DNA of 64,000 nucleotides from Pseudomonadota bacterium. Its GTDB lineage: Bacteria; Pseudomonadota; Alphaproteobacteria; Paracaedibacterales; CAITNM01. Each line of letters begins with the position of its first letter. Positions within the stretch are counted from its first letter, which is position 1. Below the pieces are notes generated by a model. It did no database searches. It was given only the letters and a program-made list of their open reading frames with translations, and was not told the DNA's origin. The DNA lies in NCBI GenBank assembly GCA_046309815.1, contig JBKCOJ010000008.1, positions 63,856 through 127,855 of the forward strand. Direction: 5' to 3'. Positions 1 to 64,000 of the stretch are shown one piece after another. A program made the position numbers and the translations under genes.

Positions 1-168
1 GATGGCCATGGTGAAGTTTGTGCGTAATAGGTAAAAAGCTGCATATCCACCGATGATAGAAAGCATGATTCTGCGACGCCAGTAAGAATACGTACGCCCA
101 CCCGCTGCTACTCGGTTTAAGGTGCTACCAGGAATTTCATCTGAATTTTCAAGGAGAAACTGTGACAA
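1..168 (-). CDS. MFS transporter, organophosphate:phosphate antiporter family (GlpT/UhpC-like); N-terminal 56 codons only, gene continues beyond position 1
   Basis: Absent from the ORF track (too short). Hand translation of minus strand 168->1: (TTG)SQFLLENSDEIPGSTLNRVAAGGRTYSYWRRRIMLSIIGGYAAFYLLRTNFTMAI. The YWRRRI..I.GYAA.YL.R.NF block matches the conserved pre-TM1/TM1 region of GlpT/UhpC. The start is a guess: TTG at 168 is the candidate, and ATG at 66 would truncate TM1. Confidence 0.5.
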   Translation of the reverse strand, partial: MSQFLLENSDEIPGSTLNRVAAGGRTYSYWRRRIMLSIIGGYAAFYLLRTNFTMAI

Positions 169-209
169 ACTTTTACCTAGGCTATAAGTGTTAATAAATC
201 GTTTATTTT

Positions 210-2384
210 TTACAGAATATCAGAAATGAGGTTTTTTATAAAGTTACCAAATATTGGCAAGGCGATAGCAGCCCCTCCATTGCCTTCGCCGAGGCTTTTG
301 GGTTTTGGAAATCCAACAAATACACCAATCACAAGGGGGTTATCGTCTTGATAAACGGTGCCAGGAACGCTGATGCTGCCTATAAACCAAGCATCACGAT
401 TGTTATTTGTTGTGCCTGTTTTGCCACGAATAGTGACCCCAAACTGACGTTCAAGCGGCAGGAGGGATTTTCCGGTTCCATGTGTAATAGCTGCGCGTAA
501 CATTTCAAGTAAACCAAAAATTGCAGAAGGAGACGCAAGTCGTTGCGAATTAGTGATTGTGCTGATTGGTATAGAAGTAAATTCTTGCTGGGTTTCAAAA
601 CAGCAGGTGTTTATATTTTTTTGAAGGGAGGAAGCTTTTCGTTGAGTGAATGCTTTATAAAATTTTGGCCTTAAGTGGTACCCACCATTAAAAATCATGG
701 CATAGGCCGTTGTTAGGCGTAGTAAAGTTGTTTCTTTTGAACCTAAAATGATAGAAGGATGCTGTGATGCAGAGTTATAAATTTCAAATAATTCAGCGAT
801 ATCTTGGATGTGATCAAGGCCGGTGTTTAGGCCAAGCTGAATAGCGGCAAGATTATGAGAGTACGCTAAGCTATTTTTTACGGTCACGAAACCATGAAAT
901 TTTTTATCGACGTTTTTTGGTCTATAAACTTCTCTTCCGTTGTTTAAAAGCATGGTAATAGATTCATCTTTGATAATATCGTTTGGATCAGTACCTTGTT
1001 CAAGGGCTGCTAAGTAAACAAAAGGTTTAAAGCTTGAGCCGGGTTGACGCCAAGCTTGGGTGGCGCAATTGAAAGGATTTGTTGCATAACTCCAGCCACC
1101 AACTGCAGCGAGTACTTGGCCAGTTCTTGCCTCCATCACGACGATAGCGCCACTTATTTCGGGAATTTGCCGAATATGGGCTTTCCCATTACTAACTTCG
1201 ACGAGTACGACATCGCCTGCTATTAAGGATGTTTCAAAAGCCCATCCGGTTGTATCTAATGGCAAGAGTTGTTGATTTTCAAGTTGTGCAGAAAGTGAAT
1301 GTTGTTCAAGTTTGACAATGGCTTTTTGATAGTGTGCTGGGCAATCGGGAACAGATATATTTTTTAATTCTTCTGAAGAATAGGGTTCATCAAGGTGTGT
1401 GATTGGCGTGTGAAAATTTTTATGGGTTATGTCGTATTTTAGTAGGCCATCGCGCAGCGCTTTTTCGGCAGCTTTTTGAAAATGAACATCTATATAACTA
1501 AAAATCTCAAGTCCGTCTGTTGCATGAAGAGTAGGAAATTCTTTTTCTAATTCATTTTGCAGAACGCTTGTGTAGTATTCGTAGTGTTCTGAAGGGGTTT
1601 CTGTTTCAGAAAAATGAAGTGGTTCTGTAGTTGCGGTTGCGGCTTCTTCGAAGGATATATATCCTTGTTCTAATAAAGATTGAATGATTACGCTTCGTCT
1701 GGTTTCAAGTTTTGCAGCATTTTTTGAAGCACTTAATTGTGCAGGTGCTTTAGGTAGGGAGGCGAGAAGAGAGGCTTCTGCAATGGTGAGTTCTTCGACA
1801 CTTTTTTTAAAATATTTTAGGGCAGCTGCTTGTATACCATATGCGCCATTACCTAAATAAATTTGATTTAAATATAATTCGAGAATGCGTTCTTTGCTGA
1901 GTTGTTGTTCTAAAATTAGAGTGGCAAAAGCTTCACGTATTTTTCGTAAAAAACTTTTTTCGTTTCCTACTAAAAAATTTTTAGCAACTTGCTGTGTAAT
2001 GGTGGATGCTCCCACTAAGCTTTGAGACTGTTGGTTTTTTCTGAAATTTTGGAAAAGTGCTTTGAAGATACGTGCCGGATCAAGGCCAGGGTGATAGAAG
2101 AAGTTTTTATCTTCTGCAACTAAAAAAGCAGCAATAACTTTTTCGGGGATATGTTCGATGCTTAAGTAGATTCTGTTTGTGGGCGAAAGCTCTTGTGCAA
2201 GGTTGAAATGTCGATCGTAGATGCGTGTTAATTCTGGCGGGTGATAATTTTTTAAAAAATCAGAATTGGGAAGGCTTGGCTTGATATGCCAGTAGGTGTA
2301 GCCAGCGATGATATTGATAATAATAGTGAGAATAGCGAGAGTAATGCCTGTATTAAGGAGGGTTCTCGCTAATGCTTTATACAT
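210..2384 (-). CDS. mrcA: Penicillin-binding protein 1A (bifunctional glycosyltransferase/transpeptidase)
   Basis: 724 aa with an N-terminal TM anchor. GT51 motifs EDKNFFYHPGLD and GASTITQQ. Transpeptidase motifs SSFK (SxxK), SHN (SxN) and KTGTT (KTG). Confidence 0.9.
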   Translation of the reverse strand: MYKALARTLLNTGITLAILTIIINIIAGYTYWHIKPSLPNSDFLKNYHPPELTRIYDRHFNLAQELSPTNRIYLSIEHIPEKVIAAFLVAEDKNFFYHPGLDPARIFKALFQNFRKNQQSQSLVGASTITQQVAKNFLVGNEKSFLRKIREAFATLILEQQLSKERILELYLNQIYLGNGAYGIQAAALKYFKKSVEELTIAEASLLASLPKAPAQLSASKNAAKLETRRSVIIQSLLEQGYISFEEAATATTEPLHFSETETPSEHYEYYTSVLQNELEKEFPTLHATDGLEIFSYIDVHFQKAAEKALRDGLLKYDITHKNFHTPITHLDEPYSSEELKNISVPDCPAHYQKAIVKLEQHSLSAQLENQQLLPLDTTGWAFETSLIAGDVVLVEVSNGKAHIRQIPEISGAIVVMEARTGQVLAAVGGWSYATNPFNCATQAWRQPGSSFKPFVYLAALEQGTDPNDIIKDESITMLLNNGREVYRPKNVDKKFHGFVTVKNSLAYSHNLAAIQLGLNTGLDHIQDIAELFEIYNSASQHPSIILGSKETTLLRLTTAYAMIFNGGYHLRPKFYKAFTQRKASSLQKNINTCCFETQQEFTSIPISTITNSQRLASPSAIFGLLEMLRAAITHGTGKSLLPLERQFGVTIRGKTGTTNNNRDAWFIGSISVPGTVYQDDNPLVIGVFVGFPKPKSLGEGNGGAAIALPIFGNFIKNLISDIL

Positions 2385-3154
2385 CAGGGTGTCGCTTTAT
2401 TAAAAAGATCGAAGAAATTTTTAGTGGTAGTTTCGGCTACTTCTTCAAGAGTAATGCTTTTTAATTCGGCGACCATTTCAGCGACAAAACGCGTAAAGGC
2501 TGGTTCATTGCGTTTGCCCCGATGGGGAATAGGGGCCAAAAAAGGTGAGTCTGTTTCCACAAGGATGCGATCGAGGGGAACAAATTTTACGGCTTCTCGT
2601 AATTCTGTAGCATTTTTAAAGGTGATAATTCCGGAGAAAGAAATATATAATCCACGATCTAATCCTTGTTTTGCAAATTCGCTAGAACCACTAAAACAAT
2701 GAAAAACGCCACGTGTGTTTGGATGCGCATCAAGACACGAAAGGGTGTCCTCATCAGCGTTGCGTGTGTGAATAATGACGGGAAGATTTAATTCATTGCT
2801 GACGTCCAGGTGCATCTTGAAGCAGTTTATTTGGGCGTCAGCATCGCTTTTATTGTAGTAGTAATCTAGACCTGTTTCTCCAAAAGCAACGACTTTAGGG
2901 TGGGCTGCGTGTGCTTTTAGTTGTTCGATAAGCGTTGTGTCATTGTAGTCTTTGCTATCATGGGGATGCACACCAACGCTGCAGAAGATATTCGGATATG
3001 AGTCTGCAATCTTTTGTATATCAAGGCTTTCAGCGATTCGTGTGTTAACGGTGAGCATGTATTTTATGTTGTGTGCATGCGCGTTTTCAATGACTTGCGT
3101 TAAATCTTGTGCAAATTCGGGAAAATTTAGATGACAATGGCTATCAACAAGCAT
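2384..3154 (-). CDS. TatD-family metal-dependent hydrolase/DNase
   Basis: 256 aa. Begins MLVDSHCHL (HxH metal site), with later HTR and ETDSPFL motifs typical of TatD/YcfH. Its stop overlaps the mrcA start by 1 nt (TGATG). Confidence 0.9.
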   Translation of the reverse strand: MLVDSHCHLNFPEFAQDLTQVIENAHAHNIKYMLTVNTRIAESLDIQKIADSYPNIFCSVGVHPHDSKDYNDTTLIEQLKAHAAHPKVVAFGETGLDYYYNKSDADAQINCFKMHLDVSNELNLPVIIHTRNADEDTLSCLDAHPNTRGVFHCFSGSSEFAKQGLDRGLYISFSGIITFKNATELREAVKFVPLDRILVETDSPFLAPIPHRGKRNEPAFTRFVAEMVAELKSITLEEVAETTTKNFFDLFNKATP

Positions 3155-3208
3155 AAGGTGTAGGAATATATATTTTCTATAATTTAACTAAAATTGAAGA
3201 GTAATACC

Positions 3209-4372
3209 ATGGCGCAACAATATTTATTCACTAGTGAATCTGTTTCAGCAGGACATCCGGATAAAGTTTGTGATCAGATATCGGATCTGATTGTTGATAT
3301 GTATTTAGAGCAAGATCCTGAATCGCGCCTTGCGATTGAAACGTTGGCAACAACAAATCGAGTAGTGATCGCGGGTGAATATCGCTCAACAGCGAATATT
3401 AAAAAAAGTGATATTGAAAATGCAATTCGAGAATTGATTAAGGAAATTGGCTACGAGCAAGAAGGGTTTCATTACGAAGCTTTAGATATTTCTAATTATT
3501 TGCATGCGCAATCAGCGGATATTGCTGTGGGTGTTGATGCTGCGCATAACAAAGATGAGGGTGCAGGCGATCAAGGGATTATGTTTGGTTATGCCTGTGA
3601 TGAAACCGATGTACTGATGCCAGCGGCTTTGTATTATTCGCATCGTATTTTGCAGAATTTGCATAGAGCACGAGTTGAGCAATATCAAGGCATTTTAGGG
3701 CCTGATGCAAAGGCGCAGGTTACTCTTTTTTATCAAGATGGAAAACCGGTGCGTGCGCACAAGGTGTTAGTGTCAACGCAACATGCTGAGAGTGCTTCAT
3801 TAGAAAAAGTACGCGAGATTGTATTGCCTATTATAGAAAATAGTTTGCCGAAAGGATGGATGCCCTCTAATGAGGATATTTTTGTTAATCCAACCGGAAG
3901 ATTTGTGATTGGTGGGCCCGACGGAGATACTGGTTTGACGGGAAGAAAAATTATTGTTGATACATATGGCGGCGCAGCTCCGCATGGTGGGGGGGCTTTC
4001 TCAGGAAAAGATCCAACAAAAGTGGATCGTTCTGCTGCTTACATGATGCGGTATTTGGCGAAAAATGTTGTGGCTGCAGGTTTAGCAAAGCGTTGCACGT
4101 TTCAGGTTGCTTATTCGATTGGAATGGCAAAACCATTGTCATTGTATTTGACAACTCATGGTACGGGTAAGGTTGATGATCAGATCATTTTAGATTGGAT
4201 ATTAAAAAATGTAGATTTACGCCCACAAGCTGTGCGGGAGCGATTGAATTTAAATAGTCCTATTTATTTGCGCACGGCTTCTTATGGGCATTTTGGACGT
4301 TCACCCCAAGATGATGGTGGTTTTTCTTGGGAAAGAACGGACTTGGCTAAGCAGTTGAGTAAGATTAATTGA
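3209..4372 (+). CDS. metK: S-adenosylmethionine synthetase
   Basis: Motifs [24 protein letters not shown] and [19 protein letters not shown]. The ATG at 3209 ([12 protein letters not shown]) fits the family N-terminus better than the TTG at 3194 used by the track. Confidence 0.95.
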
Positions 4373-4391
4373 TAGGAATGCATTAAGATAT

Positions 4392-5270
4392 TTATGGGTT
4401 ACAAAAAGAGCAATATAGCGGATCTGCTAGCTGTTGTTGTTCTCTAGGTTTACTTATTTGCTTGTATTCACACTTAACACATCCAAAAATTTCGTGCTTT
4501 GTCATTTCTGTTTCAAGACCGCAATAACTGCAAGGCAATCCTTTTTCTATTCCGATATTGCCCCAGCCTGGATTATAGCAGCTTGGGCACGGAGTATTTA
4601 GCCTTTTGCTAAGTTTCTCTGCTAATTCTCCAATTACAGTCATCCTGGTAGGATTAAATTGAGCTCGCATATCGGTTTCCACCCATACTTTACCGTTGAA
4701 TTCATGTTTCTGACATTCCTTAAAAGCTTCTTCTAGGTCCACGTGTGAATTGACGCCTTTGAAAACTGGATCTTTACTGTCTCTGTTTTTGGGGCGTAAA
4801 ATTAGAGCATGCGAGGGGAATAAGGAAGTTGCAGCAAATTCTTGTAGTTCTTCTAATGAATCTAAAGCTTTCATGCTATAATTAGTGCTTTCGCTTAAAT
4901 GTGATGAATGCAGATGAAATCCTCGTTTTCTATCAATAAAATATAGAATTTCGCGATCGCAGGGCAGCAATGGCATAAGCGGATGAGGACCGAAACTACC
5001 TTCGCTTGCAAGCATAAATTTTATTCTTTTATTTAGTTTTTTTAATGGCCCCTCAGCCTTTTTACGTGCACACTCTAAAGCATTTCCTTTGCGTTCTATT
5101 TCTCCAGAAAAAGTTCCGAATTCGTCGGTGTCTGCAACATATTCTAAGATACTAGCTCCAAGATTTTTATAGAAAGCAGGTGCTATGGCGATAGACTTAG
5201 CATGTTTAGTTGTTAAGATAATGCAGTCACCTTTATAAACTAGATCATGTTTTAATTGATTTGTTGCCAT
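4392..5270 (-). CDS. Uncharacterised 292-aa cytoplasmic protein with a C-terminal quadruple-CxxC (double zinc-ribbon-like) module; last gene of the dab operon
   Basis: Long ORF with no signal peptide. The last ~70 aa contain CPSC, CSYC, CVKC and CSFC. I recognise no catalytic motif in the N-terminal ~220 aa. It overlaps the dabA 3' end by 19 nt. Confidence 0.6.
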   Translation of the reverse strand: MATNQLKHDLVYKGDCIILTTKHAKSIAIAPAFYKNLGASILEYVADTDEFGTFSGEIERKGNALECARKKAEGPLKKLNKRIKFMLASEGSFGPHPLMPLLPCDREILYFIDRKRGFHLHSSHLSESTNYSMKALDSLEELQEFAATSLFPSHALILRPKNRDSKDPVFKGVNSHVDLEEAFKECQKHEFNGKVWVETDMRAQFNPTRMTVIGELAEKLSKRLNTPCPSCYNPGWGNIGIEKGLPCSYCGLETEMTKHEIFGCVKCEYKQISKPREQQQLADPLYCSFCNP

Positions 5271-7479
5271 GTGAGATCTCTATTAAGTAAATAAATTTTT
5301 CGGCTGTTGGGTTCAATGCAGGAAAGCTGAATCCAACCATTGCCGAATAGTTTTTTTAAATCTGGTTGGTCATGGATGATTTTTTTTAAGATATTTTGTG
5401 GTGCTAAAACTACAGTCAGGAGGCGTTGAGGCTCGTGGTATGCTTCCATATCATTCTTATATAATGATTGAAGGGGTAAGCCGGTCATTAAATCACTTGC
5501 ATTACCTTGCATAATACCTATTTTTCCAGTGATATTTTTTGTTGTTTTGCTGCCACTTCCATAGGCAACGTTATCAACAGTTGAAAATAAATATTGCATG
5601 TTTATCCACTGAGCAACAATCATTGGGGCGGTAAGAATAGTAGTAAGAAAAACACCATCCTGATCTTGCGTATAATCGTAAGAATGCAAAAAACATCGTC
5701 CATCAAGGTCAAGAGAAGTTGTAAGAGCACGTGGTGCTATTATAAATGCAGTATTTCGGGCTAATCCCCATTCCGGTCTAACTTGTGCCCAGTCCCTCGA
5801 ACGTAGCCACGTATGAGTTTCTGCATTTTTTTCTTTTTCATTGTTTTCTAGTTGTATGAATCGCAGTAAGCTGTTTGCTCCTCCAGCTTTCTTTAAATCT
5901 GCTTTAAGCTTATCTATTTTATCAAGAGTTTGCTTGCTATAGAGAGTTACCTGGTCAGTAGTAGTATTATGTTCTGCTGCAATGAAATAAGTATTTTCAG
6001 GGATATGAATACCATTTTTTGCTAGTTCTTTCTTTATGTCTAATCGATTTAAGATAGCTGCAAGTATGCGAGCATTACTTCCTCCGTGCCTTCCTCCACA
6101 CGCTCCGCAATCAAGTGCTGTTGCATAAGCATTATTTTCTGTCGTGCTGCCATGGCCACAAAACACTATAATTGGAGCAAAGTTATTTGTGAGACCTATC
6201 ATTTTTAATGCGTTTTCTGCATATGCATATTGGTCTGTGAAAGAAATACTATCAATTGAAGTCATGATTTCTTCAGGTTTGCGTATAAACTTCATCAAAG
6301 CTGATTTAAGTTTATAAGCGCTTTTTGGAGCTAGACAGCGTAATCCCATCCATATGCCACTTATTAGTCCTAAGGATTCTGCCAATGCAAAAGGAGTGGT
6401 AAAAGTATATTTGAGAGATTGGTAGATTCCTTTTAGTTTACATACTCTGGAATAGCCTTCGAGAGCTTCATCGCAATTATGCTGGGAGCAAGGAGATTCT
6501 TTCACTTCATTTTTAGGTGAAAGTAGTACTGGGCATGATGAATAAGATTCATTGGTAATAACATTAGTAATTTTTGCAGGTATACCAAAAAACCAGCAAA
6601 TCCATAAGTTTGATAATTTCCTATTGATTCAAGATTTTTACGGAAAGGTTCTGAGCGAACATCAATACAAAAAACTAATTGAGCTTCTGGTGCGCTTTGT
6701 GGAGTGATGCTTTGTTTTGCTAAATTTTGAAGTAATTCAAGTCGGTAAGCATTTTCTGTCTCTTGGATTTTTTTTAGTAAGTTATTTTTTGTTTGAGATT
6801 TAGTGATTGCTTTTTTATGAAAACCTATCAAGTTCTTTGCTTCAGGCCACATTAAGATTGTTATAATAAGCCGCATGGCTAGATAATCCAATTGAGAGAT
6901 AGGGTGACAGTGGATATCTAAGTCTGTCCATTCAGTTTGGTATTTTATATATCCGGCCCATCCAGGTAATGTGGTAAGCATGAGTGTCAGAAATTCAAGC
7001 ACTTCTTCCTGTGCAATGCTTAGACATCGCAAGCACTCATTAACCGCATGTTCGGCATTTTCTGGTAGATTTTTAATCCATTCCTGTTTCTTATTGTTAT
7101 TCTTATGCAAGTTTTTATCGTATAAGGCCAGTTTTTTCCATGCTATATAAAAACCTTTGTTCCTAAGAGGCATTGTGATAGTTGCCTGCCCTTCATCCAG
7201 ATAAACTTGTAACCACTTAATTGTTTCACGATTAATAGTTTCCATTTCTTCGGGAATTTCGTCTTGTTGAAAATAAGCTGCCGCTGTTTCAAATGCTTTC
7301 TCGATGGGCAAATCTTCAAAACCTTTCAAAGGATTGACAGCGATCAGGTTCCTTAGTGGCCAGAAAGGAGCAATTTTTTTAAAACTCTCTATCACCATTT
7401 TAGGTATATTATTTATATGATTATCTTCTTTAACGTAATCATTGTTGTTTATTTTTTTGTGTTTCATATTCATACTCAC
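5252..7479 (-). pseudogene. dabA: dabA (DUF2309 family, catalytic subunit of the DAB inorganic-carbon pump) interrupted by a single frameshift; seen as ORFs 6502..7479 and 5252..6505
   Basis: The N fragment ends ...FCIDVRSEPFRKNLESIGNYQTYGFAGF and then runs into out-of-frame sequence. A -1 shift at the T6 run (6587..6592) reads GFAGFFGIPAKITNVITNESYSSCPVLLSPKNEVKESPCSQHNC..., continuous with the second ORF (FCGHGSTTENNAYATALDCGACGG...). The fused product would be about 740 aa. It could be a true pseudogene, a homopolymer sequencing error or a programmed -1 frameshift. Confidence 0.8.
6586..6592 (-). other. Candidate -1 slippery heptamer T TTT TTG at the dabA frame break
   Basis: The minus strand reads GGT TTT TTG GTA in the upstream frame. 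The X XXY YYZ pattern is T(6592) TTT(6591-6589) TTG(6588-6586). The downstream frame starts with GGT at 6586. Confidence 0.4.
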
Positions 7480-8819
7480 GAGTACTTGTAATAGTTACGA
7501 TGCGTTGTCACTGTATTAGGATGAGGCTGACTGGCATTAAGTGCCTTTACATAATATTTTAGGATTAATGAAGAAAAATTTTTTGTTCTTTGTCGATTTT
7601 TCAGTAGTAGTTGAAACAGCCAAGTTGCGGTTAATATAAATATTCCTAAGAGATGAATGCCGCTAAGTGGCTGAGGATGCATTAAATGCATTGGTTCTAC
7701 TGCGGCACCAATTAATTTTACACTAAATCCGTAAATGAGGCTGACGAGGAGTGTCGTTACCAATGTTAGAAAAAAGTCTTTTATGCTTACTCTTCGAATT
7801 ATGGAGATAGCGAACTGGCTAGCCGTAAGTAATGATATTACCATTAATACAAGAGTCGTATCGTTTGCTAACCATGATTTGTCGCTAGAGTATCCAAAAC
7901 CAATACTTCCGATTACTCCACATAACAATGAGCAACTAAAAATGAATGGATTTATTGGAGCATTCAGCTCAAAGCGTTTCTCTTGTGCCGCGGATCCACT
8001 AGAAAGAAAAAGATAAGCTTTGAAAAGGCTGTGCCATAATAAATGAGTGATTGCCGCCGGAAATAATCCTAATCCACATTGAGCGAGCATGAATCCCATT
8101 TGTCCCATTGTTGAGCAAGCAAGCATTCTTTTTATGTCGCTTTGCATTAATTTCCATAAAGTTCCTAAGAGAGACGTTGCAATCCCTATAATGAATATCG
8201 AGCTAAGTAGAGTTGAATGTTGCAAGTAAAAGGGAGAAAAGCGAATTAAAATAACACCTCCTCCATTTACTAAACCAGCATGCATTATAGCGGAGACTGG
8301 CGTAGGTGAATTCAACGAGCTAATCAACCATCGGTGAAATGGCCATATGCCTGATTGTGTCATAGCTCCTATTAATATCAATATCAAAGAGAATAGAGTG
8401 ATATCGGATTGAGGATCTTGGTCCAATATGGCTTTTATACTTTTTTCTCCAGTTACTAAATAAAATATTGTAAATGCTATTCCGATGGATATTGTTCCTA
8501 ACAAAAAGTTTTTTAAAGCAAGAATTCCTGAATTTTTTGCTGCCCTCCAGCTTGCCTTATGAATCATTAGGTTAGTCAGTAGTATGTTGTTAAAACACCA
8601 TGAGAAAAAGAGGATTGCTAGATCATCCGTGCTTACCGTAATTGATACGGAAAAAATAAGTAGAATGAGTTGAAGACAAAACGATTGGTATTTTTTATCG
8701 CCCTTCATGTATCTAGAGGAAAAACTAAAGACGCATAACCCAATAAAAATAACCAATCCAATCATAATCATTGCGAATGCATCTAAATTAGGATGAAAAT
8801 CTAAAAATCGATGTATCAT
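7476..8819 (-). CDS. dabB: dabB, NuoL/MnhA-like proton-conducting membrane subunit of the DAB inorganic-carbon pump
   Basis: 447-aa polytopic membrane protein. AIMHAGLVNGGGVILIR and THLLWHSLFKAYLFLSSGS resemble NuoL/NDH-5 core motifs. Its stop overlaps the dabA GTG start (GTGA). The pairing with DUF2309 is the defining DAB arrangement. Confidence 0.8.
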   Translation of the reverse strand: MIHRFLDFHPNLDAFAMIMIGLVIFIGLCVFSFSSRYMKGDKKYQSFCLQLILLIFSVSITVSTDDLAILFFSWCFNNILLTNLMIHKASWRAAKNSGILALKNFLLGTISIGIAFTIFYLVTGEKSIKAILDQDPQSDITLFSLILILIGAMTQSGIWPFHRWLISSLNSPTPVSAIMHAGLVNGGGVILIRFSPFYLQHSTLLSSIFIIGIATSLLGTLWKLMQSDIKRMLACSTMGQMGFMLAQCGLGLFPAAITHLLWHSLFKAYLFLSSGSAAQEKRFELNAPINPFIFSCSLLCGVIGSIGFGYSSDKSWLANDTTLVLMVISLLTASQFAISIIRRVSIKDFFLTLVTTLLVSLIYGFSVKLIGAAVEPMHLMHPQPLSGIHLLGIFILTATWLFQLLLKNRQRTKNFSSLILKYYVKALNASQPHPNTVTTHRNYYKYS

Positions 8820-8852
8820 TGTGGTTCTTTCTTACAATGGTTTTTTGGTAGT

Positions 8853-8869
8853 TGATTTATATTATCAAT
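8853..8869. promoter_or_regulatory. Perfect inverted repeat TTGAT-N7-ATCAA in the dabB/lysR divergent promoter region
   Basis: TTGATTTATATTATCAA lies 34-50 bp upstream of the dabB ATG. It is a candidate operator. Confidence 0.3.
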
Positions 8870-8909
8870 CCCAGCATAATAAGAAAAATTAATTTTTTTT
8901 ATATTTTAT

Positions 8910-8924
8910 ATTAGAAAATCTAAT
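8910..8924. promoter_or_regulatory. LysR-type T-N11-A dyad (ATTAG-N5-CTAAT) overlapping the LysR start codon
   Basis: ATTAGAAAATCTAAT. The T at 8911 and A at 8923 give T-N11-A within 5-bp inverted arms, and the ATG of the LTTR is at 8923. Confidence 0.35.
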
Positions 8925-9765
8925 GAATATTGATACAGTTTTATTGCAATGTTTTATTGCTGTGGCAGAGACAGGGAGTTTTACAAAAGCAGCGGAGCGA
9001 GTAGGGCGGACTCAATCTGCTATTAGCCAGCAGATTAATAAGCTAGAGCTTATGCTGGGCAAGCATCTTTTGATACGAGGTAAAACTTTTGCTCTCACTA
9101 CTGAAGGAGAAATTTTTCTTAGTTATGCTAGGCAGATTTTTTCTTTGCACAGAGAAGCTATGAGCAGGTTTAAGGAGCCGGACTTGGAAGGAGAAGTAAG
9201 TTTTGGTCTCCCTGAAAATTTTGCAAGTGTGTATCTTTCAGAAGTTTTAGCTGATTTCTCACGTTTTCAACCTCGTATTCTACTTAATATTGAGTGTGAT
9301 TTGACGCTTAATCTTTTTGATAAGTTTAAAAGCAAAGAGCTGGATATTGTTTTGGTGAAAATGAATAGGCCTGAAGATTTTCCAAATGGTGTATATGTGT
9401 GGTCAGAGCCTTTGAGATGGGTTGGAGATTCCAGCTTAATATCTGAGGATAAACCTATTCCTTTGGTTTTATCTCCAAATCCTTGCGTTTATAGAGCATC
9501 AGCTATAAAAGCTTTGGAAGAAGCTGGTAGATCATGGCGTTTGGTTTTTTCTAGTACAAGTTATACGAGCACAGTTGCTTCTGTTAAAGCAGGAATGGGA
9601 ATTACTGTGATGCCATATACTATGATTCCTAGTGGATTACAGACAGCAGAAGCAACTGTGCTTCCAAATCTGCCCGATACTCACGTTTCATTGCTTAAGC
9701 ATAAAGCAGATAATCCTGCTATTAACACACTAGAAGAATTTGTGTTGAAAAAATTAAAACATTAA
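8923..9765 (+). CDS. LysR-family transcriptional regulator, divergent from the dab operon
   Basis: 280 aa. N-terminal HTH FTKAAERVGRTQSAISQQINKLE followed by a LysR substrate-binding domain. Confidence 0.9.
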   Translation: MNIDTVLLQCFIAVAETGSFTKAAERVGRTQSAISQQINKLELMLGKHLLIRGKTFALTTEGEIFLSYARQIFSLHREAMSRFKEPDLEGEVSFGLPENFASVYLSEVLADFSRFQPRILLNIECDLTLNLFDKFKSKELDIVLVKMNRPEDFPNGVYVWSEPLRWVGDSSLISEDKPIPLVLSPNPCVYRASAIKALEEAGRSWRLVFSSTSYTSTVASVKAGMGITVMPYTMIPSGLQTAEATVLPNLPDTHVSLLKHKADNPAINTLEEFVLKKLKH

Positions 9766-9903
9766 TTTCTTGTTGGGAAAACTGCATAAATGCAAGGAGA
9801 TACAAAATTTAATTGTTTAAATGATAACTGTTTTGCTTGTTTCCACTTCAGTTATAACGTGTTACATTTTTCCACAAAGTTATGGCAGTAATTAAGATAA
9901 TAC

Positions 9904-10614
9904 TTAAAGTTCAAAGCCTGCTGCTTGCGCATCTTTGTAAAAAGTATTCACGGTCTCCAGGCTGCACTCGAATAAATCCTTATTGTACGAATTAAGTTTG
10001 TTTAGGATATCTAAGGGAGCGGTGATGATATCACAGCCGGCTTCTTCCGCTTGAAAAATATTTAATGTTTCGCGTGTGCTTGCCCATAAAAGTTCGCAGC
10101 TTTGTTTGGTTTTTGTGATGTCTTTTGCTTGTTTCATAAGTGGCATAGGATCGTGGCCAGTATCGGCGACGCGGCCGGCAAAAACAGAGACCACAGAAGG
10201 CACGCCGCTTTGCAGATATTGTACCACTTCTTTAACCTGATTTAGGGTAAAGATGGCGGTAACATTAAGCTTTACGCCTTTTTCAGAAAGTTCGTGAATA
10301 ACTTTTGCCGTGGATTCACCTTTTGTATTGATTACAGGGATTTTGACGTACACGTTGTTACCCCAAGAGGCAATTTTTAGGGCTTGTTCGATCATGCCGT
10401 GATGATCATCGGCAAAGACTTCAAACGAGATGGGTTTGTTTTGCAGGAGCTGTAGGCTCTTTTTGGCGAATTCTTTGTAGTTTGTGGCGCCCGATTTGCG
10501 CATCAAGGTTGGATTGGTAGTAAAGCCCTTTATCCAATCAAGTGCTGCCATTTTTTCAATAACGTCAAGATCAGCGCCATCGACATAGAGTTGTACGTTT
10601 AGGTTTGGGTGCAT
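9904..10614 (-). CDS. Transaldolase / fructose-6-phosphate aldolase family (short TalC/FSA type)
   Basis: FTTNPTLM motif and the Schiff-base lysine context NVYVKIPV. The ATG at 10614 (MHPNLNVQLYVDGADL) fits the family; the track's TTG at 10698 adds 28 unlikely residues. Confidence 0.85.
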   Translation of the reverse strand: MHPNLNVQLYVDGADLDVIEKMAALDWIKGFTTNPTLMRKSGATNYKEFAKKSLQLLQNKPISFEVFADDHHGMIEQALKIASWGNNVYVKIPVINTKGESTAKVIHELSEKGVKLNVTAIFTLNQVKEVVQYLQSGVPSVVSVFAGRVADTGHDPMPLMKQAKDITKTKQSCELLWASTRETLNIFQAEEAGCDIITAPLDILNKLNSYNKDLFECSLETVNTFYKDAQAAGFEL

Positions 10615-10739
10615 TGGTTTTTTTAATTTTGTATATTGGTGATGAGCATAGCATGTAAGTTGAGGTTTTTGAAATTGGGTTGTTGCGTTGAAGGGCAATT
10701 CTTTGTATACGTTTTAGATTAGTTTTTTTAAATAAATAA

Positions 10740-11573
10740 ATGATTCATTTCAGATTTTTATTGATATTTAGTTTTGTTATCAGTTGGAATTCGGTGAATG
10801 CGGTTTTATTTAGTGATTTTTTAAGACCTGTTTCTATAGTAGCTCGTAAGGCGATAGACAGAGTAACACTCCCCTTTCCTTACAGTGAGGTTCCAAGCCC
10901 AACAACTCGCCAAGCTGCATTTGTTTATGAAAACTTTTATACTGTTTTAGAAGATGATGCTAAGAAAATAGGGAAGAAATACGCAATTGTTGGTACTTTA
11001 CGACCCTGTTTTTTTGTTGGGCTTAGAAATGATAGAATAAGAAAAAGCGTGGTTTTTCACAAAGCTGCCTATAGCAGCTTAGATTCTTTGGTAGAAATTG
11101 CCAAAAAAGAACTTGCCATTGATGGTAAAGCGGAAAAATTTTTAAGGGGTTATATTTTTTCAAACCGTTACACTTTTTATAATTATTTTCCTATTGATGG
11201 CAAAAATACATGGAGAGATCTTCACCAAGGAAAAAGCCAAAAAGAAGAGATGGTGTTTATAAAAAATTTTTTGATATCTTCTTTCAATATATCAAAAGTA
11301 GAACGGTTGGAATGTCGAGTTTTCAAAAATTATTTAGGTCACTTAGCCTCTTTATCGGTCTTGGTTGATAGCACATTAGAATTAAGCAGCATTTGCCTTG
11401 ATCGTGAAGAAATTTTTGGTAAATGCACTCGATTAGGTTTTGAAGAAGATGATGTGCTGGAAGAACGATATAAACGAGCCCAAGAATTACGCCAAATTTA
11501 TTTTGACGATAAGCTTGCGCCTACATACAATAGCCTGCCATTCGAGCGAGCGCCTTTGCACTATTTTGAATAA
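10740..11573 (+). CDS. Hypothetical secreted protein
   Basis: 277-aa ORF with an N-terminal signal-like segment (MIHFRFLLIFSFVISWNSVNA). No recognisable family. Confidence 0.5.
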   Translation: MIHFRFLLIFSFVISWNSVNAVLFSDFLRPVSIVARKAIDRVTLPFPYSEVPSPTTRQAAFVYENFYTVLEDDAKKIGKKYAIVGTLRPCFFVGLRNDRIRKSVVFHKAAYSSLDSLVEIAKKELAIDGKAEKFLRGYIFSNRYTFYNYFPIDGKNTWRDLHQGKSQKEEMVFIKNFLISSFNISKVERLECRVFKNYLGHLASLSVLVDSTLELSSICLDREEIFGKCTRLGFEEDDVLEERYKRAQELRQIYFDDKLAPTYNSLPFERAPLHYFE

Positions 11574-11695
11574 AATTCCTGATGATTCTTTTATAAAGCT
11601 AACGGGCAATGGTAGGAGATTAAAAAAGGAGAGTCTGTTCCTGATGGTACTGAATTTTTAAAGAATTAAGTTGGGAGAGGGTTTTTCCCTCTCAA

Positions 11696-12172
11696 TCAAA
11701 TATATTCGATTTTCTTGATATCGTAGCCTTTGCCGCCACTTGGGGTAGAAACTTCTATCGACGTACCTACTTTTTTACCAATTAATGCACAAGCAAGGGG
11801 AGAGGTTACGGATAGTAATCCCTTTTTAATATCAGATTCATCGCTGCCAACGATTTGATAGATAACAACATCATCGCTATCGTCATCGTGCAAGGTAACA
11901 GTCGCACCGAATTTTACATAATCACCCGTAATTTTTGACGGGTCGATAACGTCCGCGCGGCTTATTTTATCTTCCAGTTCCGAAATTCTACCTTCAATAA
12001 ATCCTTGGCGTTCACGGGCTGCATGGTATTCAGCATTTTCAGAAAGATCTCCATGTTCACGTGCTTCTGCAATCGCTTTAATTACAGCCGGACGCTCAAC
12101 ACCTTTTAAATGACTTAATTCTTGCTCAAGGATAATATATCCTTGTCTTGTCATTGGTATCTTCTTTTCCAT
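11696..12172 (-). CDS. greA: Transcription elongation factor GreA
   Basis: [19 protein letters not shown]...ENAEYHAAR... matches the GreA coiled-coil plus C-terminal domain. ATG at 12172. Confidence 0.9.
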
Positions 12173-12298
12173 AACAACCCAAATTTTCCTTACATAGATT
12201 AACATTCTAGCAAAAGCTGCTAGCTCAATTAATTTATAAATCTTTCAAGCTCTCTATAAAAGCGATTTTTTGATAAAAATGCAACATTTATTTTGTTC

Positions 12299-14299
12299 TC
12301 AACGGCGCTTTACAAATGGTACCGGCTTTGTAATCCAATCAATGACTTCATATTGTTGATTAGGGTCAAACAAAACAGCATAAATGGAGGCGTTTTCAAG
12401 TACTCTCTGAACATAATTACGTGTTTCCCCAAAAGGGATACTTTCAATCCAATTAAGCCAATCATTTGTTTCTCGTGGATCGCCGAAATCTTTTATCCAA
12501 GTTTTAACATTAGATTCTCCAGCGTTATAAGCAGCCAGGGTTAGTACTAAGTAGCCTTGATATTTTTCAAGATGTTCAAGTAGATGTGCTGTGCCAAGGG
12601 TAACATTGACGCGTCTGTCGTGTATATCGCCAGAAACGCTAGGTAATCCATAGCGTGGAGATAAGAGTTTCATGGCATTAGCTGTATGGTCCATCAATTG
12701 CATGAGGCCCTTTGCTTTGGCTGTGCTTACAGCTGTTTCATTGAAATTACTTTCTTGGCGAATAATTGAGTGAGCAAAACTTTGAATAAGAGGAGGTAGT
12801 TTTGTGTAAATGCTTGTGCGTAGTTTTGCATCAAGCATAGGGTAGCCATATTTAGTAAGGACCATGCCTAGGTATTGAGCTTTTTTGGCGACAGCTGTAC
12901 TTAAATAAGTACCACCAAGATGATGGGCAAATTCAGTGATGAGTATTTCTTCTCCGGGTTCAGTAAGTTGTGCTCCAATAAAGGTCAAAAGCGTTATTTG
13001 AAGATCAACTGGTAAGTTCTCGCCGTAATCTTTTAGGCATTGTATAAGAAAACGGTTATTGAATGTTTCTTTTGCTTGCTCAGAAACAGGAGGGGTTCTT
13101 TCTAGATCAATGGTTTCTGTTGATTCACCCATATTTTTTAAGCGAGAAATAGCAATCTGCCCATAAAATGTGGCTGGAAGAGCTGCTGCTTTTTTGTAAT
13201 ACTCAAGAGCTCGCCCTTTTTCCTTGATTGCTGTGAGGGCTTCAGCGGCCCAAAAGGCCATTCTTGATTTGCTAATAGGCATGCCAACGGTTCCATGTAG
13301 GATAATAAATCTATTAGCTGCGGATTCTTTTTTATTAAGTTTTGTAAGCTCAAGCCAACTCACGATCCATTCGGCATTTACAAACGATTCACCTTTTTTT
13401 AGGCAATGCTTGGAAATGAGCGAATGAGCTTTTTTCCAATTGCCTTCTTCCATCATGCGTCTGGCCAAAATATTGCGCTCATTCCACCAGCTTTCAGGGG
13501 TATCTGATTCAATTTTTCGACTAACAGACTCTAAAATTTTTATGGCTTCGTGGGTTTTATAGGACTTTCGAAAATAGCGAATAACATCAAATAAAGCGTT
13601 AGAATTATTTCGATGCTGAGCTAAAATCTTTTTTGCTGCTTGATCTGCTTCAGAAGTAGAATTCTTTTTGGCGATAATAGTTCCACGTTCTTCGGTATGG
13701 TCATATTTTTGAATACTGATGCGTAACTGGGCAATTTTTTTTGCCGGTGCATCGACGTATTGCATAAAATCTCGAGCAAGATCGAGTTTTCCTTGAGAAA
13801 GCAATGCATCTAGCTTTTTATTGAAATCGGCTTTTTTGAGGAAAGGTTTTGCTATTTGAATAAGTTCCTTTATTTCTTGTTTACTGAATTCAAGTTCAAG
13901 CCAATATCTGCGAATAATGTTGATTACATCGTCTTGTTTGCTAAGGGCTAATAATGCTTTTACGTAAGCAATGAGGCCTTTTCCGGTGATGATTGGGTTG
14001 AATTCAAAATATTCTATCGTTTTTTCTTGTGAATCTGTGTTGTTGTAAGCGGCTTCTTCAGCACGTTTTCTGATGTAATCCAAGGGAAATTTTCCGGCGA
14101 AGGCGTGAATGAACTTACGGTACTGTTTGAATGTTTCGGTAACGTTCGAATCTTGGTAGTTATGCCATGCTTTAATGGCTTCACGAGGCGACATATTCAT
14201 ATAATCCGGGTCCTGTGCAAATAACATAAAGCAGAAGATATTGGCTAATAGAAGTCTATAGGTTAAGGTATAGCCAGTTAATAAAATGAGTTTAGCCAT
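12299..14299 (-). CDS. slt: Soluble lytic murein transglycosylase (Slt family)
   Basis: The C-terminal SLT domain has the catalytic-Glu context IIRQESNFN and AYNAG. A superhelical repeat region lies N-terminal to it. The start is placed at MAKLILLTG... (signal peptide ending LFA/QD); the track's TTG extension to 14371 is less likely. Confidence 0.8.
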   Translation of the reverse strand: MAKLILLTGYTLTYRLLLANIFCFMLFAQDPDYMNMSPREAIKAWHNYQDSNVTETFKQYRKFIHAFAGKFPLDYIRKRAEEAAYNNTDSQEKTIEYFEFNPIITGKGLIAYVKALLALSKQDDVINIIRRYWLELEFSKQEIKELIQIAKPFLKKADFNKKLDALLSQGKLDLARDFMQYVDAPAKKIAQLRISIQKYDHTEERGTIIAKKNSTSEADQAAKKILAQHRNNSNALFDVIRYFRKSYKTHEAIKILESVSRKIESDTPESWWNERNILARRMMEEGNWKKAHSLISKHCLKKGESFVNAEWIVSWLELTKLNKKESAANRFIILHGTVGMPISKSRMAFWAAEALTAIKEKGRALEYYKKAAALPATFYGQIAISRLKNMGESTETIDLERTPPVSEQAKETFNNRFLIQCLKDYGENLPVDLQITLLTFIGAQLTEPGEEILITEFAHHLGGTYLSTAVAKKAQYLGMVLTKYGYPMLDAKLRTSIYTKLPPLIQSFAHSIIRQESNFNETAVSTAKAKGLMQLMDHTANAMKLLSPRYGLPSVSGDIHDRRVNVTLGTAHLLEHLEKYQGYLVLTLAAYNAGESNVKTWIKDFGDPRETNDWLNWIESIPFGETRNYVQRVLENASIYAVLFDPNQQYEVIDWITKPVPFVKRR

Positions 14300-15146
14300 G
14301 TTTAGAGGGTCGATCGTTGCTTTAGTGACTCCATTTAAAAACAATAGCCTGGATGAGGAGGCACTTGTCAATCTGATTCATTGGCAGGGTGCATCGGGAA
14401 CGAATGCGATTGTTGTTTGTGGGTCGACAGGAGAAGGCGCATTACTTCATGTACAGGAACGCGAACGGCTTATTCAAATTGCTGTTAAAGAATCTGCGAT
14501 TCCGGTTGTTGTGGGGTGTGGGGCGCCTTCTACATGGGCTGTTGTTGAGCAGGCCAAGCAAGCAAAACAATTAGGAGCGACTGGTTTATTAGTGGTAGCG
14601 CCTTATTACTGTAAAACGACGCAAGATGGCATGTATCAGCATTTTAAGGCAGTGCATGACGCGGTGGATTTACCAATACTGTTATATAATAATCCAGGGC
14701 GCACGGTGCAGGAAATTTCTGTAGAGACGGTACTGAAGTTGTTTGAGCTTGAGCGTGTGGTAGGCATTAAAGACTCTACCACTGACACTAGTAGAGCGGC
14801 CTTGATGCGTGCGTCGGCTAAAAAACAAGTATGCTTATTAAGTGGCGATGATCCATATGCAGCGGGATATTTGGGGCAAGGGGGCGACGGGATTATTTCT
14901 ATCACGGCAAACATATTGCCTGAGAAGATGGCAGCGTTTGCCTATGCTTGGCTAGATAAGGATCATAAAAAATTTCATGCTTTAAATAATGAGCTAATGC
15001 CTATTCATTATGCGATGTTTGCTGAGCCTAATCCAATTCCTGTTAAGGCGGCGATGGAGATGTTGGGCAAATGTTCGAGTGAGGTGCGAATGCCGTTGCT
15101 GCGAGCTTCAGCTGAGACGGTGGCGAAGCTGAAGAAGCTTTTGTAA
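14298..15146 (+). CDS. dapA: 4-hydroxy-tetrahydrodipicolinate synthase
   Basis: MFRGSIVALVTPF parallels the E. coli DapA N-terminus. GSTGEG motif and the Schiff-base Lys context GIKDST. An alternative ATG is at 14286. Confidence 0.9.
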   Translation: MFRGSIVALVTPFKNNSLDEEALVNLIHWQGASGTNAIVVCGSTGEGALLHVQERERLIQIAVKESAIPVVVGCGAPSTWAVVEQAKQAKQLGATGLLVVAPYYCKTTQDGMYQHFKAVHDAVDLPILLYNNPGRTVQEISVETVLKLFELERVVGIKDSTTDTSRAALMRASAKKQVCLLSGDDPYAAGYLGQGGDGIISITANILPEKMAAFAYAWLDKDHKKFHALNNELMPIHYAMFAEPNPIPVKAAMEMLGKCSSEVRMPLLRASAETVAKLKKLL

Positions 15147-15209
15147 AAACGCGGTAGTAAAATTTATAAAAACGCGGTAATATAGTTTGTAAAAACGCGG
15201 ACTTTATTT
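15141..15209 (+). repeat. Three tandem 23-bp direct repeats with core TT(G/A)TAAAAACGCGG
   Basis: Units are 15141-15163 ttgtaaaaacgcggtagtaaaat, 15164-15186 ttataaaaacgcggtaatatagt and 15187-15209 ttgtaaaaacgcggactttattt. The first unit overlaps the dapA stop. The last ends 9 nt before the ATG of the ATPase gene. Confidence 0.85.
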
Positions 15210-15217
15210 TTGTGAAA

Positions 15218-16459
15218 ATGTCGAAAAAAGCAAATTCTTTTTATGCACGGATCCAGAAAGATAGTATTGACTTAGCGCTGCAATCAAGCCGGGTTATTCA
15301 TTTGTCTGGCCCTCGTCAATGTGGAAAAGCAACATTAGCAAGAATGATAGCGTCAGAAGAAAGTGACTATCGCACTTTAGATGATGAGATGTACTTACAA
15401 TCAGCGCGAATTGATCCTGGTAGTTTTGTCAAACATGATAAAAAGCACTTAATCATTGATGAAATTCAGCGAGCCCCTCAGCTTTTAATGGCTATCAAAA
15501 AAGTTGTCGATATGGATAATAGGCCTGGCCAGTATATTTTAACGGGATCATCTAATATTCAATCATTACCAGGTGTGACGGAGTCCTTAGCGGGGCGCAT
15601 TTATAAAATTCGTCTTAGAACGTTAACAGAAGGGGAAATATTAGGGTCTGCTTCATCATTTCTAACAAGAGCATTTTCTCAAATGTTTAAGGAAAAAGGT
15701 TTTTTAGATCGGGATTCAATATTAGAAATTGGGTTTCGTGGCGGATTTCCCGAAGCTGTGCGTTTGCCCCGCAAGACTCGGTTTATATGGCATAAAGAAT
15801 ATATCCATGCTCTTTTAGAAAGAGATTTAAAGGACATTGTTAAAATTCAGCGTTTTCAAGCTATGCATGATTTAATCAGGATTATGGCAAGTTGGTCATC
15901 AAAATTTATGGATTTTTCCGCAATAGGAACAAGTTTAGGGATATCTCGCCCTACTCTTGAAGCGTACGTGAATGCACTAGAAGCGATGTATATCATTGAG
16001 CGAGTTAAGCCTTGGATTCGTACAGATTATGATCGAGTAGGAAAGCATAGTAAGATTTTTATGACTGATTCTGGGTTGATGTCATCATTGCTTGGGTGGG
16101 GGATGGATCAGGTGCGGTTTGATTCTGATCGCTGCGGTAAATTAGTGGAAACGTTAGTTTTTCATAATTTATCTGCGCTTATTGATGCCAGCTTTGGGAA
16201 GTATTCGCTGTACCATTACCGAGATCGTGAGAAACGAGAAATTGATTTTCTTGTTGAGCGCGAAGACGGATCAATGGTTGGAATAGAAGTTAAATCAAGT
16301 TCGTCAGTTGGCAAGAATGATTTTAAGAATTTGGCATGGTTTAGAAAAAATATGGCTAGAGAGAATTCATTTACAGGATTGGTGATGTATACAGGAGAGG
16401 AATCACTTCCATTTGGTGATGGTCTTTGGGCTGTGCCAATTAGTGATTTGTGGAAATAA
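15218..16459 (+). CDS. AAA+ ATPase of the AAA_14/DUF4143 type with a PD-(D/E)xK-like C-terminal module
   Basis: Walker A GPRQCGKAT and Walker B LIIDEIQRAP. A wHTH-like segment ISRPTLEAYVNALEAMYII. The C-terminal REIDFLVEREDGSMVGIEVKSS fits a D...ExK nuclease-fold motif. Start is ATG 15218 or GTG 15212. Confidence 0.8.
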   Translation: MSKKANSFYARIQKDSIDLALQSSRVIHLSGPRQCGKATLARMIASEESDYRTLDDEMYLQSARIDPGSFVKHDKKHLIIDEIQRAPQLLMAIKKVVDMDNRPGQYILTGSSNIQSLPGVTESLAGRIYKIRLRTLTEGEILGSASSFLTRAFSQMFKEKGFLDRDSILEIGFRGGFPEAVRLPRKTRFIWHKEYIHALLERDLKDIVKIQRFQAMHDLIRIMASWSSKFMDFSAIGTSLGISRPTLEAYVNALEAMYIIERVKPWIRTDYDRVGKHSKIFMTDSGLMSSLLGWGMDQVRFDSDRCGKLVETLVFHNLSALIDASFGKYSLYHYRDREKREIDFLVEREDGSMVGIEVKSSSSVGKNDFKNLAWFRKNMARENSFTGLVMYTGEESLPFGDGLWAVPISDLWK

Positions 16460-16473
16460 GAATTTCAGAATAT

Positions 16474-16501
16474 AAAAAAACCCGCCATGAAGGCGGGTTT
16501 T
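16474..16501. terminator. Bidirectional rho-independent terminator
   Basis: AAAAAAA-CCCGCC-atgaa-GGCGGG-TTTT between the convergent ATPase gene (+) and the OMP gene (-). Confidence 0.85.
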
Positions 16502-16518
16502 AATTGTTTTAAGCAAGC

Positions 16519-17184
16519 TTAGAACTTGTAACCTAAACCAAGAGTGAAGCGTTGTTGAGTCGCGTTCAACTTGTAAGTTGCGCCAGCTCCAACTACTGGA
16601 GTACCAGTCGCTGCGCCTTCGATTTTCATCTTTGGAGCAAGAACGTAGGTGAATTCACCACGAACAAACATATTCTTGTTGATGAACATGTCCATACCTA
16701 CAGATGGTGCAAATGCGATATTTGTTTTGTTCTTTTTGTCAGTTGCTGCAGCTGCTACATCTTTAACTTGCCATTTTGCTCTTTCAAGTCCAAGACCTAA
16801 GAAAATCATTGCTTGTTGAGAAACAGTATACCCTAAACGAACTTTAGCGCCGAAGTTGTAAGTGCCTTTTAACGTAGCATTATGCGTATTGGTTTTTTCA
16901 ATAGTAACATTGTTATTGCCAAAATTTACATAAAGTTCACCACCAACATATGCGCAAGTGCCAACGCCCATGCCGTAACCAGCAAATAAACCACCGACAA
17001 ATGATTTTTTACCAAGGTCAGTATTTAAAGAGTTAGCGCCAGCATCAATTGTTTGCTTGCCAGAAACTGAATTCAACCCAAGTTGTGCACCAGCGTAGAA
17101 TCCTCTCATAGATGAAGCGCAAGAATCCGCGTATACACCACCAAGCATAGAAGCAGCAGCAATTGCCATTGCAAATTTTTTCAT
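16519..17184 (-). CDS. Small outer-membrane beta-barrel protein (Omp25/OmpA-like porin family)
   Basis: Signal peptide MKKFAMAIAAASMLGGVYA. Alternating beta-strand pattern and a C-terminal aromatic signature LGLGYKF. AGGAGA RBS upstream of the ATG at 17184. Confidence 0.8.
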   Translation of the reverse strand: MKKFAMAIAAASMLGGVYADSCASSMRGFYAGAQLGLNSVSGKQTIDAGANSLNTDLGKKSFVGGLFAGYGMGVGTCAYVGGELYVNFGNNNVTIEKTNTHNATLKGTYNFGAKVRLGYTVSQQAMIFLGLGLERAKWQVKDVAAAATDKKNKTNIAFAPSVGMDMFINKNMFVRGEFTYVLAPKMKIEGAATGTPVVGAGATYKLNATQQRFTLGLGYKF

Positions 17185-17270
17185 AATATTATCTCCTAAA
17201 TTTAAAAACAAAATAGTTTACCTATCAGCGTCACTATATAATGGATTAGGTATGTCACTCCATGATTATT

Positions 17271-17305
17271 AAAAAAATGCAACGCAGATTTATACATGCG
17301 TTGCA
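17271..17305 (-). terminator. Rho-independent terminator of ctrA
   Basis: Perfect 9-bp stem TGCAACGCA/TGCGTTGCA (17278-17286 / 17297-17305), followed on the minus strand by TTTTTTT. Confidence 0.8.
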
Positions 17306-17325
17306 ATATTGCATCATATTATTGC

Positions 17326-18078
17326 TTAAAGAGCTGGAACCTGCTGTTCAGAAAGGGATGCAGTCTTTGGTGGTATTACCTGGTCGCTAAAGAATGAGTC
17401 GCTATCAGGATCACGTAGTACATAGCCGCGTCCCCACACGGTTTCGATGATATTATCATGTCCTAAGGCCTCAGCAAGTTTCCGACGGAGCTTGCAAATG
17501 AACACATCAATAATTTTAAGCTCTGGTTCGTCCATCCCGCCGTACAAGTGGTTTAGAAACATTTCTTTGGTAAGTGTGGTGCCCTTACGTAGAGCAAGCA
17601 GTTCCAGGATTGCATACTCCTTTCCGGTAAGGTTTATCGTTGCTTTATCAACACTTGCGGTGTGGTTTTGTAAATTCACCACCAATTTTCCAGCGCGAAT
17701 AATTGAATCGCTGTGACCACGGGAACGGCGAACAATGGCGTGAATTCGTGCCAGAAGTTCATTTTTACTAAATGGCTTGGTTAAGTAATCGTCGGCACCA
17801 AAGCCAAAGCCTTTAACTTTATCTTCCGTATCGTTTAGACCTGAAAGCACCAGTACAGGGGTTTTGATCTGAGAAGCACGAAGTCTTCGCAACAGTTCAA
17901 AACCATCCATATCTGGTAACATTAAGTCTAGAACGATTAAGTCGTATTCGTATATTTTGCCAATTTCTAATCCGTCTTCACCCAGATCAGTGCAGTCAAC
18001 GACAAACCCCTCTGACTTTAACATACTTGTAAGTCCTTTTGCTGTTGCTGAATCGTCTTCGATAAGTAAAATGCGCAT
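17326..18078 (-). CDS. ctrA: Cell-cycle response regulator CtrA (OmpR family)
   Basis: Near-collinear with Caulobacter CtrA as I recall it: [13 protein letters not shown]..., [75 protein letters not shown]. Confidence 0.9.
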
Positions 18079-18169
18079 ATAGTACTCACATATATTGCCT
18101 AGTTTCTAAATATTATCAAAAATTTTATGTTTTAACGAGTTTTTTATTTATCGTTGTTGTTAATAAAAA

Positions 18170-18185
18170 TTAACAAATTTTTAAC
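18170..18185. promoter_or_regulatory. Consensus CtrA box TTAA-N7-TTAAC upstream of ctrA
   Basis: TTAACAAATTTTTAAC. It sits within a run of TTAA(C) half-sites starting at 18160, 18170, 18181, 18190 and 18200 (spacing 10, 11, 9, 10 bp), 92-126 bp upstream of the ctrA ATG. Confidence 0.5.
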
Positions 18186-18222
18186 ACTATTAACCTTCGT
18201 TAACAAAATGGGGGATTGTACT

Positions 18223-19407
18223 TCAGTTCGTGGCTGAGCACCATTCTTGCTGGCATTGATCAAGCGTTTCGCTTTGTAATGCGCAGCGAATGGCGGTCAT
18301 TAATGTATTCATAAAATAAACGTTGTGAATAGAAATTAAAGTAAATGCTAATAATTCCTTAGCTTTTAAAAGATGGTGGATGTAGCCACGACTCGCCCAT
18401 GCGCACGTTTCGCATCCGCACCCTTCTTCAATCGGGTTGCTGTCTTTAATATATATACTATTTCGTAAATTGAGGTGTTCTCTGTTTTTTTGAGGATTAT
18501 TTGCGGGTTTTACGAGTGCGCCCCCGTGGCGTGCGAGACGTGTTGGATGGACGCAGTCGAAAGTATCAATGCCCTGGCGTACACCTACAAATATGTCGGA
18601 AATTCCGCCAATTCCAAGAAGGTGCACGGGACGTTCTTTTCGCACCATTTCCATGGTAAAGGAAACGACATCGTGCATTTGTGTTTTATGTGCGCCTAGG
18701 CAGCCACCTACGGCTGTTCCAAAAAAATCATGCTCGTTAATAAATTCGCAGCTTTCTTGGCGAAGTTGCGGATAAATTCCGCCTTGGATAATGCCATAAA
18801 GTTTTTGAGTGCCATTATCTTCTCTGCGCCATTCTTCCAGAGAACGAAGTGCCCAGCGATGGCTCATGCGCATAGATTCTTGTGTGTAATTTTTATCAAC
18901 GTTATAAGGTGTGCATTCATCCAACACAACAATAAGGTCAGCGCCGAGGTTGCGTTGGACGCGGATAGATTCCTCGGGTGTTAGAAAATGCATTTTCCCA
19001 TCAATATAAGATTTAAATTTTGCGCCTTGTTCGGTAATGCTTAATAATGTTTTAGGACGATTGGTTGATCTATTACCTTTGATTTCTGCAGCAACCGAAC
19101 CATGCCCAAGGCTGAAGATTTGAAAGCCACCAGAATCAGTTAGCATGGGGCCATTCCAGCCCGTCATTTTTTGTAATCCGCCAAGAGTTTTTACTGTTTC
19201 TCCGCCCGGCTGCAACATGAGGTGGTATGTATTGGATAAGATAATTTGCGTTTCTGCCGTTTTCATTTGAGTGGGCGTTAATGCTTTCATAGCGGCTTTT
19301 GTGGCGCAAAATATAAAAGCAGGCGTTTTGATGGTGCCGTGTGGAGTTACAAGCTCACCTAGGCGACCTTCAGGGCTAGATTTTAAAATATCAAATTTAA
19401 ATGTCAT
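18223..19407 (-). CDS. tgt: tRNA-guanine transglycosylase (queuine/preQ1 insertion)
   Basis: MTFKFDILKSS...GRLGELVTPHGTIKTPAFIF parallels the E. coli Tgt N-terminus. DSGGFQ and LGIGG motifs, plus a zinc site CGCETC...HH. ATG at 19407. Confidence 0.9.
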   Translation of the reverse strand: MTFKFDILKSSPEGRLGELVTPHGTIKTPAFIFCATKAAMKALTPTQMKTAETQIILSNTYHLMLQPGGETVKTLGGLQKMTGWNGPMLTDSGGFQIFSLGHGSVAAEIKGNRSTNRPKTLLSITEQGAKFKSYIDGKMHFLTPEESIRVQRNLGADLIVVLDECTPYNVDKNYTQESMRMSHRWALRSLEEWRREDNGTQKLYGIIQGGIYPQLRQESCEFINEHDFFGTAVGGCLGAHKTQMHDVVSFTMEMVRKERPVHLLGIGGISDIFVGVRQGIDTFDCVHPTRLARHGGALVKPANNPQKNREHLNLRNSIYIKDSNPIEEGCGCETCAWASRGYIHHLLKAKELLAFTLISIHNVYFMNTLMTAIRCALQSETLDQCQQEWCSATN

Positions 19408-20143
19408 GTGGTTTAAAACGATAACTGATATATAGAAGTGGTGTTGACAAAATAGAGATAAAAATTCGTAATGCTTGAGAAAACCCGATAAAACCAACTA
19501 AAACTGTGGAAAAAGGTAGAGGTGAGGGTGCCAATACAATCCACGCAAGAACGCTGAAAATAACTGTATCAAAAAAGCCGGAAACTAAACACGAGACATT
19601 TCCTCTGAGCCATAATAATTTTTGGCCGTGACGTTTTTTAAGAGTATCAAAGATGCTGATGTCTATGTGTTGAGAAATTACAAAAGAAATCAAGCTTGCG
19701 ATAAGAAGTCGTAAAGATGGGGTAAATAGAGCTTCAATTCCTAACTGAACAGCGCTTTTGTGATGACCTGGTTCTGGGTGAGCAATAACAAAAAGCATGC
19801 TTAGGATGACGAAGATTTGCATGGAAAAAGTCAGGTAAATTGTCTTTTTTGCAAGAACAGGGCCATAGTGTTCGGTGATAAGATCGCTGCTTGTGAAAAG
19901 CGTTGTAAACATAACGGTGCCTAGGGCAATAGGCTCATCAATATAAGAAAAAATGCCAAGCTTGAGCACTTGCATGTTCGCAATAGCTACTGCAAGCACG
20001 CTATAGCACACTAGTCCTAAGGAGCCGAAATATCTAAATGCAAGTAAAATGCTGGCAATACAGGTGAAAAAACCAAGAACAATAAGCATTTCCGGCGAAA
20101 GGTGCTCAAGGATTGTAATAAAGTATAGGAAAAAATTATCCAT
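19397..20143 (-). CDS. yhhQ: Queuosine-precursor transporter (YhhQ / VUT, DUF165 family)
   Basis: 248-aa polytopic membrane protein with YhhQ-like topology and motifs (SSDLITEHYG, DTVIF). Overlaps the tgt start by 11 nt. Confidence 0.75.
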   Translation of the reverse strand: MDNFFLYFITILEHLSPEMLIVLGFFTCIASILLAFRYFGSLGLVCYSVLAVAIANMQVLKLGIFSYIDEPIALGTVMFTTLFTSSDLITEHYGPVLAKKTIYLTFSMQIFVILSMLFVIAHPEPGHHKSAVQLGIEALFTPSLRLLIASLISFVISQHIDISIFDTLKKRHGQKLLWLRGNVSCLVSGFFDTVIFSVLAWIVLAPSPLPFSTVLVGFIGFSQALRIFISILSTPLLYISYRFKPHDI

Positions 20144-20942
20144 GAACGTCGCTGCTTTTCGTTACGATTTGCGCTTCATCTAGCCAGATATGTTCTTCTA
20201 TAAGCTTTTGAGATTGAATATCACCAAAATCCTGAGAAGGATCATAGGGTAGGGAAAGGGCAGCTTTATAGTGGCAACCTGTGTATTCAATGTGCACAGA
20301 TTCGCAGAATGCATGTAGTGCTTGAACGTGTTCTAAGCGATCATCAATAAATAGTATTTTTGCCGGTTTTCCATATTTTGCAATAAAGGCTTTGAAGGTT
20401 TCTACCTTGGAATGGGAGCCTGTAAATAGGATTCCTTGATAAAGGGTGGCAGGCATTGCGTTATTAATTAATGTTTCAACAGTTTTGGTTGCATATGGAC
20501 TGAAAGTGATGCCAAAGGACCGAAGTTCATCAGCGCGCCATTTTTCTACCGAAGGAATGGAAGCAAAAGTTCCGGTGTGCATTTGCGTTAAGGCAATGAC
20601 AATCACGCCGCGGCTTTTTAATGATTCAATAATTTCAGGCCATTCGGGTTCGACAAGCATAACGTGTCGGCCTAAGCGCCAAATGGCAACAATGGGGTCT
20701 GAGTTTGGTTGTTTTTTAAGATCATCAATGATTTTATGATGCGGTGATTGCGCTCTAAACATCATAGCTCTTGGGGTGATGACTGTGTCATCAATATCAA
20801 TCACTAAAAAATCACCAGCTTGAAGCTGGTCAAGGCATGGTTTGAGATCTTTTACTGAAAGATATGCCATTTCTGTGGAGACGCCATAAATTACGAAGTT
20901 AAAAATAAAGGCGTGCAAAACACGCCTTAGAAATCGAAACAT
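20136..20942 (-). CDS. HAD-superfamily hydrolase-like protein
   Basis: HAD motif I in FLVIDIDDTVITP (DxDxT) and a late FIDDRLEHV (motif IV-like). Hydrophobic N-terminus. Overlaps the yhhQ start by 8 nt (ATGGATAA). Confidence 0.6.
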   Translation of the reverse strand: MFRFLRRVLHAFIFNFVIYGVSTEMAYLSVKDLKPCLDQLQAGDFLVIDIDDTVITPRAMMFRAQSPHHKIIDDLKKQPNSDPIVAIWRLGRHVMLVEPEWPEIIESLKSRGVIVIALTQMHTGTFASIPSVEKWRADELRSFGITFSPYATKTVETLINNAMPATLYQGILFTGSHSKVETFKAFIAKYGKPAKILFIDDRLEHVQALHAFCESVHIEYTGCHYKAALSLPYDPSQDFGDIQSQKLIEEHIWLDEAQIVTKSSDVHG

Positions 20943-20952
20943 TAAGTCGCGC

Positions 20953-21243
20953 TTATTGTTTTGTGCTTAATTTTCTAGCAATAACTTTTTTCAACGGTAG
21001 AATTTCAGCTGTTAGCTTACGCTTTGGAGTCGATGTTAAGTACGCATCTAAGCCGCCATGAAATTCAATAGTGCGAATTGCACGAGTTGAAAGACGAAGG
21101 CTTACAGTTCTGCCAAGCGCTTCACTTAGGAAAGATACATTTTGCAAGTTAGGTAAAAAACGACGATTTGTCTTATTATTTGCGTGGCTCACATTATGAC
21201 CAAACAACACACCTTTTCCTGTTAATGCACAACGACGCGCCAT
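20953..21243 (-). CDS. rpmB: 50S ribosomal protein L28
   Basis: MARRCALTGKGVLFGHNVSHANNKTNRRFLPNLQ is the canonical bL28 N-terminus. Confidence 0.95.
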   Translation of the reverse strand: MARRCALTGKGVLFGHNVSHANNKTNRRFLPNLQNVSFLSEALGRTVSLRLSTRAIRTIEFHGGLDAYLTSTPKRKLTAEILPLKKVIARKLSTKQ

Positions 21244-21320
21244 ATCATTTTTCCTTGAATAATTTTCGTTAATTTATAGCATATTTTACCGAAGCGTCAA
21301 GGGTAAACTTGGCTAAAAAA

Positions 21321-22334
21321 TTAAAAGCCTACCCCTTTTGTAGTGGAATATTCAAAGTGCGTGATTTCATCGGGGTAGAGGTGCGTGCGAATAGCGTGTG
21401 CTGCTTGGGCAGCTTCGGCAAAACCCGTTAGAATGAGCTTAAGCTTGTGAGGGTAGGTGGCAATATCGCCAATGGCATAAATGCCTTTGCGGTTTGTGGA
21501 AGAAGTGGCTTGATCAACAGCAATGTGATGTTTTTCAAGGTTTAATCCCCATTCAGCGATAGGTCCTAAATTCATGGACAGGCCAAAGAATGGGAGAAGA
21601 TAATCGGCTTGGAGAGATCGTTTTTGTCCATCAAGGCTTTCCACATCAACGTGGCTTAAAATGCCGTTAGTGCCTTGTAGCCCGCTAAGCTGATAAGGGG
21701 TAACAAGTTCGAGCTCGCCTTTTGAAGCTGCAATATTAAGTTTTTCTTCACTATCGGGGGCGGCACGGAATTTTGCTCGACGATGCACAACCTTAACAGA
21801 TGCGGCAATGTCTTTTAAAATGAGCGCCCAATCAACGGCTGAGTCTCCGCCGCCTGCGATGACGATGTGTTTGTCTTTATAAGTATCCTTATTGCGTACG
21901 GCATAGTGAATGCTGTTTTTTTCGTACATGTCTAAATGATCAAGAGGGGGACGATTGGGGCCAAAAGCACCAACGCCAGCAGCAATAATAATGCTTTTGG
22001 TTTTAATTTCGGTGCCTGTTGAGGTCTGCACAAGCCATTCGGTGCCATCATTATTTAAAGGGGTAAGCTGTGTTACTTGTTGATTTAAGTGGTATGTTGG
22101 GAAAAAAGGAGCGGCTTGCTTTTCAAGCTGATCGATAAGATCTGCTGCGGTAATGGATGGGTAGGCGGCAATATCGTAGATGGGTTTTTCTGGATACAAT
22201 GCTGAACATTGCCCCCCCACCTTTTCAAAGGCATCGACAACGTGCGCCTTAAGTTTTGCCATTCCGCATTCGAAAATGGCAAATAAGCCAACCGGTCCGG
22301 CGCCAACGATGACAACGTCGGTTTCGTACTGCAT
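21321..22334 (-). CDS. Ferredoxin-NADP+ reductase, thioredoxin-reductase-like type
   Basis: 337 aa. FAD site VVIVGAGPVGL and NADPH site IAGGGDSAVDWA. No CxxC redox pair, as in TrxR-type FNRs. Confidence 0.85.
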   Translation of the reverse strand: MQYETDVVIVGAGPVGLFAIFECGMAKLKAHVVDAFEKVGGQCSALYPEKPIYDIAAYPSITAADLIDQLEKQAAPFFPTYHLNQQVTQLTPLNNDGTEWLVQTSTGTEIKTKSIIIAAGVGAFGPNRPPLDHLDMYEKNSIHYAVRNKDTYKDKHIVIAGGGDSAVDWALILKDIAASVKVVHRRAKFRAAPDSEEKLNIAASKGELELVTPYQLSGLQGTNGILSHVDVESLDGQKRSLQADYLLPFFGLSMNLGPIAEWGLNLEKHHIAVDQATSSTNRKGIYAIGDIATYPHKLKLILTGFAEAAQAAHAIRTHLYPDEITHFEYSTTKGVGF

Positions 22335-22345
22335 GGCTTCTGAGC

Positions 22346-22471
22346 TTAACCTTGACGTGCTTTGTAACGTGGTTTCTTTTTGTTGATAACGTACAAGCGA
22401 CCCTTACGGCGTACTAACTTGCAGTCTTTATCACGATTTTTAAGAGTTTTTAAAGAATTTGCGATTTTCAT
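22346..22471 (-). CDS. rpmJ: 50S ribosomal protein L36
   Basis: Not in the ORF track (41 aa). Hand translation: [41 protein letters not shown] followed by a stop. AGGTGA RBS 5 nt upstream. Confidence 0.9.
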
Positions 22472-22497
22472 AAATTTCACCTACATGCTTGGCGTTG

Positions 22498-22526
22498 ATA
22501 TTAAGTGGTTCTTTTGAAATTGTCAA
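22498..22526 (-). promoter_or_regulatory. Sigma70-type promoter of rpmJ
   Basis: Minus strand: TTGACA (22526-22521), 17-nt spacer, TAATAT (22503-22498). It lies about 27 nt upstream of the rpmJ ATG. Confidence 0.55.
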
Positions 22527-22536
22527 AAAGAAAATT
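22513..22536 (+). repeat. 24-bp direct repeat, copy 1 (TTTGAAATTGTCAAAAAGAAAATT)
   Basis: Exact match to 25758..25781. Contains the -35 box of the rpmJ promoter. Confidence 0.95.
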
Positions 22537-22591
22537 TTGGGTGCCTCCCTGGGCTCGGGGCTCCGACGTAGGTGACTTTCAGAAAGTCTGT

Positions 22592-22981
22592 TTAGCTATA
22601 AATGATAGCAGATGATAAAGGGTTTGAAAGTGCAAGATCAGATTTGAGTGATGCTGATATGGATTCGGTAGTTGTAATGGGCATGAAAAGAGGTTCTTCT
22701 TTTTGGAGTGCGGGTGGGTATTTTAAAAGATAGTTTTGAATAAGAAGCTCTGTGACAAGACGTGCTTGATCTTCAATTTTTCGGTAGTAGTCGTCATAGC
22801 TTTCTTCTCGTAAGGGTGAATTCTTACCAAGGCTTCCTTGCATAAAATGCAAGTAGCTGATGCGGTGGTAGATGAAATTCCATATTTTTACATTATCTAT
22901 GATTTCTTCATGCACTTCTTCACTATTTGAACTGAATAACGATAGGAGGAGTATCTGGATAACGCCGTTGCAGTTGCTCAA
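22592..22981 (-). CDS. Hypothetical protein, third gene of the orphan cassette
   Basis: 129-aa ORF with no recognised family. A GTG at 22915, 7 nt after the protease stop, would give 107 aa and remove the 59-nt overlap. The start is uncertain. Confidence 0.4.
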   Translation of the reverse strand: MSNCNGVIQILLLSLFSSNSEEVHEEIIDNVKIWNFIYHRISYLHFMQGSLGKNSPLREESYDDYYRKIEDQARLVTELLIQNYLLKYPPALQKEEPLFMPITTTESISASLKSDLALSNPLSSAIIYS

Positions 22982-24236
22982 TGCCTTGCAGGGTCATGTC
23001 TTGACTGATTGGTTCAATGAATACAGAAGGTAATGGTGCTTCCATGCCTGCATGATTGGTGAAATTATCTTTTAACGAAATTGCCTTGAATTCCTCGAGA
23101 GTGTCTTTTCCTTTTCCACTGAAGGCAAAAAAAGCTTCCGAGAAGATGTCAGAGATTTTTATTGAATGCTCCTTGCACGCTGTTTGCATTTGTAGTCGCA
23201 GTTCATCGATAAAGGCTTCTTGCCAGGGCTGATCACCGTCTGTTTGTACACTAAATAACACAGGCCGCCATCTATCTAAGGGCGGGTTTTGATAATCAAC
23301 ATTTAATTGCTGCCATAAATCGATTTTTGAAAAAAGAGAATAGCGATTTAATAAAAAATGATAGTCTAGTCTTGCGGCACAGCTTTGTGCTGGCTTCTCT
23401 GCCTTACTTTTGCTTTCTTGCGCGGATAAAGAAAAACGAAAAAGAGGTGCTGCTTCACGTTGGCTTTTTTTCCGGTCACCATCTCCATAACCATGAATGC
23501 CAAAAATTATCCAGGTGTCATCTATGTGTTGATATAGGGAAGATCCGCTCATGGATGCATAGGTTTCTAAGTTGCCTTCAATTTTATTGTTACCAGTAAA
23601 CTTTACAGTTCCCATTACTTGGTGACGTGTTCTCATCACACGATCAACCGAGGTTTGCTCGGTGGTTTGCTCGATTACATAGCCAATCAGTTCAATATCC
23701 GCATCATCAGATTGGTCTGGTGGTACAGTAATTTTATAGGAAAAAACGTGAGGAAAATCATCTTCATTATATAAGATGGCAATATCATATCCCTTGTACA
23801 AAAAACGAGTATCAAATTGTTGAGGAATGGCATGCCTCTCAAAAATAAATCTATGGCCTTGTGCATCATAAAAGTGGACTTCAAAAGCAGTATCTTCATA
23901 GTCTTTTAAAAATTCCTCTTTTTCTGCTTTGGCAGCAGCAGAATCTCCAGGAGAAATTTTAAATTTAACAGAATGAGCAGTGGTGATGACAAGATTTCGA
24001 TGCACCATAATACCTGAGCTAAAAGTTGCTCCTGGCCGTGTGCCTTCTATTTTTGCGAGATGATAGGAAATGATTGAGCCTTGTGGTTCATTGGGACGCG
24101 TTGTAAACAGTGAGGAAACTCTATTCCAAAAACTCTCATCAAATTTTAAATAGTCTTGCTCATGATGGCTTGCAAAAGCTGAAATACAAGACAACATGAA
24201 ACTTAAGCAATGAAAAAATCTGAAAAGAGCAATCAT
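22923..24236 (-). CDS. Secreted trypsin-fold (chymotrypsin/V8-like) serine protease with an uncharacterised ~170-aa C-terminal domain
   Basis: Signal peptide MIALFRFFHCLSFMLSCISAFA. Catalytic-triad contexts in the right order: LVITTAHSV (His), YDIAILY (Asp) and SMSGSSLY (Ser, cf. GNSGSP). ATGA overlap with the upstream gene. Confidence 0.7.
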   Translation of the reverse strand: MIALFRFFHCLSFMLSCISAFASHHEQDYLKFDESFWNRVSSLFTTRPNEPQGSIISYHLAKIEGTRPGATFSSGIMVHRNLVITTAHSVKFKISPGDSAAAKAEKEEFLKDYEDTAFEVHFYDAQGHRFIFERHAIPQQFDTRFLYKGYDIAILYNEDDFPHVFSYKITVPPDQSDDADIELIGYVIEQTTEQTSVDRVMRTRHQVMGTVKFTGNNKIEGNLETYASMSGSSLYQHIDDTWIIFGIHGYGDGDRKKSQREAAPLFRFSLSAQESKSKAEKPAQSCAARLDYHFLLNRYSLFSKIDLWQQLNVDYQNPPLDRWRPVLFSVQTDGDQPWQEAFIDELRLQMQTACKEHSIKISDIFSEAFFAFSGKGKDTLEEFKAISLKDNFTNHAGMEAPLPSVFIEPISQDMTLQGIEQLQRRYPDTPPIVIQFK

Positions 24237-25684
24237 TTAGAATCCTTTTCTTCAGGTGGACCGACTCTAGCGAAAAGGATATGGCCATAAGAATCTCTTA
24301 CGATATCTGTAATCACCGCATTTTTATAAAAATCATCAGCTCGTGCGTTTCGTTCCGCTGCTCTTTTTAAGGCTTCTTCTTGTCTCTGTTGTTTTCTGAT
24401 TTGAACTTGATGATGTGAGTAAAGCTTAACTAAACGATTGCTATTTTGCCGAGAAGATATACTTTCTTTAACTTTTCTTATGAATTCATCGTTTTCTAGC
24501 GCAAAGAACTCTTCTTGGTTTGCAACCCCTAAGATACGGAAGAGTTCATCCATTGGGGTGTCGTCTTCTCTTGGTGGGCCTGCTAAAGAAGTTGCTGGAA
24601 AGGCTATTTCTTGAGCATTCGTGATGCCTATTAAAGGGGTGGATGAAGGTAATTCTTCAGTTGGTAGGTCTAGACTTTTGCTTATCTGTTTTTGCTCTTC
24701 ACTAGCAGCGACCTGGTGGCAGGTGGTTAAGAAGGCGATCATGGCCATGAGGTAAGGTTTTTTCGTGCAAAAAAGCTGGCGTACAGCTGCGATGGAAGGT
24801 GCATTTGGGTTGATGTGTTGCTCTGAGATTAGCAAAACCTTTTGTAGGATATTGATCATATGGGTGTAGGCCTTTGCGAAAAGAAGGTTATCTACACCAG
24901 TGTAGGTAACTTCTCTTACTTGCTCAATTGAGGCTAAACCTGTCATTTGTGGTAAGTCAGATTCGCTTTGCGTGCTTACAACGCCCAGCATTTCATCAAG
25001 TTGAACATGTGTGTGGCTTGTAAATACTTTTATAGCTTCATTTAGAAGGGGGTTTGATGGCTGCATGTACAATAATTGTTTGCGGAGATAGGTATCATCA
25101 AGCAGTAAAAAAATACCCAGATCTTTTTCTTCTACGTATCTACGAATGTCTTTTGAAGGATGTTGAGAAATACTTACAAAAAGGGTCTGATCTTGAATAG
25201 CGATACCAAGAGCTTTTGAAGAAGAAACAGTGGGGATACTATAAACAGTACCATGTTTAAGATGGAGCGTTGTACCGCCTTCAGAGAAAAGACATCGAGG
25301 TAAATCTAATAAATCAGGACTATCGGATGATGTGTTGCGAAATAAAGGGGTGGAGATGCCTAAATACTTAGCATTTCTTGGTATGATGAGAAAATACGAG
25401 AGTGCGTTAAAGGAAATGCTTGTGAGAGGTGTTGTATTAAAGACAGAAGGTTTATCAGATGCACTTTCTTCTTGTTCTTTGTGGTCTTGAGTGGTTTGCG
25501 GTATTTCTAGAGTACTGATTTCTTCTGATGAAGGATCAAAAACGGAGTAAAAAACAACTGATCGAGGAGAGGGAGGAGGGACGCTTCTTTTTTTGATATC
25601 TTCTGTATCCATGGCCTTAATAAGAGGAAAGAGCAGCCAGCTTATCAACAGAAAGCGTAAGAAAGGTTCGTAAATATTAACCAT
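24233..25684 (-). CDS. Hypothetical secreted/membrane-anchored protein, first gene of the orphan cassette
   Basis: 483-aa ORF. Hydrophobic N-terminus FLRFLLISWLLFPLIKA, an S/P/E-rich linker and a charged coiled-coil-like C-terminus (QIRKQQRQEEALKRAAERNARADD). No family recognised. Confidence 0.55.
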   Translation of the reverse strand: MVNIYEPFLRFLLISWLLFPLIKAMDTEDIKKRSVPPPSPRSVVFYSVFDPSSEEISTLEIPQTTQDHKEQEESASDKPSVFNTTPLTSISFNALSYFLIIPRNAKYLGISTPLFRNTSSDSPDLLDLPRCLFSEGGTTLHLKHGTVYSIPTVSSSKALGIAIQDQTLFVSISQHPSKDIRRYVEEKDLGIFLLLDDTYLRKQLLYMQPSNPLLNEAIKVFTSHTHVQLDEMLGVVSTQSESDLPQMTGLASIEQVREVTYTGVDNLLFAKAYTHMINILQKVLLISEQHINPNAPSIAAVRQLFCTKKPYLMAMIAFLTTCHQVAASEEQKQISKSLDLPTEELPSSTPLIGITNAQEIAFPATSLAGPPREDDTPMDELFRILGVANQEEFFALENDEFIRKVKESISSRQNSNRLVKLYSHHQVQIRKQQRQEEALKRAAERNARADDFYKNAVITDIVRDSYGHILFARVGPPEEKDSK

Positions 25685-25757
25685 GATTGCGTAAACAATT
25701 ATGAATCTTCATCATCATAATATAAATATTTCAAAATTCAATTACAAAATTGCTTTA

Positions 25758-25781
25758 TTTGAAATTGTCAAAAAGAAAATT
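25758..25781 (+). repeat. 24-bp direct repeat, copy 2 (TTTGAAATTGTCAAAAAGAAAATT)
   Basis: Exact match to 22513..22536. Lies between the porin terminator hairpin and the 483-aa gene. Confidence 0.95.
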
Positions 25782-25805
25782 CCCTCTAACAAATTTGCTA
25801 GAGGG
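25771..25805 (-). terminator. Rho-independent terminator of the porin gene
   Basis: On the minus strand, CCCTCTA-gcaaatttgt-TAGAGGG is followed by AATTTTCTTTTT. The U-tract is part of the 24-bp repeat. Confidence 0.7.
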
Positions 25806-25826
25806 AAGTGATAGGTTAGGAAGTTT

Positions 25827-27377
25827 TTAGAATTTGTAAGATGCGCCAAACTGTAAGCGTTGTCCTAGGCCTTTGTATTTTAACGTTGATTGACGTTGCA
25901 GCACAAAATATTCTAAACCAAGCTCTAGGTTATCTTCTGGTCTGTATATTGTGTTGATAAGGAATTTGTTGAATTTCTTATCAATGCCTGGTTCAAACCA
26001 TTGCTTGATTGGGCGATTAATATCATTAGACTTGGCTTGCGTGTTTAGCCGGATTTGTGCAACACCGATGCTTGTCTGCCATTGTGGAGTCCAAACATGT
26101 GAGTACCCAGCCCAGAACATGTTCATGCCAATGGCTCTGTATCGTTGTCCTTCGGTGGACGCTGCTGGATCGAAGAGAGCTGATCTACCATTCATCTCAA
26201 GGATATACCAACCAATACCTTTACCTGTGCTGACCCCACCGGTGAAGAAACTGCCACCCGTTGTCATAATTTTTGCCGCGACGTTGGCGCCCCATGCATC
26301 GGCTTTGTATGTTCTTCCATCAACTGTTGTTGCTGCTGTGTTGCCTCCAACTACAGCATTATTTTTAATGCGTAGATCACGATTTACAACGCTGACACCA
26401 ACTGCGCTGCCGCTATCAAAGTTATATTTCACGCGCATGATTAAATCTGGACGTGTTTGCTTTGAAAGATTTCCTGTAGAATCCTGTGTGTTATATGTAT
26501 ATTGAGCAGTGGTAGCATTAGTTGGAGTTTTTGCATAGGATACATAATCACCGCGACTATTTTCTGCAGCTGCTGTTATAGAGAAATTACCTAATTTATG
26601 TGTGTATCTAATTAAAGCGTGTCGACCGTAGCCACCGGAAATTCCATTTAAATCCACCGATGGTAGAATGGCTTCATCGAGATGGAAGGTCGTGTTTGTG
26701 TGTCCAGCTTCTAGACCGCCATAGCTGAGTACGGCGTGGCGTAACCGGAAGGTATACGTAGTGGAAGAGTTAGTTGTGTTTCCGGTTGTTCCGCCGGGAA
26801 CAACGTCTCCCCAATGCGTAGAACCGAAGAAGTCACCTTCTATAAAGCCTTTAACGTCGGTGCCAGATGTATTTTTTACAACAGTATCCAAACGTATTTT
26901 TGTTTGTTTAGCGTGCACCATGAAATGTTCTTTCCAAGAATTCTTTATAGAAGGAGTGCTTGGATTGCGCATCTGTAATGCATAAGGAAGTCGACCTACG
27001 CTTGTTTGTTCACTGGTGTTAGCTTTTGTATCCCGAATCATGTCAAGTTTGACCATTCCGCCAACTTTTACGGCAGCTTTTGTTCCAGGAACGCGCATAT
27101 AGCCTTTATCAAAAACTAGTCCATCATCAGCTTGCTCTTGCACAACTGGCATGCCAGGCGTTGCTTTGCGAGCTTTTGCATGTTTGCTTTCCGTTTTGAT
27201 CTCTTTAACTTCAGAGCCTTGTTCTTTTACTTGCTTGGCAAGAACTTCTAGTTGTTTTTGCAATGCTTCAATTTGCTTTTGAAGGGCAGCTACTTGATTT
27301 GCAGAAGTACTTTCAGCTGCAGCTAAAGGAGCTAAAGATATACCTGCCATTAGCAGGAGAATTGTTGACTTGCTCAT
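25827..27377 (-). CDS. Outer-membrane porin with an N-terminal coiled coil (DcaP-like architecture)
   Basis: Signal peptide MSKSTILLLMAGISLAPLAAA, then the coiled coil VAALQKQIEALQKQLEVLAKQVKEQ, then a long beta-barrel region ending FGASYKF. Confidence 0.75.
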   Translation of the reverse strand: MSKSTILLLMAGISLAPLAAAESTSANQVAALQKQIEALQKQLEVLAKQVKEQGSEVKEIKTESKHAKARKATPGMPVVQEQADDGLVFDKGYMRVPGTKAAVKVGGMVKLDMIRDTKANTSEQTSVGRLPYALQMRNPSTPSIKNSWKEHFMVHAKQTKIRLDTVVKNTSGTDVKGFIEGDFFGSTHWGDVVPGGTTGNTTNSSTTYTFRLRHAVLSYGGLEAGHTNTTFHLDEAILPSVDLNGISGGYGRHALIRYTHKLGNFSITAAAENSRGDYVSYAKTPTNATTAQYTYNTQDSTGNLSKQTRPDLIMRVKYNFDSGSAVGVSVVNRDLRIKNNAVVGGNTAATTVDGRTYKADAWGANVAAKIMTTGGSFFTGGVSTGKGIGWYILEMNGRSALFDPAASTEGQRYRAIGMNMFWAGYSHVWTPQWQTSIGVAQIRLNTQAKSNDINRPIKQWFEPGIDKKFNKFLINTIYRPEDNLELGLEYFVLQRQSTLKYKGLGQRLQFGASYKF

Positions 27378-27613
27378 ATTTTTCCTAATGATAACTACTA
27401 TAATAATTCTTCAAGTGAATGATAAAAATGTAAATGTATTTAGTTAAATTTTTAAATAATGAATAAATTTGTGGCGAATTTTCCTAATTGATCTTTTATT
27501 TAAAGTTTGTCAAAATTTGCCAACTTAGATTTTTGAAATTTAAGAAATTCCATATTTTACATCGCTTGTACTTTTAGATTATCCTTTTTAGATCAGGGGT
27601 TATCTATCGTTTT

Positions 27614-28159
27614 ATGAAAAAAACGCGCAAGCATTTGCCAGATGAAGGCACAAATCGTCGAGATTTTTTAAAGTTGACCGCGACCTCATTTGGGGCTGTG
27701 GGGGTGTGTGCAGCAGCTTGGCCTTTTATAAGCAGTATGAATCCAGCAGCAGATGTGATGGCGGTGGCGAGTATTGAAGTTGATGTTTCTAAATTAGAGC
27801 CAGGACAAAGTATCACTAATCTTTGGCGGGGAAAACCCGTATTTATCAAAAGACGAACTGCTGAAGAAATTAAGGAAGCCCAAGCTGTTGAGTTGCTGTC
27901 GTTGCCGGATCCTCAAACAGATCAAGAGCGATTTGGGAAAAATCCCGAATGGCTGGTGGTAATTGGTATTTGTACGCATTTGGGATGTGTGCCGACTGAG
28001 CGTAAAAATGTGACTGCTTCAGAAGAAGGGTGGCTGTGTGCGTGCCATGGATCACGTTATGATGTGTCAGGTCGTATTATCTCAGGACCAGCTCCTAGGA
28101 ATTTGGATATTCCTCCTTATGAGTTGTTAAACAATAATACCATTATTAAAATTGGGTGA
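27614..28159 (+). CDS. petA: Ubiquinol-cytochrome c reductase, Rieske iron-sulfur subunit
   Basis: Tat-like NRRDFLKL. Rieske boxes CTHLGC and CACHGS. Confidence 0.95.
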
Positions 28160-28163
28160 GCGC

Positions 28164-29420
28164 ATGAAAATATTGGAATGGATCGATTATCGCTTGCCAA
28201 TTGTAACGCTGTTTCGCAAAGAACTGAAAGAATATCCCACGCCTAAGAACTTAAATTATTTGTGGAATTTCGGATCGCTCGCGGGTATTTCACTTGTAAT
28301 CATGATGCTAAGTGGAATTTTTTTGGCAATGCATTATGTGCCGCATGTGGATTATGCGTTTGATAGCGTGGAGCGCATTATGCGTGAAGTTAATTTTGGG
28401 TGGTTGATTCGCTATGTCCATATGAATGGGGCTTCAATGTTTTTTATTGTCGTTTATCTGCATATGTTGCGTGGACTTTATTATGGATCGTATAAAAAAC
28501 CCCGAGAATTGCTGTGGATTTTGGGAGTAGTGATTCTGCTTCTTATGATGGCAACGGCGTTTATGGGGTATGTGTTGCCGTGGGGACAGATGAGCTTTTG
28601 GGGTGCGACTGTTATTACAAATTTATTTTCAGCGTTTCCAGGAGGGGAAAGTGTTGTGCAATGGTTATGGGGCGGATTTTCGGTGGGGAATCCAACACTT
28701 AATCGGTTTTTTGCGTTGCATTATTTGTTCCCTTTTTTGATTGTAGGGGTTGTGATGCTGCATATGACGAGCTTGCATCGGTTTGGTTCGAATAATCCGA
28801 CGGGGGTCGAAGCTAAGGCAAACGATAAGATTCCTTTTCACCCCTATTACACGATTAAAGATTTATTTGGTCTCGGGGTGTATTTGTGCATATACGCATT
28901 TATAGTGTTCTTTATGCCAAATTTTTTTGGAGAGCCAGATAATTACATACAGGCAAATCCTTTGGTAACCCCACCGCACATTGTGCCGGAGTGGTATTTT
29001 TTGCCTTTTTATGCAATTTTGCGATCGATCCCCAGTAAACTTGGGGGTGTGTTGGCGATGTTTGGGGCAGTATTTACGCTAATGATTTTACCGTGGCTTG
29101 ATCGCCATCCGGTGCGTAGTGGGCGGTATCGACCGATTTTTTCAAAACTGTTTTGGGTGATGGTTTTAAATATGGGGGTGCTTGGCTGGATTGGTGCTAA
29201 GCCACCTGAAGGAATGTATCTATGGATTGGAAGGGCAGCAACAGCGTATTATTTTGTGCATTTTTGGGTTTTTTATCCATTGCTCGATAAGTTTGAAAAG
29301 GCGAGAGAGAGCCACCAAAAGGAGTCTGTTTGTGGATTGGAAAAGCTGCTACGCCTTGCTGTTTTATGCATTTTTGGGTGTGCTACCGCGTTTTTAATGC
29401 GGTTGAAAAGGAAAAAGTAG
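28164..29420 (+). CDS. petB: Cytochrome b
   Basis: [20 protein letters not shown] and [13 protein letters not shown] motifs. The ATG at 28164 is preferred over the TTG at 28152, which overlaps the petA stop. Confidence 0.95.
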
Positions 29421-29424
29421 CGTT

Positions 29425-30267
29425 ATGAATTTAGTAATTAGAAATAATAACACTGGATCCCACGTCGGCTGCGCCTCCTGGGATGATAAGATTCCTAATC
29501 ATCGCTCCAGAAAGCGAAGCTTTTGTGTAGTCCAGTTGTATATCATCATTTTACTGGCTGTTGCTACTCTCCATGCTGAACCTGCTGCTGTTCCTCCTAA
29601 GCAGGATTGGAGTTTTGCTTCACCGATTGGGACGTTTGACAGGGCTGCTTTGCAGCGCGGATTTCAAGTATATAAACAAGTTTGTTCCGCGTGTCATAGT
29701 ATTAAGTATATTTCTTTCAGGCATTTGAAGGCGCTGGGATTAAGCGATGCTGAAATTAAGGTATTGGCATCCCAGTATCAAATTAAGGATGGGCCGAATG
29801 ATGAGGGGGAGATGTTTGAAAGACCTGGTAGGCCATCTGATTATTTTCCGCTTGCCTATGCCAATGAAAAGCAAGCACGAGCGGCTAATAATGGTGCGTT
29901 TCCGCCAGATTTATCACTAATTGTGAAGGCGCGTCCTGGTGGTGCGGATTATGTGTATGCGCTTTTGACAGGATTTACGGAGAATCCTGATTTTAAGGTG
30001 GGGACTGGGCAATATTATAATGCGTATTTTTCAGGACATGCCATTTCAATGGCGCCACCTTTAAGTGAAGGGTTGATTAGTTATGGGGATGGCACGAAAG
30101 CTACAGTTGAGCAGATGGCACATGACGTAACGACCTTTTTAGCGTGGGCGAGTGAGCCTGAGGCGGAAGAACGAAAGCGTCTAGGGCTGAAGGTGCTGAT
30201 GTATTTGTTGATGATGACGGGATTGTTCTGGGCGACGATGCGGCGCATTTGGAAAAATGTAAGGTGA
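29425..30267 (+). CDS. petC: Cytochrome c1
   Basis: Heme motif CSACHS and a C-terminal TM anchor (VLMYLLMMTGLFWATM). It has an unusually long N-terminal leader (about 50 aa before AEPAAVPPKQDW), so the true start is uncertain. Confidence 0.85.
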   Translation: MNLVIRNNNTGSHVGCASWDDKIPNHRSRKRSFCVVQLYIIILLAVATLHAEPAAVPPKQDWSFASPIGTFDRAALQRGFQVYKQVCSACHSIKYISFRHLKALGLSDAEIKVLASQYQIKDGPNDEGEMFERPGRPSDYFPLAYANEKQARAANNGAFPPDLSLIVKARPGGADYVYALLTGFTENPDFKVGTGQYYNAYFSGHAISMAPPLSEGLISYGDGTKATVEQMAHDVTTFLAWASEPEAEERKRLGLKVLMYLLMMTGLFWATMRRIWKNVR

Positions 30268-30383
30268 TGGTATCATAATACCATGCTCATTGTTTTTAGT
30301 ATTTCTGCGGTCTTTACGTTTTTCTGTTGCGCCATAGTTTAAAATTCGCTATAAAATTTCAAAGATTCAATAAGGAAAAAATC

Positions 30384-30851
30384 ATGAAAACGACTCAATC
30401 GATTCGTCCTCAAGATGTAAAAAAGAGCTGGCTTTTAGTCGATGCTACGGATTTAGTAGTAGGCCGTCTAGCAGTTGTGATAGCTAATCATTTGCGAGGA
30501 AAGCATAAACCATCCTATACACCACATGTAGATTGCGGTGATAATATCGTGGTGATTAATGCTGAAAAAGTAAAATTCACGGGCAGCAAATTAAAGGACA
30601 AGATATTCTACTGGCACACAGGCTATGCAGGCGGTATTAAAGAACGCTCAATGGGACAAATTTTGTCTGGTCGTCATCCAGAACGCGTGCTTATTAAAGC
30701 TGTCGAGCGTATGGTTCCTCGTGGTCCTTTGGGACGCCAAATTATGCGTAATTTGAAAGTGTATGCTGGTGCTACACACCCTCATGATGCTCAGCAACCT
30801 ATCGTTCTCGATGTTGCAGCAATGAATTCCAAGAATAAAAGGAGCAAATAA
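30384..30851 (+). CDS. rplM: 50S ribosomal protein L13
   Basis: [30 protein letters not shown] is the canonical uL13 start. The track's upstream extension lacks support. Confidence 0.95.
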
Positions 30852-31357
30852 TGGCCACGAATAAAGTTGGTCTAGAAGACCTAAAATCAGCAGTATCAAC
30901 CAGTGATGCAATGGCAGCTGGGGTAAGTTTTTCTGCTGAGCCTATAAAGTATGAGAAAAAGGTTGACGCTCAGGGCCGTGCGTATGCAACTGGTAAGCGT
31001 AAGAACGCTGTTGCACGCGTTTGGATTAAACCAGGCCATGGAAAATTGATGGTTAATGGACGTGAAGGCGTAAAGTATTTTGCACGTCCTGTTTTGCAAA
31101 TGCTTATTGGGCAGCCATTCCAAAGTGCAAATCGTCATGGTCAATATGATGTGTGGTGTACGGTTGCTGGTGGCGGACTTTCAGGCCAGGCCGGTGCGGT
31201 ACGTCATGGTATCAGCAAGGCACTTGTGAATTTTGAGCCTGAATTACGCAGTGTGTTAAAGCAAGGCGGCTTCTTAACACGTGACAGTCGTGTGGTTGAA
31301 CGTAAGAAGTACGGTCAAGCGAAAGCACGTAGAAGATTCCAATTCAGTAAGCGTTAA
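30851..31357 (+). CDS. rpsI: 30S ribosomal protein S9
   Basis: [19 protein letters not shown] and the C-terminal [13 protein letters not shown] overlap with rplM. The N-terminal extension is typical of alphaproteobacteria. Confidence 0.95.
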
Positions 31358-31381
31358 TTTCTTACGGATACGGTTACAAAG

Positions 31382-31410
31382 AAAAAGCTCAGAGAAATCT
31401 GAGCTTTTTT
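31382..31410. terminator. Bidirectional rho-independent terminator
   Basis: AAAAA-AGCTCAG-agaaat-CTGAGCT-TTTTT between rpsI (+) and the 789-aa gene (-). Confidence 0.8.
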
Positions 31411-33778
31411 AATGTATTCTTGAATCTGTCAGTATTTCTTTTACGATCTCACCATCATTAATGTAATCGTACACCTCATCAATGGTTTGCAGATGCTCCG
31501 CATGAGGGCGGCAGAACATAGCAAAGGTTTTTTCACTTTTTCGCCCTTGCATGAATTCTTTGTTGGCGGCATATAGTTCTTTTAACGGTTCAGGTTTTTT
31601 TTGAAGATGGTAAGTGGCAGCTAGTTGTACCAAGGCTTCTTCGCGTTCATCATGATCATCTTTACCCAGGATGGCCAGATAATCCTTTAAGCTTGTAATA
31701 AGGTGCTGGTAATCCTCTTGCTCATTATAAATTTCAATGATTTCTTTTAAGTTTTCTTTGCTGGGGTGATGACGCAGCCAATGAATGGCGGTATGAGGAT
31801 CATTTTTTAAGTGATACGCTTTTGCAAGAATAGTGTAGGCTTGGTGTTTGTATTTTTCTTCAAATTTAGAGTGCGTGTTTATTAAAATATGAACGGCTTC
31901 TTCTGGCTTTGAGCGCTGTATATAGAGCTGAGCAATTTTTAGTTGATATTCTGCTCGTTTGTTGATATTCGTGGTTTTTGTGGCGATTTCTGAGAGTAAT
32001 TGTATAGCTTTGTCTAGTAAATCCAGTTTTTCATAGAGAGATGCTACGTGCACAGCGATTGTTTCGTAGATGGAATAATGTACGATGATTTGCTTGTATT
32101 GGGTGAAAAGACCGATGACTTTTGTTGGTGATACGTCTGATGCATTGGTTATAAAAAATTTCTCGAGATAACTGTTTAAAAGCTGATGGAATCCAAGTGC
32201 TACATCAAACTTTTTGAAGCGCGTTAATAAATCTTGTAAGAGTTCAATAATGGCTGGATAGTTTTGTTTCTTTTCTAATTGTTCGATAAGCTTTAGGCAA
32301 ATTTTGACTTCTATATCGTGTCCTCGCGCTTGAGTGCGCAGAATATCAAGTTCGGTAATAATTGAATCGACGGAATCACTGCCATGATCGTGAAAAAATG
32401 TTTCTAAACGTGCTTCGGTCACGTATTCAAAAGGCATTGGGTAAGGGGTTTCATTTTTTGCGATGGGCAGCAATAATTTGTAACCCTGCTCTCGGTCTTC
32501 AAGAGTAAATGTATACATAGCTTTGTAAAATGCCATGAGAGCTTGCGTACTTTCCGTTTGTGGGGCGATATCTTGCAAGATACGTTGTAAAAGTTTTATT
32601 TGGCGTGATTCAAATAGATACGGAATAAGTTTGATGAGAATATACTCCCTTAAATTGACAGGGTAGTTTTTAAGAATGGTTACGTTATTTTCATCAAATA
32701 AAGCAGGTTTATCAAGCTGAGATTTAGATATGTTACGCCAGAGATTAATCTCTGGCGTGTTTGGTAGAGGGGAAAGTGTTTCTAGGCTTTGTATGTATTT
32801 TTGGGATACGCATTGAGCCATTCCTAAAACAAGTTGATACGATAGAGATTTAGTAAAAGCAGGGCGTTCACGTCCTAAAAGGAGAATAGTCTGCATTGCT
32901 TCATCTCCCTCCGCAAGGGCTAATTCAACCCATGCTTGTCGTAGCAAATGCAAATGGCGCTGTTTTTTATCGTAAATAGCTTTTTCTGCTAAGGAATTTC
33001 GGAATGCATTGGTGAGAGTACCAGGCCTCATAAAAGTTATGTTTGGCGATGTGTCAACGCTTTTAAGTTCTTCTTGTGAATGTAGTAGAGGGTCTTTAAT
33101 GGGGTAATAGGCGGCATCTTGGCCTTGCTTTTCGACAGATAGTTGATCACTTTTTAAATATAAGCAGGCTCCCTGAACTGATTCGTAAACATCTGCATAT
33201 CCATATTGAGCAGTATCAAGACCTGTATCAGGATGATCCGTTAGAAGAATGCTTAAATCTTCCTTAGTTGGCATAGTGAGTGTGATAAAAGAAGCATTGC
33301 CTACATTGATAATTCGAAATTGGCCGGCATTTTGGTGATCGAATGAAATTTGATTAGGATTCGGATTATCTTTTAAAAGATATTCCGAAACCATGTGAAT
33401 AGCCCACCCTTTTTCAGTTTTGGTAACCATGGGCATCATTTCAGCAGGGACTTCAAAGGAGAGAATGGTGCAGGGCCTGGATGCTTGAATGTCTGTGGCT
33501 TGTTTAAGAGAGATAAATCCTGCGGGCAATTCTTCTATGGGAGGAATGTTTATTTTTATGTCGGGTTTTTTAGTATCCCAAACGATATACCATCTATCCC
33601 TTAAAGAAAAAATGGCTAATTGAGTATTTTCGGTAGAGTTTAATTGTAGATATCCCGAGTTATTTATAGTAGCGCAGCTAATAGAGATTGGAGAGATGGA
33701 ATCAGTCGCTAAAAGTGACTGAGCATAGCAAATGCTAAAAAGTATAAAAAAAAGCTTGGCAACTGAAGAATGAATCAT
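31409..33778 (-). CDS. Large secreted protein with a C-terminal TPR-like helical-repeat region; function unknown
   Basis: 789 aa. Signal peptide MIHSSVAKLFFILFSICYAQSLLA. The C-terminal half has repeated helix pairs (AEYQLKIAQLYIQRSKPEEAVHIL; AYTILAKAYHLKNDPHTAIHWL; ALVQLAATYHLQKKPEPL). Confidence 0.6.
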   Translation of the reverse strand: MIHSSVAKLFFILFSICYAQSLLATDSISPISISCATINNSGYLQLNSTENTQLAIFSLRDRWYIVWDTKKPDIKINIPPIEELPAGFISLKQATDIQASRPCTILSFEVPAEMMPMVTKTEKGWAIHMVSEYLLKDNPNPNQISFDHQNAGQFRIINVGNASFITLTMPTKEDLSILLTDHPDTGLDTAQYGYADVYESVQGACLYLKSDQLSVEKQGQDAAYYPIKDPLLHSQEELKSVDTSPNITFMRPGTLTNAFRNSLAEKAIYDKKQRHLHLLRQAWVELALAEGDEAMQTILLLGRERPAFTKSLSYQLVLGMAQCVSQKYIQSLETLSPLPNTPEINLWRNISKSQLDKPALFDENNVTILKNYPVNLREYILIKLIPYLFESRQIKLLQRILQDIAPQTESTQALMAFYKAMYTFTLEDREQGYKLLLPIAKNETPYPMPFEYVTEARLETFFHDHGSDSVDSIITELDILRTQARGHDIEVKICLKLIEQLEKKQNYPAIIELLQDLLTRFKKFDVALGFHQLLNSYLEKFFITNASDVSPTKVIGLFTQYKQIIVHYSIYETIAVHVASLYEKLDLLDKAIQLLSEIATKTTNINKRAEYQLKIAQLYIQRSKPEEAVHILINTHSKFEEKYKHQAYTILAKAYHLKNDPHTAIHWLRHHPSKENLKEIIEIYNEQEDYQHLITSLKDYLAILGKDDHDEREEALVQLAATYHLQKKPEPLKELYAANKEFMQGRKSEKTFAMFCRPHAEHLQTIDEVYDYINDGEIVKEILTDSRIH

Positions 33779-33881
33779 TAATGTGTATATTGCGCGTGAG
33801 CGTAAATGTTAAATCGCATATTAAAAGTATAAGTGCGATTGTAAATTTTTCCAAACGATATCAGTGGTTGTATAAGTAATA

Positions 33882-34331
33882 ATGAAAATGCATCATATGC
33901 GTAAGCCCAAAATGAGAGGGCGTTCTTCAAGACCTTTATCAGGTCACCAAGATCATAAACAGTACTCAGAAACAAATGACGTTGGTCGAATTGATTCGAG
34001 ATGTCGTCATAACGTGCAGTACCTTAAGCAGTTTGTTGATAAATTTAATAATTTTGCTCGTGAATCTATAGCCTCCGGTGATAGAATAGCAGCAGAAAGC
34101 TTTTACCAGCATGCGGATCACTATCAACGCATTTTAAATGAGCGCCTACAAGATCGGCTTGCGGTTGAAAAAGCACAACGCGAGGTTGAGGGAGTTCAAG
34201 ATGAATCCAGAAATGTTTACCCAATCGATGCAGCAAACGTTGCAAACAGCTCAAACGTTAGCGGCGACGAAGAAAAACCAGCAGCTAAGCCCGTGGCACG
34301 TTCTGGCCGCGCTGCTAGAGTCGTCGAATGA
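33882..34331 (+). CDS. DUF4167-domain protein (alphaproteobacterial conserved)
   Basis: A basic N-terminus ([12 protein letters not shown]) and the conserved core [35 protein letters not shown]. Its 3' end overlaps clpB by 131 nt out of frame. Confidence 0.7.
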
Positions 34332-36795
34332 TTTAGGGGCAAGACTCCTTGAAAAATTAGGGGTTAATCTTATCGTTTTAAAAAATGCATGCGCTCAGGA
34401 AATTGAGCGTCTTCCAAAAGTTGAAGGTGCCGCTGAGCAGATGTATTTATCGCGTGAGTTGATTCAAGTGTTAGAAACAGCTCAAAACAATTCGAAAAAA
34501 ATTCAAGATACATATACCGGCGTTGATATGGTGATGCTGGCGCTAAGTGCGACCTCACCTTTCAGAGAATTTTTTGAAAAGCATGGTATTTCTTCATCAA
34601 AACTTAATTCAGTTATTAATGAAATGCGAAAGGGCCAACGTATGGATACGCAAACAGCTGATGAAAACTTAGAAGCACTTGAAAAGTATGCGAGGGATCT
34701 AACAGATGTAGCGAAAAAAGGAAAGCTAGATCCGGTGATTGGGCGTGATGAAGAGATTCGCCGCACGATTCAGGTTTTAACGCGTCGCACAAAAAATAAT
34801 CCGGTTTTAATTGGTGAGCCTGGTGTTGGTAAAACAGCGATTGCAGAAGGTCTTGCCTTGCGGATTGTAAATGGTGATGTGCCCGAATCCATGAAAAATA
34901 CGCGTTTAATGGCTCTAGATTTAGGGGCTTTACTTGCAGGTGCAAAATTTCGTGGAGAGTTTGAAGAGCGGCTGAAGGCCGTTTTAAATGAAATTACGAA
35001 AGCAGAAGGCGAAGTAATTTTATTTATTGATGAATTGCATACGCTGGTAGGAGCTGGAAAAACGGACGGAGCCATGGATGCTTCGAATATGTTAAAACCT
35101 GCGCTGGCTAGGGGTGAGCTGCATTGTATTGGGGCGACAACGCTTGATGAGTATCGTTTGCATATCGAAAAAGATCCAGCACTTGCAAGGCGCTTTCAGC
35201 CGGTGATGGTTGAAGAACCAAGCGTTGAGGATAGCATTTCGATTTTGCGCGGGCTTAAAGAGAAATACGAATTACACCATGGTATTCGCATTAGTGATAG
35301 TGCGATTGTGGCGTCTTGTACCTATTCGAATCGGTATATTAGTGATCGTTTTTTGCCGGATAAAGCGATTGATCTAATGGATGAGGCTGCTAGTCGACTA
35401 CGCATGATTGTAGATTCTAAGCCAGAAGACATTGATGAATTGGATAGACGCATTATTCAATTAAAGATTGAGCGAGAGGCCTTAAAAAAGGAGACAGATG
35501 AGGCATCAAAAGATCGTCTTGAAAAGTTAGAAAAAGAGCTTGCCGATTTGGAAGAAAAATCTCGAGTTCTCTCGGATGCATGGCAAAAGGATAAGAAATC
35601 TATTGCTGAAATAAGACATTTAAAAGCAGAGATTGATAGATTGAAATCGGATGCAGAAGTCGCTCAGCGCCGTGGTGATTTAGGTAAGGCCAGTGAAATC
35701 ATGTATGGTAAGCTGCCAACTCTGGAAGCAAAGCTTGAAGAAAGTTCTCAAAAGAGTGATAAAAGTGCGGGTGTGCAAGAGCAAATTACGGCAGAAGATA
35801 TTGCTCTTGTGGTCTCGCGCTGGACCGGTATCCCAGTTGAAAAGATGCTGGAGAGCGAAAAATCAAAGCTTTTAAAAATTGAAGAGCATATCCATGCGCG
35901 AGTAATTGGACAAAATGAAGCGATTACAGCGATTGCAAACGCAATACGGCGATCAAGAGCGGGGCTTCAAGACCCAAATCGTCCGATGGGTTCGTTCTTA
36001 TTTTTAGGACCTACGGGTGTTGGTAAGACAGAAGTTTGTAAAGCGTTGGCAGAATTTTTATTTGATGATGAAGCAAGCATGGTGCGCATTGATATGTCGG
36101 AATACATGGAAAAGCATAGTGTCGCAAGGCTGATTGGCGCACCTCCTGGGTATGTTGGGTATGAGCAAGGTGGTGAGTTAACAGAGAGTATACGTCGTCG
36201 CCCTTATGCCGTGATTTTGTTCGATGAAGTAGAAAAAGCGCATCGCGATGTTTTCAATTTACTGCTGCAAGTACTAGATGATGGGCGTTTGACGGATTCG
36301 CAAGGACATACGGTTGATTTTAAAAATACAATTATCATTTTAACGTCAAATCTTGGATCAGAGGCGCTTGCCCATCAGCCAGAAGATGAAACAGTAATTA
36401 TTCCAAAAGTGCGTGATCAAGTGATGCATACAGTCCGTGAAGAGTTTCGTCCTGAATTTTTGAATCGCTTAGATGAGATGCTAATTTTTAATCGGTTGCA
36501 AAAAGCTGACATGGTGAAGATTGTTGAAATTCAACTGAAGCAGCTCGCAAAAAGATTAGAAGATAAAAAGCTTACTCTAACTTGGGATGAGAAGGCCGCA
36601 GCAATGTTGGCAGATTTGGGGTATGATCCTGTGTATGGTGCGCGTCCTTTAAAACGCGTTATACAACGATTGGTGCAAGATCCTTTAGCCCTAAAGATTT
36701 TAGAAGGAACAGTGAAGGTGGGCGAACAGTTGATTTTAACACAAAAGAATGATGCACTAGAGATAAAATCAACATTGGCACAAAAGGTTGCTTAA
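34201..36795 (+). CDS. clpB: ATP-dependent chaperone/disaggregase ClpB
   Basis: N-domain, two AAA+ modules ([16 protein letters not shown]) and a long middle coiled coil. ATG at 34201 ([12 protein letters not shown]) with a GAGGGA RBS. The track's start at 34138 is an upstream extension. Confidence 0.95.
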
Positions 36796-37823
36796 TGAAA
36801 AATTATTTGATGTTTTTAGGACTAATTGGCGTGTTTTTATTGGGCATAGCTTTGCATAGCCTTGGCACTATTTTGGTTCCATTTATTGCCGGACTTATAG
36901 GCGCTTATATATTAAATCGCCCTGTTACTGCGCTTGAGAATTTAAAAGTTCCAAGAGGATTTGGATCATTATTGATGATTTTAACAGTGCTTTTGGCGCT
37001 GGGCTTATTGATGATGGTAGCGGTGCCATTTTTGCAAAAAGAATTCATTCTTTTATCAAGGAACATGCCTGCTCTCGTACAACATTTTTATAGTCTGACT
37101 AATCCATTGCTAGACTTTGTGACCGAGCGTTTACCGCCAGAAGACATTGTAAAAATTAAAGCACAGATTAGCGATCAATTTGGCAGCATTATGACGTGGA
37201 TGGTGCAATTTATTCTTAATATTTTAAGCAACGGTCTGGCTCTAGCAAACGTTGTGTCGTTGGTTATATTAACCCCTGTGGTGATGTTTTATATTCTTAA
37301 AGATTGGCCGAAATTTGTTGGGATTGTGCAATCATTATTACCTAAAAAAAATGCAGCGAAAATGGTGCATTATGGGCAGGTGATTGATCAGAATTTGGCA
37401 AGCTATGCAAAAGGGCAGATGCTAGTTTGTCTGATTTTGGCGGTTTTATATTCTATTGGATTAACGGTTGTAGGGCTTAAGAACGCAGTATTTGTGGGGA
37501 TTTTTACAGGTTGTATTTCCTTTATTCCGTATGTGGGGGCGTTAATTGGATTTTTGGTAAGCACGCTTATTCACTTGAGTGGGCATGATACATGGAATCC
37601 ACTAATTTCCATTGGATTGGTGTTTCTAATTGTGCAGGCGATTGAGGGTAATTTTTTAACTCCTCGATTTGTTGGCGGACGCATAGGCGTGCCACCGGTT
37701 TGGATTTTGTTTAGTTTGCTTGCATGTGCTACCTGGTTTGGATTTTTTGGTATTGTGCTAGCGCTGCCCACAGCGGCGATTATTAGCACGGTTGTGCGCG
37801 CGCTGTGGAAAGAGATTAAGTAG
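36795..37823 (+). CDS. AI-2E family transporter (PerM/YhhT-like permease)
   Basis: 342-aa polytopic membrane protein with the family's conserved C-terminal region (IEGNFLTPRFVGGRIGVPPVWILFSLL). TAATG overlap with clpB. Confidence 0.8.
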   Translation: MKNYLMFLGLIGVFLLGIALHSLGTILVPFIAGLIGAYILNRPVTALENLKVPRGFGSLLMILTVLLALGLLMMVAVPFLQKEFILLSRNMPALVQHFYSLTNPLLDFVTERLPPEDIVKIKAQISDQFGSIMTWMVQFILNILSNGLALANVVSLVILTPVVMFYILKDWPKFVGIVQSLLPKKNAAKMVHYGQVIDQNLASYAKGQMLVCLILAVLYSIGLTVVGLKNAVFVGIFTGCISFIPYVGALIGFLVSTLIHLSGHDTWNPLISIGLVFLIVQAIEGNFLTPRFVGGRIGVPPVWILFSLLACATWFGFFGIVLALPTAAIISTVVRALWKEIK

Positions 37824-38369
37824 GTGGAAAAGCACTACATACTTTACTTAATCGGTACACCAGGAACAGGTAAATATACAATTAGTCAAGAATTAGCAAA
37901 ATCAGGTTATGTGGTTTGTGATAATCAATTAATCAATAATGTTATTTTCACGTTAGGCCAATATGATGGCTTTGTTCCCATTCCTGACTCAGCTTGGGCG
38001 GCCATTCGAAAAATAAGAGATATCGCGATCAATTTTATTGAAGATCAGATTGATAAAAATTATGTGCTTACAAATGTACTTTCTGAATCAATTGGTGACC
38101 GTAAGATTTATGAGCAAGTCGAAAAAATGGCAGCAAATCGAGGAGCTGTGTTTGTGCCAGTGAAGTTACTTATTTCAAAGGAAGAAAATTTAAAAAGGGT
38201 AGTTCAACTGTCTCGAAAAGAAAGATGGAAAACAATAAATCCCAAAGATATTGAATTAGAATTACCACTTATTACTATTTCGCATTCGAATTATTTAGAA
38301 ATGGATGTGACTAATATGTCGGTGCCTAAAGCTGCAAAGAAAATTTTAGAACATGTGGCTTCTCTATAG
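37824..38369 (+). CDS. Small P-loop NTPase/kinase-like protein of unknown substrate
   Basis: 181 aa with Walker A GTPGTGKYT near the N-terminus. The size and layout resemble small-molecule/nucleotide kinases. GTG start immediately after the previous stop. Confidence 0.55.
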   Translation: MEKHYILYLIGTPGTGKYTISQELAKSGYVVCDNQLINNVIFTLGQYDGFVPIPDSAWAAIRKIRDIAINFIEDQIDKNYVLTNVLSESIGDRKIYEQVEKMAANRGAVFVPVKLLISKEENLKRVVQLSRKERWKTINPKDIELELPLITISHSNYLEMDVTNMSVPKAAKKILEHVASL

Positions 38370-38440
38370 GTTTAGTTTCACTTTCAAAAAAAGATACAAA
38401 TTACATAGATTTTTTCTTAAATTAATTTAAAATATTCTTT

Positions 38441-38947
38441 TTGATGTTTTTAAGAGAAAAATTTTTGAGCGTGGCTATAAGATTAAAGTGCAGTGTGTTG
38501 CTTGTATTAACGCAGATGGCAATAGTTAACCCAAGTGATATTGAGAAAGAGGCAGATACCGGAAAAATAAAATTAAATGCTGATTTTGATTTATCAAGAC
38601 AAGATTGCGGGACTGATACATCATCTTTCAGTGTTACTACTTTTAAAGAAAATTTTTCTCCTGATATGTCATTGCCAAATTTTGAAACGACTCCTCAACA
38701 AGTAAGTAAGAGAGCGAAATTATCATTAGAAGTATCCAAAGAATTATTAGGATCGATACTGTTGAGTCCTATACCATTTAGTCCTGTGCCATTTAATTCT
38801 CCAGAAGACAGAGATATTAGAAGGTTATCAATTTCCACAGAGAAAATAGCGTTAAAAGACGCTAGCAACAATTCTTTGAGAAGAAAAAGAAAATCAGAAA
38901 CTTCCGGTTTTAGGTTTGTTGATAAAGCTTTTAACGCTGAAGAATAA
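38441..38947 (+). CDS. Hypothetical S/P-rich protein with a hydrophobic N-terminus and a basic RRKRK cluster
   Basis: 168-aa ORF (ATG at 38444 is also possible). No family recognised. Low-complexity, probably disordered. Confidence 0.4.
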   Translation: MMFLREKFLSVAIRLKCSVLLVLTQMAIVNPSDIEKEADTGKIKLNADFDLSRQDCGTDTSSFSVTTFKENFSPDMSLPNFETTPQQVSKRAKLSLEVSKELLGSILLSPIPFSPVPFNSPEDRDIRRLSISTEKIALKDASNNSLRRKRKSETSGFRFVDKAFNAEE

Positions 38948-38959
38948 ATGTTTTAACTA

Positions 38960-39895
38960 TTATAATGTTTTTAGCCATTTTTTTGCTGCTTGGCTGATGG
39001 TTACATCAGTTAATGCCATTTTTATAAGGTCAGTTTTGCGATCAACGTCTTCGCCGTACATATCGTCCAAGGCTTGGTTCCAGTTGTTTAATACGTTTGC
39101 GTCAGTAGCTTTTCCGACTTGAGCGAGGATGTTATAAAGGCGTTGTCGCCAATAGGCGTCCATGGCCTTTTCGAGCCAAACCATAATTTCTGGTGTTAAA
39201 CCACCGCTTTCCTCTAGCCCTTTTCCTTCACCAAAACCTTTTTCAAATTTTTTGGTGCGTAGGTGTGCATATTTTTTCCCGTATAGTTCATTAATTTGGT
39301 GCATGTAGTTTTTGGCAATATTGATGCTGATGTCAGATTTTGGATCGCACGTGATGTTTGCGTGCATTTGTTCGACTAGATCTTCCAAATTTTTTTGAAT
39401 TTTAGCTTTTTGCTCAGGGTGGGCATGTAGCTCTGATTGAAAATCTGCATATTGTTTTAGCTCGTTGGGAGTGAAGATTTCTTTTACCCAAGATTGTTCA
39501 AGTTGTTGTGTCATCTGATATACCTCTATCGATTTGATAATTGTTTTCCATGGCACAGATTTATCAGTGCGGCATTCGGCGATGATGTTTTGTAGTGTGT
39601 TGCTGGCTTCAATAAGGGTGGCTGCTTTTTTTTGCAAAAGTTGGGATTGCACTAAAAAGTGATCTAATACATCTGCATTATTTGTAAGCAGCGACTTAAT
39701 TTGAAACAAATCAAACCCAAAAAACTTTAGAGCCAGAATTTGCTGTAGCTTTAATAAATCTGGTTCGGAGTACAGGCGATATCCGTTATCTAGGCGAAGA
39801 CTTGGCTTTAACAACGCAATTTTGTCGTAATAGTGCAGGGTTTGCACCGATACATGCGTGAGTTTGCTTAGTTCTTTTACATACCAACGGGTCAT
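38960..39895 (-). CDS. MerR-family transcriptional regulator with a TipAS-like C-terminal domain
   Basis: HTH YVKELSKLTHVSVQTLHYYDKIALLKP. Strong AAGGAGGA RBS before the ATG at 39895. Confidence 0.85.
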   Translation of the reverse strand: MTRWYVKELSKLTHVSVQTLHYYDKIALLKPSLRLDNGYRLYSEPDLLKLQQILALKFFGFDLFQIKSLLTNNADVLDHFLVQSQLLQKKAATLIEASNTLQNIIAECRTDKSVPWKTIIKSIEVYQMTQQLEQSWVKEIFTPNELKQYADFQSELHAHPEQKAKIQKNLEDLVEQMHANITCDPKSDISINIAKNYMHQINELYGKKYAHLRTKKFEKGFGEGKGLEESGGLTPEIMVWLEKAMDAYWRQRLYNILAQVGKATDANVLNNWNQALDDMYGEDVDRKTDLIKMALTDVTISQAAKKWLKTL

Positions 39896-39965
39896 AACGT
39901 TCCTCCTTAATATTGACGATAAGGGATATAGCAACTATAGGCTCAAGAGGTTTTTTTGAAAAATT

Positions 39966-40598
39966 TTAGACAAGATAAATTTCAATGCGTTCAATAGATT
40001 TTCCGGGGTGAGAGCGCTTTAGGGTAATAAAGCCAACCTCGCCGGTTGATTTTACATGGGTACCGCCGCAGGGAACTTCGGCAAAGCCATCGATTTTCCA
40101 GAAACGGCGTTGAGTGGCAACATCGGTAAAGCCGGTGTGGATAGGAAGATCAGCATCGATGATGGCATTGTATTTTTCAAGAATGGCATCAAAGATGCCG
40201 GAAATATTGGTATCTGAGATAAAATCAATGCGAGATTTGGATTCGGCAATATGGGCGCCAACTTTTTCAAAGCCAAAGTGTTGCGTGACAATTTCAAGCA
40301 CAAGTTCAGCGGCAAAGTGTAATCGCATAAGTCTATGGCGGCGCGGCCAATCGATCTTCATGGTAACGTGATCGCCGACGGTGATGCTGTGATCATCAGG
40401 CAGCGTATAGATAATAAGATTATTTTCCATTTTGGAATCGAGAATGGGCATGTCGTTAATGGTGGCTTTATCACTTTCTTGTCCTCCGGAAAAAGAGAAC
40501 GCGATCGTTTCCGCAAACGTCACTTGATTGCCTGAAACCGCCGCCACCGTTGTTTCAAGAGAGTGTTGATAAGGATTATCCCAGAAGACTTTTTGCAT
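39966..40598 (-). CDS. Alanyl-tRNA editing protein (AlaX-like, tRNA_SAD domain)
   Basis: 210 aa with Zn-binding-type motifs HRLMRLHFAAELV and VPCGGTHV, characteristic of AlaRS/ThrRS editing domains. Confidence 0.75.
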   Translation of the reverse strand: MQKVFWDNPYQHSLETTVAAVSGNQVTFAETIAFSFSGGQESDKATINDMPILDSKMENNLIIYTLPDDHSITVGDHVTMKIDWPRRHRLMRLHFAAELVLEIVTQHFGFEKVGAHIAESKSRIDFISDTNISGIFDAILEKYNAIIDADLPIHTGFTDVATQRRFWKIDGFAEVPCGGTHVKSTGEVGFITLKRSHPGKSIERIEIYLV

Positions 40599-40694
40599 AT
40601 TTTATATGTTGGTTCGGCGAGCAGGAAAAATTTATTGTACAGTATTCTGCTCAAAAATATAGTTATTATTCAGCAGAATGTTTGTGGATTTGGC

Positions 40695-40976
40695 TTAGGG
40701 TTGAGCGCTATCTAATCCTCTACTCTCAGCATCCGAAGCATTTACATTTGTTGCTCTACTCGAGGAGGGTGCTCTAAAATTGGTAATCCCGTGGTGGGTG
40801 GCTTCGGAGGAGAAGCTAAATCTCCCCCAAGTTATATCTGAAATATAGATATTACCAGAGGATTCTAGTCTACGAATTCTCGTTTCAGTTTGAGCTCCTT
40901 CATCAAGCCTCTCTGCTCCATGTATTTGAGTGGTTGCGCAACAAATAGTAAAAAATGTAAACCATTTTTTGAACAT
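40695..40976 (-). CDS. Small hypothetical secreted protein
   Basis: 93 aa. Signal peptide MFKKWFTFFTICCATTQIHGA. No family recognised. Confidence 0.4.
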   Translation of the reverse strand: MFKKWFTFFTICCATTQIHGAERLDEGAQTETRIRRLESSGNIYISDITWGRFSFSSEATHHGITNFRAPSSSRATNVNASDAESRGLDSAQP

Positions 40977-41035
40977 AAAAAACTTTATTTAATTTTATTA
41001 ATAATTTAGTATACATAAATAATTTTACTTTTTTA

Positions 41036-42121
41036 TTAACTTAGCGTCCAATGGAATTTCACGCGCGATTGCACGCTGGTAAGCATTTCATTAGCAATCA
41101 TGGGTGAGTTGGCAATGATTTCTTCAATAGGTAAGCCTTCGCCCCAAAGGATAACTGGGTCGCCGACTTTGGCATTGTCGCAGCCGCGCAAATCAATAGC
41201 AGCCATATCCATAGAAATGCGGCCGACGAGGTGGCATTTTTTATCGTTAACAAGTACGGGTGTGTGCGAAGGAAGTGAGCGTAAATAGCCATCCCCATAC
41301 CCAATGGCGATGACGCCAATATTCATCGGTTCTGCGCATTTATAGGTGCCTCCGTAACCAACAAAAGAATCAGCTTCTCGTTTTCTAACGGAAATAAGGC
41401 GAGTTTGTAAGGTCATGACGGGCTTTAGGTTAAAGTCGCTGGCTTTTTTATGCTGGACTGGTGATATGCCATACAGACAAATACCGGGACGAATAACATC
41501 GAAATGGGTTTGTGGCATTGAAAATATTGCTGCAGAGTTAGAGAGGCTTTTTGGTCCTTGCCAATCTTTTGCGAGCTTTGAAAATGCGTCAAGCTGAACA
41601 GCATTGAGGGGGTGATTAGGTTCATCTGCGCAACTTAGGTGTGACATAAGACCTATGGGTTGTTGAATAAATTTTGACTCTTTGAGCACTCTTAAAGCAT
41701 GCGGGGCATCGTCAATCGTGAATCCGAGGCGTCCCATGCCGGTATCGACCTTAATCCATGCAGTTAAGGGGAGCGGCAGATGAAGGCCCTTCAACCATTC
41801 CAGTTGCATCATGTCGTGGAAAACAACGTGAAATTGTTGGCATGCGGCGACAAGCAATTCGTCGGGTTCAAACACTCCTTCGATAAGGGTAATAGGTTTT
41901 TTGATACCAACTTTGCGTAGAGCAAGAGCTTCTTCAATGGAAGCTACTCCTAAATTATCGACATATTTTTCAAGTCTTAATGAGGTAGAGCGGATGCCGT
42001 GACCAAAAGCATTGGCTTTAACCATAGCGATCATAGGTTTAGAAGGGGCGGCGGCTTTCACTTGCTGCACATTGTGCAGTAAGTTTTCGCTAGATAGGAT
42101 GGCGATTGCTCCACGGCTCAT
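41036..42121 (-). CDS. alr: Alanine racemase
   Basis: PLP-lysine motif MVKANAFGHG. 361 aa with a typical C-terminal beta domain. Confidence 0.9.
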   Translation of the reverse strand: MSRGAIAILSSENLLHNVQQVKAAAPSKPMIAMVKANAFGHGIRSTSLRLEKYVDNLGVASIEEALALRKVGIKKPITLIEGVFEPDELLVAACQQFHVVFHDMMQLEWLKGLHLPLPLTAWIKVDTGMGRLGFTIDDAPHALRVLKESKFIQQPIGLMSHLSCADEPNHPLNAVQLDAFSKLAKDWQGPKSLSNSAAIFSMPQTHFDVIRPGICLYGISPVQHKKASDFNLKPVMTLQTRLISVRKREADSFVGYGGTYKCAEPMNIGVIAIGYGDGYLRSLPSHTPVLVNDKKCHLVGRISMDMAAIDLRGCDNAKVGDPVILWGEGLPIEEIIANSPMIANEMLTSVQSRVKFHWTLS

Positions 42122-42210
42122 AGAGATTCTCAGATTTTGTTTCTATGGTGCTAATATAGAAAACCTTAAGAACGAATACTACTCGTCACTTAAGGTCTAT
42201 GAATTTTTTA

Positions 42211-43116
42211 TTATGGGCAGGCGCAAACAATGCCTTGAGAAGCATTATGTCCAATAATTTGCCCGTTAGCAGCAGGTTGTCCTGCAACAGGTGTTGCTAC
42301 AGGTAGAGCTGGAGCACTTGGTATTGGTTGCGCATAAGCCATTTGAGCAGGGGCATATGAAGCTTGTGCATACGGCAGCGCTTGTGGGTTTCCATAATAA
42401 GGTTGAGTCATAGGAGCACCATACATAGATTGGTGTGGGTTGTATCCGCCAAATTGTGGTTGCTGACCGAATTGAGGCTGTCCATAGGGAGCTTGTCCAC
42501 CGAATTGTTGTTGTGGATTGTAACCGAACTGTTGTGGCTGTCCGCCGAATTGAGGTTGTTGACCTCCATACATCGGATTATAGTTGCCGCCATATCCATT
42601 ATTGCTTGGAGCGCTTTGGTAATAACTAGGGCTCTTCTTTTTGCCAGTCATACGGCTAAACATGGATCCTTTGCTTTTCTTTTTAGCGCTCTTCTTTTTT
42701 AGATAATTGTCCGCTTGTACAGCAATTTGACACTGGGTGTTGAACCGTTGTCCAAATTGAGGATCATTGTAGCATATTTTTGCCATTTCTTGGGCCATTT
42801 TGGCGTGATTTTTGGCAAGTTTTTCAACTTGTGCTTGACTTACTGAACTTCCGGTACACTTCACTAAAAGCTGCATTTTCTTTTCAAGATCTTGCGAACG
42901 TTTCAGACTTTTTTTGTTGCTATGAATAACGTGACCGTTTGACCCGCCATGAGATTTCTCGTATTCAGGTAATCCTACCTTAATTTCGTCTACGAGCTTT
43001 GGCTGACATAGTCTTTCTCCGGATGCAACGTTTCTTGCCGCTGTAAAGGGGTTGAATGCATAGAGGCCATTTAAGCCAAACAATGTCAAAAATGCAAACT
43101 GTAAAGTCTTTTTCAT
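42211..43116 (-). CDS. Secreted protein with a helical Cys-containing N-domain, a basic linker and a Q/G/Y/P-rich oligopeptide-repeat (prion-like) C-terminal half
   Basis: Signal peptide MKKTLQFAFLTLFGLNGLYA. Basic stretch KKKSAKKKSKG...GKKKS. Then YYQSAPSNNGYGGNYNPMYGGQQPQFGGQPQQFGYNPQQQFGGQAPYGQPQFGQQPQFGGYNP..., and it ends in CACP. Confidence 0.7.
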   Translation of the reverse strand: MKKTLQFAFLTLFGLNGLYAFNPFTAARNVASGERLCQPKLVDEIKVGLPEYEKSHGGSNGHVIHSNKKSLKRSQDLEKKMQLLVKCTGSSVSQAQVEKLAKNHAKMAQEMAKICYNDPQFGQRFNTQCQIAVQADNYLKKKSAKKKSKGSMFSRMTGKKKSPSYYQSAPSNNGYGGNYNPMYGGQQPQFGGQPQQFGYNPQQQFGGQAPYGQPQFGQQPQFGGYNPHQSMYGAPMTQPYYGNPQALPYAQASYAPAQMAYAQPIPSAPALPVATPVAGQPAANGQIIGHNASQGIVCACP

Positions 43117-43284
43117 AAAAAATACCGAAATGTATAATCTTATGTTGACCTTAACAGGTATTAGTTAAGATTTTATTAAATTAAAGTATAAAAAATGGGT
43201 GGAAATTTGGTGATGAAAGGATGTTTTGAAACGCCTCCTAAAGATTAAGGAGGCGAGAGGGGTTTATTTCTTAATTGTTTTTTA

Positions 43285-43650
43285 TTACATAGTGGTTTGA
43301 GGGGCTATTAAATCAAATAATTTTTGTTTTATATTCTTGTAAGCAGTAATAGCATTTTCAGCTTTCTGTTGTGTTTCAATGCTATGGAAGTTAACTAGTG
43401 GGTGATAGCCTAGAGTGCTTTTCATTTGTTCAAATGTATTTTTTAATTCAGTGTTCATGCTGCTTCTTAAGGAATCATTATCAGCATTAGAAGCGTTCGT
43501 TGCGATTCGGATAAAATTATGAACATATACGACTCGCTGCATTATTCTAAAATGTACATCTGCTGTATTATCTTCTTGAGAATGTTCTATACCAATTGCA
43601 TACATGCTACTTAGTAATAGGCTACTTATCACTGCTAATTTTTTAAACAT
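43285..43650 (-). CDS. Small hypothetical secreted protein
   Basis: 121 aa. Signal peptide MFKKLAVISSLLLSSMYAIG. No family recognised. Confidence 0.45.
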   Translation of the reverse strand: MFKKLAVISSLLLSSMYAIGIEHSQEDNTADVHFRIMQRVVYVHNFIRIATNASNADNDSLRSSMNTELKNTFEQMKSTLGYHPLVNFHSIETQQKAENAITAYKNIKQKLFDLIAPQTTM

Positions 43651-43802
43651 AAATTACCTTTTATGATTATAAAAATTCGTTTACAAGCTTGATTTGGTGA
43701 TAAAGCCGTGATATTTCAAGGGAAAAATTTATTAATGTGCAGAATCTTGAATAAGCTAAGTAGTTGCGCCATTATGGCTCAAAATTAAAAAACGTTAGAA
43801 GA

Positions 43803-45479
43803 ATGTCGTATCAATATATTTATGTGATGAAGGCCTTGTCGAAAATTTTCCCTGGTGGAAAACAAGTGTTAAAGGATGTGTGGCTTTCATTTTTTCCTGG
43901 CGCCAAAATCGGTATTATCGGCCCAAACGGCTCTGGTAAAACAACTTTATTAAAAATTATGGCAGGCCTTGATAAAGAGTTTCAGGGCGAAGCGTGGGCG
44001 GCTGAGGGCGTAAAGGGTGGATATTTACCGCAGGAACCACAGCTTGATCCTACGCTTGATGTAATGTCCAACATCAAAGAAGGATTGGGCGAAGTTACTG
44101 AGTTGTTGAAAGAATTTGAAGAAATTAGCATGAAGTTTGCTGAGCCAATGAGTGATGATGAAATGAATGATTTGTTGGCGCGTCAAGGTGAATTGCAAAC
44201 ACGTATTGATACGCTAGATGCCTGGGACTTGGATCGCCAAATTGAGATTGCGATGGACGCGCTGCGTTGTCCGCCGGGTGATAGCAGCGTTGAGAAGCTT
44301 TCTGGTGGTGAAAAGCGCCGTGTAGCTTTATGCCGATTACTGCTACAAAAGCCAGATTTATTACTTTTAGACGAACCGACAAACCACTTGGACGCGGAAA
44401 GCGTGGCGTGGCTTGACAGGCATTTGCAGGAATATCAAGGCACTGTAGTGCTGATTACCCATGATAGGTACTTCTTGGATAACGTGGTGAGTTGGATTCT
44501 TGAATTGGATCGTGGGCAGGGAATTCCTTACGAGGGGAATTATTCGAGCTGGCTTGAGCAAAAACAAAAGCGTTTAGAGGTTGAGCAGAAGCAAGAGACC
44601 TCGCGTCAAAAGCAGCTTGAGCGAGAGCTTGAGTGGATTCGCCAGTCGCCTAAAGCGCGTCAGTCAAAAAGTAAGGCGCGTATTGCTTCTTATGAACAAT
44701 TATTGGCGCAAGATTATGATCGTGGCGTCGGCGATGGGGCGATTACAATTCCTCCTGGGCCAAGACTTGGTGATGTGGTGATTGAAGCAAATGGTATTAG
44801 TAAAGCGTTTGGAGACAAATTACTTATCGAAAATCTGGATTTTAATTTGCCGCGTGGTGGCATTGTGGGGGTGATTGGTCCAAATGGTGCTGGTAAAACG
44901 ACGCTTTTCCGTATGCTAACGGGGCAAGATAAGCCAGACCAAGGTGAGTTGAAGATTGGTGATACGGTGGCAATGGGCTATGTCGACCAGTCTCGTGATA
45001 GCCTTGATGCTAAGAAATCGGTATGGGAAGAAATTTCCAATGGTCATGATGAGATTGAACTTGGTAAACGCAAGATGCCAAGTCGTGCGTATTGTGGATT
45101 GTTCAATTTTAAAGGACCTGATCAGCAGAAAAAAGTTGGACAACTTTCTGGTGGTGAGCGTAATCGCGTGCATTTGGCAAAGATGCTGAAAAGTGGTGCG
45201 AATGTGTTGCTACTTGACGAGCCGACGAATGATTTGGATGTAGAGACATTACGTTCATTAGAAGAAGGGCTTCTTGATTTTGCTGGTTGCGCGATTGTGA
45301 TCACGCATGATCGTTTTTTCCTCGATCGCATTGCGACGCATATTTTGGCGTTTGAGGGCGATAGTCAAGTGGTGTGGTTTGAAGGAAATTTCCAGGCGTA
45401 TGAAGAAGACAAAAAACGACGTTTGGGCGTTGATGCGGATCAGCCGACACGAATTAAGTATAAGCCGTTGACAAGATAA
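43803..45479 (+). CDS. ettA: Energy-dependent translational throttle protein EttA (ABC-F)
   Basis: Two ABC cassettes ([17 protein letters not shown] and [17 protein letters not shown]). 558 aa from the ATG at 43803 ([26 protein letters not shown]), collinear with E. coli EttA. Confidence 0.9.
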
Positions 45480-45489
45480 TTTTTATAAT

Positions 45490-45520
45490 GAACCTCTTGT
45501 AGTAAATCTACAAGAGGTTC
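45490..45520. terminator. 13-bp perfect hairpin between convergent genes (probable terminator, no clear U-tract)
   Basis: GAACCTCTTGTAG-taaat-CTACAAGAGGTTC. Confidence 0.5.
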
Positions 45521-45562
45521 GTGAAGTAGTAGGTGATAATTAATCATGCATTATCAGCTGAT

Positions 45563-45931
45563 TTACTTACTTTTAAATCCATCTATTAATGCGTTGACGA
45601 TATCTTTTACTTGGTTGTATTCCTTTACTATTATATTTTGGTGAACAGCTTTTTTCAGGTGATGTTTTATCAGTCCAATGGACACAATTATTTGAATCAT
45701 GTATAGCCCCGTGGCTAGCAACATAGAAAGACCTTCACTGTATCCATAATCAAAACGCAGCATTTTATACGCTGATAATCCAAAAAAAACTTCAATAAGT
45801 ATAAGACTTATTCCTGCAATTCCCCCCATAAAAATGAGAGCCAGAGAGACGGGTTGGTGCGACGCTGAAGGCGTCATCAGTGATCTTGTGACCACTGATT
45901 TAATACCTTCAATAAGTGCTTGCGTAATCAT
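45563..45931 (-). CDS. Small two-TM membrane protein (YqjE / phage-holin-family-like)
   Basis: 122 aa with two hydrophobic helices. It sits directly downstream of a DUF883 gene, as in yqjD-yqjE-type clusters. Confidence 0.45.
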   Translation of the reverse strand: MITQALIEGIKSVVTRSLMTPSASHQPVSLALIFMGGIAGISLILIEVFFGLSAYKMLRFDYGYSEGLSMLLATGLYMIQIIVSIGLIKHHLKKAVHQNIIVKEYNQVKDIVNALIDGFKSK

Positions 45932-45939
45932 TTTAAAAC

Positions 45940-46185
45940 CTATTTATCACTGCCAAAAAGTTTAGATGCTACTACGCCTACAAGGAAAGAAATTCCAATG
46001 GCTAGCAAGGGGTTATCTCTGGCTTGGTCTTCCAGTGAATGGAGTCCATTTTTTGCATATTTTTGAGTTTCATTTAGTGTTTCTTTAACTTTGCTCCCAA
46101 GCTCATAAGCATCATGCTCTAGCCCCTCTTTCACTTTGTTGCTTTTCTTGTGTAAGTTTTCTAGGGTTTTGCTTTCGTTTGCCAT
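45940..46185 (-). CDS. DUF883 (ElaB/YqjD-like) membrane-anchored stress protein
   Basis: 81 aa. A charged helical N-part and a C-terminal anchor NPLLAIGISFLVGVVASKLF, typical of the family. Confidence 0.65.
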   Translation of the reverse strand: MANESKTLENLHKKSNKVKEGLEHDAYELGSKVKETLNETQKYAKNGLHSLEDQARDNPLLAIGISFLVGVVASKLFGSDK

Positions 46186-46326
46186 AATAGTACTCCACTA
46201 GTTATTTGACACCGCAACGATGCGCCCTAAAAAAATAGTTTTCTACGTTAAATATTTTGCTTTTTCACGTGGAAAATGGCATAGAACCATTGTACAATAA
46301 CTCTTTTAAAACAAGGCTAAATATTA

Positions 46327-46944
46327 ATGACCCAAAGCTTAAATCATATTCTTAAAGGCTATAAAGCCTTTCGTGAAAAGTACGTGGATGGAGATACATC
46401 CATTATGCAATATCTTTCGCAGTATGGGCAAAAGCCCGAGATGATGGTGGTTGCGTGTTGTGATTCTAGAGTGGATCCTGCCCTTATTTTACAGTGTGAT
46501 CCAGGTGATTTATTTATTGTGCGCAATGTGGCGAATATTGTGCCTCCTTATGAAAAAGATGAAATGCACCACGGCACAAGTGCAGCATTAGAATTTGGTA
46601 TTAATTTTTTAAAAGTGAATCATCTTGTTTTATTGGGACATAGCCAATGCGGTGGTGTTAATGCGTTGATGCATGGTACTGGTTCTAATCAAGATGATTT
46701 TATTTCGAATTGGGTATCGTTAATTAAAACAGACTGTATCCACGATCATGATCACGTGGATGACTATGCAAAATTGGCGCTTAAGCATTCCTATAAAAAT
46801 TGTCTAACTTTCCCATGGATTAAAGAAAAAATTGCTAGTGAAGAGCTTTTTGTGCACTTATGGTTTTTCGATATTAAGACAGGGCAGATTTTTGCGTATG
46901 ATAAGCAAAGTGATGCTTATGAGCCGCTTGAGGTGGAGAATTAA
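46327..46944 (+). CDS. Beta-class carbonic anhydrase
   Basis: Zn-ligand motifs CCDSRVDP and GHSQCGG. 205 aa. Confidence 0.9.
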   Translation: MTQSLNHILKGYKAFREKYVDGDTSIMQYLSQYGQKPEMMVVACCDSRVDPALILQCDPGDLFIVRNVANIVPPYEKDEMHHGTSAALEFGINFLKVNHLVLLGHSQCGGVNALMHGTGSNQDDFISNWVSLIKTDCIHDHDHVDDYAKLALKHSYKNCLTFPWIKEKIASEELFVHLWFFDIKTGQIFAYDKQSDAYEPLEVEN

Positions 46945-47035
46945 GGAATAGCGAAGCCTGTTTTGTTTCTAAAGAAAGTTGACTGATGTTTTGATTTTTG
47001 AGGAAAATATTAAATATATATAAAAGGGAATAAAC

Positions 47036-47620
47036 ATGGAAAAATCTTTCTTAAAATGGAGACGAATATTCCTTATTAGTGGCTTATTTTTTGTTGATCT
47101 GCGCAACTCGTTTATAACGGGTGCTTTGGATGAGCAAGTGTCTGTAGTTAATCTTTATGAGCTTTGTTCTAGAGACTATGCTGGGCAACGTTGTCTTTTG
47201 CCTGTAGCTCAATATTGGTGGGGAAATACACTAAATGTTTCTAATAAATTTATGTGCACTGATCCATTTGATATTTGGGTTGAAAACAATACAATTTATC
47301 TTTCACTTGCAGGTCCTTCCATCCTAACTAGTGATAGGGGTATTACTATGCTTCCTAAAAGGGGATACGCTTTCACAGAACGCACTGTGCAATTTTTTGA
47401 TAATAATATACCTAAACCAGAGGGGATAAAAATTTTCAAAGCTCCTTGTGGGTTTCAAGAATTAAGAAAGGGTATACTATTTTTAGAAGCAGGAGAGTCG
47501 TATCCAAAAATCTTATGTTTTGATGGTACAATCTCCGAAAATTTAACTGTTACCAAAGATTTTTGGCGTCTTTGGCGTGGTTTGAAACATTCTGACCGGT
47601 TAATACCAAGAGAAAATTAG
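47036..47620 (+). CDS. Hypothetical protein
   Basis: 194-aa ORF with a hydrophobic N-terminal segment. No family recognised. Confidence 0.45.
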   Translation: MEKSFLKWRRIFLISGLFFVDLRNSFITGALDEQVSVVNLYELCSRDYAGQRCLLPVAQYWWGNTLNVSNKFMCTDPFDIWVENNTIYLSLAGPSILTSDRGITMLPKRGYAFTERTVQFFDNNIPKPEGIKIFKAPCGFQELRKGILFLEAGESYPKILCFDGTISENLTVTKDFWRLWRGLKHSDRLIPREN

Positions 47621-47675
47621 CCTTGGCAATAAGATTCCGTGGTTGAATTTTTTAGGCATGAATTGAGCAAAATTT

Positions 47676-48389
47676 CTAATACATTCCGCCATTTACGTGT
47701 AGCGTAGAGCCGGTAATATAACTGGCTTTATCGCTTAAAAGAAAAGCAACGCATTCGGCGATTTCTTCAGGAGTTCCTAGGCGTTTGGCGGGAATAGAAT
47801 CAACAATTTTTTCCAGGATAGATTGGTCAATATCAGCAACCATGTCGGTGTTGTTATATCCCGGAGCTATTGCATTAACGGTAATATTTTTGTTGGCATT
47901 TTCTAAGGCTAGTGCCTTTACAAAACCAATGAGTCCTGCCTTTGATGCGCAGTAATTTGTTTGTCCAATTTGGCCCTTTAATGCATTTACAGAGGTTAGA
48001 TACACAAGCCGCCCAAAGCTGCGTTCGCGCATTCCTTGAATTAGGGGATGTGTTACTTGAAAGCATGACATCAGATTGGTTTGAATAACTTTTTGCCAGT
48101 TCTCTAGCGACATTTTGTGAAAGAACCCATCGCTGGTAATGCCCGCGTTGTGCACAAGGCAATCAATCGCGCCATGTTGTGCAAGAATTTTTGTGATAGC
48201 TTCTTGAGTTTGCTGGGAATTTGCTAAATCAAAACTGTAAAAAGGAATGGAGTGCGTTTTTGAAAAATCTTCGGCTTGTTGATGATTATTCTTGTAGGTG
48301 CCGATAACATCGTATCCGAGTTTTTTTAAGGATAAACATATTGCTGCGCCAATACCGCGATTACCACCTGTTACTAATACTTGTCGCAT
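47676..48389 (-). CDS. Short-chain dehydrogenase/reductase (acetoacetyl-CoA / 3-oxoacyl-ACP reductase type)
   Basis: VTGGNRGIG cofactor motif and the catalytic YCASKAG. 237 aa. Confidence 0.85.
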   Translation of the reverse strand: MRQVLVTGGNRGIGAAICLSLKKLGYDVIGTYKNNHQQAEDFSKTHSIPFYSFDLANSQQTQEAITKILAQHGAIDCLVHNAGITSDGFFHKMSLENWQKVIQTNLMSCFQVTHPLIQGMRERSFGRLVYLTSVNALKGQIGQTNYCASKAGLIGFVKALALENANKNITVNAIAPGYNNTDMVADIDQSILEKIVDSIPAKRLGTPEEIAECVAFLLSDKASYITGSTLHVNGGMY

Positions 48390-48471
48390 CTAATAAATTT
48401 TATTAAATTATTACATTTAAGTATAAATAAAATTAAGAAAATCGCAAAGAAAGATTGACACCCCATAGGCA

Positions 48472-50727
48472 ATGTTTGAAAAAATGGGCACTATAGCAAA
48501 AAAAGACGTCGGCAATTTTTTGCTTAAAATATTTTTATGGTTATTTGTATTAAGCTTAAATGCTTTTGCTTCAGAGCCTTTGCATGTGCGAGGGGATTCT
48601 GCAAGTTGGAATCATCAAACCCAAGATTTGTGGATTAAGGGCCATGTGTCCATTTTGCAGTCTGTGAATGATGGGAAACAGCGTCGCTTGACTTGCGATA
48701 TGCTGCATTACAATAAAGTAACGGATAAAATTACAGCTTATGGTGGGGTTGAATTAACAGAGCCAGATGGAGATGTGTTGACGGCAGATCATCTTGAATT
48801 AGATTCTGACTTAAACACAGGGCTGCTTGAAGGAATGCGCGTTTTTACAAAAGATGCGGCGCGTTTGAGTGCTAAGTCAGCAACTCGAATAGAAGGCATG
48901 AAAACAATTTTTTTGGATGCGGATTATTCGCCATGCAAGGAGTGCGCCGAAGGGCCAGTAACATGGAAATTAGAAGCAAAAAGTGTTGAGCATAATCAAG
49001 AAGAAAAACTCATAAAATATAAGCATGTCTATCTTGTTTTTAAGGGTGTGAAAATGTTTTATATGCCGTATTTTTCTCATCCAGATCCTTCAGTTAAGCA
49101 AAAAAATGGGTTGTTAGCTCCATCTATTGGCATGAGCAAAGCGCTCGGTTTTTCGATGTCGTTGCCGTATTTATTTGCTGCAAAAGATCAAGATTTAACT
49201 ATTACGCCTATATTGATGGCAAAGCAAAATCCTTTATTGGCTGCCGAATATAGGAAGCGTTTTCGTGATGGAGAAATGACTTTTGGTGGAAGTCACACGC
49301 GCATGCGTCATAATCGTAAGCTTTACACGCAAATTCCGAGGAAAGATCGTTGGAATATCTCAAGCTCGCTTTACTGGCATATGACGGACCGAAATCGTTT
49401 AATAATGGATTTGAATCGTGCGAGTGATACAACGTATTTATCAAAATATCGACTTAATAAGCAATCTAGTACGTTTAGCGGCCAGAAGAATCTTGTGTCC
49501 ACTGTTAATTATGAACATTTTGGTGATTCGGGATATGGCACGATACGAGGGCAAGCGTTTCAAACGGATACACCGCTTACAACACCAGTTGTTCTTCCTT
49601 ATGCGCGTTATCGCTTGCAAACATCGCAGTTTAGTAACGGTAGTTATGTAGTTTGGGATTCTAATTTCTTGAGTATTTTTAGAAGGCGTCCAGTTTTAGA
49701 CGAGACTGGAAAGCAGACTTTTAGAGCATCAAGCGGCGCTTCTTGGCATCTGCCTTATACCACCTCAAACGGACACATTTTTAAAACAGTGTTGTCAACG
49801 CGGGGTGATGCTTATATGTCGCAGCGCTATAATCCAGATCAGCCAACTATAGCAGCGCAAAAAAAATACGATAATCACGTGGAAGGAAGAGTATTTCCAC
49901 AAGCATCTGTTGATTGGCGCTATCCCCTTTTATCAACGTACGATCGGGTGAATTGGGTGTTGGAACCTCGTGGTTTAATAGCACTAGCGCCTAATAAGCT
50001 TAATCGAAAAAGGTTGCCCAACGAAGATTCGAGGATGTTCACTCTTGATGACACGGCTATCTTTTTGCCAAATCGATTTGATGGAATAGACCTTGTTGAT
50101 GAAGGACAACGTGGCGTGCTGGGCGTGGATAATCACATGCGCTGGGGAAGGCAACAGCGCGCATCTTTTTTCATGGGGCAAAGTTATCGATTTGACCACA
50201 AGGATATTGTCGGCAAAAATCAAGGGGAAGGGCGTCTTGCTTCTGACTATATTTCGCGCGTGTTGTACCAACCGAATGAATGGTGGGTGATTTTTGTGCG
50301 CGGGTCATTTTTAAGAAAAAATATGCGCTCACGTTTTACTGAATGTGGAGCGAGTTTTGGTAAGCCTATCTTAAAATTAGATACATCTTATGTGCATGCA
50401 CGGCGCGGTTTGAACGGGGCAGGTGCGATGATTTCGCAAATGAACTGGCAGGTGAGTTCTGAGCTAAATGAAAACTGGAAAGTTTCCGTGGCGCAGATTC
50501 GTAACTTGAAGCATTTTCAGCGTGGAGTATTGGCGTCATTCGTAGGGCTTACGTATCAGGATGATTGTTTTGAATCGAAATTTAGTGTGTATCGAAGCAA
50601 TTATAGGGACCGCGATTTAAAGCCAGATATGGGATTTTTCTTGCAGTTTAGTTTGAAAAATCTTGGTAGCTTCACGCCGTCATCGGCCCCTACGTATCCA
50701 GGGTCTATTTTAACGAATTTGAGGTAG
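48472..50727 (+). CDS. lptD: LPS-assembly outer-membrane protein LptD
   Basis: 751 aa. Signal peptide, an OstA-like N-terminal domain (LHYNKVTDKITAYGGVELTEPDGDVLTADHLELD) and a large C-terminal beta-barrel. Confidence 0.85.
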   Translation: MFEKMGTIAKKDVGNFLLKIFLWLFVLSLNAFASEPLHVRGDSASWNHQTQDLWIKGHVSILQSVNDGKQRRLTCDMLHYNKVTDKITAYGGVELTEPDGDVLTADHLELDSDLNTGLLEGMRVFTKDAARLSAKSATRIEGMKTIFLDADYSPCKECAEGPVTWKLEAKSVEHNQEEKLIKYKHVYLVFKGVKMFYMPYFSHPDPSVKQKNGLLAPSIGMSKALGFSMSLPYLFAAKDQDLTITPILMAKQNPLLAAEYRKRFRDGEMTFGGSHTRMRHNRKLYTQIPRKDRWNISSSLYWHMTDRNRLIMDLNRASDTTYLSKYRLNKQSSTFSGQKNLVSTVNYEHFGDSGYGTIRGQAFQTDTPLTTPVVLPYARYRLQTSQFSNGSYVVWDSNFLSIFRRRPVLDETGKQTFRASSGASWHLPYTTSNGHIFKTVLSTRGDAYMSQRYNPDQPTIAAQKKYDNHVEGRVFPQASVDWRYPLLSTYDRVNWVLEPRGLIALAPNKLNRKRLPNEDSRMFTLDDTAIFLPNRFDGIDLVDEGQRGVLGVDNHMRWGRQQRASFFMGQSYRFDHKDIVGKNQGEGRLASDYISRVLYQPNEWWVIFVRGSFLRKNMRSRFTECGASFGKPILKLDTSYVHARRGLNGAGAMISQMNWQVSSELNENWKVSVAQIRNLKHFQRGVLASFVGLTYQDDCFESKFSVYRSNYRDRDLKPDMGFFLQFSLKNLGSFTPSSAPTYPGSILTNLR

Positions 50728-50808
50728 ACTTATCTATCTTTTATCCCTTCATCCTGCAAAAACTCAGCAGAGATAACGTTTGAAAGATATTAATTTATCT
50801 TTTCATCG

Positions 50809-51255
50809 TTATGCTTTTTGCTGTTCTAACCATTTTTTATGACGCTTTTCGTCCTCAAAACTTTGTTGAAGGACATCAATAGCATCATCCCATATGTCGG
50901 TACGCTCATTCATCTTTTTATATGCAGTATTCGTATCTTCTTCATTGCTCAGCATCGCCGACAAGATTGCTTCATCTCCCATTAAATTAGCTAGTACGAC
51001 TTTTCCTTTTGTTAACAATCCTTTTGGGGTATCTGAAAGCTTTGGCACTTCATAATCATGTTTTTGTAAAAGCTTAGAAAGTTGTTTGATGTGGTGCAAA
51101 TGATCGTTCTTAAACTCTTTTAAGTGTTCTTTATAGAGATCTTTCTCTATCTTAGAAATAGCCAGTTCATAAGCTTCTACCGCAGCATATTCTAATTCCA
51201 ATAATTCCAACATGCTGTTGCCAAAATCTTTTTGTGTTCCAACCATAGTAACCAT
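50809..51255 (-). CDS. Ferritin-like four-helix-bundle protein (DUF2383/PA2169-like)
   Basis: 148 aa. LLELEYAAVEAYELAI and DHLHHIKQL helices are typical of this family. Confidence 0.55.
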   Translation of the reverse strand: MVTMVGTQKDFGNSMLELLELEYAAVEAYELAISKIEKDLYKEHLKEFKNDHLHHIKQLSKLLQKHDYEVPKLSDTPKGLLTKGKVVLANLMGDEAILSAMLSNEEDTNTAYKKMNERTDIWDDAIDVLQQSFEDEKRHKKWLEQQKA

Positions 51256-51402
51256 AGATACCCCCTCACTTAATTTGACTACAAACTAACTAATTTGATT
51301 TATGGTGACTAGGTGAAAATTAGGGATTATTTCATGTTGTAAGATAATGATGATTCATTTACTGTGTTATCACCTCAATTATAAAAATTAAGGGAGGGAG
51401 CC

Positions 51403-51687
51403 ATGGGCATACAAGATATTCCACAAAAAATAATAGAAAAACGAGGCTCTTTTAATGAGTCACAATTAGCAACTGCGCTTGAACTTACTAAGCTTGTTTG
51501 TCAGTCTACAAAATCTGCTGATACGCAGGATAAGGTAATGAATATTTTTTTCTTTTTTTACAATAATATTAAAGAAATTACGCCGCCACCTTTAGATAAA
51601 AAAATTAATAAAAAATACTTAGTGATAATAATATCCATTTTTACAGTGATGGTGTGCATAGCGGCCTATTATTTTTTGCTGCATTGA
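51403..51687 (+). CDS. Hypothetical tail-anchored membrane protein
   Basis: 94 aa with a C-terminal TM segment LVIIISIFTVMVCIAAYYFLL. Confidence 0.35.
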   Translation: MGIQDIPQKIIEKRGSFNESQLATALELTKLVCQSTKSADTQDKVMNIFFFFYNNIKEITPPPLDKKINKKYLVIIISIFTVMVCIAAYYFLLH

Positions 51688-51699
51688 AATGAATGATAT

Positions 51700-54600
51700 T
51701 CACTCTTCGCACCAGGTTATGAGTTGGTGGTATATATGGGTATTGATGGCTTTTTTACCCAAGCTGATGGTGGCTGGAATGCCGATGGACTCTTTAGAAA
51801 ATTCAAGAATTACTTCGCAGGTCCCAGCTGGAAGAGCTTGAATTTCTTGAAGTAGTCCTTTGATGGGTTTGTTTGCGGAAATTTTTAAATTGATAGATGT
51901 AAAAGGTTGTAAGTCGTCAAGTTTATAAATTTTATTAGCGGTTAAGCGTATTTGCTCGGCATCTTTTTTGATGCCAATTTCTAGCACAAGGAGCGTGCCT
52001 TCTATTAGGAATTCTAGTGATTGGGAATATACTTCGCTAAATAGCGTGACTTCAAAGGTACCCTCTTGATCAGACATGCTGAGAAACGCATATTTTTGCC
52101 CTGTTTTTCCAGTTCGAACTGTCATGCTAAGCAAGACGCCCGCTATACGAATGGCATTAGAAGATGTGCTCGCAAAAGCGGATGAAGGAGTTAGATGAAG
52201 CTGATCAAGCTGGTGTTTATAAGCATTGAGAGGATGATCCGAAAGGTAAAATCCGAGAGCTTCAAATTCTTTTTGCAAAGATGTTAAGCCATCCCAAGCA
52301 GGCATATCAGGTAGTTTGAATGCAACGCCATGATCAATATCACCCCCAAATAAACTTTTCTGGGTGCTTTTAGCAGCCTCTGCTTTTTTTGAAGCGATGT
52401 AGCTGATATGTTCTATAGCTTCAAAAAGTGCTCTTCTATTAGGTTCTAGGCAGTCAAATGCTCCAGCCTGGATTAGATTTTCGAGAAGACGTTTGTTTAA
52501 ATATTTTGCATCAACGCGCTCGATGAAATTTGTCATATTTGTAAAACATAGGTTACCGCGTACTTCGGCAATGGCATTAATCGCTTGTTCACCAACATTT
52601 TTAATGGCACTTAAGCCAAAACGCACTGCATCTCCTTCAGCAGTGAACTGAGCAAAAGAATGATTAATATCGGGCGGTAACAATACCAATCCCATGCGGT
52701 CCATATCTTGTTTGTACGCATTAATTTTGTCGGTATTGTGCATGTCAGCACTCATGGATGCAGCAAAGAAAGCTGTTGGAAAGTTAGCTTTGAGATATGC
52801 CGTTTGATAGGCCAAAAGGGCATAAGGGGCAGAGTGTGATTTGTTGAATCCATACCCTGCGAACTTAGCCATTTGATCAAAGAGTGTCGTGGCTATTCCC
52901 GGGGTGATGCCTTTTTCAATGGCGCCACTTGTAAATTTTTCGCGCTGCGCATCCATTTCTGCTTTGATTTTTTTACCCATGGCGCGACGAAGCATGTCAG
53001 CGGCACCCAGAGTATATCCACCAATTACCTGAGCTATTTGCATAACCTGCTCCTGGTAGACCATAACGCCGTATGTAGGGGCAAGGATAGATTCAAGCTC
53101 AGGTGCCAAGAATACAACAGGTTCTTGACCATGCTTACAGGCAAGATATCTTGGAATATCATCCATTGGGCCTGGACGATATAGAGCAACAAGGGCGATG
53201 AGATCTTCAAAGCGATCAGGGCGAAGCTTACGTAACACATCACGCATACCGGCACTTTCCAGCTGGAAGATGCCGACAACATTAACGTTGCATAACAGCT
53301 CAAACGTTTTTTTATCATCGAGAGGAATAGATTGAATTGTAAAATCAGCAAAAATGGGATTTGATGCACGAACAATTTGACACGCATGTTCGATAATGCT
53401 GAGGGTTTTGAGGCCTAAGAAATCGAATTTTACAAGTCCTGCTAATTCAACGTATTTCATGCTGAATTGCGTTGCGGGCAGGCTAGAGCTTTCATCTTTG
53501 AAAAGAGGAACGAGTTCAGTTAAAGGTCGGTCTCCAATAACGACGCCTGCTGCATGGGTTGAGGCATGTCGGTATAAACCTTCAAGTTTTTTGCCGATTT
53601 CAACCATTTTTGCAACCGTATCATCTTCATCGCATGCTTGGCGAATGGCTGGTTCTATCTCAATTGCTTGCTCTAGAGTAACAGGGTTAGCTGGGTTATT
53701 AGGAACGAGCTTGCAGATGCGATCAACAACGGGATAAGGGATTTGTAATACCCGTCCGACATCGCGAAGCACAGCTCGTGCTTGAAGTTTACCAAAGGTG
53801 ATAATGTGTGCAACTTTGTCGCTGCCGTATTTTTGCTGCACATATTGTAATACCTCGTCGCGACGATCTTGGCAGAAGTCGATATCAAAGTCCGGCATGG
53901 AAACGCGTTCTGGATTTAAAAAGCGTTCAAAAATTAGGGTGAATCGAATGGGATCCATATCCGTGATGGTAAGCGACCATGCAACTAAGGAACCAGCTCC
54001 TGATCCACGACCTGGTCCTACAGGAATTTTTTGAGATTTAGCCCATTTGATGAAATCAGCAACAATTAAAAAATAGCCACAAAAGCCCATGTGCTTGATG
54101 ATGCCTATCTCATAATTGAGGCGCTCTTGGTATTGCTGGCGGATTTGTGAGTGAGAGTTTTCTTCAAAGCGCGAGAAGACCTCTTTTTGCAGGCGCTTTT
54201 CTAGACCTTCTTGGGCTTGAACGAGCAGTTCCTCTTCTTCGCTGCGCCCATTGTCGCTATCAAAATGAGGGAGGATAGGATCATGAACGGTTGGCATGAA
54301 GCGACAGCGTTTGGCAATAGCGACAGTATTTTGAATAGCTTCAGGGAGATCTTTAAATAGCGCTACCATTTCGTCGGAGCTTTTGAAATAGTGATGAGGA
54401 GTTACTGTACGGCGATCATCCTGGGTAACGTAGGTACTGTTTGCAATGCAAAGGAGGGCATCGTGAGCTTCAAAGTAGCTAGGATCAGAAAAATAGGCAT
54501 TGTTGGTTGCAACAAGTGGAATATTGTGTTCGTATGCTTTTTCAATAAAAGTACTCTCCAATACTTGCTCATTATTAGTGCCATGACGTTGAAGTTCTAT

Positions 54601-55116
54601 GTAAAGGCTATCTGCGAAAAGTGTTTTGAGTTGTATCAAGAAGTCATTGGCCTCGTCAGTTACTTTTTGATCTTTTGCATCATTTTGTAAGGATATTGAT
54701 AAAAGTTGTCCCCAAACACCTTCCACGCCCCCTGTTAAGGCAATAAGACCTTTTGTGCGGTCTTTTAGATAATCAAAGGGAACGCACAAAGAGTCGTGGT
54801 TGGGTGTTGGGTTTAAATAAAGAAAGCTGACGAGATCAAGCAGGTTCTTGTATCCTTCTTTTGAGGCGACAAGAAGTACCAAAGGACCGGTTATATTATT
54901 AATTTTAATGTTGAGCTCACAGCCTGTAATGGGCTGTATACCAGAGCTTGCGCATAGCATGGCAATTTCAAGGGCGCCAAAAAGGTTGTTAGTATCCGTA
55001 ATAGCAACAGCAGGCTGATCAAATTTTTGGCAAAGTTTGGGTATAGACTGAATTTTTATAGCGCCTTCTGCTAGAGAATAGGCGCTATGTACGCGTAAAT
55101 GAATGAATTCGGCCAT
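51700..55116 (-). CDS. dnaE: DNA polymerase III alpha subunit
   Basis: 1138 aa. PHP domain start FIHLRVHSAYSLAEGA, the polymerase core (PDFDIDF), HhH and OB regions. Confidence 0.95.
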   Translation of the reverse strand: MAEFIHLRVHSAYSLAEGAIKIQSIPKLCQKFDQPAVAITDTNNLFGALEIAMLCASSGIQPITGCELNIKINNITGPLVLLVASKEGYKNLLDLVSFLYLNPTPNHDSLCVPFDYLKDRTKGLIALTGGVEGVWGQLLSISLQNDAKDQKVTDEANDFLIQLKTLFADSLYIELQRHGTNNEQVLESTFIEKAYEHNIPLVATNNAYFSDPSYFEAHDALLCIANSTYVTQDDRRTVTPHHYFKSSDEMVALFKDLPEAIQNTVAIAKRCRFMPTVHDPILPHFDSDNGRSEEEELLVQAQEGLEKRLQKEVFSRFEENSHSQIRQQYQERLNYEIGIIKHMGFCGYFLIVADFIKWAKSQKIPVGPGRGSGAGSLVAWSLTITDMDPIRFTLIFERFLNPERVSMPDFDIDFCQDRRDEVLQYVQQKYGSDKVAHIITFGKLQARAVLRDVGRVLQIPYPVVDRICKLVPNNPANPVTLEQAIEIEPAIRQACDEDDTVAKMVEIGKKLEGLYRHASTHAAGVVIGDRPLTELVPLFKDESSSLPATQFSMKYVELAGLVKFDFLGLKTLSIIEHACQIVRASNPIFADFTIQSIPLDDKKTFELLCNVNVVGIFQLESAGMRDVLRKLRPDRFEDLIALVALYRPGPMDDIPRYLACKHGQEPVVFLAPELESILAPTYGVMVYQEQVMQIAQVIGGYTLGAADMLRRAMGKKIKAEMDAQREKFTSGAIEKGITPGIATTLFDQMAKFAGYGFNKSHSAPYALLAYQTAYLKANFPTAFFAASMSADMHNTDKINAYKQDMDRMGLVLLPPDINHSFAQFTAEGDAVRFGLSAIKNVGEQAINAIAEVRGNLCFTNMTNFIERVDAKYLNKRLLENLIQAGAFDCLEPNRRALFEAIEHISYIASKKAEAAKSTQKSLFGGDIDHGVAFKLPDMPAWDGLTSLQKEFEALGFYLSDHPLNAYKHQLDQLHLTPSSAFASTSSNAIRIAGVLLSMTVRTGKTGQKYAFLSMSDQEGTFEVTLFSEVYSQSLEFLIEGTLLVLEIGIKKDAEQIRLTANKIYKLDDLQPFTSINLKISANKPIKGLLQEIQALPAGTCEVILEFSKESIGIPATISLGKKAINTHIYHQLITWCEE

Positions 55117-55198
55117 GCGATGCTAGTAAATAATAGTATCCATAATGTGCCGAACTCAGGAATTGTTTTCAAGAGTTTCTAGCTTTAAAGGATAAACT

Positions 55199-55651
55199 TT
55201 AGCGCTTATCCTTAGCTGAAACATCATTCCAAAAACGTTCTAATTTTTGTAAAGAACTTCCCAACAAGGCCAAGGTTTCTTTTCCTTCTTTTTTATTCAA
55301 GCCTTCTGCGTGACTTTGGAAAATTCTGTCAAATTTTTTGTAAAGTTCCAATCCTTTTGGAGATAGCTTTACATGACAAGAACGGCGATCATGCGGAGTT
55401 GGAATTTGAAGAATGTATTCATTTTGAACCATTTTGCGTAGGTTGTATGACACATTCGAGCCAAGATAATAGCCTCTGTTTGTTAGTTCACCTATGGTCA
55501 ATTGATTAGGTCCAATGTTACATAACACAATTGTTTGTACGTTGTTTATATCAAAGATGCCTAAGTGATCTAATTCTGCTTTTACCACATCTAAAAACAA
55601 GCGGTGAAGGCGCTCTAAAGATTGGACTGAGTTAAAATATTCTTCTTTCAT
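55199..55651 (-). CDS. MarR-family transcriptional regulator
   Basis: 150 aa with a winged-HTH layout (LTIGELTNRGYYLGSNVSYNLRKMVQNEYI...DRRSCHVKLSPKG). Confidence 0.8.
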   Translation of the reverse strand: MKEEYFNSVQSLERLHRLFLDVVKAELDHLGIFDINNVQTIVLCNIGPNQLTIGELTNRGYYLGSNVSYNLRKMVQNEYILQIPTPHDRRSCHVKLSPKGLELYKKFDRIFQSHAEGLNKKEGKETLALLGSSLQKLERFWNDVSAKDKR

Positions 55652-55909
55652 CGTACTACATGCACTTATCGATATTGATTCGACTATACGACTAAATAGT
55701 TAAAATTAAATTAATATACTGTACAAAAAATAGCAAAATATTTGATCAATGCTTTATTTTTTGTTTTTTTAATAAATATATCAGTAATTTAAAAGTATTA
55801 AGTTTTTTATAGCGCTACTGCTTGACACAGTACTTAAGAATTACATTACAGAGATGGTATTATTTATAAAAACTAGAAGAAGGTCTAAATGAAGATACAT
55901 AATAAATTG

Positions 55910-56803
55910 CTAATTTTTAATTATTTTTTGCAAATTTTGTATGAATAAAGGTGCAATATTTAATATTTCGAATTTACTGGGGAGATTTTCATGAGTGATG
56001 CTATTTGTAATGGTGATTTTTTTAAGTGGCGAGTTTTCCAAATCAGAAGCTGCTTGTCCTGAGAGTACAGCGTGGCTTGCAAAGGCTTCAACTGATAAGG
56101 CTCCGCATTGCACCAAGAGATCTGTGGCTTTACATAAAGTTTTCCCGGTATCGATAATATCATCAATAATGATACAGTGATGATTTGAAACATTACCTGT
56201 TATTTTGTCCATTTGACATATATTAGGGGCTTGCCTGGTTTTATTAATGACCGCTAAGTCTGTTTTGAGTAATTCACTTAATTTGCGTGCTCGTGTAGTG
56301 CCTCCACTATCTGGTGAAACAATCACAATATTTGAGCGGTTCTTAAGTGGCTCAATGAAAAGGGCGGTTGCGTCTATGTTTTTTATGTTTATTTTAAAGA
56401 ACTCTTCTGAATGTTGTGAATGAAGATCAAGTGTTATTACATGATGAGCTCCTGTTGCTTCAAGAAGAGTTGCAACTAGACGAGCTGAGACAGGACCAAA
56501 AGGGTATGAGGGCTTATCTTGGCGGCTATACCCAAAATACGGAATGAGAGCGGTAATACAATTTGCTCCGGCATGCTTTGCTGCATCTATTAGCAATAAC
56601 AATTCGATTAGATTATCATTGGTGGGTTTTGATGTTGATTGCACAATGATTACGTCATCATCACGTATATTATCTATTATCTGTATTCGTAATTCGCCAT
56701 CTTGAAATCGTTTGATATGAGTTATTGTGGATTTGATATTAAGGTCTTTACTGAGCTGTTGTGCTAGTTTTGGATTGCTGGTGCCGGCGATAATTCGGGT
56801 CAT
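55910..56803 (-). CDS. prs: Ribose-phosphate pyrophosphokinase
   Basis: PRPP-binding loop CIIIDDIIDTGKT, plus GYSRQD and DLHS motifs. Confidence 0.9.
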   Translation of the reverse strand: MTRIIAGTSNPKLAQQLSKDLNIKSTITHIKRFQDGELRIQIIDNIRDDDVIIVQSTSKPTNDNLIELLLLIDAAKHAGANCITALIPYFGYSRQDKPSYPFGPVSARLVATLLEATGAHHVITLDLHSQHSEEFFKINIKNIDATALFIEPLKNRSNIVIVSPDSGGTTRARKLSELLKTDLAVINKTRQAPNICQMDKITGNVSNHHCIIIDDIIDTGKTLCKATDLLVQCGALSVEAFASHAVLSGQAASDLENSPLKKITITNSITHENLPSKFEILNIAPLFIQNLQKIIKN

Positions 56804-56974
56804 ACTATTTTCATCATTTATAAAGCTTTATTCCAAAAAATTATTTAGCTATAAACGGGAGTTCCATTTCTAGTTTGATAATAATAAAGCTAACAAGAAA
56901 TTAATATTTCAAGAAGAGGAATTTTCTAGTTTTGCAGCCCTGACAAGTTCAAAAAAATAGTTTATTATAGAATA

Positions 56975-58057
56975 ATGGAACTCGTATATTTACCAATGGC
57001 TGATGTTTATTTATCTTTGCCTTTGCTTTTTGCAATAGGTTTAGGTGGTGGTATTTTATCATCTATGTTAGGGATTGGTGGTGGAATTCTTATCACGCCT
57101 AGCTTGATGAGTATAGGTGTTCCTTCCGTTGTAGCAATTGCTACCCAATTAAATAACTCAGTGGGTACTAATTTCAGCGGATTTCTAGCCTATCAGCAAG
57201 AGCGAGATGTCGATCTTAGTTTGGCATGGTATTTATTTATGGGCGGCCTTGCGGGTGCTTTAGTGGAAGGATTAACCCTTACGCAGGTTGAAAGTAAAGC
57301 AGGGAGTTATGCTGTCTTAAAAATCATTGTTTTTTTCGTCGTGATCATTAGTAGTGTTATCACTTTCATTCAATCACAACGTCCAATTCAGCCTCGTGTA
57401 GAAAAGGGTGCGATGATGCGCCGATGGATGATCTACTTTCCGTGGCATAAGATTTTTCTCAGATCCCGAGTTGAAATGAGTATTTTGGTGCCGCTTGGGG
57501 TTGGATTTTTGACAGGCACCATTACAACCAGTATAGGTGGTGGTAATAGCCTTTTAATGGCGCCGATTATTATGTACTTATTGGGGCGTAGTTCGCCTGT
57601 TGTTGCAGGAACTTCATTATTGGCTGGTTTTGGTATCAATGTGGTAGTAACGTTTATTACAAGTATTGGTAGGGCGCCGGTTGATTTTGTTTTGCTGGTT
57701 ATACTCAGCATTAGTAGTATTATTGGATCGTTGATTGGATCACGTTTGGCATATAAGTTTCGCACGCAAACATTGAAAGTATTTGGTAGCATTGTTTTAA
57801 TGGCTATTGCCTTAAAAATGTATCTTGATTTGAAGGCTGTACATTGGCAAACAACATCCAGAAGTCAAAATTTCTTTCATAAGTTTCCTTCTGTGTTAAA
57901 AAAAATTCAGGCCATGCCTGAGCAAAAATGGATGCTGCCTATTGCTCAATATGCTCATGATTTTCCTGTAGAGTACACAGTGATTTCTCTTGTCTGCGTG
58001 ACAATTTTTGCGTGTATTATGCAATTTGCTAATAATTACATAACTCGGCGTATGTAA
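56975..58057 (+). CDS. TauE/SafE (TSUP) family anion exporter-like membrane protein
   Basis: 360-aa polytopic protein with Gly-rich TM helices (GLGGGILSSMLGIGGGILITP; TTSIGGGNSLLMAP) arranged as an internal duplication. Confidence 0.7.
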   Translation: MELVYLPMADVYLSLPLLFAIGLGGGILSSMLGIGGGILITPSLMSIGVPSVVAIATQLNNSVGTNFSGFLAYQQERDVDLSLAWYLFMGGLAGALVEGLTLTQVESKAGSYAVLKIIVFFVVIISSVITFIQSQRPIQPRVEKGAMMRRWMIYFPWHKIFLRSRVEMSILVPLGVGFLTGTITTSIGGGNSLLMAPIIMYLLGRSSPVVAGTSLLAGFGINVVVTFITSIGRAPVDFVLLVILSISSIIGSLIGSRLAYKFRTQTLKVFGSIVLMAIALKMYLDLKAVHWQTTSRSQNFFHKFPSVLKKIQAMPEQKWMLPIAQYAHDFPVEYTVISLVCVTIFACIMQFANNYITRRM

Positions 58058-59187
58058 TGTTCTCACGCTTTTTATTTCGTTTAGTTTTAATTTTTGGCAT
58101 TATAAGTACCGCTGGTTGGTATTATTTTCAGCCATCTGCAACGCATGCCGAAGGTCGCTACGTTAATGTGTATTGCTGGTATGGATTAATTGATGTGGAA
58201 ACAATCAAAGAATTTGAAAACGAAACTGGAATTACGGTGCGCTTGGATGCCTATGACAATAATGAAGTATTAGAGGCAAAGCTTTTAGCTAGTAATAGTG
58301 GCTTTGATGTAGTGTTCCCCACTACTACTCCTTACTTAGCATGGCAAATTCAAGCCGGGGTTTATCAAAAACTTGATAAGAAATTGATTCCTAATTTAAA
58401 AGAACTTGATGATGATGTAGTGAAGTGGGTAAAGACGGTCGATAAAGATCTTGCGTATTCTGTGCCGTATTTTTTTGGAACCATTGGAATTGCATATAAC
58501 AAAGATGTTCTGAAGGAAATTTTCCCGGAAGGTTTTGCAAGAAATTTGGGGTTATTGTTTGATCCTGCTCATCTAAAAAAGATAGAAAGGCACGGCATTT
58601 CCCTTCTTGAGGAAGGCGTTGATGTATTGCCTTATGTATTAATGTATTTAGGAAAAGATCCGAACTCTGTGTCATCAGAAGAGCTTGATTTGGCGGCACA
58701 ACATTTGATGAAAATGCGTCCTTACATTAGGAGATTCACTTCCTATAGGGTGGTGAACGATATGGTTTTGGGAGATATTGCATTAGCGCTTGTTTGGTCT
58801 GGAGAAGCACAAACAGCAATTGCTGAGGCGCGTGAGCAAGGGAAAAATATTGAATACTTTATACCACCAGAAGGAGCAGCGGTTTGGATTGATGCTATTG
58901 CTATTCCGAAAGGAGCTCCACATCCTAAAAATGCGCATGCATTTATTAATTTCTTATTAAAACCCCATGTGGCAGCGCGTATTGCAAAAAACACTGCGCA
59001 TGCGGTTTCTGTAAAAAGAGCAAAAGAATATTTGCCAAGAGAAATTCTATCAAATGAAGGAATCTACCCCCATAAAAGCACTTGGAAAAAATTGTTTTTA
59101 AATGCTCCACCCAAAACAGCAGAAGAGTTACAATTTGAACGTGAGCGCACAAGAGTTTGGGCAAAAATACGTCTTAATGATTATTAG
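58057..59187 (+). CDS. Polyamine (spermidine/putrescine) ABC transporter substrate-binding protein (PotD/PotF type)
   Basis: 376 aa with an N-terminal anchor/signal and a PotD/F-like fold signature. TAATG overlap with the preceding gene. Confidence 0.85.
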   Translation: MFSRFLFRLVLIFGIISTAGWYYFQPSATHAEGRYVNVYCWYGLIDVETIKEFENETGITVRLDAYDNNEVLEAKLLASNSGFDVVFPTTTPYLAWQIQAGVYQKLDKKLIPNLKELDDDVVKWVKTVDKDLAYSVPYFFGTIGIAYNKDVLKEIFPEGFARNLGLLFDPAHLKKIERHGISLLEEGVDVLPYVLMYLGKDPNSVSSEELDLAAQHLMKMRPYIRRFTSYRVVNDMVLGDIALALVWSGEAQTAIAEAREQGKNIEYFIPPEGAAVWIDAIAIPKGAPHPKNAHAFINFLLKPHVAARIAKNTAHAVSVKRAKEYLPREILSNEGIYPHKSTWKKLFLNAPPKTAEELQFERERTRVWAKIRLNDY

Positions 59188-59200
59188 GAAAGATTAAGTT

Positions 59201-60352
59201 ATGTCGATTATTAGGAAAAAAGAGCACTTAAAAAATCTTGAGCCATGGCAAGATCCAAGTGTTAAACCATATGTATTAATTGAGAACGTTAACAAGAATT
59301 TTGGCGCGGCGGTTGCTGTAAAAAATCTTTCTCTTTCTATTTATCGCGGCGAACTTTTTGCGTTATTAGGGGCTTCGGGGTGTGGAAAGTCTACTTTATT
59401 GCGTATTCTCGCTGGGCTTGAAAAACCTTCTAGTGGACGGATTGTCGTGGATGATCTCGATATAACAGATCTTCCCCCCTATAAACGCCCTGTAAGCATG
59501 ATGTTTCAATCTTATGCTTTATTTCCGCATATGACGGTTGAAGAAAATATTAGCTTTGGATTAAAGCAAGAAAAATTATCTAAGGCTCAGATCAATGAGC
59601 GTGTTGATGAAGTTTTAGATTTGGTGCAGCTCAGAAAATATAAGGATCGCAAGCCAAATAGGCTTTCTGGTGGTCAACAACAGCGTGTTGCCTTAGCGCG
59701 AAGTCTTGCAAAGAGGCCAAAATTATTGTTGCTGGATGAACCGCTGGGGGCGCTGGATAAGAAGCTACGAGAAAAAACGCAATTCGAATTAGTGAATATT
59801 CAAGAGAGAGTAGGAATCACCTTCGTTTTCGTAACGCATGATCAAGAAGAAGCAATGACAATGTCAAGTCGCATTGGAATTATGGATGAAGGTCAGATTA
59901 GGCAAATAGGCCAGCCACACGAGATTTATGAGTTTCCTCATTCACGTTTTGTGGCAGAATTTATTGGTTCAATGAATATGTTTGAAGGTGTTGTGGTAGA
60001 AGATGAACCAGACCATGTTTTGATTGAATCTTCTGAAGCTGGATGTGAATTATATGTGACGCATGCTGCATCAATGCCGGTGGGTGCAAATGTCACGGTT
60101 GCTCTGCGTCCGGAAAAAGTGATGATTTCCACCAACCCAAACCCTAATTTGGGTCGTAATTGCACGAAAGGAATTGTGCGTGAAATTGGGTATTTAGGGG
60201 ACATTAGTATTTATCACGTGCAGTTGGAATCTGGAAAAATAGTTCAAGCATCGATGCCGAATCTTTTGCGTTTATCTGAGCGTGATGTGAAGTGGGATGA
60301 TGAAGTGTATTTGTATTGGCGTCCTGAAAATGGAGTTGTTTTGAGCGTATGA
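59201..60352 (+). CDS. Polyamine ABC transporter ATP-binding protein (PotA/PotG type)
   Basis: Walker A GASGCGKST, signature LSGGQQQRVALAR, Walker B LLLLDEP and a TOBE-like C-terminal domain. Confidence 0.9.
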   Translation: MSIIRKKEHLKNLEPWQDPSVKPYVLIENVNKNFGAAVAVKNLSLSIYRGELFALLGASGCGKSTLLRILAGLEKPSSGRIVVDDLDITDLPPYKRPVSMMFQSYALFPHMTVEENISFGLKQEKLSKAQINERVDEVLDLVQLRKYKDRKPNRLSGGQQQRVALARSLAKRPKLLLLDEPLGALDKKLREKTQFELVNIQERVGITFVFVTHDQEEAMTMSSRIGIMDEGQIRQIGQPHEIYEFPHSRFVAEFIGSMNMFEGVVVEDEPDHVLIESSEAGCELYVTHAASMPVGANVTVALRPEKVMISTNPNPNLGRNCTKGIVREIGYLGDISIYHVQLESGKIVQASMPNLLRLSERDVKWDDEVYLYWRPENGVVLSV

Positions 60353-61305
60353 TTACACAATTAATGAGGCATTTTGGAGATTTTTTATGGAGTGAGCTTC
60401 GCTACATAATTGGTCAATTGCGCGATAAATGGCTTGTGATTTCTGTGCCTTATGCGTGGCTTGCCGTATTTTTCCTTTTTCCTTTTCTTATCATCGTTAA
60501 AATTAGTTTTTCGGAATTGCAGGTTAGTATGCCGCCGTTTCGAAATATTATTGAGTGGACGCCGGATCTGCTTTTAAAAATTCGTCTACATTTTGAAAGT
60601 TATTGGACGGTACTGACCGATAATTTTTATCTGCATACGGTTTTTAGTTCTTTAAGAATTTCTCTTTTTTCAACAGCTGGGTGCCTAATTATTGGCTATA
60701 TGATTGCGTATAGTATTTCGCGTGTGAAAATATCATGGCGTATGGCGTTGTTGCTGATGATTGCGCTTCCATTCTGGACATCTTTTCTTATAAGGGTGTA
60801 TGCCTGGATGGCAATGTTAAGTAGCAAAGGTCTTGTAAATAGCATTTTGTTGAAACTGCATATTATTGGCAGTCCATTGCAATTGCTTGATAATGATGCG
60901 GCGGTTTGCTTAGGCATTATTTATTGTTATTTGCCTTTTATGGTTTTTCCAATTTATGCCTCGCTAATTAAAATTAATAAGGATTTTATAGAAGCAGCTC
61001 ATGATTTAGGATGTACGCCGTGGCGTGCTTTTTGGTCAATCACCGTGCCTTTATCAAAACAAGGAATGATTGCCGGCATTATTTTGGTATTTTTGCCCGC
61101 AATCGGCGAGTTTGTTATCCCTGAAATTTTAGGAGGGCCAGAAACGGTCACCATTGGACGCGTATTGTGGTGGGAATTTTTTAATAATCGTAACTGGCCT
61201 TTAGCGAGTGCTGTGGCGGTATTAATGATACTGTTATTTGTGGTGCCGATTATGATGTTAAAGAATCGTCAGCTAGAAGCAACGGAAAAGGCGGCGCAGG
61301 CATGA
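60349..61305 (+). CDS. Polyamine ABC transporter permease (PotB/PotH type)
   Basis: Six-TM permease with the EAA loop context FIEAAHDLGCTPWRAFWSITVPL. 4-nt overlaps on both sides. Confidence 0.9.
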   Translation: MITQLMRHFGDFLWSELRYIIGQLRDKWLVISVPYAWLAVFFLFPFLIIVKISFSELQVSMPPFRNIIEWTPDLLLKIRLHFESYWTVLTDNFYLHTVFSSLRISLFSTAGCLIIGYMIAYSISRVKISWRMALLLMIALPFWTSFLIRVYAWMAMLSSKGLVNSILLKLHIIGSPLQLLDNDAAVCLGIIYCYLPFMVFPIYASLIKINKDFIEAAHDLGCTPWRAFWSITVPLSKQGMIAGIILVFLPAIGEFVIPEILGGPETVTIGRVLWWEFFNNRNWPLASAVAVLMILLFVVPIMMLKNRQLEATEKAAQA

Positions 61306-62111
61306 TTCGTTTTTCTAAATTTAATTTAGGTGCCCTGATTTTTGGATATGGTTTTCTATACATTCCTATTCTTTATTTGATGGTGTATTCGTTTAATGAT
61401 TCAAGAATTATTGGGGTTTGGGCTGGATTCTCATTACATTGGTATAAAAAACTATTTGAAGATGATGCGTTGATTCGTGCTGTTCTAAATAGTTTTGAAA
61501 TAGCTTCGATTGTGGCAACGTTAGCGGTTGCCTTTGGAACGATGGCAGCTATTACCATGATACGTTTTAAAAGATTTCGCGGGAAAACTTTATTTAGCGG
61601 ATTAATTTCAGCGCCGCTTGTGATGCCAGAAGTGATTACAGGTCTTGCGCTACTTTTAATGTTTGTGACCTTAGAACGTGCGATTGGTTGGCCATCTGAG
61701 CGTGGCATGTTAACCATTATTATTGCGCATATTACATTGACGATGTCGTATGTATACCTTATTGTGCAAGCGCGATTGGTGGATTTTGATCAGTCAATGA
61801 TAGAAGCTGCGATGGATTTAGGGGCAAAACCCTCAACAGTATTTTTTAAAATCACCTTGCCACTTATTTCTCCCTCTTTACTTGCTGGGTGGTTACTGGC
61901 TTTTGCTTTATCTTTAGATGATGTGGTTATAGCAAGTTTTTTGGCAGGACCAGGTTCTACAACATTACCGATACTTGTTTTTTCTAGCGTGAGAACCGGT
62001 GTGACGCCTGAGCTAAATGCGTTGGCAACGATTATTGTAACTATTGTCAGTATCGGCATTCTAACGAGCGGTTTTGTGATGCATCGCCGCGCATTTCGGA
62101 AAATGTATTAG
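61302..62111 (+). CDS. Polyamine ABC transporter permease (PotC/PotI type)
   Basis: EAA loop MIEAAMDLGAKPSTVFFKITLPL. 269 aa. Confidence 0.9.
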   Translation: MIRFSKFNLGALIFGYGFLYIPILYLMVYSFNDSRIIGVWAGFSLHWYKKLFEDDALIRAVLNSFEIASIVATLAVAFGTMAAITMIRFKRFRGKTLFSGLISAPLVMPEVITGLALLLMFVTLERAIGWPSERGMLTIIIAHITLTMSYVYLIVQARLVDFDQSMIEAAMDLGAKPSTVFFKITLPLISPSLLAGWLLAFALSLDDVVIASFLAGPGSTTLPILVFSSVRTGVTPELNALATIIVTIVSIGILTSGFVMHRRAFRKMY

Positions 62112-62185
62112 TTTAAGCTTTTTTCTTTCTTTAATATTGTTGTTGATATAACATAGTTTCCTTAAATCATCTTATTTAAAGAACA

Positions 62186-62992
62186 ATGCATCGTTTTGTG
62201 GTTAGATTATTAGTATTAGGTACTTTTTTCCAAGGATTGTTTTGTAGCACTTTTGAAGAAGATCATGAGTTTCGTGTCTTTGTAAGAAACTGGATAGAGA
62301 ATTATTCAACTCAAGATACTAATTTATTTTTAATTAGGGCGGCTCGTTTGGGATACGAACATACTGTGGAATCTTTACTGTATATTCCAAAAACGCAAAA
62401 AGGTCCAAATCTTGCTGGGGTTCAAATGGCAGCCGAGCACACATCTTGTCCAAAGATACTTATGTTATTAATGCTGGCGCCTGAGGCAGATAAAACAATT
62501 TCTGCCAATGCTTTGTTGCGCATAATTGTAGACGAAGCTAGGGAGATAAAATATGCTTATGTGTTATTTCGTCTTCCTGAGGGATTAAAACCGAACCGAG
62601 GTTTTATGCTGTATGCTTTTGATAAAGCTATTGATCTAAGATGGCTAGAAATGGTTGCATTTTTGAGTAAACAGCCTGGCTATTTTATGAAGGAAGATAT
62701 TATTGATAGACTAAAATTTATGGCAAAGGATGAATCATTAGCAGAGATATCAGTGTTGCTTATTAATTATTTTCAATTTGATCTTAATAGATATGAGACA
62801 AATCTTTTATGCACTATAGCTAGTGAGCATAGCAATCAGCGCTTAGTAAGTTACTTTCTAACAGGGATACCCCAACATTTAAAGTTGACTAAAAAAGCGA
62901 TAGCCTACGCGTATGAAAGAGCAAGCACAATGGAAATTAAAAGGATGCTGGAATGTTACTATAACTACAGAATGAACTTCGATAGATCTTGA
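62186..62992 (+). CDS. Hypothetical secreted protein with degenerate ankyrin-like helical repeats
   Basis: Signal-like N-terminus [20 protein letters not shown]. Repeat-like segments [33 protein letters not shown] and [18 protein letters not shown]. Weak call. Confidence 0.4.
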
Positions 62993-64000
62993 TTCATCGC
63001 AAGGGCTGAAACTTTTTCTTCTACGTATTTTTTTGTGATCACGAATGTTTCGCCGGCACGGTCAGGGCCTGTGAAGCTAATTTCTTCTAGAAGTTTTTCT
63101 AAAATGGTATGTAGCCTGCGCGCCCCAATATTTTCAACTTCTTCGTTAATTTTTGCTGCTAATTCGGCAATAGCTTGAATGGCTTCTTTTTTAAAATCTA
63201 ATTTTACGTTTTCTGTCTTTAGCATTTCAACCGATTGCAGAATAAGATTTGCTTCCGGTTCGGTAAGAATACGGACAAAATCATCTTTACTTAGAGCTTT
63301 CAGTTCTACGCGTATAGGTAAGCGCCCTTGTAATTCTGGCAGTAAATCAGATGGTTTAGATACGTGAAAAGCGCCGCTTGTGATAAACAAAATATGATCG
63401 GTTTTAACGGGGCCATATTTTGTGGATACAGTTGTACCTTCAATTAGAGGTAGTAAATCACGTTGAACACCTTCCCGGCTAACGTCGCCACCGCGATGTT
63501 CAGAACGTGCACAAATTTTATCAATTTCATCAAGAAAAACGATACCATTTTGTTCAACATGTTTGATGGCATTAGAAATAATTTTTTCTTGATCAAGTAA
63601 TTTGTCGGCTTCTTCTTCAATCAGTATTTTCTGAGCTTCTTTTACGGAGACATTACGTGTTTTTGTTTTGCTGCTAAATGCTTTACCAAAAACATCACTG
63701 AGATTAATCATTCCCATTTGTGCGCCTGGCATCCCTGGCACATCAAAGGTAGGAAGTGTGCTGGCTGTATCTTGTACTTCTATATCTATTAGCTTTTCAT
63801 CTAATTCGCCGGTGTGTAGCATACGCCTAAATTTTTGGCGTGTATCTGGGGTTGCCGTGGAACCCACAAGTGCATCTAGAACTCTTTCTTCTGCCAGGAT
63901 GATAGCTCGTTCTTTTACTTCAATTCGGTGGCTTTCGCGTTGAATATGAATACTTGTTTCAATGAGATCTCTGATGATTTGCTCAACATCTCTGCCCACA
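62965..64000 (-). CDS. hslU: ATP-dependent protease ATPase subunit HslU (C-terminal ~345 codons; N-terminus lies beyond the window)
   Basis: ...[13 protein letters not shown]..., Walker [12 protein letters not shown], and the C-terminal ...NQDLSKFIL. The leading M in the track is an artefact of the window edge. Confidence 0.95.

Follow-up and report, generated by a model that had tools for sequence, protein, structure and literature searches.

What brought a 3.2-kb module of genes to lie between a porin gene and rpmJ, bracketed by two identical 24-nt sequences, and why both copies survive, were the questions raised by the 64-kb stretch of DNA analyzed here (the window). The genome is that of a protist-symbiont-like alphaproteobacterium from an uncultured, Holosporales-like lineage that is probably protist associated. 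The 24-mer TTTGAAATTGTCAAAAAGAAAATT occurs at 22513-22536 and 25758-25781, in the same orientation and 3,245 bp apart, as the original prediction stated. No further match was present in the window even when three or fewer mismatches were allowed, and none of 100 dinucleotide shuffles gave a match at that threshold (chance expectation, 0). Allowing 88% identity lengthens the repeat to 34 nt (22503-22536 and 25748-25781), and the 24-mer pair is the longest dispersed repeat of the window. It combines the porin terminator's U-tract with the rpmJ −35 box, TTGACA. The signals and genes at the two junctions are as follows.

25827..27377, minus strand: porin gene, 516 aa (Pfam Porin_2, E 2.5e-9), flanking the insertion site on its upstream side
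25780..25807, minus strand: intrinsic terminator hairpin of the porin gene, with a 12-bp stem and a 4-nt loop
25758..25781, minus strand: upper 24-mer copy, source of the terminator U-tract, with a redundant TTGACA at 25771-25766
25698..25746, minus strand: candidate promoter region of the module (consensus matches only)
22513..22536, minus strand: lower 24-mer copy, source of the rpmJ −35 box TTGACA (22526-22521), with a redundant T-tract
22503-22498 and 22482-22477, minus strand: rpmJ −10 box TAATAT and Shine-Dalgarno sequence AGGTGA
22346..22471, minus strand: rpmJ, with ATG at 22471 and stop at 22346, matching type B L36

The interpretation of the 24-mer as a terminator-promoter junction agreed with a strong hairpin and the best promoter at the expected places. 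The porin hairpin folds at −19.3 kcal/mol (z −4.15) and takes its U-tract from the upper copy, and TTGACA-17-TAATAT (22526..22498), upstream of AGGTGA and the rpmJ start codon, scored highest among the sigma-70-like sites of the region (10/12 consensus matches). The other half of each copy appeared redundant. No hairpin precedes the lower T-tract, and the upper TTGACA has no −10 box at 16 to 18 nt, the sole candidate being TGTAAT at 19 nt (25746-25741). A separate promoter-like pair, TTTATA-17-CATAAT (25726..25698), lies nearer the first gene of the module, so the proposal that the upper copy drives the inserted genes is unproven. The working terminator would lie at the upper copy and the working promoter at the lower.

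Because the sequence is AT-rich and holds a consensus −35 box, it could in principle be a coincidence or a generic promoter or UP-type module recurring upstream of many genes. That explanation retains next to no probability given the shuffles and the two copies in the window. Among all 38 loci examined, the 24-mer was confined to the two junctions, by which a generic promoter module was ruled out, and the 11-mer core was not clearly enriched. A looser relative of the motif, reported earlier at 27505-27541, was not significant (TTTTTGACAAT at ≤1 mismatch, 10 sites versus 5.7 expected).

Between the copies, three orphan genes had been described. Their orphan status stood, in that the family is rare, and their number did not: the module is two predicted genes, one of them broken in the window, with the ORFs of 437 and 129 aa being parts of a single split gene.

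24233..25684, minus strand: module gene 1, 483 aa, with an N-terminal hydrophobic segment and no known domain, from a lineage-restricted family
22592..24236, minus strand: module gene 2, ~551 aa when intact (intact form, P0008/L019)
22923-24236, minus strand: orf437, the 5′ part of split gene 2, 437 aa
22592-22981, minus strand: orf129, the 3′ part of split gene 2, 129 aa
22934..22937, minus strand: site of an 11-nt deletion that lost TGCCTTAGGCA (coding strand), a near-palindrome, and frameshifts gene 2
22539..22576, minus strand: GC-rich filler adjoining the lower copy, present in clade A (the clade of the window) only

The window differs from L019 by the 11-nt indel and two single-nucleotide polymorphisms only. 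The deletion is real, since contigs of four independent metagenome runs carry the same sequence; the intact allele was found in another run. Out of 1.84 billion proteins, the family of gene 1 accounted for 17 cluster representatives, and short metatranscriptome contigs mapped to this gene. Gene 2 matched three 90%-identity clusters, the window's own included, and a profile search added one protein. A check of literature on Paracaedibacteraceae gave nothing on the porin-rpmJ module locus. AlphaFold2 models of both proteins were unusable (pLDDT of 40.6 for gene 1 and 29.6 for gene 2).

Gene 2 encodes a signal-peptide-like N terminus and, probably, an S1B/trypsin-like serine protease domain. The motifs ITxAH, DxAxL, and MSG (His, Asp, and Ser in order) were kept in an alignment of alleles only 23 to 24% identical and align to the triad regions of the glutamyl endopeptidase 6tya. 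A PDB profile search with three close gene 2 sequences gave no match; with the L032 allele added, the best, weak matches were glutamyl endopeptidases (E 0.01). As in S1B serine proteases (glutamyl endopeptidase V8 and Spl), ITTAHSV, DIAIL, and SMSGSS...GIHGYG occur in like order and context. The protein departs from these enzymes in a long C-terminal extension (~290 aa) with no known relative and in its scores, as matches of two very divergent alleles to Trypsin_2 or Trypsin fell below curated thresholds (Trypsin_2, 16.9 to 17.5 bits versus a cutoff of 27.6; Trypsin for the L032 allele, 18.0 versus 20.6). The two secreted-looking module proteins are candidates for host interaction, in which the module may act through a secreted protease.

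Removal of one copy and the intervening DNA had been predicted to restore an empty site, and the reconstructed form was collinear with a real one in the sister-lineage metagenome-assembled genome (MAG) L002, which has, in order, porin stop, hairpin, U-tract, TTGACA, 17 nt, TAATAT, Shine-Dalgarno sequence, and rpmJ. The repeat corresponds to a pre-existing target sequence, and the duplication of the terminator/−35 junction at both ends of the insert was borne out. Porin orthologues were 83% identical in L001 and L002 and 62% identical in "Candidatus Finniella"-like MAGs. The module occupies the same address in clade A (L013 to L021 and L026) and clade B (L001, L022, L023, L028 to L030, and L032), and its states across relatives included intact, nonsense mutated, insertion sequence (IS) disrupted, truncated, almost erased, and absent. 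The porin hairpin is kept in clades A, B, and C, and the promoter-like pair near gene 1 is conserved across clades, B included.

Perfect copies of the 24-mer were present in clade A only. The upper copy of clade B is degenerate (GGGAATTTTTTTCACTAAAAAAATTCAACC), and its upper and lower copies have little in common beyond GGAATTTT-TTT. Relatives carrying the module without any repeat had been named as evidence against an insertion scar, and this was found in half measure, as clade B carries it with only a degenerate upper copy. The perfect 24-mer is thus specific to clade A and possibly a secondary scar. Secondary homogenization would take this further: the module would have entered with little or no duplication, or an ancestral duplicate would already have decayed, and gene conversion or repair between the two T-rich junctions would later have produced the perfect 24-mer in clade A alone and deposited the filler. 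Besides the restriction of perfect copies to clade A, this explanation draws on the spacer, for which both clade A copies have the derived ATTTCAAA versus ATCAAACA in clade B and ATTAAAAG in clade C, and on the GC-rich filler, whose position beside the lower copy in clade A alone hints at later rearrangement there. The upper copy of clade B can nevertheless be aligned as a decayed copy (CAC-TAAAAAAAT versus GACAATTAAAAGAT), and in the lower copy of clade B, remnants of both the post-stop leader and the 3′ arm of the terminator persist (p about 0.02 by local alignment), which point to an ancestral duplication of still greater length. Conversion of a 24-nt tract 3.2 kb away would itself be rare, and homogenization is considered rather unlikely, though it is the strongest of the alternatives. 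The filler does not fold (z 0.2), contrary to a reading of the GC-rich 39-mer as a terminator hairpin, and it was not found elsewhere in the window, in all loci, or in viral contigs.

The empty site could also be the derived state: the common ancestor of clades A, B, and C would have had the module with its repeats, and precise recombination across the two repeats would have removed it from L002. Clades B and C are the closest pair beside the junction and for the majority of the flanking genes (94% identity over the promoter-rpmJ stretch; concatenate distance, 0.129 for B-C versus 0.147 to 0.168), even though only B has the module. A repeat of 24 to 34 nt is also about the minimal length for RecA recombination; the minimal efficient processing segment in Escherichia coli is about 23 to 27 bp. 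Against this, the rooted porin tree places L002 outside A plus B, though weakly, and the module shows much less synonymous divergence between A and B than its flanks do; its alleles must then postdate the separation of A and B, and their presence in the common ancestor is not required. Such a loss is judged improbable. The three clades are nearly equidistant (about 80% nucleotide identity) and close to a star. The sister relations of A, B, and C in the rooted porin tree differ from those in the unrooted concatenate, so that these trees set no polarity between a gain of the module and its precise loss from L002; rooting used the porin alone, the only gene in common with outgroups L003 to L005, which lack porin-rpmJ adjacency. 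No excised circle was seen in the assembled contigs, and neither a clade A empty allele nor a joint of the two copies was seen in the contigs of eight DNA runs, rare variants being dropped from contigs. The organism was absent from raw-read runs X22 and X23.

Divergence within the module was examined in a block of replaced alleles.

23900..25757, minus strand: allele replacement block (approximate lower bound), limited at its upper end by the inner edge of the upper 24-mer copy

Compared with the conspecific L013, the block was 64 to 90% identical, versus about 99.5% in the flanks (sliding identity), and synonymous divergence (dS) between window and L013 was 0.43 to 0.59 in the block versus 0.01 to 0.02 in the flanks (dN/dS about 0.3). 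L013 was up to 93% identical to L022 of clade B where it was only about 81% identical to the conspecific allele of the window. Between clades A and B, the proportion of synonymous differences (pS) was 0.40 to 0.52 in the module and 0.61 to 0.79 in all of the ten flanking genes but L28 (0.50 over 96 codons); this contrast is only semiquantitative, as pS values near 0.7 are saturated. The flanks directly beside the module were not unusually similar between A and B, which places the exchange endpoints close to the junction sequences. Mosaic alleles together with synonymous divergence lower in the module than in its flanks are evidence of homologous exchange among relatives and imply recombinational exchange at one fixed address.

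The absence of an integrase or transposase, noted at the outset, was upheld for the module ORFs (Pfam and NCBIfam) and for about 8 kb on either side, where the neighbors are housekeeping genes. The only mobile-element genes seen in the variant loci were an IS200/IS605 pair inside the module of L022 and L023, which represents a separate event. Transposons and ISs likewise duplicate target sequence on both sides of inserted DNA, although their usual target site duplication is short and of fixed length (2 to 14 bp); here the duplication is 24 to 34 nt or more, there is no transposase, and no pair of terminal inverted repeats joins 22537-22600 with 25700-25757.

The 24-mers could instead be the attL/attR core of an integrase-mediated island remnant whose recombinase was lost or acts in trans. 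As in such islands, direct repeats bracket the insert and equal the single copy of the empty site, and the same address is used in several lineages. Islands of this kind have integrase (tyrosine or serine recombinase) and excisionase genes and typically a tRNA or tmRNA target, whereas the insert here has neither enzyme gene, measures only 3.2 kb, comprises two genes whose composition is native, and is bordered by repeats that are degenerate in one clade. No integrase was present in any variant locus, no tRNA or tmRNA was found in the 64-kb window (ARAGORN), and family members at other loci have no end sequences in common. An Rfam scan of 21000-28000 gave one chance-level match only. The comparison of module and flank composition proposed earlier gave no sign of foreign origin, with module GC, GC3, and codon usage all native. 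An island remnant is accordingly given a slim chance.

On balance, the explanation modestly favored reads each 24-mer as one end of an insertion/deletion polymorphism, most likely produced by host recombination through insertion and exchange with duplication of the target. The 3.2-kb, two-gene module would have come to lie just behind the −35 box, leaving the junction present on both sides. Each copy would keep one indispensable half of the signal (the porin U-tract in the upper copy and the rpmJ −35 box in the lower), for which reason both survive. With no recombinase in the module, host machinery would carry out insertion, spread to the same address, allele swapping, and possibly precise loss. 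Possible routes are Campbell-type or double-crossover recombination via the short conserved junction and flanks, or illegitimate recombination at the first insertion. The repeats, the empty site, the states of occupancy and decay, the mosaic alleles, and the lower synonymous divergence of the module are observations, whereas the recombination mechanism and the part played by each copy in transcription are inferred. RecA-dependent Campbell-type integration and homology-facilitated illegitimate recombination in bacteria need no enzyme of the element, give direct repeats of a shared segment, and allow precise loss and exchange, with 24 nt being about the minimal length; in the present bacterium, presumably intracellular, they would be candidate routes.

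The insertion scar is genuine, if of a rather ordinary sort, and its locus is unusually dynamic. Like hypervariable flexible islets and plasticity loci, which carry fast-evolving secreted or surface proteins, it is an address between core genes with several very divergent alleles, some of them within one species, mosaicism, and frequent pseudogenization; it differs in that its borders are a duplicated terminator/promoter junction and its gene family is almost unknown otherwise. A compact, streamlined genome here accepts accessory genes inside a tight terminator/promoter junction without breaking the neighbors, as the overlapping signal is present twice. The range of states at one address (whole, with a frameshift or nonsense mutation, hit by an IS, truncated, or empty) marks a recombination hot spot, and alleles that cross species borders run against the common view of endosymbiont genomes as recombinationally inert. 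A bolder and improbable extension is that the duplicated junction is a recombinase-free attachment site, at which a hypervariable secreted-protein module is excised, passed between coresident endosymbiont species, and reinserted at one address without disturbing porin termination or rpmJ. If true, this would be a simple, possibly general route of gene flow in such bacteria.

The gene family also has members elsewhere, as at L038, where no flanking repeats were found, which weakens the notion that a duplication always accompanies the family. Under the same improbable extension, insertions of the family might bring duplicated local regulatory DNA in general: a distant homologue in L024 has coxB on one side and coxA on the other, and coxA is preceded by a 47-nt copy, 19 nt of it perfect, of the sequence upstream of coxB.

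The 24-mer TTTGAAATTGTCAAAAAGAAAATT occurred twice in the window, with no further match when up to three mismatches were allowed, and no match was found across 100 dinucleotide-preserving shuffles. Ungapped extension lengthened the repeat to 34 nt at 88% identity (22503-22536 and 25748-25781), and no dispersed direct repeat in the 64 kb was longer. All genes at the locus are on the minus strand, on which the 24-mer reads AATTTTCTTTTTGACAATTTCAAA. The copies bracket an accessory module between the porin gene and rpmJ, with the following features:

22513-22536, lower copy of the 24-mer, on the rpmJ side
22574-22585, part of the gene 2 3' flank that immediately precedes the GC-rich filler
about 22934-22937, 11-nt deletion in gene 2 (minus strand)
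24233-25684, minus strand, gene 1, 483 aa with a hydrophobic N-terminus
25758-25781, upper copy of the 24-mer, on the porin side

Beyond the porin stop codon is a hairpin with a 12-bp stem (-19.3 kcal/mol, z -4.15). The upper copy comes directly after this hairpin, and the first half of the copy therefore forms the predicted terminator U-tract. The lower copy holds the TTGACA of TTGACA-17-TAATAT, which was the top sigma-70-like match within 22300-27700 (10/12) and is followed downstream by AGGTGA and the start codon (ATG) of a type B L36 gene. The original prediction of a 24-bp duplication at a terminator/promoter junction was therefore correct. It had also proposed that the upper copy is now placed to drive the module, which was not supported: no -10 element was present at 16 to 18 nt after the upper TTGACA, where only TGTAAT was found, at 19 nt (TATAAT in the related locus L013), and there is a separate promoter-like pair, TTTATA-17-CATAAT, whose conservation extends into a second module-bearing lineage (clade B). 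A folding check found no hairpin ahead of the T-tract in the lower copy. The reciprocal halves (lower-copy terminator and upper-copy promoter) look nonfunctional.

The module holds two genes rather than the three first called, as orf437 and orf129 are parts of a single gene 2 that is intact (~551 aa; protein P0008) in the same-species assemblies L019, L020, and L021. Over about 3.5 kb, the only differences between the window and L019 were two SNPs and, in the window, an 11-nt deletion (TGCCTTAGGCA, near-palindromic) that frameshifts gene 2 into the two shorter ORFs. Assembly error does not account for this deletion, since contigs from four independent metagenome runs matched the window over 22300-25900 with zero differences; one further run had the 11 nt plus both L019 SNPs. 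Short metatranscriptome contigs mapped to rpmJ, gene 1, and gene 2, which is weak evidence for transcription of the module and rpmJ.

Gene 1 had no match in family-profile scans; among 1.84 billion proteins, its family numbered 17 cluster representatives. Three 90%-identity clusters, one of them the window's own, matched gene 2, and a profile search added one protein; both module genes are close to being orphans. Gene 2 encodes a signal-peptide-like N-terminus and had Trypsin_2/Trypsin matches below threshold, which recurred in a clade B allele of only 21 to 24% identity. The motifs ITxAH, DxAxL, and MSG...GIHxxG were kept in the alignment of divergent alleles, and the best matches of a profile of this alignment in PDB were glutamyl endopeptidases (E 0.01). 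Gene 2 probably encodes an S1B-type serine protease carrying an extension of ~290 aa. The 3' flank of gene 2 shares the junction AAAGTCACCTAC with locus L035, from another lineage, where a partial second copy of gene 1, starting at the invariant VTYTGVDN motif, comes after gene 2 (L035:1755-2232); the shared junction suggests a microhomology-mediated rearrangement or the remnant of a former downstream copy.

The porin placed the window among uncultured alphaproteobacterial metagenome-assembled genomes, with “Candidatus Finniella inopinata” (Holosporales, Paracaedibacteraceae) as the nearest named relative in the porin scan (62%). Published work describes characterized members of that family-level group as obligate associates of protists (PMC11909080). 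The window's sequence was contained in many freshwater metagenomes. Porin-rpmJ synteny was common to three lineages with mutual nucleotide identities of about 80%, namely, clade A (the window, L013 to L021, and L026), clade B, and clade C (L002); the more distant relatives L003 to L005 lacked this adjacency.

The clade C site is empty and reads terminator, AATTTTTTTTTTGACA, 17 nt, TAATAT, and rpmJ. It is collinear with the window after removal of one 24-mer copy and the insert, which supports the original inference that the repeats are the scar of an insertion and that an empty site can be restored. L002 could instead have lost the insert by a precise deletion, as the rooted porin tree and the unrooted concatenate group the three clades differently.

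All clade A members had the 24-mer in two perfect copies, and all had a GC-rich filler next to the lower copy; this filler, a unique 39-mer, was confined to the clade and did not fold (z 0.2). In the L013 type, gene 1 is broken by at least one in-frame stop and was called as 173 and 275 aa, although it aligns in a single frame. In clade B, the module was found at the same address with varying decay. Both genes were present in L032, with gene 2 truncated and extremely divergent. In L022 and L023, gene 1 lacked its N-terminal part, and gene 2 was disrupted both by a frameshift and by an IS200/IS605-type insertion (L022:1896-3582 and L023:1807-3493) consisting of a Y1 transposase (143 aa) and a TnpB-like ORF (380 aa). 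L030 had a different deletion, and only remnants of about 480 bp were left in L001, L028, and L029. A separate small indel polymorphism was seen in L001, where about 630 extra bases between an FNR-like gene and rpmB (L001:13290-13990), missing from the window and L002, hold a 119-aa minus-strand ORF.

The lower copy in clade B reads AATTTT[C/T]TTTTTGACAATCAAACA, and the upper copy is merely a degenerate relative, AATTTTTTTCACTAAAAAAATTCAACC. Because the perfect 24-mer and the filler occur only in clade A, the perfect repeat may be the product of a later conversion or repair event. Upstream of the clade B lower copy, an apparent decayed copy of the post-stop leader and terminator 3' arm was detected (local alignment, P of about 0.02), so that the ancestral duplication may have exceeded 34 nt.

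L013 belongs to the same species as the window, and their flanks are about 99.5% identical (dS 0.01 to 0.02). A sharply bounded block, which starts at the inner edge of the upper repeat and ends near gene 2 codon 110, is only 64 to 90% identical between the two, with dS of 0.43 to 0.59 and dN/dS of about 0.3. The block represents an allele replacement by recombination and not positive selection alone. Short patches of 81 to 92% identity to L013, some with indels, also occurred at about 29400-30250, 28800, and 16400 of the window, one of them spanning the end of the cytochrome c1 region, indicating that mosaic recombination is not limited to the module.

Between clades A and B, module pS was 0.40 to 0.52 and was exceeded by 9 of 10 flanking genes (0.61 to 0.79; the exception was L28, 0.50 over 96 codons), a contrast that is semiquantitative because flank pS is saturated. 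Parts of the L013 allele were up to 93% identical to clade B L022 versus about 81% to the window over that stretch, and the flanks adjoining the module showed no unusual A-B similarity. Together, these patterns indicate that the module alleles are younger than the species split and were exchanged at this single address, each exchange ending in the vicinity of the junction sequences.

As originally noted, the module carried no transposase or integrase, and none was found within about 8 kb. No tRNA or tmRNA was found in the 64-kb window, and no terminal inverted repeats were found at the module ends. Module GC (0.39 to 0.40), GC3 (0.31 to 0.32), and codon usage were typical of the genome. A recombinase-free insertion accompanied by duplication of the target is the reading best supported. 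Such an insertion would have duplicated the target junction, and both copies would then have been retained since each supplies one half of an overlapping signal, the porin U-tract in the upper copy and the rpmJ -35 element in the lower. Host recombination via the conserved junction and flanks could account for the fixed address, allele swapping, and possibly precise loss. The repeat's 24 perfect bases come close to the minimal processing length of RecA-type recombination in Escherichia coli.

In its behavior, the locus resembles an att-flanked islet, yet it does not pass the tests that define integrase islands and transposons. It is best classed as an accessory islet driven by recombination, with a target duplication of unusual length. 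The interest of the locus comes not from a new mechanism but from its well-resolved natural series of states, from the exchange of alleles across species in a lineage resembling endosymbionts, and from two secreted-looking proteins.

Other members of the gene family were found elsewhere. In contig L024, a distant homologue of gene 1 (P0007, 34% identity) and a 119-aa ORF lie in the interval separating coxB from coxA. Each of these two cox genes has a 47-nt stretch (83% identity) immediately upstream (L024:6461-6507 and 9337-9383). The two stretches bracket coxB and the insert, resemble a duplicated promoter or leader, and share a perfect 19-mer, GCTTTTATGTAAAGATTCA, that has no third occurrence in the contig. 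Further members were located near flhA and recO, as a homologue after recO (L037:3429-4367) and as a pair between flhA and recO (L038:2094-4572) with the overlapping two-gene layout of the module and without flanking repeats. Within the window, the short spacer ahead of an ORF starting at 15212 contains a 23-nt unit (TTTGTAAAAACGCGGTAGTAAAA-like) in three tandem copies (15140-15218), which could be an operator- or iteron-like array.
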